This document shows positions 1 through 64,000 of a DNA stretch of 64,000 nt, piece by piece (within the stretch, counting starts at the first letter, position 1; each line of letters starts with the position of its first letter). Source of the DNA: Flavobacteriales bacterium (GTDB lineage Bacteria > Bacteroidota > Bacteroidia > CAIKAF01); contig JANWKT010000013.1 of assembly GCA_025451235.1 (NCBI GenBank), positions 2,260 through 66,259 of the forward strand. Reading direction: 5' to 3'. Both the position numbers and the translations under genes were made by a program. The notes under the pieces were generated by a model. The model worked only from the letters and a program-made list of their open reading frames with translations, searched no databases and had not been told where the DNA came from.

Positions 1-1608
1 GCAGATGAAGCAGAGAAAAAACCTGTAACAACTGAAACTTTATTTCAAACAGGCTCCATAAGTAAATCATTAAACTCAATTGGCATTTTAAAATTAGCTC
101 AGGATAAAAAAGTTGACCTTAATACAGATATAAATACCTATTTGACTTCTTGGAAATTCCCTTACGATTCGATTTCAAAAGGTAAAAAAATAACCCTAGC
201 ACAAATACTTAGCCATAACGCAGGTTTATCAACGTTTGGTTTCCCGGGTTACAACATCAATGGCGCAATTCCTTCATTAGTGCAAATATTGGATGGAAAA
301 GCACCGGCCATTACAGCTATAAGGCTTCAGGGTGTAGGTATTGTATTCATACCTGCTGTGCGGAGTGTGTTTGAACCTGGTTTGAAATGTGAATATTCAG
401 GAGGAGGTATTACAATTTCGCAATTATTGCTTACAGATGTTACTAAGCAAGCCTACGATGTTTGGATGTATGAGAATGTTTTAAAACCAATTGGCATGGT
501 AAATAGTTTTTATACGCAACCGCCCCCAAAAACTAAGCAACATTTATGCGCAACCGGTTATTATCGAGACGGCTCGCCTGTTTTAAATAAATTCCAGTAT
601 GTGCCTGCAGGAGCTGGAGGTTTATGGATGACACCAAGCGATCTTTGCAATTATATTATTGATATGCAAATGGCTTATCAGGACAAAAAACCATCTAAAA
701 TATTGAACTCTGAAATGGTAAAACTTCATTTAACACCTTATAATAACGGCCCAACATCTATGGGTTCTTTCATTGAAGATCATAATGGGGCAAAATATTT
801 TCAACATGCTGCAGGTGGTGGCGGTTCGTGTGGACAGTTTTATGGCAGCTTAGATGGAGGAGATGGTGTCGTGGTTTTTTTGAATAGCCAGGATGGAACC
901 CTTTTACAAGAAGTTATCAATAGTGTGGCCAAAGCGTACGACTGGAAGAATTTTTATCGCGAACCGCAAAAGAGAAAAAGTGAAAAAACTATAGACGTTC
1001 CCGATAGCGTTTTAAAAACCTACGAAGGTATTTATTTATTTAATAACATAGATTGGGCAGGTATAGGAAAAAGAAATAATGAATATCATTTCTATTCTTT
1101 TAATACATATGCAAAAATGCACTATACCACACCCAGCCGTTTTTTTAATGAAGAATTCCCTTCGGTAAAAGAATTTTTAAAAGATGCCAAAGGAAACATT
1201 ATCGGTTATACCCGAACTATAGATGGTAAGGAATTTTCAAATGCCACAAAAATTATATGCCCTGATACACTCAGGTTGGAGAGTGGAGTGCTTGCTGATA
1301 TTGGATGGTATTTGTTTGAAAGGGAAAAATACAAGGAGTCCCTTACTTATTTCAAACGAGGTGCGCAGTTATACCCTGAGGATCTCAATATATTAATCAG
1401 TTTGGCGCATTTGTATTTGTATAACAACGATTATAAAAACGCTATGGCTATTTACAAAGCGCATTTAAAAGATGTCTTTATTTCCGATTGCAGCTGGGAG
1501 AATATGATGCAGAATGATCTCATTTATTTGAAAGAGCATCATTATAATGTAGAGATGTTTGATAAAGTTTTTGCAGAGTTAAAGATCGAAAAGCCAAATG
1601 GATATTAA
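1..1608 (+). CDS. Serine hydrolase (beta-lactamase/AmpC-like family) with C-terminal TPR; 5' end lies outside the window
   Basis: Frame 1 is open from base 1 (ADEAEKKPVTTETLFQTGSISKS, SxxK motif). Also ILSHNAG, EYSGGG and GGLWMTP motifs, and a TPR-like tail (ESLTYFKRGAQLYPED...LAHLYLY). Confidence 0.85.
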   Translation, partial: ADEAEKKPVTTETLFQTGSISKSLNSIGILKLAQDKKVDLNTDINTYLTSWKFPYDSISKGKKITLAQILSHNAGLSTFGFPGYNINGAIPSLVQILDGKAPAITAIRLQGVGIVFIPAVRSVFEPGLKCEYSGGGITISQLLLTDVTKQAYDVWMYENVLKPIGMVNSFYTQPPPKTKQHLCATGYYRDGSPVLNKFQYVPAGAGGLWMTPSDLCNYIIDMQMAYQDKKPSKILNSEMVKLHLTPYNNGPTSMGSFIEDHNGAKYFQHAAGGGGSCGQFYGSLDGGDGVVVFLNSQDGTLLQEVINSVAKAYDWKNFYREPQKRKSEKTIDVPDSVLKTYEGIYLFNNIDWAGIGKRNNEYHFYSFNTYAKMHYTTPSRFFNEEFPSVKEFLKDAKGNIIGYTRTIDGKEFSNATKIICPDTLRLESGVLADIGWYLFEREKYKESLTYFKRGAQLYPEDLNILISLAHLYLYNNDYKNAMAIYKAHLKDVFISDCSWENMMQNDLIYLKEHHYNVEMFDKVFAELKIEKPNGY

Positions 1609-1726
1609 GTGCTAGTAACTGCAGTAGGCTACCCGAGCATCTTAAAATGCTCTTAATCTTTATGGATTTTCAATGGCTTTGTTATCTTTATTATTAAATA
1701 ACCGTTTTTAACATAAGAGCTTATAA

Positions 1727-2293
1727 ATGAAAAGGCAATTCGCGTTATTTCTATTTTTTACAATGAGCATCAAATTACTTGTTGCCCAAACTTGCGGTTG
1801 CAGCATGATCCCTCTTGATGACGAGTTGAAAGGATATAATTTCATAATTATAGGCACTGTGATAGCTAAACAATCTTACTTTCCTTCGGATAGCTTGAAA
1901 TTAGTGTTTCCTTGTCGTGATACAACCAAATGGGAGAAAATTAAAACAAGTTTGCAAATCACAAAAAACACAGTTGTTGTGAAAAAGAAATTTAATAAAG
2001 TTTATATCAATCCCAATCCTGAAAAAAGAGATAGACTTCCAGACACCTTAGTTGTATATTCTGGCGGAGATTGTGAAAATACATTCGAAATCTCCCAAAA
2101 ATATATCATATATGGTTATTTGACTAATATATCAAAATATTCATGCGATGATATTCGTTGGCCAGTGAATGAAACTATACCAATAACTAACAGATGTACT
2201 CGAACCAAGGAATACAGCAAAAAGGAAATGAGATTTCTTAAAAAGAAGAAAATGTATTTGGGTATAAATAGAACACTTAAGTATTTTAAATAA
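1727..2293 (+). CDS. Exported hypothetical protein, TIMP/NTR-like fold suspected
   Basis: Signal peptide followed by CGC, then IIIGTV, GGDC..F...KYIIYG and RCTRT, which is the Cys pattern of bacterial TIMP-like proteins. Confidence 0.5.
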   Translation: MKRQFALFLFFTMSIKLLVAQTCGCSMIPLDDELKGYNFIIIGTVIAKQSYFPSDSLKLVFPCRDTTKWEKIKTSLQITKNTVVVKKKFNKVYINPNPEKRDRLPDTLVVYSGGDCENTFEISQKYIIYGYLTNISKYSCDDIRWPVNETIPITNRCTRTKEYSKKEMRFLKKKKMYLGINRTLKYFK

Positions 2294-2304
2294 CAATTAA
2301 ATAA

Positions 2305-2521
2305 ATGAGAATCACATTTCTAATAAGTTATTTCAGCATTTGGTTTTGCTTACCAGTGATTGAAAATTTACAATCAACTTGGGCAACTTATTAGGTTAAC
2401 TTCCAATATAACTGAAAGCAAAGTTGAAATCGTTAGAAATAACCTTCCATCTGGACTATATTATTTTCAATTACTGACAGAGAATAGAATTATTGGAACT
2501 GGCGTACTGATCTTTGATTGA
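2305..2521 (+). pseudogene. Remnant of a T9SS cargo gene: signal-like start plus an out-of-frame C-terminal sorting domain
   Basis: ATG at 2305 gives MRITFLISYFSIWFCLPV. Another frame, 2360-2521, reads LKIYNQLGQLIRLTSNITESKVEIVRNNLPSGLYYFQLLTENRIIGTGVLIFD*, preceded by an in-frame TGA. Confidence 0.65.
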
Positions 2522-2681
2522 TCTAGTACATTACCCAACTCCCATTGCAAATATGCCCAGTTTGTAGGACTTTCTTAAGTTTTTTGTAGCAGACGCTTGG
2601 CCGTTTTATAAAAAGATACGACTCACTTTCATGGTGGTTTAAATTAAATTCCCGATATTTATATACCCAACAACGCAAAAC

Positions 2682-3890
2682 ATGAAAAAACCAATTCTGC
2701 TTCCCCTAATAATGATCTTTGTACTTAGTACAAAAATGATAAATGCCCAATGGCAGCCCACGGGTCTTGCCGGTCAATCTATTTATGCGCTTGCTTCGGA
2801 TGGGACCAATATTTTTGCAGGGGTTTTCAATAGTGGGGCATATTTATCCACCAACAATGGAAGTAACTGGAATCCGGTGAATACCGGTTTACCCACGTTT
2901 AATTTTAATCGTTATATCGCTTCATTTGCAATTAGTGGGACCAATGTTTTTCTGGGAACTGCGGGTTCTTCCGGTTCAGGTGTGTATCTATCCACCAATA
3001 ATGGAACGAATTGGACGGCAGTAAATACAGGTTTAACAAACCTTAAGGTGATCGCACTTGCTATCAGCGGGACCAATGTTTTTGCCGGAACCAATGGAGG
3101 TGGTGTATTTTTATCTACCAATAATGGAACGAATTGGACAGCCGTGAACACGGGCTTAACCAATGCTACCGTAGGTTCGTTGGCCATTAGTGGAACCAAT
3201 ATTTTTGCAGGAACGACAGCAGGGGTATTTTTATCTACCAACGATGGAACGAATTGGTCTGAAGTGAATACCGGCCTCACCACCTTAAACACCTATTCAT
3301 TAGCCGTTAGTGGATCAAATATTTTTACAGGGACGAACGGCGGAGGTGTGTTTTTATCCACCAATAATGGAACGAATTGGACCTCGGTAAACACTGGTTT
3401 GACAAATCTTCAGGTGAATTCATTGGCCATCAGCGGAACGAATATCTTTGCCGGGACCAATGGGGGAGGCGTATTTTTGTCTACCAACAATGGAACTAAC
3501 TGGACTGCCGTGAACACAGGCTTGACCGGTCTTAATGTTACGAAGTTGGCTATCAGTGGGACCTACATTTTTACAGGCATTGATCTGGGTGGAGCTTGGA
3601 AACAACCTTTAGCAAATTTTGTAGGCCAGGAGGACTACGAGGCCACTTATTTAACAGTAGCTCCCAATCCTTTTTCCTCCTCAACAACTTTGAGGACCGA
3701 CAAAATTTTCGAAGATGCAACATTGACCGTTTACAATACATTCGGTCAGCAAGTAAAACATATAAAAAATATTTCAGGACAGACTATCATTTTACAACGT
3801 GATCATTTACCAAGCGGACAATACTATCTCCAACTTATCCAGGATAACAAAATATTTTCGTTAGAAAAGCTGCTCATCACTGACAATTGA
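2682..3890 (+). CDS. T9SS type A sorting-domain protein with BNR/Asp-box (beta-propeller) repeats
   Basis: Signal peptide; six ~38-43 aa repeats GVFLSTNNGTNWTAVNTGL; CTD with VAPNPF...VYNTFGQ...LPSGQYYL...KLLI. Confidence 0.9.
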   Translation: MKKPILLPLIMIFVLSTKMINAQWQPTGLAGQSIYALASDGTNIFAGVFNSGAYLSTNNGSNWNPVNTGLPTFNFNRYIASFAISGTNVFLGTAGSSGSGVYLSTNNGTNWTAVNTGLTNLKVIALAISGTNVFAGTNGGGVFLSTNNGTNWTAVNTGLTNATVGSLAISGTNIFAGTTAGVFLSTNDGTNWSEVNTGLTTLNTYSLAVSGSNIFTGTNGGGVFLSTNNGTNWTSVNTGLTNLQVNSLAISGTNIFAGTNGGGVFLSTNNGTNWTAVNTGLTGLNVTKLAISGTYIFTGIDLGGAWKQPLANFVGQEDYEATYLTVAPNPFSSSTTLRTDKIFEDATLTVYNTFGQQVKHIKNISGQTIILQRDHLPSGQYYLQLIQDNKIFSLEKLLITDN

Positions 3891-3917
3891 TCATGTTGGG
3901 ATACAAAATTTAAGAAC

Positions 3918-4331
3918 ATGAAAGAGCTGATCTTATTACGTGGCTTGCCAGGTTCAGGCAAATCAACCCTGGCAAGAGTTCTGGCAGGAGAAGATCATCC
4001 TGTACTCAGTGTGGACGATTATTTTACCGACCCAAATGGAAATTACCATTTTGAGTCGGACAAAAACCACCTGGCCTATCAACAATGTGAGCAAAAATGT
4101 GCCGATGAAATGAGAAAAGGAACAACCAAAATTTTTGTACCTAATACCTTTACCATCGCTTGGGAGATCGAACCTTACCTGAAAATGGCAGCGGAATACG
4201 ATTACCGGGTACACGTGGTAACCGTAGAGAATTATCATGGGAACTTCAATATACATGATATAACACAGGAACAACTCCAAAAAATGGCCGAAAAATATAA
4301 AGTAAAGCTTTTTGCAGATTCCATATCATGA
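3918..4331 (+). CDS. P-loop kinase (AAA_33 / N4BP2-like polynucleotide kinase family)
   Basis: LILLRGLPGSGKST Walker A, SVDDYF and NTF motifs, and a terminal NIHDI motif. Confidence 0.8.
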   Translation: MKELILLRGLPGSGKSTLARVLAGEDHPVLSVDDYFTDPNGNYHFESDKNHLAYQQCEQKCADEMRKGTTKIFVPNTFTIAWEIEPYLKMAAEYDYRVHVVTVENYHGNFNIHDITQEQLQKMAEKYKVKLFADSIS

Positions 4332-4957
4332 CCGATATTCATTATCTCAACCACCTAAGAATTCCTACCGTTGAGGATCCTTTAAGGATCCTGGTGAGTG
4401 CTTGTTTAACCGGCATCATGTGTGGAGTTGATGGAGACAATTACGGAGAATATCCTTCGGTACTCAAACTCATGAAATATAAAAATGTTCAGCTCATTCC
4501 GTTTTGTCCGGAAGACCATTCCTTTGGAACACCTAGAGAAATGTGTGATATACATGGTGGAACAGGCGTGGATGTGTTGAGCGGGAAGGCAAAAGTTTTA
4601 ACCGAATCCGGAGTCGATTGGACAGCAGGCATGATCAATGCTTCTGAAAAAATGTTGGAAATAGCTATTCAAAAGAAAATTGAATTAGCAGTGATGATGG
4701 ATATCAGTGCAGCTTGTGGAAGCCAGGTGATCTATGACGGGAACCGGCTGGTAGAAGATAAAAAATACCAGATCGGGATGGGTGTATGTGCAGCACAATT
4801 ATTCCGGGCAGGATTTAAAGTGATCAGTCAAAGGGATTTTGCTGCGTTAGAGATCCTCTATTCAAAAATCGATCCGGAACATGTTGTTAATCCTCAGGCC
4901 AATGACCATGACCAGCATGAATGGTATCTTGAATATTTTAAGAAAAGTGGAGAATAG
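4328..4957 (+). CDS. DUF523 family protein (2-thiouracil desulfidase TudS-like, Fe-S)
   Basis: ILVSACLTG, FCPE...GTPRE and SAACGS...IYDG...GMGV motifs; ATGA overlap with the upstream kinase. Confidence 0.8.
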   Translation: MTDIHYLNHLRIPTVEDPLRILVSACLTGIMCGVDGDNYGEYPSVLKLMKYKNVQLIPFCPEDHSFGTPREMCDIHGGTGVDVLSGKAKVLTESGVDWTAGMINASEKMLEIAIQKKIELAVMMDISAACGSQVIYDGNRLVEDKKYQIGMGVCAAQLFRAGFKVISQRDFAALEILYSKIDPEHVVNPQANDHDQHEWYLEYFKKSGE

Positions 4958-4960
4958 GTT

Positions 4961-6115
4961 CTACTTCAACAAAATGGTCAACTGGTTTTCCAGTTCAGGT
5001 CCATGTAAATTCTTGGCAACGATCTTTCCATTCTGGTCGATCAAAATATTATAGGGAATAGAACTTACATTGTATAGTTTGGCCGGAGCTGCATCCCAAT
5101 ATTTCAGGTCAGAACCATGTTGCCAAACCAATCCATCGTCTTTAATGGCTTTTACCCAGGCATCTTTTTGCTGATCAAGACTTACGCCGAAGATGGTAAA
5201 TCCTTTGCTCTTGAATTTATTATAAGTGGCTACTACATTTGGGTTTTCCATTCTGCAAGGTCTGCACCAGCTGGCCCAGAAATCGATCAATACATATTTA
5301 CCCCTGAAATCTTTCAGGGAAATATCTTTATCCTCGGGAGTTTTCACGGTAAAATCAGGAGCCACTGTACCGGGTGCTAAGAAACTCAGTTGTTCCACTC
5401 TTTTGCTCAGGTTGATCACCCATCCATTGGTAGGGAATTTCTTCATGAGAGATTCATTGATCTTTTTATAGATATCGAGATCGGCATCCGGATTTAAAAA
5501 TGGAAGTGCTTGCAATACCACAAAATTTTCAGAATGGGTCAACGCAAATTCCCTCATATAGGTGGCTCTCTTTTTGGTAACATCATCAAAGATCATTTGG
5601 CCTTCCTGCTGGTTGAATTTATCCGGGGTTTCCTGGTAGATCTTGTTCAACGAGTCAATGGTTTTTTCTCCTTTGAGGATATATGCATTGATCTCTTGTA
5701 AAAGGTCGGTTTCTTTACTTCCACTGATCTTAAAATCGCTGTTCATAGCTTTCCCATCCGCCTCGATCGTTAGTTTTTCACTGGAATCGCTGATGAAAAC
5801 AATTACATTCGCCGGCGACGCATACATATTGGAAGCTTGTTCCTTTCCCAATCGCAAGCGGTAATAGTTGATCCGGCGTGCTGGCTTGTTGATGGTGAAG
5901 GACCCGTCCTTTTTTATTTTAACGGAGTCGATCAATACGATCTTCTCTGGGGTGAGCTCTTCGAAATACAAGGTTTGTTCTTCTCCGTTCTTAATCGTGC
6001 CGGAAATATAATTACTTCCACCACCTTTTCCGGTAGATCCGCAACCTGCGATCAGAAGGGCTGCAACAGCCATCAACCCGAATTTTTTTACCATAACTGT
6101 TCTCATTTTATACAT
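4961..6115 (-). CDS. TlpA/ResA-family thiol-disulfide oxidoreductase lipoprotein with N-terminal DUF4369-like domain (true start may be 6106 or 6094)
   Basis: Lipobox LIAGC; DFWASWCRPCRMENP; GVSLD. Confidence 0.9.
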   Translation of the reverse strand: MYKMRTVMVKKFGLMAVAALLIAGCGSTGKGGGSNYISGTIKNGEEQTLYFEELTPEKIVLIDSVKIKKDGSFTINKPARRINYYRLRLGKEQASNMYASPANVIVFISDSSEKLTIEADGKAMNSDFKISGSKETDLLQEINAYILKGEKTIDSLNKIYQETPDKFNQQEGQMIFDDVTKKRATYMREFALTHSENFVVLQALPFLNPDADLDIYKKINESLMKKFPTNGWVINLSKRVEQLSFLAPGTVAPDFTVKTPEDKDISLKDFRGKYVLIDFWASWCRPCRMENPNVVATYNKFKSKGFTIFGVSLDQQKDAWVKAIKDDGLVWQHGSDLKYWDAAPAKLYNVSSIPYNILIDQNGKIVAKNLHGPELENQLTILLK

Positions 6116-7559
6116 CTAGTTTTTTCTTTAAGATCTCTGTAGCCACTTTAGGATCTGCTTTTCCTCCCGAAGCTTTCATTACTTCACCCATGAACATTCC
6201 CAACAAACCTTTCTTACCTTCTTTATACTCCATCACCTTGGCAGGGAATTTAGCCAATACTTCATCTACCAGCGGCTCTATGGCCGAACTGTCGGATTCC
6301 TGGATCAGGTTCAATTGTTGGGCAATGGTAAGTGGGTCGGCCGTTGGATTTTTAACGATCTCCACAAAAATTTGTTGTGCAGCTGAACTACTTACTTTGC
6401 CGCTATCGATCAATGCGATCATATCAGCGATCGTAGTAGGTTTTACTTCAAACCTCTTAATATCCAATCCATTTTCATTCAGGTACGATTTAATATGTAC
6501 CATCATCCAGTTAGAGGCCGCTTTTACATTGGTGGTATGTTGAATGATCTCTTCAAAATACAATGCTTCATATTTATTATCCGTGAGGATATATGCATCG
6601 TATTCAGGTAACTTTAATTCCTGGGTATATTTTCTAAAAAGCTCATCCGGTAAAGGAGGCATGGTGGACTTGATCTCTGCAATTTTTTCCTGTGTAATAA
6701 AAATAGGAGGGAGGTCTGGTTCTGGAAAATACCTATAGTCATGCGCCGATTCTTTGCTTCGCATGGCACTGGTAGTTCCGGTAGCTGCGTCAAAATTCCT
6801 GGTTTCCTGAACAATGGTCTCTCCTCTTTCCACACAATCTATCTGCCTTTTCATTTCATGTTCAATGGCCTTTTGCACATGTCGCATGGAATTCATATTC
6901 TTTACCTCCACTCTTTTGCCATAGGTCGTGGCTCCTTTTAATCTTACGGATATATTGGCATCACAACGCAAGGATCCTTCTTCCATGTTTCCATCACAAA
7001 TTTCTAGATGGCGGACGATCTTGCGTATTTCGGTTAGGTAATTATAAGCTTCTTTCGAGGTCCGGATATCCGGTTTGGATACGATCTCTACCAGGGGAAC
7101 ACCGGCACGGTTCAAATCGATCAAGGTATCATAAGGGTCCTGGTCGTGCATGGATTTTCCTGCATCCTCTTCTACATGGATCCTTTCCAGCTCTATCTTT
7201 TTATCCTTTCCGTTGTCATCCTTGATGATCACATAGCCATTGTTGCAAATAGGGGTTTTATCCTGGGTGATCTGATAACCTTTGGGTAGATCCGCGTAGA
7301 AATAATTTTTACGGGCAAATTGGTTTTCATACCGGATATCACATTTTAATGCCAGCCCAAGTAAAATAGCATATTCCAGTGTCTTCTCGTTCATAACGGG
7401 TAAGGCTCCGGGTAAACCTAAAGAAGTAGGGCTGGTATGCGTATTCGGATTTCCACCATATTCGGCAGAATCGGCAGAATAAGCCTTGCTTTGGGTCAAT
7501 AGCTGGGCATGCACTTCAAGCCCAACGATCAACTCATATTTATCATATACGTCTTGCAT
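6108..7559 (-). CDS. gatB: Asp-tRNA(Asn)/Glu-tRNA(Gln) amidotransferase subunit B
   Basis: IVGLEVHAQL, RKNYFYADLPKGYQITQ, EEDAGK, GSLRCDANIS and YRYFPEPDLPP motifs; start set at MQDVYDKY. Confidence 0.97.
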   Translation of the reverse strand: MQDVYDKYELIVGLEVHAQLLTQSKAYSADSAEYGGNPNTHTSPTSLGLPGALPVMNEKTLEYAILLGLALKCDIRYENQFARKNYFYADLPKGYQITQDKTPICNNGYVIIKDDNGKDKKIELERIHVEEDAGKSMHDQDPYDTLIDLNRAGVPLVEIVSKPDIRTSKEAYNYLTEIRKIVRHLEICDGNMEEGSLRCDANISVRLKGATTYGKRVEVKNMNSMRHVQKAIEHEMKRQIDCVERGETIVQETRNFDAATGTTSAMRSKESAHDYRYFPEPDLPPIFITQEKIAEIKSTMPPLPDELFRKYTQELKLPEYDAYILTDNKYEALYFEEIIQHTTNVKAASNWMMVHIKSYLNENGLDIKRFEVKPTTIADMIALIDSGKVSSSAAQQIFVEIVKNPTADPLTIAQQLNLIQESDSSAIEPLVDEVLAKFPAKVMEYKEGKKGLLGMFMGEVMKASGGKADPKVATEILKKKLDV

Positions 7560-7619
7560 AATTCCGTAAGGGGGCAAAGATGCAAAAAAACAGGGTGAAA
7601 AAGAAATGGGATAAAGGCC

Positions 7620-7627
7620 TATCTTTG
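7620..7627 (+). promoter_or_regulatory. Bacteroidota sigma-ABfr -7 box
   Basis: TATCTTTG matches TAnnTTTG, 8 nt before the ATG at 7636. Confidence 0.55.
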
Positions 7628-7635
7628 GGTTGTTT

Positions 7636-9189
7636 ATGTACTCTTTAACCATCCGTCATAAGTTATTTTCATGGGTCTTTTTTGCGGCTTTGGTTGCCCT
7701 TTGCTTATTTATTTATAAGGATTATGGAATGAGCTGGGACGAACCTATTCAGCATGAAATAGGCCAGGAAGCTTATAAATATATTCATCATCAAGACAAC
7801 GAGTACCTCCAGATGAAAGACAAGGTATATGGAGTGGTGTTCGAGTTAGGATTGATCTATACAACCAACCTCCTGGGTTTGGAAGAAGAAAGGGAGATCT
7901 TTCACTTCCGCCATTTTGCGTATTTCCTTCTTTTTGCCTTTGCCTGCTTTGTTTTTTTTAGGCTTAATTTAAAACTATTTAAGAATGTATGGATCGCTTT
8001 AATAGCTACCCTGGCCTTGGTACTCTGTCCGAGGATCTTCGGCCATGCGTTTATCAATCCCAAGGATGTTCCCTTTTTGAGCATGTATATCATTAGTTTC
8101 CATGCCTTTCATAATTACTTGCTGAAACCCGGTTATAAAACCTTGCTCATTACTGCTATTTGTATCGGCCTGCTCATCAATTTCAGGATCATGGGGGTGG
8201 TTTTACTGGGCACGGTTTTGTTTTTTATTACATGGTTATGGATAAAAGAAAAAAAGAAAAAATATTTTTTTCATTTGCTTACTTTTTCCTTCTCTGCAGT
8301 TTTAGTAACCTATACGGTTTGGCCCTATTTATGGAATGATCCGTTGAACAATTTTGCAGAAGCTTTTTCATCCATGTCTAAATTTCCATGGGATGGAGAA
8401 ATGCTGTTCAATGGGAAAGTGATCCGGGCTGGAAAATATCCGGTGGCCGATTATTTTTTTACCTGGATAACGATTTCCGTTCCCCTCTTGTATTTATTCA
8501 TTGGATTGGCAGGTATGCTTAGCTTCCTGGTACGATCAGCTGCGAAACCCAGGAAGGTATTCGATAGTCCGCAGAAAATAATGGGCTGGACATTCATCCT
8601 GAGTTCAGTGGGACCCTTGATGGCAGTGATGGTATTGCAATCTACCTTATATGATGATTGGAGGCAACTTTACTTTATATATCCTGGATTTATTGTTTTT
8701 GTAGGCTATGCATTTTTCTATTTACGTGAATGGAAACCTCGTCTTGCCAGGATAGGGATGTTGGTATGTTTTGCTTATTTTATTTTGATCGGTTATCGGA
8801 TGTATCAGCTACATCCTTATGAGCATGTATATTTCAGTGAAGCCATTTCGCACCAGGAAAATTATTTACAGCATCATTACGACCTTGATTATTGGGGAAC
8901 CAGCTTTTATGAAGGGTTGTCGTATATAGCCAAAACCGACCCCTCGGATACCATCCCTATTTTTGTTTTTCATGAACCTTTGCGAAAAAACAGTATGTTA
9001 TTACCTTTAAAGGATCGTAAACGTTTTATATTTTCAAAAACAATGACGGTTGAAAGAGCAAAATATTATCTGACCACCTATAGGTATGATTATCCGGACC
9101 TCATTGGAACTGCCAATTTTGGCAAGATCTATTATGAGGTGAAAAGACAAAACAGTGTTATTTTAAAAGTCTGGACGCATCAGGAATGA
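7636..9189 (+). CDS. GT-C fold membrane glycosyltransferase (ArnT/PMT_2, GT39/83-like)
   Basis: Many TM helices; DYGMSWDE motif after TM1; PRIFGHAFINPKDVPF; DLDYWG. Confidence 0.8.
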   Translation: MYSLTIRHKLFSWVFFAALVALCLFIYKDYGMSWDEPIQHEIGQEAYKYIHHQDNEYLQMKDKVYGVVFELGLIYTTNLLGLEEEREIFHFRHFAYFLLFAFACFVFFRLNLKLFKNVWIALIATLALVLCPRIFGHAFINPKDVPFLSMYIISFHAFHNYLLKPGYKTLLITAICIGLLINFRIMGVVLLGTVLFFITWLWIKEKKKKYFFHLLTFSFSAVLVTYTVWPYLWNDPLNNFAEAFSSMSKFPWDGEMLFNGKVIRAGKYPVADYFFTWITISVPLLYLFIGLAGMLSFLVRSAAKPRKVFDSPQKIMGWTFILSSVGPLMAVMVLQSTLYDDWRQLYFIYPGFIVFVGYAFFYLREWKPRLARIGMLVCFAYFILIGYRMYQLHPYEHVYFSEAISHQENYLQHHYDLDYWGTSFYEGLSYIAKTDPSDTIPIFVFHEPLRKNSMLLPLKDRKRFIFSKTMTVERAKYYLTTYRYDYPDLIGTANFGKIYYEVKRQNSVILKVWTHQE

Positions 9190-9911
9190 AATATACATCT
9201 GTCATCATTATTCCCTGCTACAATGAATATGCACGGTTGCCGGTGGATAGTTTTATCGACCATTTAAAACTCCACCCTCATCATGCCTGCTGTTTTGTAA
9301 ACGACGGAAGTACGGATAAAACCAAGGAACTGTTGAACACCATTCAAGCTGAATGTTCCAATGCCCGTATCGTTAGTTTGGGTAAAAACGCCGGTAAAGC
9401 GTCAGCAGTAAAACATGGGATGGATGATGCTCTCCAACATATAGAAGCTGATTTCTACGGTTATATGGATGCAGACCTGGCTACTCCCTTGTCGTTTATT
9501 TCGGTGATGGAGGAAGCATTGAAAAAAGACCAGCATATATGCATGATCTTTGGATCAAGACAATTGGCGGAGAAACAATCGGTAGAAAGAAAAAAATTCA
9601 GGCACTTAGCAGGTAGGTTTGTTTCAGGTATGATCAATTGGACGCTGGGTAAAAAATATGGAGATACCCAATGCGGAGCCAAATTATTTACAAAAGAAGG
9701 AGCCCAGCTGGGTTTCAGTCAACCGTTTATTTCATCCTGGATCTTCGATGTGGAGATCATCAAGAGATTGCAGCTTCAAATAAAAAAGGGGGATGAAAAG
9801 ATCAAAGAAATTCCAGTAAGTCAGTGGAAGGATGTTGGGAACAGTAAAGTAAGCAGCTCCTATTTTATAAAAATGTGTTGGGAGATCGTTCGGATCAAAA
9901 AAATGAAATAG
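9186..9911 (+). CDS. GT2 polyprenyl-phosphate glycosyltransferase (Dol-P-Glc synthase-like)
   Basis: IIPCYNE, VNDGSTD, NAGKASAV, DADLATP, DTQCGAKLF and WIFDVE motifs. Confidence 0.9.
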   Translation: MKYTSVIIIPCYNEYARLPVDSFIDHLKLHPHHACCFVNDGSTDKTKELLNTIQAECSNARIVSLGKNAGKASAVKHGMDDALQHIEADFYGYMDADLATPLSFISVMEEALKKDQHICMIFGSRQLAEKQSVERKKFRHLAGRFVSGMINWTLGKKYGDTQCGAKLFTKEGAQLGFSQPFISSWIFDVEIIKRLQLQIKKGDEKIKEIPVSQWKDVGNSKVSSSYFIKMCWEIVRIKKMK

Positions 9912-9912
9912 G

Positions 9913-10725
9913 TCAAATAGAATTCACGAGTTCCTTTATGATCAAGGTCATCTTTGGTTCCTGCGCTGCGGCCACTCTTACCACATCTTCATGGGTTACT
10001 TTTACGATCCTTCCTTCTACACCCAGATCGGTAATAATGGAAATGGCAAATACTTTTAAACCGGCATGAACAGCAACAATTACTTCGGGAACCGTGCTCA
10101 TTCCCACCGCATCACCTCCAAGGATCTTCAGCATTTTATATTCTGCAGGCGTTTCTAAACAAGGACCTGATAGGCCCACGTATACTCCTTTGCTTAATTT
10201 GATATTGTTGGCGTTGGCAATTTCAAATGCTTTTTCGATCCAGGATTGATGATAAGCTGCACTCATGTCGGGAAAACGAACACCCAATGCAGGATTGTTT
10301 TGTCCATGTAAAGGACTTTCAGGAAATAAATTGATATGATCGCGGATGACCATGAGCTCGCCGATCTCAAAATTTTCATTCATTCCACCTGCGGCATTGC
10401 TGATGATGAGATTTTTAATTCCAAGTTCTTTCATGACCCTTACCGGAAAAGTAACCTGTTTCAAGTCATACCCTTCGTAATAATGGAACCTGCCTTGCAT
10501 TGCCAATACTTTTTGATTGCCCAGGGTACCATAAATAAGTTGTCCTTTGTGACCCGCCACAGTGGATAATGGAAAGTTGGGAATCTCCTCGTAAGGAATG
10601 GTGACCTCAACATCGATTTCTGAAACCAGGTTACCCAGGCCGCTGCCTAAAATAATACCGGTTTGAACAGGTGCACTAAACTTGTGCTGTAGATAACTGG
10701 AGGCCTGGCGAATTTGCTCTAACAT
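9913..10725 (-). CDS. punA: Purine-nucleoside phosphorylase (trimeric type)
   Basis: GIILGSGLG, GRFHYYEG, NAAGG, ETPAE and GMSTVPE motifs. Confidence 0.95.
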   Translation of the reverse strand: MLEQIRQASSYLQHKFSAPVQTGIILGSGLGNLVSEIDVEVTIPYEEIPNFPLSTVAGHKGQLIYGTLGNQKVLAMQGRFHYYEGYDLKQVTFPVRVMKELGIKNLIISNAAGGMNENFEIGELMVIRDHINLFPESPLHGQNNPALGVRFPDMSAAYHQSWIEKAFEIANANNIKLSKGVYVGLSGPCLETPAEYKMLKILGGDAVGMSTVPEVIVAVHAGLKVFAISIITDLGVEGRIVKVTHEDVVRVAAAQEPKMTLIIKELVNSI

Positions 10726-11779
10726 AATCTAAGATGCCTGATTTAAAGGTTTTGTATTCATCATGGTGGAACCAGGCTTCAATGCTAATAAAAAATATTG
10801 GGATTTCTTTATAAATATCTTTTAAAGATGGATACATCAATCTCATGGCATCCTTTTCGGTAGTCAATACGATTTTATTTTCTCCAGGTATTTTATGGTA
10901 GGCATCCACCATTTTTTGAACATCCACAGGGTTATAAGAATGATGGTCTTTGAAAGCAATATGCTCCACATGCTTGAAACCTTTTTTAAGATGATCTACC
11001 AATGGATCAGGATTGGCAATACCGGTTACCAGGAGTACACTGTAATTTCTTTCGGCATAATAGGTTTTATCGAAAAGACAGGGCTTGCCATCGTCTACCA
11101 AGCTATAGAGCCCCCCATATTTCATATAGGTAAAAAATATTTTTTTCTTTTTCTCCGGATCTATTTTTTCCCTGGCATGTCTTTTTTCCATCGGACTAAA
11201 GAATTCCGGCGTCTTAGTGATAATGATCACATCGGCCCTTTCCATTCCTTTTTTACTTTCACGCAGGTTACCGGCAGGAAGAAAGAAATCTTTCCTGTCG
11301 ATGTCTTTATGATCAATCAATAAAATGGAATGACCTGGCTTTACTGCCCGATGTTGAAACCCATCGTCCATGATCACAACTTTTATTTCGGGATGTGTAT
11401 TGAAAATATGATTGATCCCTTCCACCCGGTCTTTATTTACTACTACCAGGTTATTACTATGTTTGAGTTTGATCTGTTTAGGTTCATCACCCACTTCAGC
11501 AGCCGAATGTTCCACTTTCACTTCGATGAGTTCGGTTGTTTGCCTCTTATAGCCCCGGCTTAATACTGCGGAGCGGATCCTTTCGGCATTGAATAAATCT
11601 ACCAGCATTTCAGTATGGGGCGTTTTACCAGTGCCTCCTGTAGTAAGGTTGCCAACAACGATGACCGGTTTTTCGAATTCTGTGGAGGATAGCTTACCTG
11701 AATCGTACATGCGGTTTCTCATGCCGACCACCGCGCCATAGACGGGTGAAAAGGGTAATAATAGCTTCCTTAACTTCAT
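10676..11779 (-). CDS. lpxK: Tetraacyldisaccharide 4'-kinase
   Basis: VGNLTTGGTGKTP, LSRGYKR, GDEP, DDGFQH, GNLRE and TTEKDA motifs. Confidence 0.95.
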   Translation of the reverse strand: MKLRKLLLPFSPVYGAVVGMRNRMYDSGKLSSTEFEKPVIVVGNLTTGGTGKTPHTEMLVDLFNAERIRSAVLSRGYKRQTTELIEVKVEHSAAEVGDEPKQIKLKHSNNLVVVNKDRVEGINHIFNTHPEIKVVIMDDGFQHRAVKPGHSILLIDHKDIDRKDFFLPAGNLRESKKGMERADVIIITKTPEFFSPMEKRHAREKIDPEKKKKIFFTYMKYGGLYSLVDDGKPCLFDKTYYAERNYSVLLVTGIANPDPLVDHLKKGFKHVEHIAFKDHHSYNPVDVQKMVDAYHKIPGENKIVLTTEKDAMRLMYPSLKDIYKEIPIFFISIEAWFHHDEYKTFKSGILDYVRANSPGLQLSTAQV

Positions 11780-11947
11780 GCTTGGCAGGTATAGCTCAAA
11801 ATAAGCTATAATATTAAACGAGAGGGTTTACCAAAAGTTTAACTTTTCAAATCTAATATGTTAATAAGGCAGCACCAAGCAATCAGCATTATAATTTCAT
11901 TAAATCATTTAGCTAATATTTTATCGCAAGAGACACCCCTTTGGGGT

Positions 11948-12030
11948 GGTTCAGGGTTCAATTGGTTCAAAGTTCAAAAGGGCCCAGGAAGCTCACCCAT
12001 CCGCTTAGGCAACTTTGAATCTTGAACTTT
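11948..12030. repeat. Inverted arrays of GTTCAA(A/G)-type short tandem repeats
   Basis: ggttcagggttcaattggttcaaagttcaaaag ... aactttgaatcttgaacttt; same unit as 47839-47927. Confidence 0.75.
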
Positions 12031-12101
12031 ACGATCCATGGCTCGGCTTTAGCAACTCAGGTCAAAAAATATATACTTTTAGACCTGAAATTGTAGCCTG
12101 T

Positions 12102-13193
12102 ATGAAAGTAAAAGACATCGTTGCTTATCTTGAAAGCATTGCCCCACCGGCATATCAGGAGGATTATGATAATTCCGGATTGCTGACTTCTCATGACCAT
12201 GAGATCAAAGGGATCCTGGTATCCTTGGATTGTACTGAACTTGTCATTGAGGAGGCGATAGAGAAGGGCTGTAATATGGTGGTGGCCCATCATCCCATTG
12301 TATTCAGGGGGCTTAAACGTTTTACCGGCAAAAATTATGTGGAGAGGACCCTGATGAAAGCTATTAAACATGATATTGCCATCTATGCTATCCATACCAA
12401 CCTGGACAATGTAAGCAATGGAGTAAATGCCAGAATATCAGAGATCTTGGGTCTTCAAGAGGGGCGGATACTGAGTCCTAAAAAAGGGACCTTGTCTAAA
12501 TTATTCACTTTTGTTCCTAAGAATTCAGCAGATCAGGTGAGGTCGGCTCTTTTTGAGGCGGGTGCCGGAAACATAGGGAATTATGATGAATGTAGCTATA
12601 ACGTGGACGGTTGGGGTACTTTTAAGGCAGGCGAATTGGCTAACCCCCACGTAGGTAAGGTGAACCTGCAACATCAGGAACCGGAAGTGAAGATCGAAGT
12701 AATTTTTCCAACCCATTTACAATCGACCCTGGTGAAAGCATTGAAACAAGCCCATCCTTACGAGGAGGTGGCCTTTGATATTATCGGTTTATTGAATGAG
12801 AATGGGGAAATAGGGAGTGGAATGATCGGGAAGCTGCCTAAGCCGGAACCCATTGAGGATTTTCTAAAGAGGGTGAAGAAGGCCTTTGGATGCGGTGTGA
12901 TCAGGTACTCGGGCACGAAAACCGGGAATGTGGAAAAAGTGGCTGTATGCGGGGGAGCCGGCTTTTTTCTTTTGCCTGCCGCTATGGGGGCTGGGGCGGA
13001 TGTGTTTTTAACCGGAGACATTAAATACCATGAGTTTTTTGATGCGGAAGATAAGATCGTCCTGGCCGATATCGGGCACTTTGAAAGTGAGCAATTTACG
13101 ATGGACCTATTGGTAGAGGGACTAAAGAAAAAATTTATTACCTTTGCCGTCCTTAAAGTAACTACAAATACAAATCCAGTAAAATACCTTTAA
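12102..13193 (+). CDS. Nif3-like dinuclear metal center hexameric protein
   Basis: YDNSGL, AHHPIVF, IHTNLD, AHPYEEVAFD and GHFESE motifs. Confidence 0.95.
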   Translation: MKVKDIVAYLESIAPPAYQEDYDNSGLLTSHDHEIKGILVSLDCTELVIEEAIEKGCNMVVAHHPIVFRGLKRFTGKNYVERTLMKAIKHDIAIYAIHTNLDNVSNGVNARISEILGLQEGRILSPKKGTLSKLFTFVPKNSADQVRSALFEAGAGNIGNYDECSYNVDGWGTFKAGELANPHVGKVNLQHQEPEVKIEVIFPTHLQSTLVKALKQAHPYEEVAFDIIGLLNENGEIGSGMIGKLPKPEPIEDFLKRVKKAFGCGVIRYSGTKTGNVEKVAVCGGAGFFLLPAAMGAGADVFLTGDIKYHEFFDAEDKIVLADIGHFESEQFTMDLLVEGLKKKFITFAVLKVTTNTNPVKYL

Positions 13194-13194
13194 T

Positions 13195-13983
13195 ATGGCT
13201 AAGAAAGAGGCAACCGCTACAAAGGAACTTACAGTAGAACAAAAATTACGTGCTTTATATGATCTGCAGTTGGTAGACAGCCGTATTGATAAAATCAGGA
13301 CCATTCGTGGTGAGCTTCCGTTGGAAGTTCAGGATCTGGAAGATGAGATTGCAGGGTTGGATACCAGGATCCAAAAACAAAAACAGGAATTGACCAACCA
13401 GGAAAATGAGATCGTGGGGAAGAAAGCTGCGATTAAAGAATCACAGGCCTTGATCAAAAAATACGAATCACAACAACAAAATGTTCGTAACAACCGTGAG
13501 TTTGATTCATTGTCAAAAGAAATGGAATTCCAGAACCTGGAAATTCAGTTAGCGGAAAAAAGGATCAAAGAATTTAAATTTAAAATTGAAGGAGTAAAAG
13601 CTGCCATTGATGAGCTTACTAAAAAATACGATGATCGTAAAAGCGATTTGAAACATAAAAAATCAGAACTGGACGATATCATTGAAGAAACAAAAAAGGA
13701 AGAAGATAGCCTACAAAAACTATCCAACGATTTTGAAAAAAATATAGAGGACAGATATTTATCTGCCTATAAAAGGATCCGCCATAATTCTTTTAACGGA
13801 TTAGCAGTGGTGCCTGTAGAGCGTGATAGCTGTGGAGGTTGTTTCAATAAGATCCCACCGCAAAGACAATTGGACATTGCTCAGCGTAAGAAGATCATTG
13901 TTTGCGAACATTGTGGAAGGGTATTGGTGGATTTGGTATTAGCTTCTGAAGAGCAAGAGAAGATTGATAAAAAGATCAAATAG
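13195..13983 (+). CDS. Coiled-coil protein with C4 zinc ribbon (DUF164 family)
   Basis: Long coiled coil; CGGCF...CEHCGR; usual Bacteroidota partner of Nif3. Confidence 0.9.
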   Translation: MAKKEATATKELTVEQKLRALYDLQLVDSRIDKIRTIRGELPLEVQDLEDEIAGLDTRIQKQKQELTNQENEIVGKKAAIKESQALIKKYESQQQNVRNNREFDSLSKEMEFQNLEIQLAEKRIKEFKFKIEGVKAAIDELTKKYDDRKSDLKHKKSELDDIIEETKKEEDSLQKLSNDFEKNIEDRYLSAYKRIRHNSFNGLAVVPVERDSCGGCFNKIPPQRQLDIAQRKKIIVCEHCGRVLVDLVLASEEQEKIDKKIK

Positions 13984-14000
13984 TTTTTTTTAAATATTTG

Positions 14001-14030
14001 AAGAGCCTCAACATTCGTTGGGGCTTTTTT
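14001..14030 (+). terminator. Rho-independent terminator (probably bidirectional)
   Basis: agcctcaac-attc-gttggggct followed by a T run, between convergent genes. Confidence 0.8.
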
Positions 14031-14045
14031 ATTTGTAGGGCTCCT

Positions 14046-15005
14046 CTAAGGAGTCATATGAGTAATCTTTTGGCTGTGAAGCCTGTGGTTAGAAGTATCC
14101 AGGATTTCGACGATATAAACCCCCGAACTGAAATTTGAAATATCAATGGTTGATTGATTTTTAACTTGAAGGATCTCCTGACCTAACATATTATAAACTT
14201 TTATTTGGTAATCATCCTCCCATTTTTCCAATCCTTTGATATAAACTTTGTGATCCACTGGGCTCACAAATATGGTAAACGTAGGTTTATCATCGGCCTC
14301 TTCAACGTCAACAGAATAGACGTCTCGACACATTAAGGAGATTTCAGCATCACTCACTACCCGGTTATAAAGCCTTATGTCATCCAGGTCTCCATTCAGA
14401 AAACAATCATTGCCATAGGTGTATCTGCCAAAAGTGAGTGGATAATTAACAGAAATATCTGGATTCACACTATTTGTTACATAATCTTGAATCAGATGGC
14501 AATCTACATAAAGCATCCAATGGGTTATATTTACAACCGCCACCAAGTGGTGCCATTCTCCATCGTTGTATTGGTTGGATGAAGGAGCTGGAGCATGGCC
14601 TACTCCCGTTTGGTCACGTCCATGAAAATAGATTTGTCCATTGATCATTCTGATATAAAAACCTGCATCCATGGTCCAATTATATTTTTCGGCCAACTCG
14701 AAACTTCCTGATCCACTCACCCTAAACCAAAAGCTGAGAGACATTTTGTCAACATAACCCCGGGTATTGTTACCTGCATCCATATAATCCGATTGGATTG
14801 AATTAAAATGCATACCCGTGTTGGGTGTGCCTGAGTAACCATTTGTAGAAGTAGCTCCATGGTTGGTTCCATTGATAGAGGTTACACTGAGGTCATTGGT
14901 GTTTCCATCCAAAGGGAAATAACCGGTTAGTCCATTTGTAAGGTTCACTTGACTATGTATCCATAAATTTCCGAATAGAAATATACTGAAAAGTACCTTT
15001 TTCAT
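14046..15005 (-). CDS. LamG/concanavalin A-like jelly-roll protein with T9SS sorting domain
   Basis: GLTGYFPLDGN, DGEWHHLV and LNGDLDDIRLYNR motifs; CTD VYNMLGQ...SSGVYIV. Confidence 0.88.
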   Translation of the reverse strand: MKKVLFSIFLFGNLWIHSQVNLTNGLTGYFPLDGNTNDLSVTSINGTNHGATSTNGYSGTPNTGMHFNSIQSDYMDAGNNTRGYVDKMSLSFWFRVSGSGSFELAEKYNWTMDAGFYIRMINGQIYFHGRDQTGVGHAPAPSSNQYNDGEWHHLVAVVNITHWMLYVDCHLIQDYVTNSVNPDISVNYPLTFGRYTYGNDCFLNGDLDDIRLYNRVVSDAEISLMCRDVYSVDVEEADDKPTFTIFVSPVDHKVYIKGLEKWEDDYQIKVYNMLGQEILQVKNQSTIDISNFSSGVYIVEILDTSNHRLHSQKITHMTP

Positions 15006-15068
15006 ATCAACAACACCTTAATTTTTTTGTTTAAAGTTATGGAAATAAAATCATATCCAGAATAGGTA

Positions 15069-15103
15069 AAAACACCTATATCACTCCGTGAAAACACCTA
15101 TAT
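15069..15103 (-). promoter_or_regulatory. 13-bp perfect direct repeat with 22-bp period upstream of the LamG gene; putative transcription-factor site
   Basis: AAAACACCTATAT at 15069-15081 and 15091-15103. Confidence 0.5.
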
Positions 15104-15807
15104 TATTTGATGAGCTTCTTTTGATCTTCCGTTAAATTGCTATAAGTAATATTGCCCCAACCCTTGGCAATGATCCTTTCTTTATTCGTGCTCTTCACTA
15201 ATAAGTAGGTAACATCTTCGGTATGTACCTTACCGGCATATATATTATAGAATTCCTTCACCTTCAAGTGGATCTTGAGCTCTGAGTTTTCCTGAGCAAC
15301 GGCTTCATAAGAAACCCCAAAGCATGAAATGGGGCCGTAGATAGTATTGAGAATGGTATCTGTTGCAATGCAGGTCATGGTGGAGGCATAACCACCGAAA
15401 GATGATTTCCATGAAGTGCCTACTTTCAACGGGAGCTTAATGGCTTGCGTTTTTTTCCCTTTCTCCTGTTCTGATTTTTCAGTCCACCACGACATTCCCT
15501 TTGAATCAAGGGTTAGATAGCTTGGTCTGGCATCCAGAAACTTACCTGATTCATTATCAAAAATGGCTAAAAAAAACGACAGGACCCCTTCTTTTTCGGG
15601 ATTGTCCTTTACCGTATATTTAATATTCTGGGTCTTTTGACCTGTTGGGAAATTATATTGGTCGTATTCAATGGTTGTATCGGTCATGGTAAATTCATAG
15701 CCGTTCTTATAGGGGAACTCAAGTTTTTTGATAGAAGTTACCTGGGCACTAAGACCTGAAACACCGATGATTAAAAATATTAATAAGGCAGAGGTTGGAT
15801 TATTCAT
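15103..15807 (-). CDS. Exported hypothetical protein
   Basis: 234-aa ORF with a signal peptide; LPLKVGTSW and a beta-rich C-terminus. Confidence 0.7.
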   Translation of the reverse strand: MNNPTSALLIFLIIGVSGLSAQVTSIKKLEFPYKNGYEFTMTDTTIEYDQYNFPTGQKTQNIKYTVKDNPEKEGVLSFFLAIFDNESGKFLDARPSYLTLDSKGMSWWTEKSEQEKGKKTQAIKLPLKVGTSWKSSFGGYASTMTCIATDTILNTIYGPISCFGVSYEAVAQENSELKIHLKVKEFYNIYAGKVHTEDVTYLLVKSTNKERIIAKGWGNITYSNLTEDQKKLIK

Positions 15808-15848
15808 AAATCACGGTAATTTTGGTTAGTTCAAATATATATAATCTT

Positions 15849-18800
15849 ATGAAATCAAAACTTGTTTTTCTTGCTTTTCTAACCTGTTTTCTTCCTTCGA
15901 TTGTTTTTGGTCAAACTAACAATTGCGAAGACGTTAATCCAAACTCAGGTAAATTGATAGAAAAAGGAATTGAAGCTTATGAAAAAGAAGCTTACGATGA
16001 AGCAATCGGTTATTTTATCAGGATTTTTCCAGGAGATACCAATTATGCCACCGCTCAGTATGAGTTAGGAATGACCTATGGTGCCAAGAAGGATTACCTG
16101 AAAGAAGAGCAAATTGCACGACAGTTACTAAAAGAAAATAAGGGAAATGCCATCCAAAATTATAATATGCTGGGCAATGCATTGGATGATCAGGAAAAAA
16201 GCGAAGAGGCTTTGTTAGTATACGACGAAGGGATAGCCAAGTACCCTAACAATTATTTGATTATTTATAACAAGGGGCTCAGCTTGTTCAGAGCTAAAAA
16301 ATATGTAGAAGCCGAAAAAACGTTGATCAGGTCAGCTGGGCTGAACCCTTTTCATCAGGGATCGCATTATTTTATCGGGCTCATTAATCTTATGGGGAAG
16401 AGGTATGTGCAAGGCATGATGGCTATGCAATATGCATTGTTATTAAATAACCAAACTACCAAGTACAATTATGGGATCAAGTATATAGATGAATCAAGTA
16501 TCCTTCAGTTTCCTACTGCTGAGGATGAGATCAAGCTACCTGATAACATTGAATCGGCCGGAGATTATGCTACCGTGAACGAAATTTATGTATCCCTGCT
16601 GGCATTAAATGCTAAATACAAACCCAAAAAACTACCGAACTTAAGATTGGTAAGACAGATGTCTATTTTCTTCGACAATATTGAAAGTATCAATCCAACC
16701 GATCAAACTTTTTATACCACCTATTATTTGCCTTTTTATAAGAAAGTGAAAAGTAAAAAATTATCCAGATGCTTTTTTGCTCAACTTCTTTCTAATATTA
16801 ATACTCCTGAAATGGAGAAATTTGTAGCCAGCGAAAAAGGGAATGCTGCGAAGTTTACAGAGGCATATGGGGAATTCCTCCGTGAAACCGGATCAAAAAC
16901 TTTGATCAAGCAAAAAGACAAAGAATTGATGTGCCGGTTGGAGTATTATGAAAGAGGCGGTGTGAAGTTTGCCTACGAGTTGAACGAGAGTAGAACGGAA
17001 ATTACTGATAATGGAGTAGTGCTTAGTTTTTATGAGAGTGGATCTTTGTCAAATGAGCTTGGTATCGTAAGTGGTAAACTTCAAGGTGAAAGCCGATCGT
17101 TTCGAAAAGACGGCAGCCTGTTTGAAGTTTCAACCTTGGTGGATGCAAAGGAAGAAGGACCCAGCACGGAATATTATTCAACAGGAGAAGTGCTGGCTAC
17201 GAAAAGCTACAAGTCGGGAGAATTGCATGGAGAGGTAAAAATTTTCTACCCCGATGGTAAATTGAAAATGGTTTACAATATGAACAATGGAATTAAGAAT
17301 GGTCCCGAAAAATATTATTATAACGACGGAAAGCTGGCTGACGAGCTTGCCTACCTGAATGGTAATTATGATGGCCCGATCAAGTCATATTACCACAACG
17401 GCAAACTAGAATACGATTATAGCTATAAAAATGGAACTCTTGAAGGGGATTTTAAAAGTTATTATCCCAATGGAAATGTAAAAGAAGAAAAGAAATTTGT
17501 GGATGGATCGATCGTTGGTAAGTACGCCGAGTACTATTCTAACGGCAAAGTGAAGCAAGAAGGAGTTTTCGACGAGAAATACAAAAGAACCGGAGTTTGG
17601 AAGGAGTATTTTTATAATGGGATCCTGAAGAATGAGTATACCTATATGAATGGTGAAAAGCAGGGCAAAGGCGTTGAATATGCCAGGGACGGAAAAAAAC
17701 ATTATGAATATGAATATGTGGGAGGGAATTATACCAGTATGAAATTTTATGGAGAAAATGGTGAAGTGATTGGGGACTATAAAGAGGACAAAAACGTTTT
17801 GAAGTATACATTTACAACCATTGAGGGAATCAAAGTATTTGATGGTTCTTTGAAGAACGGAAAACGTGACGGACAATGGACTACCTATTTTACCAGTACC
17901 AAAGGAGTTTTAAGAACGATTCCCTATAAAAACGGACTGGAAGAAGGGCAATGGATGGATTATTATGCGGATGGCGTGATCAAAGGTAACTATGCTTATA
18001 AAGCAGGTGTACAAGAGGGCACGGCCATTGTTTATTATCCAGATGGAGAAACCATGAAGACTTATAGCTGTTGTACAGACGATAAGATCTGTGGAAACTT
18101 TGTGGGCTATTTTCCAAATGGAGATAAAAAATACGAATTGTATTACCTGGATGGTTATGGTAATGGACCACTAAGAAGGTATGACTTGCTGAACAGGACT
18201 TATCAGGTGGAAGGTTATACAGATGATGTAGTATCCTCTGAGCATTGTTATGATACATTGGGCCGAGAGATATTTGTCATTAAAAGTACGGAGGGCCTGG
18301 TGCCTTTTGAAAGGAAATATCCCAATGGAAAGATCCGTGGAAAAGGTACATATTTGAATGGTGAGTTGCACGACAGCCTTATTTATTATTATCCGGATGG
18401 AAAACTAAGATCTACTGCCTATTATGAAAACGGCAAAAGGGAGGGCAAACTCATGATTTATAATCATTTGGGAGTTAAGATTGAAGACAGAACTTATGAA
18501 AATGATGAGTTGGAAGGAAGCCTCACCGTTTACTACAGCAATGGAAAAGTATCCAATGTTTATAATTATATGAGTGGACAGGAATACGGGTTTACACAAT
18601 ATTATTATCCCAACGGAATAAAAGAATTTGAGATAGAGAAGGAGGACGGTCAGCGCCAAGGGTGGGGTAGCTGGTTTGATGAAACCGGAAGTGAAGGCCT
18701 TAAAATGTTATATTATGACAATGCACCTGCCCAATATACCTATAAGGATAAATCATCAAAATGGATCAACAAAATTACTCTCCAGGAAAACGGAGGAAAA

Positions 18801-19169
18801 GTATTGGCTTATCATGCCAATGGTAAAAAGTTTTATGAAACAACTTATGCCGGAAACGAACAGAGTGGCACCTCCACCATGTATTTCTCCAACGGAAATG
18901 TTTATAAATCTGTGGTTTTCTTGAATGGAGTATTTAATGGTCCTCGTAAAGTATATTATTCAAACGGTAAAATGGCTGAAAGTGAAAATTATTGGATGGA
19001 TGAGCTGCACGGTATCCAAAAATACTATGGCGAAAATGGAAACATACTAACGGAACTGTCGTTTGAATTTGGTAATTTGAACGGACCGTGTAAGTATTAT
19101 AGTGCCAGTGGGAAACTTCTTTATACATGTATATTTTATCAGGATGAGGTGGTTGACGTTATATATTAA
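15849..19169 (+). CDS. Exported TPR + MORN-variant (YwqK-like) repeat protein
   Basis: Signal peptide, about 5 TPRs, then about 25-30 YYxNGK-type repeats with a ~24-aa period. Confidence 0.88.
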   Translation: MKSKLVFLAFLTCFLPSIVFGQTNNCEDVNPNSGKLIEKGIEAYEKEAYDEAIGYFIRIFPGDTNYATAQYELGMTYGAKKDYLKEEQIARQLLKENKGNAIQNYNMLGNALDDQEKSEEALLVYDEGIAKYPNNYLIIYNKGLSLFRAKKYVEAEKTLIRSAGLNPFHQGSHYFIGLINLMGKRYVQGMMAMQYALLLNNQTTKYNYGIKYIDESSILQFPTAEDEIKLPDNIESAGDYATVNEIYVSLLALNAKYKPKKLPNLRLVRQMSIFFDNIESINPTDQTFYTTYYLPFYKKVKSKKLSRCFFAQLLSNINTPEMEKFVASEKGNAAKFTEAYGEFLRETGSKTLIKQKDKELMCRLEYYERGGVKFAYELNESRTEITDNGVVLSFYESGSLSNELGIVSGKLQGESRSFRKDGSLFEVSTLVDAKEEGPSTEYYSTGEVLATKSYKSGELHGEVKIFYPDGKLKMVYNMNNGIKNGPEKYYYNDGKLADELAYLNGNYDGPIKSYYHNGKLEYDYSYKNGTLEGDFKSYYPNGNVKEEKKFVDGSIVGKYAEYYSNGKVKQEGVFDEKYKRTGVWKEYFYNGILKNEYTYMNGEKQGKGVEYARDGKKHYEYEYVGGNYTSMKFYGENGEVIGDYKEDKNVLKYTFTTIEGIKVFDGSLKNGKRDGQWTTYFTSTKGVLRTIPYKNGLEEGQWMDYYADGVIKGNYAYKAGVQEGTAIVYYPDGETMKTYSCCTDDKICGNFVGYFPNGDKKYELYYLDGYGNGPLRRYDLLNRTYQVEGYTDDVVSSEHCYDTLGREIFVIKSTEGLVPFERKYPNGKIRGKGTYLNGELHDSLIYYYPDGKLRSTAYYENGKREGKLMIYNHLGVKIEDRTYENDELEGSLTVYYSNGKVSNVYNYMSGQEYGFTQYYYPNGIKEFEIEKEDGQRQGWGSWFDETGSEGLKMLYYDNAPAQYTYKDKSSKWINKITLQENGGKVLAYHANGKKFYETTYAGNEQSGTSTMYFSNGNVYKSVVFLNGVFNGPRKVYYSNGKMAESENYWMDELHGIQKYYGENGNILTELSFEFGNLNGPCKYYSASGKLLYTCIFYQDEVVDVIY

Positions 19170-21078
19170 TTTTTTAGCAATAGGACTATGTTTACTGGTT
19201 CCCGCATGGACTCAGAATTATACTCAATTATGTACCGAGGCGGATATACTATTTCCAGATGTGGATAAAGTGATCCTGGCCAAAAACTATTTTGTGGAAG
19301 TAAAACTGGAAGACGATACCATTGAATTAATTTCAACCAATAAAGAGATCACCTATATTCGTAAAAATGCCGATTTTAATAGTAAAGAATCTATTTATTA
19401 CTCTTCTGAGTTTAACAAGTTGAAGGAGGTAGCTGCATATACTTATAACTTAAATACCAGGAAAAGAACCAAGTTTGCAGGATATTCAACCGGGATGTAC
19501 CATAACAGTAATATTTTTTACGACGATAACCGGGAGGCTTATTTCTATTATCCGGATCTGGTGGATAATAGTGTTACAGAGTTAGAATATAAAATCCATT
19601 ACACCGATCCCCATCTATTGCCGGTTTATTATTTCGCGTTTTCCGATCCCGTATTATCCAGCAAGCTTACTATTTCTGTTCCTAAGGGTTGTGAGATCGG
19701 TTATATTCTAAAGGACCATGGGAAATATGAAGTGGATGTTCAACAGGAGACACGAAAGGATTTAACCCTATATACCTGGGAATTAAAGAACATACGTATT
19801 GACTCGAAACGAACAGAAGGGGTGCCAGCATCCTCCACATTTCCTCATGTTATTTTTTGGATAAAAAAATATTCAACCACTAACGGTGAAAAAGAGGTTT
19901 TATCTGGAATTAACGATCTATATGCCTGGTACAGGGAATTTTTGAAGCATGCGGAGACGAAGGATGAAATGATGGTAAAAAATATATCTGACTCAATAAC
20001 CAAGAATCTTTCTACGGATTTTGCCAAAGCATCTGCGATTTACGATTGGGTGCAAGGTAACATTAGCTACGTTGCCATGGAGGATGGCTATTCGGGATTT
20101 ATCCCGAGAACTGCTGATGCGGTGATCCGAAAAAAATATGGAGATTGTAAGGACATGGCAAATTTGCTTGTGAAATTAATGGAGTATGCCAACCTGGACG
20201 GAAGACATGTATGGATCGGCACTCGAGATATCCTGTATACATATCAGGAAGTATACACGCCGATCGTGGATAACCATATGATCGCGGCGGTTAAGATCGG
20301 AGAAGAGTATTATTTTATGGATGCAACCGGTAAATATATGCCCCTTGGCTTTCCAACCTCATTTATACAGGGGAAGGTTGGCCTGGTAGAAGAAAGGGAT
20401 AGTTTTTTGCTGATGGAGGTGAAAGTGGTGGATAAAAATAAGAACATGATCAAGGATTCAATTTCGATCCAGGTGATGGATAATAAAATAAGCAGTAATG
20501 GATTGTTAAGGATTGAAGGGTATCCGCTCATTGATATAAAACACGAATTGAGTTATGCAAAAAATATTTCTGAAAATAATTATTTTAAGAAACTTCTGAT
20601 AAAGGGTAATAATAAATTCAAGCTGCTGAACTATCACGTAGACATGGCCACCCAACAACCAAATGACATGACCATCAATTATGAATTTGAGTTGAATGAT
20701 TATGTTTTATCCAGCCAAAACGAACTATACATCAACCTGAACATCAGCAAAACGGATATTTCAAGTATTGATGAAAAGGTAGGATCCAATCCAATTATAT
20801 CTACCAATGATTATAATTACATTAAGGAAGATATTTTTTCCTTATCGATTCCTGCTGGTTACAAAGTCCGGTTTATACCCACTAATTATACGGTCGAAAA
20901 AGAGTATCTGCAATATTATTCTAGTTACGAGGCTGTAGGGAATCAACTGGTATTAACAAGAAAATTGGTATTGGATTATCTCAATCTGGATCAAAAATAC
21001 CTGCTTGAATACAATAACCTGGTGGATGAAATTCAAAAAACCGAACGATCGAATGTTTCACTTATAATCATTGAATGA
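19144..21078 (+). CDS. DUF3857 + transglutaminase-like domain protein with intact triad
   Basis: IYDWVQGNISYVAME, YGDCKDMA (Cys), DNHMIAAV (His), FMDAT (Asp); start set at MRWLTLY. Confidence 0.88.
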   Translation: MRWLTLYINFLAIGLCLLVPAWTQNYTQLCTEADILFPDVDKVILAKNYFVEVKLEDDTIELISTNKEITYIRKNADFNSKESIYYSSEFNKLKEVAAYTYNLNTRKRTKFAGYSTGMYHNSNIFYDDNREAYFYYPDLVDNSVTELEYKIHYTDPHLLPVYYFAFSDPVLSSKLTISVPKGCEIGYILKDHGKYEVDVQQETRKDLTLYTWELKNIRIDSKRTEGVPASSTFPHVIFWIKKYSTTNGEKEVLSGINDLYAWYREFLKHAETKDEMMVKNISDSITKNLSTDFAKASAIYDWVQGNISYVAMEDGYSGFIPRTADAVIRKKYGDCKDMANLLVKLMEYANLDGRHVWIGTRDILYTYQEVYTPIVDNHMIAAVKIGEEYYFMDATGKYMPLGFPTSFIQGKVGLVEERDSFLLMEVKVVDKNKNMIKDSISIQVMDNKISSNGLLRIEGYPLIDIKHELSYAKNISENNYFKKLLIKGNNKFKLLNYHVDMATQQPNDMTINYEFELNDYVLSSQNELYINLNISKTDISSIDEKVGSNPIISTNDYNYIKEDIFSLSIPAGYKVRFIPTNYTVEKEYLQYYSSYEAVGNQLVLTRKLVLDYLNLDQKYLLEYNNLVDEIQKTERSNVSLIIIE

Positions 21079-23048
21079 TGAAAAAACTGATATTATTTTT
21101 TCATGGAATACTGCTGGTTAGCCCGTTGCTAACCTACTCTCAGAATTATACCCAGTCTGTTGATTGGGACCCGGCTCCAGTACCCAGCAAAGCTGATTCT
21201 ACCAAACATCCGGGCTACCATTATAAGATCATGGACAAAGCGGTTAACGAGATTTTATTAGATGAGGAAGGGAAGCCGTTCTTTTTATATACAGTTCATT
21301 ACCGGGCTAAAATTCTTACCGAAGGAGGAATAGAGGTGAATAATAAAGTAGAGCTGCCGTTAAATGGAGTGCTTGAAATTGTAAAATTAAAGGCCAGAAC
21401 GATCCAGGAGGATGGAACAGTTACCAATCTCACCACTAATTCTATCAAACATATTGATAATTATAATGAATCTGGGGTTGACTATAAGATTTTCGCCTTT
21501 GAAGGTTTAAAGATCGGCTCGGAGATAGAGTACATCTATACTTTTAAAAAGAATCCGGTAACATCCGGATATACCTATCTTCAATGGAGTGTGGATGCCG
21601 AACGTGAAGAGTTTGATCTAGTGTATCCAACCTATCTTGATTTCAGGATCAAGACCTATGGTGAGAATGTTAAAATGACCACGGATACGGTAGAGTACAA
21701 AAACGCGAAGTATGTATCCAAGTCGGTTTATACTGAGAATGTAGTTGGGATCAGGGATGAACCTTATAGCAATTGGAAAAGCCATCTTAACCGGGTTGAT
21801 TATGTGTTGGACAAAAATCGTGAAACTGGGAATTACGAAATGAATACCTATAAACTACTGGCCCAAAATTATTATTCCAATCTTTATCCTGAAGAAGCCA
21901 CCCCGAACAAAAAGGCAATCTCTTTGGTTAAAAAAATAACCACCGACAAATCGGATAAATTGAAAATGGCCAAGGAAATTGAAAACTATATCAAGGCCAA
22001 TTTTAAATTGGTGGAATCTCCAAGCGACAAGAATACGAATCGTATTTTTTCAGGATTTACAGGAAGTGAAAGAGATCGTATTACAGCTTTTATAGAGATG
22101 TATAGGGCGGCCGGGTTTAAGGTGGAGTTGGTTTTCACCACTGACAATCGGTACAGAAAATTTGATCCGGATTTTCAAAGTCCCTCGAACTGCGGACAAT
22201 TTCTTATTTACTTGCCGGAGATCTCCTTTTTTATGTCTCCCGAAAATATTATCCTCAAATCAGGATATTATGAAACAGCCACCTTCGAGCAAAAAGGAAT
22301 GTTTATTAAACAGGTTTGTGTTGGAGATTTTTGCAGTGGAATTAGTTATACCGGATTTATTCCGGCGAAAACTGCTTCGGAAAGCGTGCATGATATGAAC
22401 CTGGATATATCTTTTAATAATGAAATGATTGGTGCAACCATAAAATTTGTCAATTCAATGACCGGATATCACGCCAGCAGCTATCAGCCAATATATGGTT
22501 TTTTGGAACCGGAGAACCAGAAGGAACTGTCAAAAAGTTTGGTGGAAGGGTTTGCCGGAGAATATCGCACTGCAGAGATTGAGGTGGAAAACGGGACCTA
22601 CCAGGACGCCTTCGATAAACCTTTTATTCTTAAAGGAACGGTGAATACTGAAGCTTTAATGGAAAGTGCAGGGGATAAATATTTGTTCAAGGTGGGATTC
22701 GTTTTGGGTGAGCAGTACGAATTATATGATAAGGAGAAGAGAAAACTACCTATCGAAAATGACTTCAACCGCATTTATTCGAGAACCATTAAGGTAAATA
22801 TCCCAGAGGGGTATGAAATTTTAAACTTGGCCGATTTCAAGAACAATAAGATCTCCTGTGATTTCAACGGAAAAGATGCAGCTGGTATAGCATTTACCTA
22901 TGAATTAAATGGCACTGTATTCACCATAACGATCAATGAATATTATAATATTCTGTTACTCCCTTTGGAAGAATATTCGGAATACCGGGATGTAATTAAT
23001 GGAGCGGCCGACTTTAATAAAAAGGTGATCGTTCTTGCCAAGAAATAG
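21075..23048 (+). CDS. DUF3857/DUF3858 protein with degenerate transglutaminase-like core
   Basis: LKARTI, FAFEGLKIGSEIEYIY and INGAADFNKKVIVL motifs; the position equivalent to GDCKD reads GSERD. Confidence 0.82.
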   Translation: MMKKLILFFHGILLVSPLLTYSQNYTQSVDWDPAPVPSKADSTKHPGYHYKIMDKAVNEILLDEEGKPFFLYTVHYRAKILTEGGIEVNNKVELPLNGVLEIVKLKARTIQEDGTVTNLTTNSIKHIDNYNESGVDYKIFAFEGLKIGSEIEYIYTFKKNPVTSGYTYLQWSVDAEREEFDLVYPTYLDFRIKTYGENVKMTTDTVEYKNAKYVSKSVYTENVVGIRDEPYSNWKSHLNRVDYVLDKNRETGNYEMNTYKLLAQNYYSNLYPEEATPNKKAISLVKKITTDKSDKLKMAKEIENYIKANFKLVESPSDKNTNRIFSGFTGSERDRITAFIEMYRAAGFKVELVFTTDNRYRKFDPDFQSPSNCGQFLIYLPEISFFMSPENIILKSGYYETATFEQKGMFIKQVCVGDFCSGISYTGFIPAKTASESVHDMNLDISFNNEMIGATIKFVNSMTGYHASSYQPIYGFLEPENQKELSKSLVEGFAGEYRTAEIEVENGTYQDAFDKPFILKGTVNTEALMESAGDKYLFKVGFVLGEQYELYDKEKRKLPIENDFNRIYSRTIKVNIPEGYEILNLADFKNNKISCDFNGKDAAGIAFTYELNGTVFTITINEYYNILLLPLEEYSEYRDVINGAADFNKKVIVLAKK

Positions 23049-23067
23049 ACCAGGATACTTGTATGCA

Positions 23068-23103
23068 TAAAAAAGCCCACAGTTTATATTGTGGGCTTTT
23101 TTT
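23068..23103. terminator. Bidirectional Rho-independent terminator
   Basis: aaaaaagcccaca-gtttatat-tgtgggcttttttt between convergent genes. Confidence 0.88.
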
Positions 23104-23123
23104 ACCAACTGAACCAATCAAAA

Positions 23124-26100
23124 TTATGCACTGATCTTGGTCAACCATTTACGGAAGGGGAGGATCAGTTTATGTTTTATTTTATAAGCTACTATATACA
23201 TACATGGTACCACCAATAAAGTAAGGAACGTGGCTACTGCTAATCCGAAAATAATGGTCCAGGCCAATGGTCCCCAGAAGGCTACATTGTCACCTCCTAA
23301 ATGTAAATGTGGATTACCATGTGCCAACAATCCTCCAAAATCAATATTCAAACCTATGGCCAATGGGATCAATCCTAATATAGCGGCCAAAGCAGTCAGG
23401 ATCACCGGTGTCATTCTGGTAGCACCCGCCTCGATAACGGCCTCATATACACCCAACCCTCGGGCTCTTAATTCATCTGTAAACTCGATCAATAAGATCC
23501 CGTTCCGGATCACAATACCTGCGAGGGCAAATACACCTACGCCGGTCATTACGATCGACATGTTCATACCGGCCACGGTAAATCCGAAGAATATACCGAT
23601 CATGCTAAATAATACCGTGCTGAAAATGAGTAAGGGTTTCACCGCTGAGTTAAATTGGATCACCATGATCAGGAACATGAGAGCCAGTGCACCTAAAAAG
23701 GCAATTCCCAAAAAGTCGGCTGTTTCTTTTTGATCCTCTGCCTGTCCAGTAATTTTTATATCATAACCTGCCGGCTTTTTATACTCATCAATAACCAGTT
23801 GAATTTGTTTATTGATGGCATCAGGGGTGGAGGTGGATTTCACCTTAGAAGATAAGTTCACCACCCGGCTTTGATTTTTCCGGTTGATCAGGTTAAACGA
23901 CTCCAATCTTTTTATTTCAGTAAGGGAAGAAATAGGGACTTGTTTGAATCTTCCGGTGGCCATATCCATAAAGGAGATATTTACGTTGGCCAACTGATAT
24001 ACATCCTGACGATATTCAGGCTTCAATCTCAACATGATGGGCACATCATCTTCCGCTCCTTTTAGCTTAGAAACTTCTTTTCCAAATAAAGCTGTACGTA
24101 ATTCTAATCCTACCTGCACAGTTGTAACTCCTTCGGCTTCCGCTTTCATGGCATCGGTTTGAAAAATGAACTCAGGTTTCCTTCTTTGCAGATCGGATTT
24201 GAGTTCCACCAGACCTTCAATATTTTCTTCTTCTATTTTTTGCTTCAGGTCGTTGGCAATGGAATCCAGGATGTTAAAATCATCTCCGGTGATCTCAATA
24301 TTTACAGGTGGGCCTGTAGGCGGGCCTGCCGGCTCTTTATCTACGTTGATGATTACACCGCTGATAGGTTCGTTTTCAAATTTCAGCCGAATCGCTTCCA
24401 GGGTTTTTCGGGTACTGAAGTTTTTTCGTTCCGAAAACTTAACAAATGCCACGGTTATTCTCACTTTATGTGGAGTTGGCACCCGATCTGGATTCTGAGG
24501 ATCTCCAGCATTCAATCCAATATTGGTAATAATGGATTCCACGTTCGGATTGTCTTTTCCTATTACTTCCTCAATTTTTTTCTCCAGGATCTTGGCAACA
24601 GAATCTGTTACAGAAGCATCTGTTCCCATGGGTAATTCTGCATATACATAGGTAAAATTAGGTTCCGGATCTGGGAAGAATTCTACTTTGGGCTTGCTGG
24701 CAACAAAGACGAAGAAACTAACCCCTAATAATATAAAGGACCCACCTACTGTAATCACAGGCATCCATCTCTTTACCAAGAAGGTGATCAACCTTTTATA
24801 CAAACGGGTAAACTTGGGCCAAGCTTTATCCTGGAACAAACGAACCAGTTTATTGAGAACAAAGAAATGCACCAGCACCATCACACTACAGAAAAGAAGT
24901 AAATTAGCAAGTACAGGAACTCTTAGTAAATGAAAGATCAATCCTAACAATCCCAGCACTCCGGTTGCAATCAATGTTTTCTTTAAATTCGGCTTTCTCA
25001 AATGTTCATCTTTCCGCATAAACGAAACCGCAAACACGGGGTTGATCACAAATGCCACAAACAAGGAAGCGCCTAAGGTTATAATAAGCGTAATAGGTAT
25101 ATACGACATGAACTTACCTACAACCCCTGGCCAGAATAGCAATGGAACGAATGGCCCTAAAGTGGTGAGTGTACCGGCTAACACTGGTATAAACACTTCC
25201 CCGGCCCCATATTTAGCTGCTTGTTCTATATTGAAAGGATATTTATGTAGCAGTCGATGCGTATTTTCGATGACCACAATGGCATCATCCACAATGATCC
25301 CTAATGCCAACAGGAAGGAGAACAATACAATTACATTGAGGGTAAAATCCAATCCCGGCATCAGCATAAAGGCGATGAAGGAAGAAAGCGGGCCGGCCAA
25401 GGCAACGAAGAAGGCCGATTTGAATCCCATAAAGAACATCAACACCACCAGCACCAAAATAAATCCTATGATCACTGTGTTGATCAGATCCGCTAATTGC
25501 ACCCTGGTTTGGTTGGATTGATCCCCGGTAATGATCACATCCAGGTTTTCAGGAAATTTAGTTTCTTTAAATTCAGCAATGATCTTTTTAATGGCATCAG
25601 ATGCCTGGATCAAATTCTCACCACTCCTTTTGATCACATTCAGGGTGATCACTTGTTTGCCATCTAATCGGGCATAGTCTTGTTTTTCTTTAAATCCATC
25701 CTTTACATCTGCAAAATCTCCTAATAAAGCAGTGGTTCCTGTAAAAGAGCGGATTACCAATGATTCGAGATTTTTTGGATCGGTTACCTGTCCGGTTACC
25801 CTTACATTTCGCCGTACACCGTTCTCAATTACTTCACCACCCGAAATGTTCACATTCCGGCGACCTACCGCTGCTTCAATGTCGCCAAAGGTAATACCTG
25901 CCTGCTGCATCTTAAAAAGATCCACCTCGATCTGAATTTCCCTTTCGAGTCCACCCACTTTGTCGACCCTCGTGATTTGCGGAAGGGTTTCTATTTTTTC
26001 TTCCAGGTCTTTTGCAAATTTTTCCAACTTATCCAGGGGAAGATCACCAGCCAAGTTAATGTTCATGATCGGCATTTCCGAAATGTCAAATTCCTGAATG

Positions 26101-26507
26101 GTGGGATCATCCATGAGATCTGCCGGCAGATCACTTTTTGATTTATCCACTGCATCCTGAACCTTTTGTTTGGCCATAGGCACTTTCATATCGGTGCCGA
26201 ATTCAACGGTAATGATCGATACATCACTTAAGGATTGTGAAGTAACCTTGCGAACTCCATTGATTGATTTGAGTTGCTTCTCAATGGGTTTGGTAACAAA
26301 GTTCTCAATATCTTCCGGGGTATTTCCAGGATAGATGGTGACCACCGAAATGGTAGGAACCACAATATCCGGGAATTGCTCCTTGGGAATTCTTATATAA
26401 GATACAATTCCAGCAATCGAAATAAGGATGGTAATTACATAAATGGCAGTACGGTTCTTGATACACCAGTTTGTAAATTTCAGTTCTTTTAGTTTCTCCA
26501 TTTCCAT
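23124..26507 (-). CDS. RND efflux transporter permease (AcrB/AcrD/AcrF family)
   Basis: LGIIVDDAIVVIEN, GIVIRNGILLIEF and RMTPVILTA motifs. Confidence 0.95.
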   Translation of the reverse strand: MEMEKLKELKFTNWCIKNRTAIYVITILISIAGIVSYIRIPKEQFPDIVVPTISVVTIYPGNTPEDIENFVTKPIEKQLKSINGVRKVTSQSLSDVSIITVEFGTDMKVPMAKQKVQDAVDKSKSDLPADLMDDPTIQEFDISEMPIMNINLAGDLPLDKLEKFAKDLEEKIETLPQITRVDKVGGLEREIQIEVDLFKMQQAGITFGDIEAAVGRRNVNISGGEVIENGVRRNVRVTGQVTDPKNLESLVIRSFTGTTALLGDFADVKDGFKEKQDYARLDGKQVITLNVIKRSGENLIQASDAIKKIIAEFKETKFPENLDVIITGDQSNQTRVQLADLINTVIIGFILVLVVLMFFMGFKSAFFVALAGPLSSFIAFMLMPGLDFTLNVIVLFSFLLALGIIVDDAIVVIENTHRLLHKYPFNIEQAAKYGAGEVFIPVLAGTLTTLGPFVPLLFWPGVVGKFMSYIPITLIITLGASLFVAFVINPVFAVSFMRKDEHLRKPNLKKTLIATGVLGLLGLIFHLLRVPVLANLLLFCSVMVLVHFFVLNKLVRLFQDKAWPKFTRLYKRLITFLVKRWMPVITVGGSFILLGVSFFVFVASKPKVEFFPDPEPNFTYVYAELPMGTDASVTDSVAKILEKKIEEVIGKDNPNVESIITNIGLNAGDPQNPDRVPTPHKVRITVAFVKFSERKNFSTRKTLEAIRLKFENEPISGVIINVDKEPAGPPTGPPVNIEITGDDFNILDSIANDLKQKIEEENIEGLVELKSDLQRRKPEFIFQTDAMKAEAEGVTTVQVGLELRTALFGKEVSKLKGAEDDVPIMLRLKPEYRQDVYQLANVNISFMDMATGRFKQVPISSLTEIKRLESFNLINRKNQSRVVNLSSKVKSTSTPDAINKQIQLVIDEYKKPAGYDIKITGQAEDQKETADFLGIAFLGALALMFLIMVIQFNSAVKPLLIFSTVLFSMIGIFFGFTVAGMNMSIVMTGVGVFALAGIVIRNGILLIEFTDELRARGLGVYEAVIEAGATRMTPVILTALAAILGLIPLAIGLNIDFGGLLAHGNPHLHLGGDNVAFWGPLAWTIIFGLAVATFLTLLVVPCMYIVAYKIKHKLILPFRKWLTKISA

Positions 26508-26539
26508 AGGAAAACGGTTTTAGATATTGGTGAATAAAT

Positions 26540-27682
26540 TTATTTCGTACTAATTACCTGACCATCTATTAAGTCCTGGTATCCATCTATAATAATAATG
26601 TCCCCTTCTTTTAAGCCAGAAAGAACCGAAGTATTTCCTCCATAGTCTCCTCCAGTTTCAATGTCCACTTTTTTGGCTTTCATCGATCCATCTTTTTGCT
26701 TTTCTGCAATCAATATATAATAGCTTCCGTCGATATTTTTCTGAAGTATTTTGGAAGGGATCACCAATGCATTTTCAGTGGTTTCATCATTGATACGGAT
26801 CTTGGCGATCAGGTTGGGACGTAAAAGTTTTTCCTTATTGTTGAGTTTAATATCTATGGTAAACGACCGCGACTGAGAACTTACCACCTGGCTTACAAAA
26901 CTAACCTTGGCTTCATAAGTTTTATCAATATCCGGAATATATACATTTACGGTAGCCCCTTTCTTGATCTTGCTGATATAAGTATCCGATACTTTGGCGG
27001 TGGCCTTCATATTATCCATATTTACCACTCGAATTCCATTGTATCCGGGAGAAGCCATTTCTCCCAGTTTAACAGTTATTTCATCAACAGTCCCCGAAAA
27101 AGGTGCAATTACTCTTGTCATGGCTAATTGCCCTTGTACGGCATTTTTTCTGGCTTGCATACTTTCCATTTGGGTTTTGGCTTGAAGATATTGGATTTCA
27201 CTTCCAATTTTCTGATCCCACAATCTTTTTTGTTTTTCATATGCGATGGTGGCCAATTCCAATCCAGTATTTACTTCCACCAACGTACTTTGAAGAGCGG
27301 ATGATTCTGTGGAGGCCATGACCGTTCCTCTACCTACTTTATCTCCAACCTTTACATTGATGCTGGTAATTAAACCGGGATTCGCCGGACTAACAAAGGC
27401 ATTTTGTTCAGAATCTATGGTTCCTTGCAATTCGATAAAGTGTTGAAAAGGCTGAGGCTTTAATTCAACAATGTTCACGAGTTTTTTCTTGGAGCTTTTA
27501 TCCGAGGTGTCGTTTTTAGCAATAAAGTCTTCCAGTTCAGCAATTTCTTTCTGGAGATCAACCAATTCCTGCTTTTTCTTGGTTAGCTTGGTTTTCTTTT
27601 TTTCCAGTTCGCTATTTCCGGTACTTCCACCGCAAGAAACCAGAACTGCGGAAATGGTTAAGATGGTAATAAGGCGCTTCAT
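26540..27682 (-). CDS. RND efflux periplasmic adaptor (MFP) lipoprotein
   Basis: Lipobox LVSC; APFSGTVD lipoyl motif; SGLKEGD. Confidence 0.93.
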   Translation of the reverse strand: MKRLITILTISAVLVSCGGSTGNSELEKKKTKLTKKKQELVDLQKEIAELEDFIAKNDTSDKSSKKKLVNIVELKPQPFQHFIELQGTIDSEQNAFVSPANPGLITSINVKVGDKVGRGTVMASTESSALQSTLVEVNTGLELATIAYEKQKRLWDQKIGSEIQYLQAKTQMESMQARKNAVQGQLAMTRVIAPFSGTVDEITVKLGEMASPGYNGIRVVNMDNMKATAKVSDTYISKIKKGATVNVYIPDIDKTYEAKVSFVSQVVSSQSRSFTIDIKLNNKEKLLRPNLIAKIRINDETTENALVIPSKILQKNIDGSYYILIAEKQKDGSMKAKKVDIETGGDYGGNTSVLSGLKEGDIIIIDGYQDLIDGQVISTK

Positions 27683-27703
27683 TTTATTTGGTCATTTAGT
27701 TAA

Positions 27704-29053
27704 TTAAAATTTATTCATTGATTTATCCAGCGCTATTTTTGAAACAAGAAGTTCGTAAATGGTCTGAAAATATTTTTGTTGAGCATCGAAATATTGTGAT
27801 TCTGCCTGGGTAAGGTTAAGGCTTGAGATCAATCCTTCCTTGTATTTGATCGTGTTCACTCTCCTGATCTCTCCGGCCAGCTCAAAATTTTCTTTGGCGG
27901 TACGTAATTTACCATAGTTATTTTTTACTGAGATCTTAGCACTCTTATACCCTAGTTCCAAACCATCCTGCACCATGAGTTTGGTGTTTTCTGTTTTTTG
28001 AATTTCAATTTTCAATTGTTTTAATTTGGATACACGATTCCAACTGGAAAAAATGGGCACCTTTAAGTTGAATCCCCAGATAACACCATTGAGGGTGGCA
28101 GTTGTACCATCAAGAAATATCCACCTGTCGTTATTAAAGAAATTTCCACCTACCTGAAAAAAGGTGGAAAGAGATGGATAAGCGGATGCCCTTTGTAATT
28201 TATATTGATACTTATCAAGGTTTAGTTTCTGGTCGATGAGCCGATAATCAATATTTGAAGTGATGTCAATGGAGTCTTGCAGGCTATCAACCAGGTTGTC
28301 ATAATTTGCATTCGCAATTAATGGTTCCAACTTATCGGTGAGAATGATCTCCTGATCCAGAGGATAAGCCATTTGGAACTTTAATGCATAGAGTGTTAAT
28401 GCGATGTTGTTTTCAAGCTGAACTGAAAGATCTTTGATTTGAGATTGGGTTAGCTTTAATTGTTTAACATCCAGCTCCTCGATCAAGCCTTCTTTGAATA
28501 TTTCTTCGGTTTGGGCAACTGTCTGTTCCAGCACTTTTAAAGTGGAATCAACTACCTTCTTTGACTCCTGTGCAATTAAAACAAGATAATAAGCCTTTAC
28601 CACTTCTTCTTTTACCCCAATATCCGTTTTTTCTTTTTGCTGGGTGAGAAGGTTACCATACGCTTTTGCCGCAGCAATTCCAATAAAATACTGGCCATTC
28701 ACCACCGACATGGAAGCAGTGGCCGACATGCTCATTGAATTAAGAGGCGATACCGGAATAGAAATGAATTGACCTGGAGGTCCACCGGCAAATGAAGCTG
28801 GTGCAACGAATACTGCAGGTGCGATATAGTATAAATAATCAATGTTCCCGTTGATCTGCGGCAATCCCATGGCAATATTTTCCATCACAAAGGCCTTCCC
28901 TTTCTGAATATCTAAAGTGGCATTTTTTGAATTGGAATGATTGGTTAATGCATATGCAACGGCTTGGTCTAAACTAAAACTCTTCACAGAATCGGATTGA
29001 GCTGCTAAACCTCCACAAAAAACGATTGACAAAATGAATAAGATTCTCTTCAT
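27704..29053 (-). CDS. TolC family outer membrane efflux protein
   Basis: SLDQAVAYAL, LKVPIFS and KYKEGLISSLNLTQAE motifs; lies in the RND operon. Confidence 0.92.
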   Translation of the reverse strand: MKRILFILSIVFCGGLAAQSDSVKSFSLDQAVAYALTNHSNSKNATLDIQKGKAFVMENIAMGLPQINGNIDYLYYIAPAVFVAPASFAGGPPGQFISIPVSPLNSMSMSATASMSVVNGQYFIGIAAAKAYGNLLTQQKEKTDIGVKEEVVKAYYLVLIAQESKKVVDSTLKVLEQTVAQTEEIFKEGLIEELDVKQLKLTQSQIKDLSVQLENNIALTLYALKFQMAYPLDQEIILTDKLEPLIANANYDNLVDSLQDSIDITSNIDYRLIDQKLNLDKYQYKLQRASAYPSLSTFFQVGGNFFNNDRWIFLDGTTATLNGVIWGFNLKVPIFSSWNRVSKLKQLKIEIQKTENTKLMVQDGLELGYKSAKISVKNNYGKLRTAKENFELAGEIRRVNTIKYKEGLISSLNLTQAESQYFDAQQKYFQTIYELLVSKIALDKSMNKF

Positions 29054-29056
29054 ACA

Positions 29057-29683
29057 TTATTGATTAAAATTCATTGATGCATAATTATCTGATAAATATT
29101 TTCTACCCTTATTACTGGCTATTGCACTTATATGGTATTTAAATACCTCTTTATATATCTCAATCGGATGAACATCCTTTCCAAAAGCATCCGAATTCTC
29201 AAAAATATTCATCACCATTAATATATAATTGGTGGAAAGAACTGCAGTATTGATATCCTGCCGGTAATACCCCTCCTGGATCCCTTTAATGAGATTTTCC
29301 TCAATACATTTTCTTGAAAATGTCCACATAAATTCCCTATGCATCGCATAAGCTTCTGGATGGTATTTTTTAAGATCATATAAAATATTGGGTGGGACAT
29401 CTCCTACATTTTGGACGATGCTTTTGAAAATTTCAAAATTTTCATCTATGGCATTCAGGTGCAGATCGATAATGGAACATATCTTCTCATGGTCCAGTTC
29501 CATGTCTAACTGTATGATCTGTTTGATCAGATCATTTTTATCCTCTACATATTGGTAAAGCGTTTTTTTGGATATTCCCATTTCCCTGGCAATATCATCC
29601 ATGGTCATACTTTTTACCCCATACTTGAGTATAAGTTTACCGGCTCCCTCTAATACCTTCTGTTTTTTAATATCCAATTCCAT
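29057..29683 (-). CDS. TetR/AcrR family regulator
   Basis: GVKSMTMDDIAREMGISKKTLYQY HTH. Confidence 0.93.
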   Translation of the reverse strand: MELDIKKQKVLEGAGKLILKYGVKSMTMDDIAREMGISKKTLYQYVEDKNDLIKQIIQLDMELDHEKICSIIDLHLNAIDENFEIFKSIVQNVGDVPPNILYDLKKYHPEAYAMHREFMWTFSRKCIEENLIKGIQEGYYRQDINTAVLSTNYILMVMNIFENSDAFGKDVHPIEIYKEVFKYHISAIASNKGRKYLSDNYASMNFNQ

Positions 29684-29734
29684 GATTTACTGATAAATAA
29701 TCCGAAACTTGGCGCAAAAGTTGAAATAAATCCC

Positions 29735-29768
29735 ATGGGAAACAAATTTATTTTAAAACGTTTCCATA
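29735..29768. promoter_or_regulatory. Putative TetR operator (inverted repeat)
   Basis: GGAAAC-N16-GTTTCC (29738-29765) upstream of tetR. Confidence 0.4.
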
Positions 29769-29867
29769 GTTTTTAAGGGTTTTTAACCTGAAGAGCCTAA
29801 ATCAACATAAAGAGTCTGAAAACCAATCGCGAAGTCCCTTAAAAACCTATTTTAGCAAAAAAAAACC

Positions 29868-32084
29868 ATGAAATACTACCTGAGCCTACTGTTTTTGCTG
29901 ATCAGCGTTGGTTTATTAACCGCACAGAAAAACTTCACCATTGCACAGGCCACCTTGGGTCAAAACAAGGAGTTTGCCCCCAAAACCTATAGTTTCGTGA
30001 AGTGGAGAGGGAATACCCATGACTTTACTTATTTGGTGGGGTACGATACTTTGATGATCGCTGAAGAAAAAACAGGCTGGGGTTTCAGACCATTAAGTGA
30101 TTTATCTAAATTTAAAATGGCCTTGAATGGTTTTATCGTTGAACTTACAAATGGCATTTTCGGTGATGGGAAGGAGTGGAGCATAGAGAAGAACATTCCC
30201 TATTTCCCGTATAATTATGAGTGGATCTCGGATACAATCATGAAGGTAGACGTTGCAGGACCCAAATTGAATCATGTATTTGCCTTCAGCCCTTTTTCAA
30301 ATAGGATCACTGAGTTGTTTAACTATGACCTTTCTTCTTCAAATCCGAGCTATTCTCCAACAAATGGTGGAGTTGCGTATACCATAGAAAATAATCTTTT
30401 TTATAGTGGGAATGATGGCACCAGGACTTATTCCATTACAAACGATCAGGATAAAGGGATCGTAAATGGGTCCAGCGTTCATCGGCAGGAATTTGGAATT
30501 GACAAGGGCATATTTTTTTCCCCGAAAGGAAACTATATTGCTTATTATAGAAAAGACGAAACCATGGTGGCCGACTATCCATTGGTGAATACGGCTTCAA
30601 GAATTGCCTCCGCTAAAAACATCAAGTATCCGATGACTGGAGAAAAAAGCGAAGAAGTAACGCTGGTGATCTTTAGCCCTAAAGGACGCCAATATACCAC
30701 CGTAAAAACCGCAGGACCTGCAGAACAATATCTTACTTCCGTTACTTGGGATCCATCCGAAAAATATATTTATATAGGTGTCCTCAATCGTGATCAGAAT
30801 CACCTTCAATTCAATAAGTATGATGCTACCAATGGGAATTTTGTTCAAACCCTTTTTGAAGAAAAGCATGATAAATACGTGGAGCCATTAAATCCTCTCA
30901 CCTTCTTGAGCTCCCAACCCAACCAATTCATTTATCAATCAGCAAGAAGTGGTTATAATCATTTGTACTTATATGATACCAATGGAAAAATGATCAAGCA
31001 ATTGACCGGTGGTAATTGGATCGTGACGGATCTGATCGGCATGGATACAAAAGAGCAGAATGTTTATTTCATGTCGAATATGGATGAGGTATTGGGAAGG
31101 CATCTATGTATGGTGAATATTAAATCAGGAAAGATCACCCGTATTACTAAAACACCAGGAACCCATTCAGGTATACTTTCGCAAGATGGGTCGTTGTGGC
31201 TCGATTTTGTGAATAGTACGGATATTATCAATACCATTACATTGATACAAACCAAAACAGGAAAACTGGCAGCTCCGTTGGTAACTGCTACGAATACTTA
31301 TTCAGGTATCGATATGCCTAAACTGGAAATGGTGACCTTAGCGGCTGCGGATGGAAAAACTCCTTTGTATGGAAGATTGATCACTCCTCCCAATATGGAT
31401 CCAACAAAAAAATATCCAGTGATTGTGTATGTATACGGAGGCCCACATGCACAGCTGGTAACCAATAGATGGCTGGGTGGAGCTTCTTTGTTTGAATACT
31501 ACATGGCACAGCAAGGTTTTATCATGTTTACCATGGATAACCGTGGATCATCAGGAAGAGGAATGGAATTTGAAAATGTGATCCACCGCCAACTGGGGCA
31601 AAATGAAATGGCCGACCAGATGAAAGGGGTAGAATTTTTAAAATCGTTGTCTTATGTAGATGGTGATCGTATGGGGGTGTATGGTTGGAGCTTTGGAGGA
31701 TTTATGAGTACCTCTTTAATGCTCAACCATGGCGATGTATTTAAGGTAGGTGTGGCAGGTGGCCCTGTTTGTGATTGGAAGTATTACGAAATCATGTATG
31801 GTGAAAGATATATGGATACACCCCAGGATAACAAGGATGGATATGAGAAAACCTCAGTGATCAATAAGGCTGGTCAATTAAAAGGAAGATTATTAGTGAT
31901 CCACGGTGCACAGGACGATGTAGTGGTGATGCAAAATAGCATGGAATTCATCAATGCCTGCATTAAAAAAGGCAAGCAGGTAGATTATTTCTTATATCCG
32001 GATCATCCACATAATGTGAGGGGTAAAGACAGGGTGCATTTAAATACAAAGATCGCAGATTACTTTATTACTCATTTAAAATAG
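29868..32084 (+). CDS. S9B dipeptidyl-peptidase IV / prolyl tripeptidyl peptidase
   Basis: VYGGP, GWSFGG nucleophile motif, HGAQDDVV and HPHNV motifs. Confidence 0.95.
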   Translation: MKYYLSLLFLLISVGLLTAQKNFTIAQATLGQNKEFAPKTYSFVKWRGNTHDFTYLVGYDTLMIAEEKTGWGFRPLSDLSKFKMALNGFIVELTNGIFGDGKEWSIEKNIPYFPYNYEWISDTIMKVDVAGPKLNHVFAFSPFSNRITELFNYDLSSSNPSYSPTNGGVAYTIENNLFYSGNDGTRTYSITNDQDKGIVNGSSVHRQEFGIDKGIFFSPKGNYIAYYRKDETMVADYPLVNTASRIASAKNIKYPMTGEKSEEVTLVIFSPKGRQYTTVKTAGPAEQYLTSVTWDPSEKYIYIGVLNRDQNHLQFNKYDATNGNFVQTLFEEKHDKYVEPLNPLTFLSSQPNQFIYQSARSGYNHLYLYDTNGKMIKQLTGGNWIVTDLIGMDTKEQNVYFMSNMDEVLGRHLCMVNIKSGKITRITKTPGTHSGILSQDGSLWLDFVNSTDIINTITLIQTKTGKLAAPLVTATNTYSGIDMPKLEMVTLAAADGKTPLYGRLITPPNMDPTKKYPVIVYVYGGPHAQLVTNRWLGGASLFEYYMAQQGFIMFTMDNRGSSGRGMEFENVIHRQLGQNEMADQMKGVEFLKSLSYVDGDRMGVYGWSFGGFMSTSLMLNHGDVFKVGVAGGPVCDWKYYEIMYGERYMDTPQDNKDGYEKTSVINKAGQLKGRLLVIHGAQDDVVVMQNSMEFINACIKKGKQVDYFLYPDHPHNVRGKDRVHLNTKIADYFITHLK

Positions 32085-32139
32085 AAAATGGTAACCACCA
32101 AATAATATTTATATTTACTGGCAACCAATTTTCAAGAAG

Positions 32140-32700
32140 ATGAGAAAAATATATTTGATGATCATAGGGTTATTTTTATTAGCCTCCTGTGGTTCGAAGA
32201 AAGTTACTCCTGAAATATTTTTAATTCCGTCAGGTTATAGAGGAACGGTGAAGGTGGTTTTTAACGAACCCTGTGGAAGCAAAGAGAGCCTGGAAGGCAA
32301 CAAACGGCTATATATCATTCCCGAAAACGGAGTTTTGATCACTCAGTTCAAACAGGAGTTAGGCATCATTAACCAGGAGTATTATTATATCGATGCAAAA
32401 GGGGGCCGTCAATTGATCCCAAAAATGATGTTACAGGATTTTAATGAGGAAACCACTACGAAGATCAATGAGCATGAGCCATCGAGAGACCAGGTAGGCA
32501 TATTTCAATGGGGTACTACAGGTGAAATGCAAACGCAGGGAGAAGAAAAATTTAGTTTTTATATTTTCCAGGTAGGCACGTATACAGAAGTAAGAGATAG
32601 CTTTACCACCCTGTTTCAGGGCGATGGGATCTACGAACATAAGTTTGATTCGATCTCAAATGTGATGGTTCGTTTGTGCAGAACAGCTACGGTGAAATGA
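32140..32700 (+). CDS. Lipoprotein, DUF6843-like
   Basis: Lipobox LASC; FLIPSGYRGTV...YIIPENGVLITQ. Confidence 0.7.
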   Translation: MRKIYLMIIGLFLLASCGSKKVTPEIFLIPSGYRGTVKVVFNEPCGSKESLEGNKRLYIIPENGVLITQFKQELGIINQEYYYIDAKGGRQLIPKMMLQDFNEETTTKINEHEPSRDQVGIFQWGTTGEMQTQGEEKFSFYIFQVGTYTEVRDSFTTLFQGDGIYEHKFDSISNVMVRLCRTATVK

Positions 32701-33257
32701 GTTGGATTTAGGATCATTTAGGGGTTTAAATCCAATCTCTTTTCTTGGCTTAGGAGCTTCTTGTTTTTCAATTAGCTCGTCCAAGTAGGTAAAAACAAGT
32801 TCGATATTTTTATCGTGGTTGTCCAATTTCTTTTTTATCTTTTCTATTTCCAACTGCAAGGTGGTAGTATCCATTAGCATGGTCCTCATCTTTGTAAATA
32901 TTCTGATGATCTGAATATTTACCTCAATGGCTTTTTCGCTGTTTAAAACACTGGAAAGCATAGCTACTCCTTGTTCAGTAAATGCGATAGGAGCATATCG
33001 AATACCGCCTCTAGCGTTTGAGGTCGCAATTTGCGACCTCAAAATATTCCATTCATTGTTAGAGAGTTGAAACATAAAATCTTCAGGAAATCTGGTAGAT
33101 TACGCTTCACCTGTTCTTTTAACCTTTTGGTTTCAACCTCATAGAGTTTTGCAAGATCGCTGTCCAGCATTACTTTTTGTTCACGGATGATAAATATTTT
33201 ACTCGTAATTATTTCGTCAGTTATTTTTAGGTTAGTTGCCATTGGTTTTTTCTCCAT
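32656..33257 (-). pseudogene. ORF6N domain DNA-binding protein split by a 1-nt frameshift
   Basis: N-terminal half IREQKVMLDSDLAKLYEVETKRLKEQVKRN continues in another frame as RFPEDFMFQL...AFTEQGVAMLSSVLNS; the break is near 33095. Confidence 0.85.
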
Positions 33258-33329
33258 TTTGCTAATTTATTTGTCGGATTGACATTGAATAAAATAGAAA
33301 AAATTTTAATTGCAACAAACCGCCCTGGT

Positions 33330-33788
33330 CTATTCCACTTCAGCCGGCATTTTCTCTTTTAATAGATCGGAATGTACTTTGTATCCAAAGATCTTTATAA
33401 TACCTTTTTCTCGCATCAATCCAAATCTTTCGACTACTTCAGCCTTTTCATATACTACCTTGTATTCCAACTCATATTCACCTTTAGGATTGGTCCCTGC
33501 CCGTACATACGAGCTACCCTTGGAATATTCGTAGGAAGCGATATCTCCCAAATGGAACTGGACCTGTTTTAAAAAACTTATACTAGAATCTCTTGACTTT
33601 TCCTTCAATGCTTGTTCTGAGAACATATCAGTCGCTTCCTCAAAACTTTGGTTCATAATATTGAAATAAAACTTTTCTGCTATTTTCTGAGCATCTGCTA
33701 TATCTTCAGGACTGTTTTTTCGAATGGTGTTAAAGTGGCAGGATATAAGCATGCATGAGACGCATAAAAAAGTTATTATTTTTTTCAT
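33330..33788 (-). CDS. Lipoprotein, NTF2-like/DUF4019-like
   Basis: Lipobox LISC; AEKFY; YKVVYEKAEVVERF; start set at MKKIITF. Confidence 0.65.
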   Translation of the reverse strand: MKKIITFLCVSCMLISCHFNTIRKNSPEDIADAQKIAEKFYFNIMNQSFEEATDMFSEQALKEKSRDSSISFLKQVQFHLGDIASYEYSKGSSYVRAGTNPKGEYELEYKVVYEKAEVVERFGLMREKGIIKIFGYKVHSDLLKEKMPAEVE

Positions 33789-33804
33789 ACTTATTTTTAT
33801 AAAA

Positions 33805-34380
33805 CTATTTATCGTATAAATGATAATCATCAATATATTTCCAGACTTTTTCTGGCAATAAATGGGTAATGTCTTTTTTATTCCTGATGGCTTCACGGAT
33901 GGAAGTGCTGGAAATATCCATTACAGGAGCATCTACCATTTTCACATTCGGATGATCCTTGAATTTTACACCCGTTATATGGGGACGTGGATAAATATAA
34001 AGCATATATTGATCCAGGATCACTTCATAGTTTTTCCACCTGTCAAAACTTTCCAGGTTATCCTCCCCCAATATCAATACAAATTGATGGTCAGGATGTT
34101 TTTCCTGTAAACGGGCCAGCGTATGGATGGTATAATTAGGTTGAGGTAGGTCGAATTCAATTTTAGACACCCTGAACTTTGGATAATCATCGATAGCCAT
34201 TTGCACCAACTCTAATCTTTTATAATCGTTCAGCAAAGTTTTTTTGGGCTTGAGTGGATTATGTGGAGTAACAACGAACCATACCTGATCAAGGTCGGTA
34301 TGTTGAACAAAATAATCGGCCAGGAGCAAATGCCCGTTATGTATAGGATTGAAAGAGCCGAAGAATAAACCTATTTTCAA
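33805..34380 (-). CDS. nadD: Nicotinate-nucleotide adenylyltransferase
   Basis: GLFFGSFNPIHNGH, ILGEDN and ISSTSIR motifs; TTG start. Confidence 0.96.
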   Translation of the reverse strand: MKIGLFFGSFNPIHNGHLLLADYFVQHTDLDQVWFVVTPHNPLKPKKTLLNDYKRLELVQMAIDDYPKFRVSKIEFDLPQPNYTIHTLARLQEKHPDHQFVLILGEDNLESFDRWKNYEVILDQYMLYIYPRPHITGVKFKDHPNVKMVDAPVMDISSTSIREAIRNKKDITHLLPEKVWKYIDDYHLYDK

Positions 34381-34385
34381 GGCGG

Positions 34386-35627
34386 CTAGTTATTGGAGAC
34401 TTTTACCGTATCTTTTCTTTTTATATAGTTCTCATATATAAACCAGAACGTTGAGAATACGCCAATGCTCAAGCTTAGTACCAGCGTTAATACAAACCAA
34501 ACCTGGTACCACTCATAATAAAGTGCGTTTAATAGTACCGCAGCGAGTATGAGCCGGATGATTTCCAACGGGAACAGCTTGGTGCGATTTTCCAATATAT
34601 ATCCACAAGATTGAATAGTAAAAATAATCATTGACAACCCTGCAACTTTATAGAAAATCGAAAGATTTTCAAACTCTAAAATATATAACACTAACCCAAC
34701 CGCAAGTGCTATGAATTGAATGAGTACGTATATTCTCATGTTCAGATTAACAGGTGCAGCCTGTTTCTTTGGTTGTGAAGTATAATAATCCTGAATAAGC
34801 CCACCTAAATAGGCTGGACCCTTAAACATCAAAGTAAATTTTTTCCAAAACCCTTTTTCCTTTTTTGCACCTAATGCCATTTCCTTATAATAATGCATAT
34901 TCGCATAGACAGGATCAAGGCTGGTATGGCCAACTGTTATGCCATACTTAGGTTTTTCCACTTCCGGTTCAAAGGTCCCAAATAAACGGTCCCAAATAAT
35001 AAATACAGCTGCATAATTTTTGTCGATGTATTGTGGATTGGTGGCATGATGAACTCTGTGATGCGATGGGGTATTGAAAATAAACTCAAACCAACGGGGC
35101 ATTTTGTTGATGGCCTCGGTATGGATCCAATATTGAAACAAAGTAACAAAGCCGGTTACACCTGCTAATATTTCGGTAGGAACAATTAAAGCCAATGGCA
35201 AGAACATCCAGAACGAAAAGAACGAATGGAACCAACTTTGGCGCAAAGCTACGCTCAAGTTAAACTCCTCGCTTTGGTGATGTACTATATGTGCACCCCA
35301 CATTACATTCCATTCATGTCCAAAGCGGTGCGCCCAATAATAAATACCATCAAAAACAATGAGAGTAGCTATCCAAAGACCGGTGACTATATAAACATTA
35401 TCGAGAGGGATGCTGAACAAAGCAAAATGTTTGTAAATAAGGCTGTAAGCACCTAACATAACGAGTTTGGTAACAAGGCCAATTGTTTGGGATCCAATAC
35501 CAATATTCAGGTTTGTGATGGCATCATTAAAATTGTAGTATTTTTTCTTATTGAAATAACCTACCAGTAGCTCAATTCCAATGGTTAAAAAGAAAAAAGG
35601 AATGGCATATGCCATAATGCTGTCCAT
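34386..35627 (-). CDS. Sterol desaturase / fatty-acid hydroxylase family protein, alkylglycerol monooxygenase-like
   Basis: YYWAHRFGH, HIVHHQSEEFNLSVALRQS, WIHTE, TPSHHRVHH and WDRLFGTF motifs. Confidence 0.88.
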   Translation of the reverse strand: MDSIMAYAIPFFFLTIGIELLVGYFNKKKYYNFNDAITNLNIGIGSQTIGLVTKLVMLGAYSLIYKHFALFSIPLDNVYIVTGLWIATLIVFDGIYYWAHRFGHEWNVMWGAHIVHHQSEEFNLSVALRQSWFHSFFSFWMFLPLALIVPTEILAGVTGFVTLFQYWIHTEAINKMPRWFEFIFNTPSHHRVHHATNPQYIDKNYAAVFIIWDRLFGTFEPEVEKPKYGITVGHTSLDPVYANMHYYKEMALGAKKEKGFWKKFTLMFKGPAYLGGLIQDYYTSQPKKQAAPVNLNMRIYVLIQFIALAVGLVLYILEFENLSIFYKVAGLSMIIFTIQSCGYILENRTKLFPLEIIRLILAAVLLNALYYEWYQVWFVLTLVLSLSIGVFSTFWFIYENYIKRKDTVKVSNN

Positions 35628-35689
35628 AAAACCTACTTTATATGTAAAGATACCATTTTTTTTACTTTTACAGGATAAGATATAAGACA

Positions 35690-37207
35690 GTGCGCTACAT
35701 TTTATTTATTTTTAGTTTTTTCCTGGGCTATGCCGACGCACAGTTGTACCGTGTTTTTTTTACTGACAAGGGTGAGATCCATCAAGCTGATCTATCTGAT
35801 TTACCTGTACCCAGTCATTATATCCGCACAGTTGGCCAGCATTGCGATTCGGTTTGGATGGTATCGAACTGGCTCAATTATGCTTTAATTGAATCAAAGC
35901 AGTTTCCAGGAAACATTGCGGATCTTTCATTTGTAAAACAAATAGAAAAGGTAGAGCCGCTGAAATCTACATCGTTGCAGTCTAGCCAGATGACTTGTTC
36001 AGATGGGATCAATGAAAAAGATTCGGTAGATCCTGAAACCATGAATAAGCAGCGACAATGGCAGTTGGATACAATGGGATATCAATACTTCAGAGAAAAA
36101 AAAATAGATGGGACAGGAATTGTAATTGCCATTATAGATGCCGGTTTTAGTACCGCCAACGAAAGCAAGGCTTTTTCAGCTATATTTTCTAGCCATAGGG
36201 TTTTAAAGACCTACGATTTTATTGATGGCGATACCAATGTATTTCATGGATCCACTCATGGTACCAAAGTTTGGAGTTGTATTGCCGGAGATCTGAATGA
36301 TCAACCTACCGGCTTGGCCACTAATGCCTCGTTTATTTTGTTAAGATCGGAAGATGAAAAAACGGAAACCATGGCAGATGAGGATAGATGGATCCAGGCC
36401 ATTGAAATGGCATATCGGTCTGGTGCCCATATTGTAAATAGTTCTGTTGGATTTACGAACGTATTACATAAAAAATCGGATCTGAATGGAAAGACATTGA
36501 TCTCAGTGGCAGCGGATATGGCGGCAAAAAAAGGAATGTTGGTAGTAGTATCTGCCGGAAATGAATGGATCACTTCCTGGAAAACATTGGCAGTTCCAGC
36601 CGATGCAGAAGGTGTGATCACTGTTGGGGGAATTGACAAGGAAGGTCAACAATCCTATTTTAGTTCGGTAGGACCTACGGCTGATGGACGGGCTAAACCC
36701 GATGTGGTGGCACCGGGAACCTGCGTTACCGTGAAAGGAAATAGTTTTGTAATGAGCAGTGGAACTTCGTTTTCGGCTCCTTTGGTTACCGGTTACATGG
36801 CTTGTATGTTACAATTAAAAGGGAAGGATTTTACAAAAGATAGTTTGAAATATTATGGAGGCTTATATCCCTATTTTGATTATGTGTTTGGGTATGGAGT
36901 ACCTGGTATTAAGTTGGTTGATTCTAACAATATTGTACAATATACTTATGACTTCAAAATTGATAAGGTAAATGGAGTATTAGTAGAAAACAGGTATAGA
37001 TTTCCGGTTGCACATAAAGTACTGCTTAAGATTACTGACATAAATGGGGTTATTAAATTCAGCCGAAGAATTACTATTCCAAAATCATGTAAGTATAAGG
37101 TTCCACGGTCAGGAACAAAAATTCCATTTAACTATAGTAAATGTTATTCGTTTTCAAACACTGATACCTGGAGTATTTGGGATATAGGTGATTATTTTGA
37201 ATTCTAA
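35690..37207 (+). CDS. S8 subtilisin-family serine protease
   Basis: IAIIDAGF (Asp), HGT (His), SAGNE and SGTSFSAP (Ser) motifs. Confidence 0.92.
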   Translation: MRYILFIFSFFLGYADAQLYRVFFTDKGEIHQADLSDLPVPSHYIRTVGQHCDSVWMVSNWLNYALIESKQFPGNIADLSFVKQIEKVEPLKSTSLQSSQMTCSDGINEKDSVDPETMNKQRQWQLDTMGYQYFREKKIDGTGIVIAIIDAGFSTANESKAFSAIFSSHRVLKTYDFIDGDTNVFHGSTHGTKVWSCIAGDLNDQPTGLATNASFILLRSEDEKTETMADEDRWIQAIEMAYRSGAHIVNSSVGFTNVLHKKSDLNGKTLISVAADMAAKKGMLVVVSAGNEWITSWKTLAVPADAEGVITVGGIDKEGQQSYFSSVGPTADGRAKPDVVAPGTCVTVKGNSFVMSSGTSFSAPLVTGYMACMLQLKGKDFTKDSLKYYGGLYPYFDYVFGYGVPGIKLVDSNNIVQYTYDFKIDKVNGVLVENRYRFPVAHKVLLKITDINGVIKFSRRITIPKSCKYKVPRSGTKIPFNYSKCYSFSNTDTWSIWDIGDYFEF

Positions 37208-37242
37208 ACTTTTTAGTCCTGAAGCATGGTCAGGAATTTCAT

Positions 37243-37358
37243 GGCGGCTTCCCCGATAGCCCCGCCTGAATGACCCAATCGGGCAGGTATCAGGGCTCGC
37301 CCTTCGGGTTCTGCCGCCAAAGTCGGCCGCCATTCCGGCGCCTCCGGTCTCAGGCCGC
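37243..37358. repeat. GC-rich nested palindromic (REP/MITE-like) element
   Basis: CCCGATAGC|CCCGCCTGAATGACCCAATCGGGCAGG|TATCAGGG inside GCGGC...GCCGC ends; related to 49542-49559 and 53079-53140. Confidence 0.65.
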
Positions 37359-37474
37359 AACATCCTGGCCATTAAATACATCCATTTGTTTGAAAAGTCC
37401 CATGTTAAATTATCGGCCCCCGGTTTTTTCTTATCATACAATCCCTATCTTTATATAATCTAAAATTTGGTATA

Positions 37475-39742
37475 ATGAAAAAATCCCTACTCATCATTGC
37501 CTTGGGTTGTACATCAGCCTTATTTGCACAACAAAATTTTATATTTCAAAACACAGCCGGAGGTAAATTCACCTTCCTCTCAGGCGATGAATTTGCTTCT
37601 GAAATCGATTTCAACATCGGTGATGTGGTAAAAAAGGCCGTTACAACTCCCAATGGCACTCAATATATTATTTCAACAACTGATGGCACGCCTATCCTGG
37701 AAGCAGGATTCCCTGATTTACCTAAAGTAAATGCATCCATTATTGTGCCTGATGAGGAAAATATGCAGGTGCAGGTGGTTTCTGCTGAGTATACAGATTA
37801 TACTAATATTGATATTGCCCCTTCTAAAGGACATTTGCTCCGGACCATCAATCCTTCTGATGTACCTTATACTTATAACGAAGTATATAACAACGATATT
37901 TTTTATCCGTTCGACCTCGCTTATTTAAACCATCCTTATATTTTAAGAGACTACAGAGCACAAACAATCACTGTAAATCCAATTCAGTACAATGCGGTTA
38001 CCAAAACCCTGAGGGTATATACCCATATCAAACTAGCTGTTTCTGTTTCAGGAACGGAGGGAGAAAATGTTTTGGTAAGAAATCCTAATTCAACATCAGT
38101 TGAAAAAGAGTTCAACAGTTTGTATGGAACAAGGTTCCTGAATTATAATAACGCCTCCAGGTATTCCCCGGTGAATGATAATGGAAGTATGCTCATTATT
38201 TGTTATACCCCATTCGAAGGTTCCATGACACCGTTTGTTAACTGGAAGATTCAAAGAGGAATGAAAACGGTAATGGTGAACACTACTACCACAGGAACTA
38301 CTTCTGCAGCCGTTAAAACCTATATCCAAAATTATTATGCCACCAATCCTGATCTGAAATATGTTCTATTGGTGGGTGACAACGAGCAGATCAATACTGC
38401 ACAACCAGGTGGAGGTAACGGATTGGCAGGACCATCAGATAATTATTATGGATACCTAACTGGGAATGATGATTATCCCGAAGTATTTGTAGGAAGATTT
38501 TCTGCATCCTCTCCAACGCATGTGGCAACCCAGGTATTGAGAAGCGTTGAATACGAAAAAAATCCTTCTGTTCAAAGCTCATTTGGAAAAAGTGTTCATA
38601 TTGGTTCCGATCAAGGTCCTGGTGATGACAATGAGATGGATTTCGAACATCAGAGAAATTTACGTTCTCAACTATTAGGATATACTTATACCCTCGCTGA
38701 TGAATTTTATGACGGAAGTCAGGGAGGAGCAGATGCACCTGGCGATCCAGGTCCAATGGATGTAGCCGATGCATTGGATGCAGGTCGCGGGGTCATGTTG
38801 TATACAGGTCATGGTTCAGATCAAATGTGTGTTACCAGTGGTTTTAGCAGTACTGAAGTTCAGAATTTACAAAATGCCAACATGCTTCCCTTTATTTGGT
38901 CGGTTGCTTGTGTTAATGGACAATTTGATGGTAATACCTGCCTGGCAGAATATTGTTTGAGAAGTACCAACGGTTCTGGTGCCCCTATTGGAGCAGTAGC
39001 CAGTTTAATGAGCACCATCAATCAATATTGGAACGAACCTATGGAAGGGCAGGACGAAATGGTGAACCTGTTAACCACTGTTGTAGTTGGATACGATAAA
39101 AAAACATTTGGTGCCATTTCCATGAATGGTTGTATGCAAATGAATGATGCTTATGGCAATTCGGGAATGGATATGACGGATACCTGGACCTGCTTTGGTG
39201 ATCCTTCATTATTGGTAAGAACTGCTACTCCTGTATCCTTAACAGCTTCTCATGTTACTGCTGATGTACCAGGTATTACTTCGGTAACAGTAACCAGCAA
39301 TGTAGAAGGTGGCTTTGTAGCATTAACCAGAAACAATACCATTTTAGGAACCGGAACTATTTCAGGTGGAACAGCAACGATCATCATGCCAGCAGCAGCT
39401 GAAGGAGATATCATCACAGTTACCGTAACGGCTTTCAATTATGTACCACATATTGGAACGTTAGCAATTACTTCTGCCGCAACAGGTGTAGGTGAAAATA
39501 TTTTACCAGGTATCAGTATCTATCCGAATCCTGCCACTGAATTCATTGCTATTCAAACTGTAAATGGAGCAACTGTGGATGGAATAAAAGTATATGATAT
39601 GAATGGGAAAGTGGTATATACCAATACCAATTCTGTTTCAGGATCTTATCATATTCCAGCTGAAGGATGGGCCAAGGGAACCTATCATGTTCAATTGACC
39701 TCTGTTGACCAGACTAAAACGTATAGAGTGGTATTGAAATAA
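37475..39742 (+). CDS. C25 family (gingipain R-like) cysteine protease with propeptide, Ig-like domain and T9SS CTD
   Basis: GFPDLPK and IAPSKG propeptide motifs; VLLVGD, VGRFSA, YTGHGS (His), SVACVNG (Cys), FGDPSL; CTD IYPNPA. Confidence 0.92.
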   Translation: MKKSLLIIALGCTSALFAQQNFIFQNTAGGKFTFLSGDEFASEIDFNIGDVVKKAVTTPNGTQYIISTTDGTPILEAGFPDLPKVNASIIVPDEENMQVQVVSAEYTDYTNIDIAPSKGHLLRTINPSDVPYTYNEVYNNDIFYPFDLAYLNHPYILRDYRAQTITVNPIQYNAVTKTLRVYTHIKLAVSVSGTEGENVLVRNPNSTSVEKEFNSLYGTRFLNYNNASRYSPVNDNGSMLIICYTPFEGSMTPFVNWKIQRGMKTVMVNTTTTGTTSAAVKTYIQNYYATNPDLKYVLLVGDNEQINTAQPGGGNGLAGPSDNYYGYLTGNDDYPEVFVGRFSASSPTHVATQVLRSVEYEKNPSVQSSFGKSVHIGSDQGPGDDNEMDFEHQRNLRSQLLGYTYTLADEFYDGSQGGADAPGDPGPMDVADALDAGRGVMLYTGHGSDQMCVTSGFSSTEVQNLQNANMLPFIWSVACVNGQFDGNTCLAEYCLRSTNGSGAPIGAVASLMSTINQYWNEPMEGQDEMVNLLTTVVVGYDKKTFGAISMNGCMQMNDAYGNSGMDMTDTWTCFGDPSLLVRTATPVSLTASHVTADVPGITSVTVTSNVEGGFVALTRNNTILGTGTISGGTATIIMPAAAEGDIITVTVTAFNYVPHIGTLAITSAATGVGENILPGISIYPNPATEFIAIQTVNGATVDGIKVYDMNGKVVYTNTNSVSGSYHIPAEGWAKGTYHVQLTSVDQTKTYRVVLK

Positions 39743-39767
39743 AATAAAACTCATTTTTAAACTGATC

Positions 39768-39796
39768 AGGACGCATAACCATGCGTCCTTTTTTTA
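39768..39796. terminator. Rho-independent terminator
   Basis: aggacgcat-aacc-atgcgtcct followed by a T run. Confidence 0.85.
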
Positions 39797-39808
39797 TGCA
39801 AAAATGGA

Positions 39809-40606
39809 TCAATACTTTAAAGTAACGTAATAGCCCGACATACTTCTCAGGTTCATTACATTCCCATTTTCGAAAATTAAATATTGTCCTTTGATCCCGT
39901 GCAGCTTACCCTGAACCGTAGGTGATTTATCAAGGTTAGTGGAATTAATAACCGAAGGAGTAGAGATCAATGGATACTCAATTCGAACCACTTCATCTTC
40001 TTCGAGTACATACCCCCTTAATTCTTCGGGTAACTGGGCAGCCGCTTTTTTCTTTTCTGCTATCAGATCGGCATCCATTCTTACATCTTTGAGCATTTGT
40101 TGCCAGTTGGTTTTATCACTCAAGGTTTTTTTGAGCTCCACCTCTATCATTCCGGCCAATTTTCTATAAGGAACTTTGGCAAGGATAATGGCCTGCCATG
40201 CTCCCTGGTCTATCCAACGTGTTGGTATCTGTGTATCGCGGGTTACCCCCACTTTTACACCCCCCGATTCTGCCAGGTATATATAATGGGGTTTCACATG
40301 ATGGTGGTATTCCCATTGAGCATCACGGCCTTTTCCTAAATGTCCCTCACAAACCTCTGGACGTAAAATGCAATCGGAGTTTTCTGGAGATTCGCTGAAA
40401 CATTTAAAGCAAAACCCCTGCCCGAAAGCTTTCTTGGTGAGCTTTCCGCAATTGATACAGTTGATCCTGCCTGTAAAAAGGATCTGGATCTCGGAGCCGA
40501 TCAATTCATGCATGGCTACTTTATCGTCCTGCAATTGGAGATAGTATTGCACAGGAGCAACACCTACCGTATCCATTTTTTCAATATTACCTTCGAAGGA
40601 GGGCAT
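39809..40606 (-). CDS. DUF2797 domain protein
   Basis: CINCG...QGFCFKC, KVGVTR..QIPTRWIDQGA and GIKGQYLIF motifs. Confidence 0.9.
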   Translation of the reverse strand: MPSFEGNIEKMDTVGVAPVQYYLQLQDDKVAMHELIGSEIQILFTGRINCINCGKLTKKAFGQGFCFKCFSESPENSDCILRPEVCEGHLGKGRDAQWEYHHHVKPHYIYLAESGGVKVGVTRDTQIPTRWIDQGAWQAIILAKVPYRKLAGMIEVELKKTLSDKTNWQQMLKDVRMDADLIAEKKKAAAQLPEELRGYVLEEDEVVRIEYPLISTPSVINSTNLDKSPTVQGKLHGIKGQYLIFENGNVMNLRSMSGYYVTLKY

Positions 40607-40636
40607 AATTTGTTTTGTGTAAAGGTAAAAAAGAAA

Positions 40637-41023
40637 TCAGAATGAGTCTCCCTGGAATCCTGAAACATTCAACCTGAAGGTTTTTTCTCCAATTCCCTGG
40701 GCCATGATGTAAATAACATATAACCCGGCTTTCAGGGGCTTTTTGTCCTTATCGAATAAGTCCCAGGTAATAGATGTACGTCCTTGTTCTTTAACCAGCG
40801 CCCTAACAAGTTCAGATTGACTATCGTAAATAAAAATAGTACAGACGGAATCAGGTAGCTGACTCATATTTACCTCGGAACTTTTACCAACACGATAATA
40901 ATCTCTGGCCAGGAACACCTGAGGCTCAATGATAATTTTATCCAGGATATCTGCTCCCGAATTTTGTGCACATAAAAAACCTGGTGCTATCAAAAAAAGA
41001 AATATGGACAGTGTTTTTTTCAT
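40637..41023 (-). CDS. Small exported protein made of a single T9SS-CTD/FlgD-Ig-like domain (paralog 3)
   Basis: Signal peptide MKKTLSIF..LCAQ; LDKIIIEP, LP, IFIYD, ITWDL, AGLYVI and GIGEK motifs. Confidence 0.72.
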   Translation of the reverse strand: MKKTLSIFLFLIAPGFLCAQNSGADILDKIIIEPQVFLARDYYRVGKSSEVNMSQLPDSVCTIFIYDSQSELVRALVKEQGRTSITWDLFDKDKKPLKAGLYVIYIMAQGIGEKTFRLNVSGFQGDSF

Positions 41024-41031
41024 TTTATGGA

Positions 41032-41469
41032 TCAAAAAGAACTCATGGTAAGGGGCATTACAACATAGATCTTTACTACTTTTTCTCCAATATCTTGCAC
41101 CAGTATGCTCACAAGATATAAGCCAGAAGAGATCTTTTCTTCTTTTTGGTTTTTGAAATCCCAAGTAACGGTACTTTCACCCCCTGTTTTTTTAAATTGT
41201 TTCACCAACACCCCGTTCAAAGTATAAATATCAATGGTGGTTGGGTTTGAAGGAAGGTTGAGAATGCTGAGCTCTTTCTCCTTGATGAGTTTGAAATCGT
41301 TAGCACTATAATACGGATTGGGCTCCACAGTTATTTTATCCATGATATGGATCCTATTCAAAAAAACAGAATCATTATGGTGGATGATGGAGTCAATGTT
41401 CTGTGCTGTTAAAAAAGAGAAATTCCCAAAGAATAAAAAGACTCCGATGATATAAAGGGGCTTGATCAT
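41032..41469 (-). CDS. Small exported protein made of a single T9SS-CTD/FlgD-Ig-like domain (paralog 2)
   Basis: MDKITVEPNPYY, NLPS, IDIYTLNGVLVKQF, VTWDF, SGLYLV and IGEK motifs. Confidence 0.78.
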   Translation of the reverse strand: MIKPLYIIGVFLFFGNFSFLTAQNIDSIIHHNDSVFLNRIHIMDKITVEPNPYYSANDFKLIKEKELSILNLPSNPTTIDIYTLNGVLVKQFKKTGGESTVTWDFKNQKEEKISSGLYLVSILVQDIGEKVVKIYVVMPLTMSSF

Positions 41470-41558
41470 AAAATAAAAATATAAGGTAAAAGCCAATCGC
41501 CCAAAGACTTTATATGCGATTTATCGGATGATGGAATTCTTAGAAACCAATTTTACTT

Positions 41559-41978
41559 TTAATCGGGCTTCTTCACGGGGTCCATAAGAACGGTGAGTTT
41601 GAATGACCTTTCCCCCAGGCCTTCTGTTTGAACGTGGATCATATATAAACCCGTATTGATGAGTACTCCTTTTTCGGTTTTCATATCCCAGGTGAGTGTA
41701 GTGGTCTTATCTGTTTTTTTGAACTCCTTCACGATACCTCCACTTAATGAGTAGATCCGAATGATGGTTGAACTTTCAGGAAGGTTATGAATGCCCAATT
41801 TCCCTTGATATACCGCTTCGTAATCAGGATGAAAATAATAATAAGGATTAGGCTCAATCCTGATCTTATCCATCACCTGGGTTCTAACCGTATCGGGTTC
41901 GTCAACCACCTGGGCCAATAAAAAAGAAGAATTGCCTAGCAATAAAAATAATCCAATAAGAAGAATGGGCCTCAGCAT
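41559..41978 (-). CDS. Small exported protein made of a single T9SS-CTD/FlgD-Ig-like domain (paralog 1)
   Basis: MDKIRIEPNPYY, NLPE, IRIYSLSGGIVKEF, LTWDM, TGLYMIHV and LGER motifs. Confidence 0.78.
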   Translation of the reverse strand: MLRPILLIGLFLLLGNSSFLLAQVVDEPDTVRTQVMDKIRIEPNPYYYFHPDYEAVYQGKLGIHNLPESSTIIRIYSLSGGIVKEFKKTDKTTTLTWDMKTEKGVLINTGLYMIHVQTEGLGERSFKLTVLMDPVKKPD

Positions 41979-42110
41979 ATGATAAAAATACGGGGAAACA
42001 GCCAATTCTCCAAGGGGTGATAAAATAAAAAAGCTGTCCAGTTGGTTCAAGACAGCTTTTCTATGTATATGAGTGTCCGCCTGGCTTCCACCGTTCAGAC
42101 TTGGGTGCTA

Positions 42111-42938
42111 CTAGCTTTGAATAAACAGCTTTTTGCTGATATGATAGGTATTGGTTTTGATATTCAATATATACATTCCGGCACCCATTAATTGCACGGG
42201 AAGGCTATAAGAATTTTGGAAATATACACGAGTTGAGCTGATCACTTTACCTGAAAGATCGACCAATTCAATGTTGGCATCTTCGTTGATCATTTCTGTG
42301 GTATTGAGTTGAATGCTTCCGGGTAAACAGGTAATATTCAATCCTATATTTTCTTCATTATTTACCGAAGAGGTAGAAGTGGATTGAAGAATAAAATCAT
42401 CAAAAGTAAATTGCATAGGAGCATTACCACCCAATGGATTTTCATAACCATAGATCTCAATGGTATGAGGACCCGCAGTTAGTTCGCCTAATTCAACTGT
42501 TTCCATCACATATTCTTCAGATTGATTTACTATAAAATGTGGAGTTATTGACCAAACAGCGATGCCATCGATATAAATTTTAATCATGCTTCCGGGATCT
42601 GTACTTTCCTTTATATAGCGCATGTAAAAATTCATTTTACCCACACCAGTATATGGCACATTGAATTCCTGAACCAATTGTGCTTCATATAACCCACCTG
42701 CATTTTGAGTTCCCCCTATATAGGCAAATTGAAGTCCGCTATGAGCTACAATATCATTTTTTTCAAAGAAAGGATCTGTTTGACTAACAATTACCGGACT
42801 TCCCGTATTTGTTTGTGAAAACCAAGCGATACTTTGCCAGTTGGTAGCTTCGAAATTACAGTTATTGATGTAAGAATTTTGTGATTGTAGGTTGGTTGTG
42901 ATAGCTAACACAACTAAAAGAGTAGAAATAATTCGCAT
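42111..42938 (-). CDS. T9SS type A sorting-domain protein with a CBM-like jelly-roll domain
   Basis: NCNFEA..W and FTFDDF motifs; CTD LVDLSGKVI...AGMYIL...KKLFI. Confidence 0.8.
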   Translation of the reverse strand: MRIISTLLVVLAITTNLQSQNSYINNCNFEATNWQSIAWFSQTNTGSPVIVSQTDPFFEKNDIVAHSGLQFAYIGGTQNAGGLYEAQLVQEFNVPYTGVGKMNFYMRYIKESTDPGSMIKIYIDGIAVWSITPHFIVNQSEEYVMETVELGELTAGPHTIEIYGYENPLGGNAPMQFTFDDFILQSTSTSSVNNEENIGLNITCLPGSIQLNTTEMINEDANIELVDLSGKVISSTRVYFQNSYSLPVQLMGAGMYILNIKTNTYHISKKLFIQS

Positions 42939-43061
42939 TGGTTTTAAAAATTTTGTGCAAAGGTTGGAGTAATAATTTCCAATAGCAACCTGAAACTAGA
43001 ATTGTATCCTTATGGATTAGTATCCAATCTACTAAATCGATATTAGGAGCTTTGTAAATGT

Positions 43062-43091
43062 AAAAAAGGCTACCTATCAGGTAGCCTTTTT
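43062..43091. terminator. Rho-independent terminator (bidirectional-type hairpin)
   Basis: aaaaaaggctacct-atc-aggtagcctttttt. Confidence 0.85.
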
Positions 43092-43112
43092 GAAGAATAT
43101 GAGTTGTATCAA

Positions 43113-43934
43113 TTATTCAATAACCACTTTCTTTGAGGTTCTTTCAGTTCCTTTATCAATAACTACAGTATATAAACCTGCACTTAAATCAGAAGTATTC
43201 ATAGAATAGGTTTCGTTTAAAACACTTGAGTATTTCTCAGTGGCTACTACTTTTCCCATCATATCAACTACGCTGATGTTAAGGTCATAGGTGTTACCGA
43301 AATTGAATACCAGGTTCAATTGGTTGTTGATATTATCAGCGTTTACTACAATCCCATTTTCGAAATCGTAATTAGTAAATCCAGATGAACCTCCAACGGT
43401 AATAGAAACATCGTCAATCAAGAAATTAGTTACAGCTGGAGAACCAGTTGTGCTGCTGTATAACTGTAAGGTATGCGAACCAGCCGATACAGTACCTAAG
43501 CTAAAGGTGAGCAGATCGTAAGTACCATAGTAGTTTGCTGCGGTATCAAGGTCAGTTTTTGACATGATTACATTACCGTCAAGTCGAACGATCATTGAAT
43601 CGGTACCACTTGCATTGCTAATAGCAATATTGTAGTTGAATTCAAGTGATCCAGCACCAGCTGTGGCCACATTAAAGGTTTGGGTAGCGACCCCTACCTC
43701 AGCACCGCCGGCAAAACCACCGAACCAGGTATACCAGGATCCGTTGGCTGGAGCACAAGGTCCACCGCAAGTTCCGCAAGCGGCATCACAAAGAGGTGTT
43801 CCAAAATTGGTAGATGATTCAACCCAGGCACTGCTTGGAGTTCCTGCTTCAAATCCACCATCAGTTAAAGCATTTTGAGCATTGATAAATGTCAAGCTGC
43901 CCATGAATAAAATAGCAAGTAAAGTTCTTTTCAT
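43113..43934 (-). CDS. T9SS type A sorting-domain protein, paralog of 42111-42938
   Basis: DGGFEAG, QTFNV, AGSHTL and FLIDDVS motifs; CTD VVDMMGKVV...AGLYTV...KKVVIE. Confidence 0.85.
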   Translation of the reverse strand: MKRTLLAILFMGSLTFINAQNALTDGGFEAGTPSSAWVESSTNFGTPLCDAACGTCGGPCAPANGSWYTWFGGFAGGAEVGVATQTFNVATAGAGSLEFNYNIAISNASGTDSMIVRLDGNVIMSKTDLDTAANYYGTYDLLTFSLGTVSAGSHTLQLYSSTTGSPAVTNFLIDDVSITVGGSSGFTNYDFENGIVVNADNINNQLNLVFNFGNTYDLNISVVDMMGKVVATEKYSSVLNETYSMNTSDLSAGLYTVVIDKGTERTSKKVVIE

Positions 43935-43959
43935 AATATATGTAGTTTAATTTATAGGT

Positions 43960-43967
43960 CAAATGTA
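43960..43967 (-). promoter_or_regulatory. Bacteroidota -7 promoter box
   Basis: TACATTTG on the minus strand, about 25 nt upstream of the ATG at 43934. Confidence 0.5.
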
Positions 43968-44027
43968 GTCAATTTACCTTTCATTTTTTAACATATTTTA
44001 TTAACTGTTAAACATTTAGCCGATTTG

Positions 44028-44882
44028 CTATCTGGGCTTGAGTTTTAGGCGGGATTTAGAGAAAATAAAGTTCAGAATAATACCCGATACTATGAGCAAC
44101 ATGCCGGCCAAACTGAGGACCGGATAAGTTTCCCTGAAAATAAAATAGCCGAGGGCCAAAGAAAAGATCATCCCTGCATATTGCAGGTTTACGATCCCAC
44201 TGGCTTTTTCCTTTTGCAGGGCAATGGTCATAAAAGTCTGACCCAATTGAGAAAATATACCTGACATGATAAGAAATATCCAGTCGGTAGTGGTGGGCAT
44301 TATAAAATCAAAGCAAGTTCCTATGAGGGCAACAGGCAGGGCTACCAGTGGAAAGTAAAAAACCACCACCATAGGATGTTCGGTGGTGGAGGTTTTTCTG
44401 ATCATATTATAAGCAAGACCTGAAAAGAAAGCTGAAGTGATCCCCATGCATAGATCAAAAACACTGAATCGAAGATCGAAACCTTTGATAAAAAATACAC
44501 CAATAAATGAGATCAGGAAAAAGAGATATTGCACAGGACTTGTTTTTTCCTTCACAATAAAGGTAGCCAGGATAATGGTAAAAATGGGAGATAAATATTG
44601 AATGGCTACAGCGCTTGCCATTGGAATTTTCTGGAGGGTATAGAAAAAAGCGGTGAGACTTATCATTCCAAATACTCCGCGAAGTACCAAGGCTTTTTTA
44701 TTGTTGCCCCAAATGGGTTGATGAATGAGCTTTAAATGAGTATAGCTTGCTACCAAACAAACTATACACCTGGCCAATACCACCTCCATTACCGGAAGAT
44801 GAAAGACAAATTTTACACATACATTCATCAGGGCATAAAAGAATGTAGCTAGTACAAGATATTGTGCCCCTTTCGATATCAT
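44028..44882 (-). CDS. DMT/EamA family transporter
   Basis: About 10 TM helices; LRGVFG and YLSPIFT motifs. Confidence 0.9.
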   Translation of the reverse strand: MISKGAQYLVLATFFYALMNVCVKFVFHLPVMEVVLARCIVCLVASYTHLKLIHQPIWGNNKKALVLRGVFGMISLTAFFYTLQKIPMASAVAIQYLSPIFTIILATFIVKEKTSPVQYLFFLISFIGVFFIKGFDLRFSVFDLCMGITSAFFSGLAYNMIRKTSTTEHPMVVVFYFPLVALPVALIGTCFDFIMPTTTDWIFLIMSGIFSQLGQTFMTIALQKEKASGIVNLQYAGMIFSLALGYFIFRETYPVLSLAGMLLIVSGIILNFIFSKSRLKLKPR

Positions 44883-44929
44883 TTAGAAATGGAAGATCAT
44901 AACAAGTTGATCACAAAATTGACAATGTT

Positions 44930-46843
44930 TTATTTCTTGGCTTTAATGGGTGCTACTGGTTTTTTCTTTCGGGCAGCTATTTTTTCTTTGATAAATTTAC
45001 CTCCTTCAAACAACCCGACCGCAATCACCAATGAATATAAAGGGAAAATAGGGGTCATATACCTGGGCCAATCCTGCCAGACAAAATCTACATTTCCGTA
45101 AAAGATGAGGAGGAAACTCAATAATAAAATCCCATACGAATAAAATTCTTTCTTTTCCTTCCATTGTTTCCAAGCCAGGATCAAACAGAAAACCAATCCG
45201 ATCACTGCAAAGAACCCATCCAGGAAGTTATATTTTACTTTTACCAGACTTCCAAAAGTTCCATAATAACGATCGGGAGTTTGGGGATCCACTACTGCAA
45301 TTCTTTTTAACACAAGCTCGCAGGCTTTGGGCCAGCTATGTTTTACTTCCACCCAGTTCACGAATTTTGTATTCGGCTCAAAATCCGGATTTAATTTCTG
45401 GACCTCTTTTTCAAGTTTTTGGATGTCTTTTAAATACTTTGTCGACTTTTCAATATGGAACTTATTTTCGTCTGCGCTGTTGCGCTGCATTTCTTCGTTA
45501 TACCTTTTACCAAAGTCACCTAGTTGAGTATAAATGCTCATCAATGCTTGTTGATTAGCCCCTGGCTGCTTGGAGATCAGAATGATCTCCTGGTTAACTG
45601 CTTTTAGCCGGTCGGTTATCTGGTTGCTGGTAAAGATCCGGGCTCTTCGGTCAAAATAATCATCAATGGAGCCACGCATCGCCGCAATTCTGCGCTGCGG
45701 TTGTTTTTGTACCTGAGGATTTAATTTAATAAAAAGCATGATCGAAATAACCCCTATCAGTACACCTGCAATTGCTGACTTAATAAATGGTGTAAATCTT
45801 TCCAGAGGTTTCAGGTTTTTTAGTTTCCATCCTTTCCATAGTGCAATAAGTCCGGAAATACCGAAAGTTAATCCCGCTATAAATACCATCATCCCTGCAT
45901 TCAATTTGCTGCTCAATGCAAAAGAGGTAATCAATCCAGTGCCAACAGCCCAGAGAATTATTTTCCACCACGGATCATTTTTTTGAATGGATTTAATGGT
46001 CCACATCATCAATAAAAAGGCAATGGCAGATAAACTTACTGCAAACGAATCCAACCCAACGATGCAATTAATAACAATGAATGTTTTATTAAGGGTTAAC
46101 CAGGTACCTGCAATAAACCCTACCCAGAAGTTAAAAAATAGCCAGCCGGTAATAAATACGGCGGCAATGGCAAGAATGGTCATGAATGCATTCGGCTGTC
46201 GGGCTAGTTTCTGATATTCTTCTGGTGCATACGAATAAGGGGCGCCTGAAGGCTTTAACGAAGGAACATGTTTTGTAGAACCTGAATCCGCCTCGCTACT
46301 TGGAACATAAAATGCGAAATAACCGTTTGGATTCGGTTTATTCTTGGCAAAGGTTTGTATCCACCATCCCATGATATATTTTCCAAAGTTCGGAGCCTTC
46401 CATCCAAAGGTCCATGTTGCTCTGTCGAACCATTGAAAATCCTTCCGTGGAAATCGAACGGTATCATATTGAATGGCCAGCATATATTGCTGCTTTTTAT
46501 TGTTAATCGTTACCTGGTCATATGGAAAATGGATGGTATCCGGATTGTATTGAAATGTTTTACTCATATAATTGATCATCGATGAATCACCTGTAAAAAC
46601 ATCCACCCCTTTTTGCCATGCATAGGTAGGGAACCAGTTGTCCAATTCTTTAGTGGGGCGAACATGACCCTTAAAAAACATATGATAGCTGGTGATCGAT
46701 GCGCTGGTCCACATTTGTTCGTCATATCCATTGGGCTTATTCGTTTCAGTAAATGGTATCCGTTGAAATGTACGAATCGATGCAATGATGATAATGGCAG
46801 CAAACATGCCTATATGTACATATTTATTCTGTAGGTATTTCAT
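44930..46843 (-). CDS. Membrane protein, probable GT-C (PMT-like) glycosyltransferase with a soluble coiled-coil insert
   Basis: GYDE after TM1, PNFGKYIMG, SSKLNA and WPRYMTP motifs; helical insert at about residues 400-495. Confidence 0.6.
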   Translation of the reverse strand: MKYLQNKYVHIGMFAAIIIIASIRTFQRIPFTETNKPNGYDEQMWTSASITSYHMFFKGHVRPTKELDNWFPTYAWQKGVDVFTGDSSMINYMSKTFQYNPDTIHFPYDQVTINNKKQQYMLAIQYDTVRFPRKDFQWFDRATWTFGWKAPNFGKYIMGWWIQTFAKNKPNPNGYFAFYVPSSEADSGSTKHVPSLKPSGAPYSYAPEEYQKLARQPNAFMTILAIAAVFITGWLFFNFWVGFIAGTWLTLNKTFIVINCIVGLDSFAVSLSAIAFLLMMWTIKSIQKNDPWWKIILWAVGTGLITSFALSSKLNAGMMVFIAGLTFGISGLIALWKGWKLKNLKPLERFTPFIKSAIAGVLIGVISIMLFIKLNPQVQKQPQRRIAAMRGSIDDYFDRRARIFTSNQITDRLKAVNQEIILISKQPGANQQALMSIYTQLGDFGKRYNEEMQRNSADENKFHIEKSTKYLKDIQKLEKEVQKLNPDFEPNTKFVNWVEVKHSWPKACELVLKRIAVVDPQTPDRYYGTFGSLVKVKYNFLDGFFAVIGLVFCLILAWKQWKEKKEFYSYGILLLSFLLIFYGNVDFVWQDWPRYMTPIFPLYSLVIAVGLFEGGKFIKEKIAARKKKPVAPIKAKK

Positions 46844-46902
46844 GAAGTGTAAATGTGATATTACAAAAATAAGATAATACTCTAAACCATGCAGTTTTTA
46901 TG

Positions 46903-46910
46903 TAATTTTG
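46903..46910 (+). promoter_or_regulatory. Bacteroidota -7 promoter box; near-leaderless transcript likely
   Basis: TAATTTTG 7 nt before the ATG at 46918. Confidence 0.55.
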
Positions 46911-46917
46911 CACCATA

Positions 46918-47838
46918 ATGTCGCCTGTTATTCAAATATCTGCTGTAATCTGTACCTATAACCGCGAAAAATACATTCGCCAGGCTTTGCAATCATTGGT
47001 TAACCAAACATTGCCCATGGAGAATTTTGAAGTGGTGGTAATCAATAATAACAGTACCGACCGTTCAGAGGAAGAAATATTGGCCTTCAGAAAGGATCAT
47101 CCGGAATTGAATTTTGTATATGTAACTGAAACCAATCAAGGTCTTTCATGGTCACGTAACCGGGGGATCAAGGAGTCAAAAGGCGAGCTCATTACTTTTT
47201 TAGATGATGATGCGGTGGCTACTGCCGACTTTCTAAAAAAATCAGTGGACTATGCTAAAAAATACCCGGATCTCATCGCTTTCGGAGGTAAGATCATTCC
47301 TCGTTTTGTAGATGGTAAGCCCAAGTGGTATGCAAAATATTATTGGGGACTTGCCGGTCAGTTCGATCTAGGCAATGAACCTCTTCAGATTTTATACAAA
47401 GGGAAATTCCCCTGTGGAAGTAATATGACCTTTCAGAGAAGTTTTTTTGATACATATGGATTATTCAATACCAACCTCGGCCGAAAAGGAGCTATTTTAT
47501 TGGCAGGGGAGGAGAAGGAATTATTTTCAAGGGTAAAGGCAGATGACAAGGATAAAGTAATGTATTTTCCCGACCTGGAGGTAGAACATTGTGTGGATAA
47601 TTCGAAACTGAATGCTGCTTATCTAAAAAGATTCTGCTACGGTTTTACTAAAGGGGAAAAGCTTGAAGTGGAAAAAGCCCCACTTGGTAAAAAAATAAGC
47701 CGTTATCTTGAATTTACGATAAAAGCCTATGGAGCTATGTTCCTGGGGAATCTCTATTTTTTTACGGGTCGCTTTTCCAAAGGCTGGATGCTGTTCCGCT
47801 TTGGATGGTGGGTGTTGGTAGGGATCTGGTTCAAGTAA
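46918..47838 (+). CDS. Glycosyltransferase family 2
   Basis: VICTYNR, NNNSTD, GLSWSRNRG, FLDDD and GEEKE motifs. Confidence 0.92.
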   Translation: MSPVIQISAVICTYNREKYIRQALQSLVNQTLPMENFEVVVINNNSTDRSEEEILAFRKDHPELNFVYVTETNQGLSWSRNRGIKESKGELITFLDDDAVATADFLKKSVDYAKKYPDLIAFGGKIIPRFVDGKPKWYAKYYWGLAGQFDLGNEPLQILYKGKFPCGSNMTFQRSFFDTYGLFNTNLGRKGAILLAGEEKELFSRVKADDKDKVMYFPDLEVEHCVDNSKLNAAYLKRFCYGFTKGEKLEVEKAPLGKKISRYLEFTIKAYGAMFLGNLYFFTGRFSKGWMLFRFGWWVLVGIWFK

Positions 47839-47927
47839 GTTCAAAGTTCAAGAGGTTCAAGGTTCAAAGAAAATAGTCCAGTTTCTTAGGTGAAACGTTG
47901 AACCTCTTGAACTTTGAACCTTGAACC
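47839..47927. repeat. Inverted arrays of GTTCAA(A/G) repeats forming a long hairpin between convergent genes
   Basis: gttcaaagttcaagaggttcaaggttcaa ... ttgaacctcttgaactttgaaccttgaac. Confidence 0.85.
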
Positions 47928-47947
47928 CGTGGGGCTCAGCGAAACAA

Positions 47948-49333
47948 TTATTTATATACTAATTGATAGTTAATCGAGAAGGGAACTTCCTTGTGGTTAT
48001 ACCTTGTTCCTTTTACCGAATGTATACAGGATGTAAGATAACTGATCAAGTCTTTTCTATCTTTATCACTTAAACGTTCATCTTCACAAATCACCTGATA
48101 ATCTGTGGGTGTTTTTACCTTCAGTACCCAGTTGATCTCCGGTGCAATCTTAAATAGCTTGGCAATTTTCCCATTGGGGGTTAATTGCATGCTAATGGTG
48201 GGCTTGTTAATGGTATGAGGAAAAACATCCACCGCCACTTCGGTAATTACCGCTCCAGTTTCTTCCTGGGTGATCAATACATCCTCCCGGTTCTTAATGA
48301 ATTCTGTTTTTATCACTTTCCCTTTGGAGTTGTAAGTAAACCAGGTTTCTACCTGTTCATCCAGCATATATTCTCCTTTTAAATGGATAATTCCATTTTC
48401 ATATTCTTCATAAGCCCCCATTAATTTCCCAAATTTATAATTGGCGACTTTTGCTTTTTTGCCTTGTGCATCCCACTCCAGGTATAATCCTTCGAACAAT
48501 TCTTTGCCATTGTCCCATCTTTCTTTTACAAAATATTGTTTGCGTAATGTGAGTGACCCATCATATTCACGACAGCTGCGTAGACCATCGTCAGATGATG
48601 ATTTAAAAAGGATCGTGCTGATCTTTCCATCCGGCAAGTAAAAAACGGTACTGTCGAAGTCCTGGAATCTATGTTTTGCTTCGGCCAACATACCCATTTC
48701 ATCGTATTTCTTCCAGATGCCAGTGGGTACATCATTCGTATATACCTCTATGTCGGAAACCTTATGATGGCAATTGATCCAACTGGTATCGTGCAATTGA
48801 CCAGCTTTATAAGTTCTTACGTTGATCAATGTTTGAACCGAATCAAATTCGTATTGACGGTAATGTCTTTTGCCATATTGATAATTATTAATTTCCTTGA
48901 TTACTTCTGGATTAGAAGGATTATAGATCCTCTCTATTCCATGTTTTTCGCCTTTGATGCTGAACGATTTTTTAGGGGTTGGATCAACATAATCTTTATG
49001 ATTGGTGCAACATTTCTCCCTAAAGTGTACTACTTTAATAAGTTTATTCCTCTCGTACCACATAGCTGAATCGATCAGATATTCGTCTTTTATGGTTCCC
49101 TTGAATATCATATCGGTCTCTTTGGTATTCCAGATCATGATCTCACCATTCAAAACTCCATTTTCGTTGATGGTGAATACTAAATCACGTTTAAAGGTTA
49201 CCTCAGAAAACGTATGATTGATACCGGCATTTACAGTAGCCGAAACAAATATAGCCTGTATACCCGGAGTGGATTTTTGGGCATAGAGGGAAAGGGATAG
49301 AGTTGATACGATCAATAAAAAAGTTTTTTTCAT
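47948..49333 (-). CDS. Exported MORN-variant (YwqK-like) repeat protein
   Basis: Signal peptide MKKTFLLIV; KHGIERIY, GIWKKYDEMG, YLPDGK, GLYLEWDAQGK and YNSKGK repeats. Confidence 0.78.
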   Translation of the reverse strand: MKKTFLLIVSTLSLSLYAQKSTPGIQAIFVSATVNAGINHTFSEVTFKRDLVFTINENGVLNGEIMIWNTKETDMIFKGTIKDEYLIDSAMWYERNKLIKVVHFREKCCTNHKDYVDPTPKKSFSIKGEKHGIERIYNPSNPEVIKEINNYQYGKRHYRQYEFDSVQTLINVRTYKAGQLHDTSWINCHHKVSDIEVYTNDVPTGIWKKYDEMGMLAEAKHRFQDFDSTVFYLPDGKISTILFKSSSDDGLRSCREYDGSLTLRKQYFVKERWDNGKELFEGLYLEWDAQGKKAKVANYKFGKLMGAYEEYENGIIHLKGEYMLDEQVETWFTYNSKGKVIKTEFIKNREDVLITQEETGAVITEVAVDVFPHTINKPTISMQLTPNGKIAKLFKIAPEINWVLKVKTPTDYQVICEDERLSDKDRKDLISYLTSCIHSVKGTRYNHKEVPFSINYQLVYK

Positions 49334-49425
49334 GGTATTGTGAATGATTAAGTAATCTAATGGGTCGAAAATATATAAAAATTGTTTTCCAGCTATTTTT
49401 AGTCGATAACTTAATACAAAAATCA

Positions 49426-49563
49426 AGCAGTCCCGACTGAAGTAAGTAGCCCACAGTCCCCGGATTTAGCAGCCGTTGGCAGTAAAAAGCGATTGAGAAT
49501 GAGCTCTTTTACTGTTTAGGCTGCTTATAACCGGGAACGAGGTCCGATAGCCATCGGACTGCT
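49426..49563. repeat. Multi-stem palindromic intergenic element (REP/MITE-like)
   Basis: AGCAGTCC...GGACTGCT ends; inner CCGG..AGCAGCC/GGCTGCT..CCGG and CAGTAAAA/TTTTACTG stems; GTCCGATAGCCATCGGAC palindrome. Confidence 0.65.
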
Positions 49564-49590
49564 GCGAAAGGTGGACAAGCTAGCTTAAAA

Positions 49591-49668
49591 AAGACATAAG
49601 ACTCAGGACATAGGACTTAGGACCAAGGATTTCTATATCTTATGTCCTGAGTCCTATGTCCTAAATCT
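49591..49668. repeat. Inverted heptamer tandem repeat (AGGACNT-like units and their complement)
   Basis: aagacat aagactc aggacat aggactt aggacca ... cttatgt cctgagt cctatgt cctaaat. Confidence 0.85.
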
Positions 49669-49679
49669 TTAAAAATCCC

Positions 49680-49687
49680 TATCTTTG
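49680..49687 (+). promoter_or_regulatory. Bacteroidota -7 promoter box for ileS
   Basis: TATCTTTG 27 nt upstream of the ATG at 49715. Confidence 0.6.
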
Positions 49688-49714
49688 CCCCCTTATAGAA
49701 AAAATGGCCCGGCC

Positions 49715-52700
49715 ATGAGCAAAGTATATAAAGAATATAAGCAATTAAATCTTCCTGAGATCAACAAGGAAATACTGGCGTTTTGGAAAGCGAATGATAC
49801 TTTCCGGAAATCGATCAGTACCCGCGAAGGAAGAAAGGAATATACTTTTTACGAAGGCCCACCCAGTGCCAATGGCATGCCTGGGATCCACCACGTGATG
49901 GCCCGTGCTATTAAGGATATTTTTTGCAGGTTTAAAACTTTACAAGGTTATCAGGTGCAGCGTAAAGCAGGTTGGGATACCCATGGACTTCCCATTGAAC
50001 TGCAAGTTGAAAAAGAACTGGGCATTACCAAAGAAGATATTGGTACAAAGATCACAGTGGATGAGTATAACCAGGCTTGCCGTAAATCGGTGATGAGGTT
50101 TACCGATAAATGGAATGCATTAACCGAACAAATGGGATACTGGGTAGATATGAGTGATCCCTATGTTACTTACGAAAATGATTATATAGAATCTGTTTGG
50201 TGGTTGCTGAGTGAGTTTTATAAAAAAGATCTTTTATACAAGGGTTATACCATACAGCCTTATTCTCCGGCTGCCGGTACTGGTTTAAGTTCACACGAGT
50301 TGAACCAACCAGGAACTTATAAGCCGGTAAAGGATACAACCATTGTTGCGCAGTTTAGGTCAATAGAAGGACAAAAAACAAAATCAGGTAAGGAATTGCC
50401 TGGCGAAACTTTTTTTCTGGCATGGACCACTACTCCCTGGACATTGCCTTCGAATACTGCTTTGGCGGTTGGTAAAAATATAGACTATGTTTTGGTAAAA
50501 ACATTTAATCCGTATACAGGAGATCCTATACATGTAATTCTTGCGAAAGATTTGATGGGGAAATATTTTTCGGCAGATAACCAAGACCCTGTACCATTTG
50601 AATACAAGACGGGGGATAAGAAACTACCCTATACCGTTATCGATACTTTTAAAGGATCGGATATAGAGGGATTGAAATACGAACAACTACTACCATACGT
50701 TCAACCCTCGGATGGTGATGGCTTTAGGGTGGTAATTGGTGACTTTGTAAGTACTGAGGATGGTACAGGAATTGTACATATTGCTCCAAGCCATGGTGCC
50801 GACGACTTTAGAACAGCCAAGCAAAACGGCATTGGCGCAATTCTATTAGTTGATAAGCAAGGAAAATTTACTGCACAGGTAACCGATATGGCGGGTGAAT
50901 ATGTAAAGGAGGAGTATTTAAGTGAAGTGCCGAAAGATTATAAATCTGTTGATGTTCGCATTGCTATTAAATTGAAAGAAACCAACAGGGCATTTAAGGT
51001 GGAGAAGTATGAGCACACCTATCCGCATTGCTGGAGAACAGATAAGCCTATATTATATTATCCATTGGATTCGTGGTTCATTAAAACAACCGCGATCAAA
51101 CAAAAACTCATTGACCTGAATAAAACCATTAACTGGAAACCTGAATCAACAGGTACAGGCCGTTTTGGTAATTGGTTAGAGAATTTGGTGGATTGGAATT
51201 TATCACGAAGCAGGTACTGGGGAGTTCCATTACCTATTTGGAGAACGGAGGATGGTGAAGAAGAGATCTGCATCAGCAGCATTGAGCAGCTTAGGGCCGA
51301 AATAGAGAAATCCATTGCGAAGGGTTATATGAAAACAAATCCTTACGCTGGAAAAGATTTTGATGTTCATCGTCCTTATGTGGATGATGTAATCTTAGTT
51401 TCCGCTTCAGGTAAACAAATGATTCGTGAAAAAGACCTGATCGATGTTTGGTTTGATAGCGGTGCCATGCCTTATGCACAACAACATTATCCATTCGAGA
51501 ATAAAGAAATGATAGATGGGGGCAAAGCTTTTCCTGCAGATTTTATTGCGGAGGGAGTTGACCAAACCCGTGGCTGGTTCTTTACCTTACATGTAATTGC
51601 GGCAGCTATTTTTGATACGGTGGCTTATAAAACCGTAGTTTCGAACGGACTGGTATTGGACAAGGTGGGCCAGAAAATGAGTAAACGTTTGGGCAATGCA
51701 GTTGACCCGTTTATAGCGATGGATACCTATGGGGCTGATGCTTTGCGTTGGTACATGATCACCAATGCCGAACCCTGGGATAATTTAAAGTTTGATATGG
51801 ATGGAGTAGTGGAGGTGCAAAGAAAATTCTTTGGCACTTTGTACAATACCTATTCTTTCTTCACCCTTTATGCCAATGTAGATGGATTTAAAATAGACGA
51901 ACAAAACGTTACTCCTGTAAAAGACCGGCCAGAATTTGATCAATGGATCATTTCCGAATTACAGACATTGATCAAGGAAGTAACTGCACAATACGAGGAC
52001 TATAATCCAACCAAGGCCAGCCGGCCTATACAGGATTTTGTAACTGATAAATTATCCAACTGGTATGTACGCTTATCCCGCCGCAGATTCTGGAAGGGAG
52101 AAATGACCCAGGATAAAAAAGCTGCTTATGAAACCTTGTACGAATGTATGATGGTGGTGAGCCAACTCATGAGTCCGGTTGCTCCGTTCTTTGCAGAATG
52201 GATGTATAAAAACTTAAGTGACAATGTGAGGGAAATGGCGATGAAGAATGGTACACCGCTTGCTTCTGAATCAGTGCATTTAAGTGAACTCACCAAAGCA
52301 GAGGAAAATCTTATCAATAAGGAGTTAGAGAAAAGCATGGAGCTTGCACAAAGGATTACTTCATTGGTATTGTCGTTGCGTAAAAAACATAAGCTGAGGG
52401 TGAGGCAGCCCTTGCAGAAAATAATGATACCCGTATTGGATCAGGAATATAAAAGATTGATCGAAAAAGTACAGAACTTGATCCAGAGTGAGGTGAACGT
52501 AAAACAAGTAACCTATCTTGAGAATGATGATGCAGGCATCCTGGTGAAGAAAATAAAACCTGACTTTAAAAAGCTAGGCCCTAAATACGGGAAGCTCATG
52601 AAGGAGATCTCAACAGCCGTTGGGGCATTCGGACAAAATGAAATTGCAACTATTGAGCGTACGGGCACGTATGAATTGCAAATAAACAATGAGCAAGTGA

Positions 52701-53074
52701 TCTTAACAAGGGAGGATGTGGAAATTGCATCAGAAGATATTCCAGGGTGGTTAGTTGCCAATGACAATGAACTAACGGTAGCTTTGGATATTACATTGAA
52801 CGATGCATTGGTTCAGGAGGGATTGGCCAGGGATATTGTCAACAGGGTTCAAAACCTGAGAAAGGATCGCGATTACCAAATAACCGATAGAATACGGGTG
52901 AAGATCCAGGCAGTGAATGGGGTAGAAGAGGCGGTAAAAAACAATATGAACTATATTTGTAGCGAGGTTTTAGCTGATAAACTGGAAGTTATGGAAAAAC
53001 TAGATGTGGCCTCAGCTGTTGAAATCGAGTTAGAAGATAATTTAAAAACCATGATAGAAGTATCATTAGTTTAA
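49715..53074 (+). CDS. ileS: Isoleucine--tRNA ligase, type 2
   Basis: EGPPSANG, GIHH, GWDTHGLP, WTTTPWT, GTGIVH, DWNLSR, EGVDQTRGWF and KMSKR motifs. Confidence 0.97.
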   Translation: MSKVYKEYKQLNLPEINKEILAFWKANDTFRKSISTREGRKEYTFYEGPPSANGMPGIHHVMARAIKDIFCRFKTLQGYQVQRKAGWDTHGLPIELQVEKELGITKEDIGTKITVDEYNQACRKSVMRFTDKWNALTEQMGYWVDMSDPYVTYENDYIESVWWLLSEFYKKDLLYKGYTIQPYSPAAGTGLSSHELNQPGTYKPVKDTTIVAQFRSIEGQKTKSGKELPGETFFLAWTTTPWTLPSNTALAVGKNIDYVLVKTFNPYTGDPIHVILAKDLMGKYFSADNQDPVPFEYKTGDKKLPYTVIDTFKGSDIEGLKYEQLLPYVQPSDGDGFRVVIGDFVSTEDGTGIVHIAPSHGADDFRTAKQNGIGAILLVDKQGKFTAQVTDMAGEYVKEEYLSEVPKDYKSVDVRIAIKLKETNRAFKVEKYEHTYPHCWRTDKPILYYPLDSWFIKTTAIKQKLIDLNKTINWKPESTGTGRFGNWLENLVDWNLSRSRYWGVPLPIWRTEDGEEEICISSIEQLRAEIEKSIAKGYMKTNPYAGKDFDVHRPYVDDVILVSASGKQMIREKDLIDVWFDSGAMPYAQQHYPFENKEMIDGGKAFPADFIAEGVDQTRGWFFTLHVIAAAIFDTVAYKTVVSNGLVLDKVGQKMSKRLGNAVDPFIAMDTYGADALRWYMITNAEPWDNLKFDMDGVVEVQRKFFGTLYNTYSFFTLYANVDGFKIDEQNVTPVKDRPEFDQWIISELQTLIKEVTAQYEDYNPTKASRPIQDFVTDKLSNWYVRLSRRRFWKGEMTQDKKAAYETLYECMMVVSQLMSPVAPFFAEWMYKNLSDNVREMAMKNGTPLASESVHLSELTKAEENLINKELEKSMELAQRITSLVLSLRKKHKLRVRQPLQKIMIPVLDQEYKRLIEKVQNLIQSEVNVKQVTYLENDDAGILVKKIKPDFKKLGPKYGKLMKEISTAVGAFGQNEIATIERTGTYELQINNEQVILTREDVEIASEDIPGWLVANDNELTVALDITLNDALVQEGLARDIVNRVQNLRKDRDYQITDRIRVKIQAVNGVEEAVKNNMNYICSEVLADKLEVMEKLDVASAVEIELEDNLKTMIEVSLV

Positions 53075-53078
53075 TAAT

Positions 53079-53140
53079 TTTGCCCGTCTGAACGCGGTCA
53101 TCTGTACGAATCCGTCGGATGTATTGGTCAACCGGGCAAA
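53079..53140. repeat. Palindromic intergenic element related to the insert at 37261-37287
   Basis: TTTGCCCG...CGGGCAAA ends; CCCGTCTGAA compared with CCCGCCTGAA; central ATCCGTCGGAT. Confidence 0.6.
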
Positions 53141-53175
53141 CAAACACAACACATTAACCCGAAAAAAGAGAAACT

Positions 53176-53613
53176 ATGGCAAAGGCAAAAACCACAGCGA
53201 AAACAAAAGCCACCTCTGCGAAAGCAGCAGGCCAATTAAGATATTCTGATGATGAATTGGACGAATTCAGAGACCTGATCCAGAAAAAACTGGACAAAGC
53301 TAAGAAGGAACTTGAAATCCTTACCGATGCTTTTTCGCATAAAGACGGAAATAATACGGATGATACTTCTCCTACTTTTAAACTCATGGAAGACGGAGCA
53401 GAGATCACTTCAAAAGAAGAGATCGGTCAACTGGCTGCCCGCCAGAAAAAATTCATAGAAAACCTGGAACTGGCCTTATTAAGGATCCAGAATAAAACCT
53501 ATGGTATTTGCAGGGTTACAGGAAAACTGATCCCTAAAGAGAGGTTACGTGCAGTACCTCATGCTACCTTGAGCATGGAAGCTAAATTACAGCAGAACTC
53601 TAACAAAGACTAA
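53176..53613 (+). CDS. TraR/DksA family transcription factor (non-zinc type)
   Basis: RYSDDEL, YGICRVTGKLIPKERLRAVPHATLS. Confidence 0.92.
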   Translation: MAKAKTTAKTKATSAKAAGQLRYSDDELDEFRDLIQKKLDKAKKELEILTDAFSHKDGNNTDDTSPTFKLMEDGAEITSKEEIGQLAARQKKFIENLELALLRIQNKTYGICRVTGKLIPKERLRAVPHATLSMEAKLQQNSNKD

Positions 53614-53632
53614 TACATAAGCGCTCCTACGG

Positions 53633-54298
53633 ATGTTAAAAAGAGCATTGATCATTATTTTATCTGCCTTATGTATTGACCAGATCATTAAGATCTGGAT
53701 CAAAACAACCATGCCCCTGGAGCACAATACCAAGGTATTGGGTAAATACCTGCAACTTTATTTTATTGAGAACAATGGAATGGCCTTCGGCATGCAATGG
53801 GGAGGAGATTCGGGAAAGATATTTCTAACCGTGTTCCGGATTGTTGCCTGTATCTTGATCGCATGGTTCTTGTACGATCTTTCTAAAAAATCTACGGATA
53901 AATTTAAAATGACCGTTTTTGCCTTAATATTTGCAGGAGCTGCAGGTAATACCATTGATTGTATTTTTTATGGAGAAATATTTTCTGCCAGCAGATACAA
54001 TACAGTGGCTACCTTATTCCCTGCAGATGGAGGATATACAGGACTGTTCAAGGGCAAGGTGGTGGATATGTTCTATTGCGAATTGTGGGACATCAAGCAA
54101 AGTGATGCCTCCTGGTTACCGGGATTTCTCTTTCAGCCCGGGATGGATGGTGAACGTCATTGGATCTTTTTTCGTCCAATCTTTAATTTTGCAGACTCCT
54201 GCATTTCAGTGGGTGTTGTAATGCTCATTATCTGGAACAAAAGATTTTTTGGAAAAAAAACCAATCCGAAGGCTGAAACCGACCCCATAGAAATCTAA
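53633..54298 (+). CDS. lspA: Lipoprotein signal peptidase II
   Basis: ENNGMAFG, GAAGNTID, GKVVDM and IFNFADS motifs. Confidence 0.95.
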   Translation: MLKRALIIILSALCIDQIIKIWIKTTMPLEHNTKVLGKYLQLYFIENNGMAFGMQWGGDSGKIFLTVFRIVACILIAWFLYDLSKKSTDKFKMTVFALIFAGAAGNTIDCIFYGEIFSASRYNTVATLFPADGGYTGLFKGKVVDMFYCELWDIKQSDASWLPGFLFQPGMDGERHWIFFRPIFNFADSCISVGVVMLIIWNKRFFGKKTNPKAETDPIEI

Positions 54299-54741
54299 GT
54301 ATTCGCTGGTGGTGCTGGGTTTTGCCAATTCGGTGTTAAAGAATTGGAACTGTCTTTCTTAATAGGGATCCCGCCCGGACCAATATATTGTACTTTTTTA
54401 CTGAAAGCGAGCATAGGAAAAAAAACGATGCTTAAAAAAAACAATCCTACGCCAAATCCCTCATCTTTCCCAAAACTTTTGGCCACAGCCATATAAGTTA
54501 CAATTTTTGCATAAATACTGATGAATGGAATAAAGTGCAATACAAAAGTGGTAATATCCTTTCCGGCGATCTCGCAAGCAAGCACATATACACGATAGCC
54601 AGGAATAATACCTTTCCAACCTTCATATCCTGCCTTTTCGAAAAGTTTCCACCTCACAATAGACATGAAGATCCAAACAGGGATCAATATCATCAGCTCA
54701 CAGAGAACTGCAATTAATGGGAGGGCCGCGCTATCGTCCAT
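54295..54741 (-). CDS. DUF5684-like membrane protein
   Basis: WKLFEKAG..GWKGIIP and AKSFGKDEGFGVGL motifs. Confidence 0.8.
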   Translation of the reverse strand: MDDSAALPLIAVLCELMILIPVWIFMSIVRWKLFEKAGYEGWKGIIPGYRVYVLACEIAGKDITTFVLHFIPFISIYAKIVTYMAVAKSFGKDEGFGVGLFFLSIVFFPMLAFSKKVQYIGPGGIPIKKDSSNSLTPNWQNPAPPANT

Positions 54742-54800
54742 AATGAATAAGTAATTGAGGTTTTAAAAATATACATTATTTATAGATCTTCCATTTTTTA

Positions 54801-56510
54801 CTATCTAAAGGTATAATCAACTCCGGTTACTTGCGACAATAAAGTTTCGGGAGCATCTAATATTTGTGCATTTTTTGAAGGAACCGGTGTAACCGGTGAA
54901 TTGGCAGCAAGATATTCTAATAAGACCTCATGTATCGTAGTACTTGTATTCTGAGCATCGGCCACCCCTTTTATCCGGCAAAGCATATCCAAAGGATCAC
55001 CATCCCGTTCACAGGATAAAATGGAATACTGCTTTTTCAGGTCAATGGATTCGCCTTTACATGTGATGCTTTTTACCCTAGATCCCATTGGTGCAAAAGC
55101 ATGAAAACCTACTTCCATTCCTTTAAATTTAACCATCCATCCACCAATTCGCTTGGAGGCATCTTTGGCAAATACGTTGTTCAACTCTTTCTCCAGCCAT
55201 TCACCTATTTGCAGACCTGTTACCTTGGCTGTTCTTAGCACATGATCTACTGGTAACATATCAAATATAAAACCATTTGTAATAGGGATATTTCCGCTAC
55301 TATCTGGTGTTGCACGAGGAGGGCAGAACCTGAACCCATTTACCAAGGCAATGTCTATTTCCGGAAATTTCCATTTCATGGCATTTAATATCAACGTATC
55401 GATAGGATTTTCTACCACAAAGTACCGATATAACGGAATGGTACTATAACCTACTACGGTATTGATATGTTCTTTATAAGTAGATTCTTTTTCTTCCAAT
55501 AGCTCCTGAATTTTACCATCTGACTTTATTTGAGAAGTGGTTACTTCTAACAACTCATATTCATCTTTTGTTATTATTCCATTTTCTATGGTTAAATCCA
55601 ATTTACCTATGAACGAGCCAAATGCACCGGGCTCCACTACCTTTGCATATTTACATTCTATAGGTTTGCGAACTCTTTCGTGAGTATCGCCACCAAGGAT
55701 ATAATTAACACCATCACATTCGGGCATATTGGCCAAAGCAATTTGTTGTGATAAACCTAAATGGGCAATGATGATAACGAAACTGCATTGTTCCTGATTC
55801 TTTAACACATCCACGTAATGAGCTAAATTTTCCTCTGGTTTTGTATAAAGGATTCCTTTGCTATAGCTGGGGTTTTGGCGGGTAGGCACCCAAGGGTCGG
55901 TATAACCCAAAAAACCAATCTTCGCTCCGGCAACATTCCAAATAGTATATGGCTGGAAGATCAATTCGCCCTTTTTACCCTCTCCCAGATCATGGTACAT
56001 ATTAGCGCAAATTTTGGGGGCATTCAACGATCCCAATAATGTTTGCATGTTTTTTTTACCAAACACTACTTCCCAATTACCTGGCAAGTACAAATCGTAG
56101 TTCAAAGCATTTAAAATAGGAACGAAAGCTCTTCCGGTGGTTTTTACACTTAGTTCACTTCCCTGGAACATATCACCAGTATCAATAATAAAGGTATTTG
56201 GGTTTTTCTTTTTTAGCTTTTGTAACATGGATGCGATATATGCATAGCCGCCTGTTTTGCGAAAAACAGCCTGGTTATTTTCCCAGAATAATTCATCGTG
56301 AGGGTGAATTTGGCAATGAACGTCGGTCGTTTGAAGGATGCTTACCGTGGTTGACTTTGAATTCAAGGTATCATCCTTGTTCTCTTCATTTTCAGAGGCC
56401 AACATTTCATGGCTGTCACCAGTCATGCCTGACAAGGGTGAAACAATTGCAGCACCAGCCCCTAGCGCAGCGATCGATTTGATAAAATTTCTTCTGCTCT
56501 TCTTTTTCAT
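54801..56510 (-). CDS. Tat-exported SoxB-like metallophosphoesterase/5'-nucleotidase-family hydrolase
   Basis: SRRNFIK Tat motif; TDVH, DTGD, GNWE, AHLG, GGDTHE, GFRF and IGGWMV motifs, which are closer to the SoxB pattern (GHWE, GGHTH, GFRW, GGDMV) than to UshA (GNHE). Confidence 0.78.
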   Translation of the reverse strand: MKKKSRRNFIKSIAALGAGAAIVSPLSGMTGDSHEMLASENEENKDDTLNSKSTTVSILQTTDVHCQIHPHDELFWENNQAVFRKTGGYAYIASMLQKLKKKNPNTFIIDTGDMFQGSELSVKTTGRAFVPILNALNYDLYLPGNWEVVFGKKNMQTLLGSLNAPKICANMYHDLGEGKKGELIFQPYTIWNVAGAKIGFLGYTDPWVPTRQNPSYSKGILYTKPEENLAHYVDVLKNQEQCSFVIIIAHLGLSQQIALANMPECDGVNYILGGDTHERVRKPIECKYAKVVEPGAFGSFIGKLDLTIENGIITKDEYELLEVTTSQIKSDGKIQELLEEKESTYKEHINTVVGYSTIPLYRYFVVENPIDTLILNAMKWKFPEIDIALVNGFRFCPPRATPDSSGNIPITNGFIFDMLPVDHVLRTAKVTGLQIGEWLEKELNNVFAKDASKRIGGWMVKFKGMEVGFHAFAPMGSRVKSITCKGESIDLKKQYSILSCERDGDPLDMLCRIKGVADAQNTSTTIHEVLLEYLAANSPVTPVPSKNAQILDAPETLLSQVTGVDYTFR

Positions 56511-56519
56511 TCTTAATAA

Positions 56520-56939
56520 CTAAAAGCCTCCTTTTATATAACTCCAGCCTTCTTCTTGCCTTTCAACAATTTCCGCTATGCCTGCGGGTACAATTTCCGC
56601 TTCCGGCAACAAATCTTCTGCTTTAATACTTCGTTGGGTCATGGTATTTTGACAAGCTACAAACTTAACTCCCTTTTTTTTCAATTCCATAATGGCCTTT
56701 ACATGCTTCGACTTAGTGGTGAGCAAATAATCTATTCCATTGTTATAGCATACCACCTCAATTTGAGCACTTGGCCAATGATCCGTAATGTTTTGCAATT
56801 GCTTTGTAAAAGCTTTTTGCTGCATACTATCATTCGCATTGGTAAATTGAAATACTATTTTATGCTGAGTTGTTTGAGCAAATGTAGTTGTTACAATACT
56901 CATGAAAATAACCAGTGACCATAATTTTAATTGGCTCAT
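56520..56939 (-). CDS. Exported DsrE/DsrF-like sulfur-relay family protein
   Basis: Signal peptide ending TTFAQ; HKIVFQ, IEVVCY, FVACQNTM (conserved Cys) and VPAGIAEIVERQEEGWSYIK motifs. Confidence 0.88.
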   Translation of the reverse strand: MSQLKLWSLVIFMSIVTTTFAQTTQHKIVFQFTNANDSMQQKAFTKQLQNITDHWPSAQIEVVCYNNGIDYLLTTKSKHVKAIMELKKKGVKFVACQNTMTQRSIKAEDLLPEAEIVPAGIAEIVERQEEGWSYIKGGF

Positions 56940-56946
56940 ATATGTA

Positions 56947-58053
56947 CTATTTTGATTTTTCGTTTTTTTTCTTTTCATCTGCAATGAGTTGGAACGGTCC
57001 AAATTTATGCTGTTCTTCCGAGAATTTGTCGGCATAAGGGCCAAATGGATGGTCAACCGGCTTTTCGGCTATGTTAGGCCAATCGGCACTTAGGTTTTTT
57101 GATGGCCTGGGTTGAGAATTAATGAAAGCGGCTAAATCCCATGCTTCTTCATCACTCAACAATGGGTTTTGAAAGGTGGCTCCCTGAGGCATATTGTATT
57201 TGATAAAACCCGCAAAACGACTCATGCGATATAATCCGGCACCATGGTTATACGAATTTTTACCCCAGAGAGGAGGATAGGTATATTCAATTTTATCTGC
57301 TGCCAATAAACCTTCTCCATTTGCCTGATGACAACTCTGACATTTTACCACAAATAATTCTTTGCCTTTTACAGGATCGGCGGGCCTATCTAAATAAGGA
57401 AGTTCAAATATCCCCGACCCTTTCGGTTTTTCTCCTTTTTTTACGTCTTTACCAATAAACTCAATATACGACTTGATGGCTTGCATCTCTTTACTATCTA
57501 AGGCCAAGGCTGTGCCATTGAGGCTTCGCTCTATACAGTCGTTGATGCGCTTGTAGATATCTTCTTCTTTACCACTCCTTGCCCTGTATTTTGGATAAGT
57601 GGAAAACACAGCTCCGTAATTGTTGCCCCATGCTTTTGTTCCTGCTTCTAAATGGCAATTTTGGCAATTCATTCCATTTGTTATTTTCGCCACGCTACCA
57701 TTTGGACCTAAATATTTTGCGGTATGTGCTATTAATTCTTGGCCATACTCAATTTGCGATTTGATATTGCTATCGGGTGGAATGGAATTGATATCAGCGG
57801 CGGACCAATAGGTGCTTAATTCTTCCTTTAGCTTTTTTTCGTTTTGCCATTTTTCGTACTCTATTTTTTTATTTTGTTCAGCATGAATTTCTGATTTGCT
57901 TTTTTTGAACAATGCGGTGAGATCTGGTTGGTAAATAGCAAAAAGGGTAATGATGATCATGCTAAAAAGCATGAGAGCAATGACTCCCACCAATCGACGA
58001 ATGCTTTTTACTAAGCTATCAATGATGATCTTGTCCTTTTCTTTTTCCTCCAT
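56947..58053 (-). CDS. tsdA: Diheme cytochrome c, thiosulfate dehydrogenase/tetrathionate reductase family
   Basis: CQNCH and CQSCH heme motifs; YPKYRAR; RINDCIERSLNG with the active-site Cys; PPLWG..SYN.GAG; NMP; N-terminal TM anchor. Confidence 0.88.
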   Translation of the reverse strand: MEEKEKDKIIIDSLVKSIRRLVGVIALMLFSMIIITLFAIYQPDLTALFKKSKSEIHAEQNKKIEYEKWQNEKKLKEELSTYWSAADINSIPPDSNIKSQIEYGQELIAHTAKYLGPNGSVAKITNGMNCQNCHLEAGTKAWGNNYGAVFSTYPKYRARSGKEEDIYKRINDCIERSLNGTALALDSKEMQAIKSYIEFIGKDVKKGEKPKGSGIFELPYLDRPADPVKGKELFVVKCQSCHQANGEGLLAADKIEYTYPPLWGKNSYNHGAGLYRMSRFAGFIKYNMPQGATFQNPLLSDEEAWDLAAFINSQPRPSKNLSADWPNIAEKPVDHPFGPYADKFSEEQHKFGPFQLIADEKKKNEKSK

Positions 58054-58192
58054 ACTTTCTTTGGTGCGGTAGCTCCCCTAAAATATAGGTTCACTCGCCA
58101 GGGATAGTGTTAAGTAAAAATAAGTAAAAAGATGAAGCCCTCGTCCAAAAACAGATCAGAAAATGTTCAAGATGACTTGGTGAGATAGAGGG

Positions 58193-58528
58193 CTATTTTG
58201 TGATCCCCGATTTTTTTGCAAAGAAGGCAGCAAAGTCCTGCATATCCTGCGCCAGCTCCTGATCGTTGGTAGCCCTTACCATGGCCTCACTCATGGAGAT
58301 GATGTTCTGATATACGAAGTAATACATTTCTTCTACCATCAGATCTTTGTTCCACAGATCAATACGCATAGAATTGTTTTCCTTTACATCCCAAAAGCTC
58401 AACATCATGGCTTTTACTTCGCGGTCTTGTTGAATGCCGCTATCGGTTGCGATCCAGCTCAATCTTTCCGGATTGTTGTTTTCATCGCTACCTATTTTAA
58501 TATTGATCTCTGATTCTTTTTTTACCAT
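58193..58528 (-). CDS. gldC: Gliding motility protein GldC
   Basis: DENNNPE..W.A, KAMMLSFWD and RIDLW motifs; directly downstream of gldB. Confidence 0.9.
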   Translation of the reverse strand: MVKKESEINIKIGSDENNNPERLSWIATDSGIQQDREVKAMMLSFWDVKENNSMRIDLWNKDLMVEEMYYFVYQNIISMSEAMVRATNDQELAQDMQDFAAFFAKKSGITK

Positions 58529-58536
58529 GTTCTTTC

Positions 58537-58592
58537 TGTTATTCGTTATCCGTTAACCGTTATCCATGAACGAATATCAGTTAACGAATAAC
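58537..58592. repeat. Inverted heptamer tandem repeat (CGTTATC units) between gldB and gldC
   Basis: tgttatt cgttatc cgttaac cgttatc ... aacgaat atcagtt aacgaat aac. Confidence 0.7.
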
Positions 58593-59593
58593 TATTTTTT
58601 CGGTTTATAACGGCTTGAATTCAATATCTGTTTTGAGTTATTGTTCATCAATAATTGTTCTACCGTTATATTTTTATTGTTCTTCATAAAAGCCGTAACC
58701 ACTTTCCATCCGAGCCATATTCCGGTCCTGCCTGGTGACTCGTCGGGCATGCCGGCGCTAAAAGGAGCTTCGCCGCAATATTTATTGATGAGTTTAAAAT
58801 CTTTGGTATACAATAATTTTTTTTCTACAAAAAACGACCACATCATAAACTCATTGCTATTGCAAAACTTTAATTGACTGGTCGTGTACCCGAATTTAAT
58901 GGAATCATGTACATAGGGCAATGTTTTATCTACTAAATACATGATCTTTCCCTGATAGATCATTTCATCCAGCATATCAAGCCTGGGCTGTCCATTGTCG
59001 AACTCAGCACTGATCCATCCACGCATCAGGTCGGTTACCATGTACTCTTTTTCTTTTCTGTATTTAATATATTCAGGTAAATGCGCATAGTATTTGCTTG
59101 ATTTACCTAGGTACTGATCCAAAGAGATGCAGATAGTACTGTCTAAAGCCACTACCACATTGTTAAAACCGAAGTTATAGGTAAGTACATTTGGAATGGG
59201 TCTGTTGGGCAAATAATATTTATAGTATTTAAAGGCCTGGGTTACTTCTTTTTTGAAACCTTCCAGGTCGGCAAATTTAGTGGCGACTTCCTGATGTAAT
59301 TCCTGGATATCCTTGTCGAATAAAAATGCCTTGATATATACCTGGGCGGTACTGTCCTGTAAACTTGCAATGCGGGTAAGATTGCTAAAATACAATTCAG
59401 TAAAGTAGGGGTATTTTTGATCGAGTTTTTGCAGGCTTTCCCATGAAACGGAATCTTTTTTAAGCGTTTCCACCTCCTGGTCGAAACGGATCAGATCAAT
59501 ATTTACCTCGATTTTTGATACATCCGGGACCTTTTTGCCTCCACAGGCAACCAGGAACAAGAGGGGTAAAAGCAGGAGATTGATTCGTTTCAT
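58592..59593 (-). CDS. gldB: Gliding motility lipoprotein GldB
   Basis: Lipobox LVAC; RFDQ, ISLDQYLG, MIYQGK, SPGRTGIWLGWKVV and SRYKPKK motifs. Confidence 0.92.
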   Translation of the reverse strand: MKRINLLLLPLLFLVACGGKKVPDVSKIEVNIDLIRFDQEVETLKKDSVSWESLQKLDQKYPYFTELYFSNLTRIASLQDSTAQVYIKAFLFDKDIQELHQEVATKFADLEGFKKEVTQAFKYYKYYLPNRPIPNVLTYNFGFNNVVVALDSTICISLDQYLGKSSKYYAHLPEYIKYRKEKEYMVTDLMRGWISAEFDNGQPRLDMLDEMIYQGKIMYLVDKTLPYVHDSIKFGYTTSQLKFCNSNEFMMWSFFVEKKLLYTKDFKLINKYCGEAPFSAGMPDESPGRTGIWLGWKVVTAFMKNNKNITVEQLLMNNNSKQILNSSRYKPKK

Positions 59594-59626
59594 GGCACAA
59601 AAATAAGATGATTTTCGGGTTTCCGG

Positions 59627-59800
59627 CCTGTACCGGGATAGGAGCGGTATCCTTTTCAGATGTCAGCGGTCAGATGTCGATTCCCAGGCCTTTTGCCTAT
59701 TCTTTCTGACATCTGAGCACTGACCTCCGCCATCTGAAAAGATATAGCGTATAGCCCGGACAGGCAGGCCCCAGGCGCCCGGCTTTGCCGGGGTAGGCCC
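59627..59800. repeat. Composite palindromic element with an internal CAGATGT heptamer hairpin
   Basis: CCTGTACCGGG...CCCGGACAGG outer stem; ATCCTTTTCAGATG/CATCTGAAAAGAT inner stem; extra CCCGGC-TTT-GCCGGG hairpin. Confidence 0.7.
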
Positions 59801-59876
59801 TTAAAATTAACTAACAATTCATCCTACAAACGATTTTTTTTTACATTTTTGCATCCCACGTTAATATAAATATTAC

Positions 59877-59996
59877 GCCGGCTCTAAAAACAATGAATTT
59901 CAAGGCGGCCGAAACCGAAAAAGCGGAGTTTACTCTAGTAAATGAGCTTTTAGAGGTTGAGGACAACGCGGAAATTAGAAGTTTTTAGAGGCGGGC
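59877..59996. repeat. ~120-bp palindromic element (MITE or structured RNA) in the icd leader
   Basis: CTCTAAAAAC (59882-91) / GTTTTTAGAG (59981-90) perfect IR; central TTTAC-TCTA-GTAAA hairpin. Confidence 0.65.
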
Positions 59997-60014
59997 TTAA
60001 AAAAACAAAATCAT

Positions 60015-61256
60015 ATGGCAAAAATTAAAGTAGCGAACCCGGTTGTAGAAATGGACGGCGATGAAATGACCCGTATCATCTGGAAATTTATTAAAGACAA
60101 ACTCATCCTGCCATATTTGGACGTGGATATTAAATATTATGACCTGGGAGTGGAATACCGCGATCAAACGGAAGATAAAGTAACCGTTGAGGCGGCCGAG
60201 GCCATTAAAAAATATGGAGTAGGGATTAAATGTGCCACCATTACACCCGACGAGGCCCGTGTAGAAGAATTTAAATTGAAAAAAATGTGGAAATCGCCCA
60301 ATGGAACCATTCGTAATATCCTGGATGGTACTGTTTTTCGTGAACCGATCGTGATGAAGAATGTACCTCGTTTGGTAACCACCTGGGACATGCCAATCGT
60401 GGTTGGACGTCATGCTTTTGGTGACCAATATAAGGCAACGGATTTTTTGATCCCTGGAAAAGGAAAGTTAACCATTAAGTTTGAAGGGGAAGATGGAAAA
60501 ACCATTGAACACGAAATTTTCCAGTTTACCGGACCAGGTGTGGCCATGGGTATGTATAATGTAGAAGAAAGTATTTATGGTTTTGCCCGCAGTTGTATGA
60601 ATGTGGCTTTACAGAAAAAATGGCCCTTGTATTTAAGCACAAAAAATACCATCCTGAAAAAATACGACGGAAGGTTCAAAGATATTTTCGAAGAAGTGTA
60701 CCAAAAAGAATACAAAGCAAAATTTGATGCCGCAGGCATTACTTATGAGCATCGTTTGATCGATGATATGGTAGCCTCAGCCATGAAATGGAATGGTGGT
60801 TTTGTTTGGGCCTGTAAAAACTATGATGGTGATGTTCAATCCGACTCAGTTGCACAAGGTTTTGGTTCATTGGGATTAATGACCTCTGTATTGGTAACTC
60901 CGGATGGAAAGATCATGGAAGCAGAAGCGGCCCATGGAACGGTTACACGCCACTATCGCGATCATCAGGCAGGCAAAAGGACTTCAACCAATCCCATCGC
61001 ATCCATTTTTGCATGGACCCGTGGTTTGGAGTTCCGCGGAAAACTAGACAATAACCAGGAGTTGATCAACTTCTGCCAGGCATTGGAAAAAGTTTGTATT
61101 GATGTGGTAGAAAGTGGAAGAATGACCAAGGATTTGGCGGTATGTATCCATGGTAACAAAGTGGAACATGGTAAACATTATTTATATACCGAAGAATTTT
61201 TAGATGCCATTGATGCACAGTTGAAAGAAGTTTTGGCGAAACAATTGGTGAGCTAA
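60015..61256 (+). CDS. icd: NADP-dependent isocitrate dehydrogenase (eukaryote-like, type II)
   Basis: [34 protein letters not shown] and [10 protein letters not shown] motifs. Confidence 0.97.
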
Positions 61257-61280
61257 ACTTTTTATAAATGATAATTGAAG

Positions 61281-61309
61281 GAAAGACCGGTTTAGCCGGT
61301 CTTTTTTTT
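61281..61309 (+). terminator. Rho-independent terminator after icd
   Basis: aaagaccgg-tttag-ccggtcttt followed by a T run. Confidence 0.85.
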
Positions 61310-61395
61310 GCTGTCTTCTCCATTTAGGGTCGCTAAATCGTGTACTGCAACGTACTTTATTTGCATTTTCCCCGTTATAGGTCTAACTTTCAAGT

Positions 61396-62343
61396 GTGAA
61401 AAAGACGTTTGTTATATGGCAGTTTGTTCTCCTATTTTTGGTATTGTGCTCATATACCTATTCCCAAACAGACCGTATCATCAATATTCATTTATCTAAA
61501 GACATGGAACCTATTTCGGGAACCATGAACTTTATCATTGACCCGATTGATTCTGCTGTATTGGGATATGGTTTTACCGATAAAGAAGGGCGCTGCAGTT
61601 TCTCACTATCCAGGTCTTTAAAATCAAGAAAATTTTTATTCAAAGTATTTGGGATGGGATATAAGAGCACCATGATGGAAATCGACCATTGGCAGTCTGA
61701 AAGGGTGTATTACCTTCCATGGGAATATGAGACCACTCGTTTGCTAACAGTGTATGTACATAAAAATGGACCTTTGATGGTGCACGACAATCCGGTTCTG
61801 GATAGTATTCCATTTGTTTACTACCGGCGATATTGTGATACTGCAAATTATTATGCGGAAGTTTCGTCGAAAGCATTTGAAAGATATCAAATGGATAGGC
61901 TCAACTTCGAAAAGGAAATGGCTTGGATAGACTCCGCAAAAAAGGCAAGTCCCGAATTAAGCTTCCTGTATCCTCAAATACCGGCTCCACCCGAATGGCT
62001 GGTTCAGGAAGAACTTTGCACGTCTGTTTGTGAGCATTTTTGGATAGAAGGTGGTTGGGAAAGATTCTATGAACCCTTTAAAAAGAGCATTTCATTTCAA
62101 ACGACCTTGCGTAATAACAAGAAACTCCGGGTTTATTTTAGTTTTGATTCGAACGAGGAACCATTTGTTGAGAGAATAGTGGTTTGTAACAAAAAGCTTA
62201 GGAGAATCAAATCGTTGACCCGTTTTTGCAAAAAATTTGAAGAAGAAAAAATGAAATGGCACCTAATTAAACTGAATGGAAGATCTGCCAAATTGAACAA
62301 TGAGATGGAATTCTATATCGACTTTATTTATGAGAAGCATTAG
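61396..62343 (+). CDS. Exported hypothetical protein with a carboxypeptidase-regulatory-like N-terminal domain
   Basis: Signal peptide; EPISG...GFTDKEGRCSF...GMGYKS; GTG start. Confidence 0.6.
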   Translation: MKKTFVIWQFVLLFLVLCSYTYSQTDRIINIHLSKDMEPISGTMNFIIDPIDSAVLGYGFTDKEGRCSFSLSRSLKSRKFLFKVFGMGYKSTMMEIDHWQSERVYYLPWEYETTRLLTVYVHKNGPLMVHDNPVLDSIPFVYYRRYCDTANYYAEVSSKAFERYQMDRLNFEKEMAWIDSAKKASPELSFLYPQIPAPPEWLVQEELCTSVCEHFWIEGGWERFYEPFKKSISFQTTLRNNKKLRVYFSFDSNEEPFVERIVVCNKKLRRIKSLTRFCKKFEEEKMKWHLIKLNGRSAKLNNEMEFYIDFIYEKH

Positions 62344-63229
62344 CTTTATTCTTCCTGCTTACCATAAATACCCCAGTAAATATCATCGCGGCACAACCCA
62401 CTAATACCCAGGTAATGGAATCTTTTCCCAACCAAACACTATGTACCGTGGCAATAATAGGCTGGATATAAATAAAAATACCCACTACTGAGCTGTCTAC
62501 ATGCTTCAACGCATATATATTAAAGAGATAAGCGATAAAAGTAACTCCTACGATCACAAAGCCCACTTTCCAATAAATATCGGGCCTGAAGGTTTCCCAT
62601 TGAATTTCGCTTGCCTGGTTAAACCCAAAAGGCAGAACGAATAATAAACCAAACGTAAATACCCAGGTGATCACGGTTAAAGGTTTGTATTTCCTCATCA
62701 ATGGTTTGGCAAAGAGAAAATAGATGGCGTAAGAGATCGCATTGAGAATAATAAAAATATTCCCCAGCCATGTTTTTGAGGAAAGGTCCATACTTCCTTT
62801 ACTATATACAATAATGGCAATGGCACCGCAAGCTCCCAGCATGGTACCCACTATTTTTAACCAGGTAAGTTTTTCTCTTGAAAAAATCACCCCAATGATC
62901 AATATAGTGATCGGTGTAACCGACATGAGGATACTTCCATTAATAGGGGTAGATAAATTGAGTCCTTCAAAAAATAACAATTGGTTAACCGCCACGCCAA
63001 ATAATCCTCCAGCGGCAAATAAAGGAAAGTCCTTTGTTTTTATTTTTTCGTAACCAGTGATGAGCAACAATATCCAAAACATGAGGGTAGCTCCAATGGC
63101 CCTGACCAATACAAAGCCGGAAGGTTTAATAAATTCCGGCATGACATCTTTGGCAATTACAAAATTGATCCCATAGATGGCATTTACAATAAATAATGCT
63201 AAAAAAGGGACGAGTAGGGGCTTTTTCAT
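62324..63229 (-). CDS. DMT/EamA family transporter
   Basis: About 10 TM helices; NQLLFFEGL and FIYIQP motifs. Confidence 0.9.
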   Translation of the reverse strand: MKKPLLVPFLALFIVNAIYGINFVIAKDVMPEFIKPSGFVLVRAIGATLMFWILLLITGYEKIKTKDFPLFAAGGLFGVAVNQLLFFEGLNLSTPINGSILMSVTPITILIIGVIFSREKLTWLKIVGTMLGACGAIAIIVYSKGSMDLSSKTWLGNIFIILNAISYAIYFLFAKPLMRKYKPLTVITWVFTFGLLFVLPFGFNQASEIQWETFRPDIYWKVGFVIVGVTFIAYLFNIYALKHVDSSVVGIFIYIQPIIATVHSVWLGKDSITWVLVGCAAMIFTGVFMVSRKNKANASHK

Positions 63230-63312
63230 TTTTTTATAAGCAATGTATCCGGCTCATGCCGAATAGTTTTGCTATTATTGTGACGACAAAATTACAGAAT
63301 AAATTTCTGCTT

Positions 63313-64000
63313 GTGTTAGAGACAACCTTTTTTTCCACCATACTTCTTCCAGTTTCGTTGGCATTTATTATGTTGGGTATGGGCTTGTCGTTAACTCGTA
63401 AAGACTTTGCAAATATATTTTTACGTCCTAAGGCCGTATTGGTAGGATTGGCTGCACAAATGCTTGCCCTTCCCGTCATTGCTTTTTCCATTGCCTGGAT
63501 CTTTCCAGTTCCTAATGAAATCAAGGTGGGATTATTCCTCATCGCTATTTGCCCGGGAGGTGCTACCAGTAATTTGCTGAATTATTTATTGAATGGGAAC
63601 CTGGCCCTTTGTGTTTCTCTTACTACTATCAATAGTTTTATTACACAAGCCTCTATTCCATTATTGCTCAACCTTGCTTTGCGATTTTTTATGCATAGCG
63701 AAGCGGATGTTCAACTCTCGTTTGTAGAAACCCTGAAGCATATTGTTTTGATCACCCTGGTTCCGGTAATAGTTGGGATCGTCATCGCCCATTATTATCC
63801 TAGGTTTTCTGAAAAAACCAGAAAACCGATGAAACAGGTGATGCCCGCCTTGATGGCCATTGCATTGTTAGGTGCCATCATTTTGGAAAAGAAAGACCAT
63901 GTGGTAGAAATGACCACCAGCGATTATATCACCATTGTACCTATGGCCCTTCTATTAAATGCGGGTGCCTTGTTTGCAGGATATTATATCGCAAAATGGT
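63313..64000 (+). CDS. Bile acid:sodium symporter (BASS) family protein, 3' end outside the window (alternative start 63256)
   Basis: Absent from the ORF track. Reads VLETTFFSTILLPVSLAFIMLGMGLSLTRKDF...PKAVLVGLAAQM...ICPGGATSNL. Confidence 0.9.
   Translation, partial: MLETTFFSTILLPVSLAFIMLGMGLSLTRKDFANIFLRPKAVLVGLAAQMLALPVIAFSIAWIFPVPNEIKVGLFLIAICPGGATSNLLNYLLNGNLALCVSLTTINSFITQASIPLLLNLALRFFMHSEADVQLSFVETLKHIVLITLVPVIVGIVIAHYYPRFSEKTRKPMKQVMPALMAIALLGAIILEKKDHVVEMTTSDYITIVPMALLLNAGALFAGYYIAKW

Follow-up and report, generated by a model that had tools for sequence, protein, structure and literature searches.

The window, meaning the whole stretch of DNA analyzed here (64,000 nucleotides from a Flavobacteriales bacterium), carries three neighboring genes on the minus strand, which encode a thiosulfate dehydrogenase, a secreted DsrE-family protein and a SoxB-like metallohydrolase. 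The features of the locus are as follows:

58054..58192, minus strand: intergenic region between gldC and tsdA (139 nt), likely to hold the promoter of a putative operon
56947..58053, minus strand: tsdA, membrane-anchored diheme thiosulfate dehydrogenase / tetrathionate reductase (368 aa)
56520..56939, minus strand: secreted DsrE-family gene of the MTH1491/ST0148 subtype (139 aa from the ATG)
54801..56510, minus strand: gene for the Tat-exported SoxB-like metallohydrolase (569 aa)

The genes are separated by 7 nt at the tsdA/dsrE junction (TAG-tacatat-ATG) and by 9 nt at the dsrE/hydrolase junction (TAG-ttattaaga-ATG), and the coordinates and junction sequences bear out the three co-oriented reading frames described in an earlier, sequence-only reading of this DNA. 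In the open reading frame list, dsrE begins at an upstream TTG and overlaps tsdA, while the ATG start gives the 139-aa protein. A sequence scan found no consensus terminator or promoter in either junction, and no sigma-70 consensus site in the 139-nt gldC/tsdA gap, the promoter types of the scan being exclusive of those of Bacteroidota. From this arrangement, we infer that the three genes form one operon. The triplet is flanked upstream by gldB and gldC and downstream by a DUF5684 gene (Pfam/NCBIfam), and the adjoining genes include no sox gene and no tsdB, just as the sequence-only reading had stated for soxY/Z/A/X/C/D and tsdB. Its protein identities (TsdA, DsrE and SoxB-like) also agreed with the Pfam, NCBIfam and PDB matches.

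The product of the first gene is TsdA. An N-terminal hydrophobic transmembrane anchor, read from the sequence, is followed by a linker of ~80 aa and a diheme domain, of which the two CxxCH heme motifs (C130-x-x-C133-H134 and C238-x-x-C241-H242) are invariant in 56/56 aligned homologues, together with C173, N287, M288 and P289; a C-terminal tail (residues 324-353) is conserved across the Bacteroidota group. C173 lies in RINDCIERS, which aligns with RIGDCFERS of A. vinosum TsdA, and we take it to be the axial Cys ligand of heme 1. The solved A. vinosum enzyme (PDB 4wqc) matched residues 122-318 with an E value of 3.6e-44, and the protein scored 44.1 bits on the Pfam SoxA/TsdA family (PF21342, cut-off 27), the common family of the homologous TsdA and SoxA proteins. 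Heme 2 has an Asn-Met pair, and of the PDB structures the K208N variant matched best. Since TsdA enzymes are bidirectional and heme 2 is Asn-Met, the direction from thiosulfate to tetrathionate is a proposal for this enzyme.

The second gene encodes a DsrE-family protein (47.5 bits on Pfam PF02635, cut-off 22.7) and is the sole PF02635 gene of the genome. Its N terminus reads as a signal-peptide-like segment with the end TFA-QT. The nearest solved relative is MTH1491 (PDB 1l1s, E 5e-16; 1.4e-24 in the profile search) and the second is ST0148 (PDB 2pd2, profile E 1.3e-21); DsrEFH and TusBCD structures were not reached by the profile search of structures. Cys96 (FVACQNTM), invariant in 57/57 sequences and one of only 4 invariant columns, aligns with both relatives, as does the C-terminal GW.Y motif. 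MTH1491 and ST0148 were deposited by structural genomics as hypothetical proteins of 113 and 108 residues, respectively, and both lack the signal-peptide-like N-terminal extension of the window DsrE.

Properties of the SoxB-like hydrolase

The third gene product begins with a twin-arginine motif (SRRNFIK), scoring 17.5 bits on the NCBIfam TAT signal model (cut-off 16.7) and 19.4 on Pfam TAT_signal, under its cut-off of 22.7. Its Pfam domains are Metallophos (PF00149) and 5_nucleotid_C (PF02872). The best NCBIfam family was SoxB (TIGR04486), which the protein matched at 242 bits (cut-off 550) and over model positions 108-555 only. On the same model, canonical SoxB proteins of the same phylum scored 829-858 bits compared with 219-269 for the clade of the window hydrolase. 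The nucleotidase models UshA and NadN gave 75.3 bits (cut-off 600) and 71.5 bits (cut-off 436), respectively.

W146 of the hydrolase, invariant in 87/87 sequences, occupies the site that the catalytic His takes in nucleotidases; the motif at this site is PGNWE in the hydrolase, GHWE in canonical SoxB and GNHD in the genome's own 5′-nucleotidase. R362 and R394 are also common to SoxB. The metal site has N145 in place of SoxB's His and D275 in place of a His found in both SoxB and nucleotidases, and since the site departs from both, the chemistry of the enzyme could differ as well. Moreover, motif V reads GDTHE rather than SoxB's GHTH, the SoxB-specific insert of ~42 residues after metal motif I is missing, and an inserted loop carries two invariant cysteines, C500 and C511.

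The AlphaFold model (mean pLDDT 89.9) had SoxB 4uwq as its best Foldseek match (TM 0.78), nearly equaled by the nucleotidase 3ivd (TM 0.74). The predicted fold is common to both and does not by itself tell SoxB from nucleotidase. In a tree of 27 rows with long branches flagged, canonical SoxB drawn from one family only and one partial nucleotidase (N-domain) as the outgroup, the periplasmic clade and a 475-aa clade were sister to canonical SoxB with support of 98/96. Both the tree and the family models thus placed the hydrolase nearer to SoxB than to the single nucleotidase outgroup, as had been read from its motifs.

An ordinary periplasmic nucleotidase or phosphoesterase, for which the position beside tsdA-dsrE would be functionally meaningless, accords with the finding of Metallophos and 5_nucleotid_C only by Pfam, with the public annotation of the relatives as 5′-nucleotidase or 2′,3′-cyclic-nucleotide phosphodiesterase, and with the close 3ivd match. 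However, an invariant, SoxB-like Trp replaces the catalytic His of GNHE/D, SoxB is the best family model whereas UshA reaches only ~75 bits of its cut-off of 600, TsdA is linked to the hydrolase in 51/55 well-flanked loci (those flanked by 3 kb or more on each side, 55 of the 80 species-level loci), and the genome already has a split 5′-nucleotidase on another contig. We therefore regard this explanation as very improbable.

Two established identities were rejected. Canonical SoxB does not agree with the score (242 versus 550 bits), the missing insert and GHTH motif, the position outside the canonical clade, or the lack of soxYZ and soxAX; for an ordinary UshA-type 5′-nucleotidase, the models fell far under their cut-offs, and Trp replaces the catalytic His.

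Conservation of the triplet and the place of DsrE

In species-representative genomes, at least 576 loci matched, with named records from Flavobacterium, Chitinophagaceae, Ferruginibacter, Daejeonella, Crocinitomicaceae and Saprospiraceae among them. Within 3 kb of the hydrolase, the 55 well-flanked loci held TsdA and DsrE in 39 cases, TsdA only in 12, DsrE only in 2 and neither in 2, and the triplet is thus conserved in related Bacteroidota, as the sequence-only reading presupposed. The gene orders of the 47 triplet loci among the 80 were tsdA-dsrE-hydrolase (20), tsdA-hydrolase-dsrE (26) and one other. For 11 of the 12 TsdA-only loci, a profile search found no DsrE within 8 kb; at locus L114, it placed a DsrE ~6.7 kb upstream. 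Among 401 Bacteroidota genomes, TsdA was present in 16/18 with a hydrolase orthologue (one further genome of the 18 being N-masked at the TsdA spot) versus 41/383 without. In a related clade outside Bacteroidota, neither TsdA nor DsrE was nearby in 4/5 loci with flanks of at least 3 kb, and therefore the hydrolase family is not tied to TsdA everywhere.

The triplet of related Bacteroidota is usually embedded in a larger sulfur island. By Pfam identities, the 46 hydrolase loci with full 8-kb flanks contained TsdA (44), YeeE halves (39), DsrE (36), rhodanese (35), porin (31), MBL-rhodanese (24) and TauE (14). Thioredoxin-like and peroxiredoxin-like genes also recur in these islands. The window genome has an MBL-rhodanese gene elsewhere, besides the periplasmic triplet; the YeeE halves, TauE and porin of most relatives' islands are not in this genome.

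These islands bear on the possibility that the module is reductive or detoxifying. TsdA would then reduce tetrathionate, for respiration or for protection of periplasmic thiols, and DsrE and the hydrolase would repair or remove thiosulfonate adducts of periplasmic Cys residues. The recurrent thioredoxin-like and peroxiredoxin-like genes would suit such a role, as would the Asn-Met at heme 2 with its K208N match, and TsdA enzymes are reportedly bifunctional, going by the titles of Kurth 2016 and Liu 2013. Against it, the islands carry oxidative and import genes (MBL-rhodanese, rhodanese, YeeE halves and TauE), and genes of this kind fit the oxidation of thiosulfate sulfur, as described for Erythrobacter flavus in the accessible sections of PMC7608252. 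A reductive module is thus improbable in our judgment.

The Sox carrier was searched for throughout the genome (completeness 98%). There were 0 matches each for SoxY and SoxZ and 0 for SoxC, the SoxA search found only the window TsdA, and the SoxX search found only one sub-cut-off cytochrome; SoxY was also found in 0/5 relatives bearing the hydrolase. The absence of soxYZ and soxAX seen next to the triplet hence extends to the genome, with SoxA represented only by TsdA.

The sequence-only reading had proposed that DsrE replaces SoxYZ. As a covalent carrier, DsrE would be loaded at Cys96, either chemically by the tetrathionate that TsdA makes or by TsdA acting in a SoxA-like manner, and the hydrolase would split DsrE-Cys-S-S-SO3- into persulfide and sulfate. 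Several observations are consistent with this idea: the genome lacks SoxYZ, the triplet occurs together in 39/55 well-flanked loci in two gene orders, DsrE has one invariant cysteine, TsdA is homologous to SoxA (PF21342), and DsrE also adjoins the second, 475-aa SoxB-like clade at L045 and L087, the former without TsdA. The thiosulfonate chemistry that the sequence-only reading invoked is that of Metallosphaera cuprina DsrE3A/TusA, for which the available part of Liu et al. 2014 (PMC4175335) describes the formation of Cys-S-thiosulfonate from a DsrE3A cysteine and tetrathionate; that system is cytoplasmic, and its DsrE falls in a different subgroup marked by a Cys-X7-Cys motif, whereas the window DsrE is secreted and has one conserved cysteine.

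Other data, however, speak against a dedicated carrier. Secreted homologues with the same cysteine, in the form AC(G/E)N(T/S), are encoded alongside SoxY and SoxZ within true soxXYZAB clusters (locus L253, NCBIfam-verified), and a DsrE-profile match was present in 18/31 canonical-type metagenome loci, or 11/12 among those with good flanks. The hydrolase and TsdA occur with no DsrE within 3 kb in 12/55 loci, at least 9/18 hydrolase-bearing survey genomes have no DsrE of the window type at E ≤ 1e-5, and 13 surveyed genomes have the TsdA-DsrE pair but no SoxB-type hydrolase. In addition, the SoxY cysteine sits on a flexible C-terminal arm, whereas the DsrE cysteine is presumably enclosed in the folded domain, like its MTH1491 counterpart. 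The replacement of SoxYZ by DsrE is accordingly not favored, and we consider it rather unlikely. Similarly doubtful is the broader notion of a Sox-like cycle run by the three proteins, in which DsrE would represent a second, unrelated class of periplasmic carrier that also serves Campylobacterota-like canonical Sox clusters. Because its homologues accompany SoxB-type enzymes with or without SoxYZ, and TsdA alone, DsrE is more likely to be a general periplasmic sulfur-trafficking partner, judging from its genomic distribution.

A proposed thiosulfate-oxidizing module and known systems

We favor, with a probability of roughly 0.6, the reading that the triplet is a periplasmic thiosulfate-oxidizing module without SoxYZ, akin in type to the TsdA/SoxB pathway of E. 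flavus 21-3. Membrane-anchored TsdA would convert two thiosulfate molecules into tetrathionate and pass two electrons to the respiratory chain. The Tat-exported hydrolase would then cut the terminal sulfonate off a thiosulfonate-type substrate as sulfate and leave the sulfane sulfur, the substrate being either free tetrathionate/polythionate or a Cys-S-thiosulfonate; in the available text of PMC5336275, SoxB is described to hydrolyze free trithionate. Secreted DsrE may traffic periplasmic sulfur through its single invariant cysteine, as a general acceptor or shuttle for sulfane or thiosulfonate sulfur from TsdA and SoxB-type enzymes. In relatives, the islands would import the sulfane and oxidize it, by means of the YeeE/PmpAB-like halves, rhodanese, TauE, porin and an MBL-rhodanese persulfide-dioxygenase-like protein. 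Together, TsdA, DsrE and the hydrolase probably let this Bacteroidota bacterium oxidize thiosulfate outside the cytoplasm with no usual Sox carrier.

For E. flavus 21-3, the accessible sections of Zhang et al. 2020 (PMC7608252) report genetic evidence for a SoxYZ-independent route from TsdA to a SoxB-like hydrolase: sulfur formation was lost in both tsdA and soxB knock-outs, deletion of tsdA abolished thiosulfate consumption, and the soxB mutant piled up tetrathionate. These sections also state that TsdA/SoxB-like gene sets occur in Bacteroidetes. Compared by published description, both systems combine TsdA with a sub-canonical 'SoxB-domain' metallophosphatase annotated as 5′-nucleotidase, without SoxYZ taking part; both have an MBL-rhodanese (Sdo-like) gene, and the proposed chemistry is the same, namely, thiosulfate to tetrathionate to sulfate plus zero-valent sulfur. 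The differences here are the Bacteroidota host, the membrane-anchored TsdA and the secreted DsrE as a conserved third gene. DsrE had 0 occurrences in the available text of that paper and its follow-up. Hence, of the SoxYZ-independent route put forward by the sequence-only reading, the part formed by TsdA and a SoxB-like enzyme was already known, the conserved exported DsrE is the added element, and the system is partly new.

Thiosulfate ranks among the central intermediates of sulfur cycling, and the E. flavus pathway left open both the carrier-free handling of tetrathionate by a SoxB-like enzyme and the destination of the sulfane sulfur. The compact TsdA-DsrE-hydrolase set is widespread and offers a concrete three-protein system for in vitro reconstitution, and its small secreted cysteine protein accompanies TsdA alone, TsdA with SoxB-like enzymes, and canonical SoxXYZAB. 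Our data also suggest that SoxB- or KEGG-based surveys miscount the thiosulfate-oxidizing capacity of heterotrophic Bacteroidota, because SoxB-like hydrolases are mostly annotated as nucleotidases.

With the canonical Sox system, the module shares a SoxA homologue (TsdA), a hydrolase of the SoxB sister clade with the HWE/NWE Trp and two arginines, and the periplasmic location of all parts, including Tat export of the hydrolase as for SoxB. It differs in that the genome is without SoxY, SoxZ and SoxX, and in that the hydrolase falls under the SoxB cut-off, lacks the ~42-residue insert, has Asn and Asp for two His, and bears an extra two-cysteine loop.

Secreted DsrE-family proteins encoded beside a SoxB-type hydrolase are also described, in the parts available of PMC10045233 and PMC9371685, for Sulfurovum indicum and Methylovirgula thiovorans HY1. 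In the former, dsrE-soxW-soxH1 lies beside soxABXY1Z1, and thiosulfate induced it 2.2- to 3.8-fold; in the latter, the sox operon encodes a periplasmic DsrE-like protein proposed for sulfur transfer. Both systems differ from the window in having SoxYZ and canonical SoxB and no TsdA. Metagenome clusters laid out like that of Sulfurovum carry homologues of the window DsrE with the same cysteine.

A three-gene operon for TsdA, DsrE, and a SoxB-like hydrolase

The sequence-only reading had described three co-oriented genes separated by 7 and 9 nt, and both the open reading frames (ORFs) and the junction sequences agreed with this description. The genes occupy the minus strand, directly behind two gliding motility genes:

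58193-59593, minus strand: gldC and gldB (gliding motility), directly upstream of the triplet, same strand
58053..56947, minus strand: tsdA, ORF of 368 aa
56939..56520, minus strand: dsrE, 139 aa, counted from the ATG giving a signal peptide
56510..54801, minus strand: SoxB-like hydrolase gene, ORF of 569 aa

The junctions read TAG-tacatat-ATG (tsdA/dsrE, 7 nt) and TAG-ttattaaga-ATG (dsrE/hydrolase, 9 nt), and a motif scan found no consensus terminator or promoter within either of them. A search of sequencing runs for expression of the operon listed none. A DUF5684 gene lies downstream, and the GC content of the triplet resembles that of the surrounding window DNA. At the level of sequence, these analyses established the operon layout, the identities of the three proteins described below, and their predicted export signals.

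Protein 1, classed as TsdA by its sequence, matched the Pfam SoxA/TsdA domain with 44 bits (cut-off 27) and carries a second cytochrome c domain. It aligned with the solved A. vinosum TsdA (E 3.6e-44), with RINDCIERS over RIGDCFERS and YNMP over H(K/N)MP, and among 56 aligned Bacteroidota homologues both CxxCH motifs, C173, and N287-M288-P289 were invariant. At its N-terminus the sequence reads as a hydrophobic anchor and then a linker. The same homologues share a conserved C-terminal tail at residues 324-353 (window positions 56947-57084 encode residues 324-368), in which D324, W325, P326, K331, D334, H335, P336, F337, H349, K350, G352, and P353 are invariant; in the A. vinosum TsdA structure the aligned portion covers chain residues 41-236, and the tail lies past it.

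Protein 2 belongs to the MTH1491/ST0148 subtype of the DsrE family (Pfam DsrE, 47.5 bits) and is predicted to be secreted. It matched structure 1l1s with an E value of 5e-16, or 1.4e-24 by profile; among solved structures, the profile search reached neither DsrEFH nor TusBCD. Cys96 (FVACQNTM) lies in one of just four columns invariant in 57 homologues, and dsrE is the sole PF02635 gene in the window's genome.

Placement of the hydrolase relative to SoxB and nucleotidases

Protein 3 combines a twin-arginine motif (SRRNFIK) with Metallophos and 5_nucleotid_C domains. Its top NCBIfam model was SoxB, at 242 bits against a cut-off of 550 and over model positions 108-555 only, and the UshA model gave 75 bits. 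SoxB model scores across 401 Bacteroidota genomes split cleanly into 829-858 bits (17 genomes, one family) and at most 331 bits elsewhere, with the window-type clade at 219-269 bits. The nearest solved relative by sequence was T. thermophilus SoxB (E 3e-30), followed by the putative nucleotidase 3ivd (E 1.7e-22); a Foldseek search with the confident AlphaFold model (mean pLDDT 89.9) likewise ranked SoxB first (TM 0.78) with 3ivd nearly equal, and the fold search did not separate the two. In a 27-row maximum-likelihood tree, whose outgroup was one partial sequence (the N-domain of the genome's own 5'-nucleotidase), whose canonical SoxB rows came from one family, and in which long branches were flagged, the periplasmic clade of window-type hydrolases joined a second, 475-aa clade, and the two were sister to canonical SoxB (support 98/96).

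Motifs of the hydrolase clades, with invariance drawn from 87 sequences
Motif III: this clade, PGNWE; canonical SoxB, GHWE; 475-aa clade, GHW(D/E); own nucleotidase, GNHD
Motif V: this clade, GDTHE; canonical SoxB, GHTH; 475-aa clade, (G/S/A)HTH; own nucleotidase, GHTH
Insert of ~42 residues after motif I: canonical SoxB, present; this clade, 475-aa clade, and own nucleotidase, absent
Two-cysteine loop C500/C511: this clade, present; canonical SoxB and 475-aa clade, absent; own nucleotidase, no entry

The hydrolase and SoxB have in common a Trp in place of the nucleotidase catalytic His, and R362 and R394 are common to all SoxB-like clades. From the model scores, tree, and motifs we infer that the hydrolase is not a member of canonical SoxB and belongs to a SoxB-like sister family, and that it is unlikely to act as a nucleotidase; an enzyme of that kind unrelated to its neighbors, with which the closeness of 3ivd in fold would be compatible, is highly improbable. 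The SoxB-like character noted by the sequence-only reading was borne out by the sister position, apart from the own-nucleotidase outgroup, although the enzyme falls outside the canonical clade.

The inserted loop, CER(D/E)GDP..LCR (window 54978-55013, residues 500-511), holds two invariant cysteines, and C500/C511 may form a disulfide or act as a functional pair. The 475-aa proteins (loci L043-L045, L143-L147, and L087:9329-10489) have no signal peptide and scored 287-331 bits on the SoxB model, above the window's clade.

Searches of the window's genome, which is 98% complete and in 46 contigs, gave zero matches for SoxY, SoxZ, and SoxC; the SoxA search recovered this TsdA alone, and the SoxX search yielded one sub-cut-off cytochrome and nothing else. 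The SoxB model detected this hydrolase and, on contig C20, a split 5'-nucleotidase, with no others, and SoxY was found in 0 of 5 hydrolase-bearing relatives. The Sox carrier is absent from the window's genome, as the sequence-only reading, which saw no sox neighbors, had anticipated; these searches rule out a full sox cluster elsewhere in it. The split nucleotidase (C20:84764-86440) comprises two adjacent genes: one encodes a 305-aa metallophosphatase whose N-terminus is twin-arginine-like, and the product of the other (252 aa) has an N-terminal hydrophobic segment and a cysteine and is taken to be a putative 5'-nucleotidase C-terminal domain.

Conserved linkage of the triplet in related genomes

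A hydrolase orthologue (at least 41% identity) was present in 18 of 401 Bacteroidota genomes, TsdA in 57, and window-type DsrE in 30. TsdA accompanied the hydrolase in 16 of the 18; in genome G147 the TsdA spot is N-masked, with a TsdA C-terminal fragment at the mask edge, and in genome G219 TsdA is absent. Species-representative genomes hold at least 576 loci with hydrolase relatives, and we analyzed the best 80, all 65-77% identical to the window's hydrolase and named as Flavobacterium, Chitinophagaceae, Ferruginibacter, Daejeonella, Crocinitomicaceae, Haliscomenobacter, or Saprospiraceae. Within 3 kb of the hydrolase, 47 of these 80 loci, which include related and hence not independent genomes, carry TsdA and DsrE, 20 TsdA only, 4 DsrE only, and 9 neither; for the 55 flanked on each side by 3 kb or more, the numbers were 39, 12, 2, and 2. 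A DsrE profile was run on 11 of the 12 well-flanked TsdA-only loci and found none within 8 kb; in L114, also covered, it found one ~6.7 kb upstream. The 47 triplet loci show the orders tsdA-dsrE-hydrolase (20), tsdA-hydrolase-dsrE (26), and other (1), and since the genes stay together through rearrangement, this argues for a functional unit. Chance adjacency of the three genes is ruled out by these linkage counts.

Metagenome contigs were chosen with a distant hydrolase profile and two peptide patterns, and four self-built profiles divided them into canonical-type SoxB (31 loci), the non-Bacteroidota PGNWE clade (27), the Bacteroidota type (21), and the 475-aa type (1). The conservation expected for the triplet holds among the best 80 relatives but not in the non-Bacteroidota PGNWE clade, where DsrE occurs in 4 and TsdA in 3 of the 27 loci, and DsrE in 1 of the 5 with good flanks. 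A protein search with alignment A5 gave named matches in Acidobacteriota-like, Armatimonadota, Elusimicrobia, and Bdellovibrionota-like MAGs, and none in Erythrobacter.

Neighbors of the hydrolase in 46 loci with full 8-kb flanks (identities by Pfam)
TsdA: 44/46
YeeE/YedE-like halves: 39/46
DsrE: 36/46
Rhodanese: 35/46
OprD-like porin: 31/46
MBL-rhodanese fusion: 24/46
Crp regulator: 19/46
Thioredoxin: 17/46
TauE: 14/46

The triplet genes show conserved linkage to one another and to sulfur genes, and the window triplet is a real, conserved operon. The window's genome retains, of the island genes, only the triplet and an MBL-rhodanese gene on contig C17 (37% identity), and YeeE halves, TauE, and porin were undetectable in it by tblastn. 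The position behind gldC/gldB, as opposed to the sulfur island around the triplet in relatives, suggests that the window copy was relocated or its island reduced.

In one genus (L028-L031, four surveyed genomes), a hydrolase orthologue of 63-68% identity has a penicillin-amidase-like gene and a cytochrome c of 327 aa as neighbors, and TsdA is encoded at a different site. On contig C24 of the window's genome lies a copy of that cytochrome with 46% identity.

The part played by DsrE and comparison with known systems

In the scheme we favor, with a probability of about 0.6, TsdA would form tetrathionate from thiosulfate, the hydrolase would free sulfate from a thiosulfonate-type substrate, and Cys96 of DsrE, a general trafficking partner, would take up sulfane or thiosulfonate sulfur, giving a net conversion of thiosulfate to sulfate, sulfane sulfur, and 2 electrons. 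A reductive or detoxifying role of the module is quite improbable.

The stricter model of the sequence-only reading, in which DsrE replaces SoxYZ as the carrier, is doubtful. A link between DsrE and such hydrolases is favored by loci L045 and L087, where a secreted DsrE adjoins the 475-aa SoxB-like gene (in L045 together with several thioredoxin-fold genes), and a predicted complex of the mature hydrolase with 2 Mn and mature DsrE (score 0.02, mark 0.32) was uninformative for or against. A dedicated SoxYZ-substitute role is disfavored because 13 of the 18 genomes with DsrE within ~2 kb of TsdA (18 of 30 DsrE-positive genomes in the survey) lack a SoxB-type hydrolase at the thresholds applied, because the hydrolase often occurs without DsrE, and because DsrE-profile matches occur in 18 of 31 canonical-type SoxB metagenome loci (11 of the 12 whose flanks reach 3 kb or more). 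These last DsrE proteins retain the AC(G/E)N(T/S) cysteine. One such locus, L253, the sole metagenome locus confirmed with NCBIfam, has SoxX, SoxY, SoxZ, SoxA, and SoxB all above cut-offs, followed downstream by MBL-like, thioredoxin-like, and secreted DsrE genes.

The hydrolase-less TsdA-DsrE pairs lie beside a Tat-exported 225-235-aa protein of no Pfam family or two SBP_bac_11 binding proteins. The former, between or beside tsdA and dsrE (L157:6743-7426; L167:6952-7638, minus strand; L169:4414-5091; L165:5267-5974), could be an alternative partner enzyme. In one Bacteroidota family (L159-L161, L164, L168) the genes after the pair encode one or two SBP_bac_11 solute-binding proteins and, in the three near-identical loci L159-L161, also a PF03601 membrane protein; this arrangement hints at binding or uptake of thiosulfate or sulfate. 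Among 10 hydrolase genomes without window-type DsrE, a PF02635 search gave matches in 9, and 8 have secreted ~180-aa DsrE paralogues away from the hydrolase. This second secreted subfamily (L171-L180, L182) has a VCGQS motif and an N-terminal extension.

Sulfurovum indicum has the layout of L253, with dsrE/soxW/soxH1 beside soxABXY1Z1, and these three genes are reported to be up 2.2- to 3.8-fold on thiosulfate (PMC10045233). The Methylovirgula sox operon is described as holding a periplasmic DsrE-like gene, proposed to pass sulfur on (PMC9371685). DsrE3A is reported to form a Cys-S-thiosulfonate on exposure to tetrathionate (PMC4175335), and canonical SoxB to hydrolyse free trithionate (PMC5336275).

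The closest precedent is the SoxYZ-independent pathway of Erythrobacter flavus 21-3, where the available text of Zhang et al. 2020 (PMC7608252) describes a thiosulfate-induced cluster with tsdA and three 'SoxB-domain' nucleotidase-like genes. Thiosulfate use stops on tsdA deletion; when one soxB-like gene is deleted, sulfur no longer forms and tetrathionate accumulates, and direct tetrathionate hydrolysis was proposed. That text reports no in vitro activity and places tsdA + soxB sets in Bacteroidetes as well as in Alpha-, Beta-, and Gammaproteobacteria; later surveys annotate by this pathway (PMC12345210). The open-access literature searched contained no described TsdA-DsrE-SoxB-like triplet and no periplasmic DsrE partner of TsdA, although Table S5 (Bacteroidetes list) and Fig. 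S4 of PMC7608252, outside this comparison, may bear on novelty. The pathway is known in outline, and what is new here is a distinct SoxB-like clade and a third, DsrE-type component, a gene that goes unmentioned in the available portions of the 2020 paper and its 2022 follow-up. The triplet offers a clean three-protein system for SoxB-like action without SoxYZ and for the role of a secreted DsrE.
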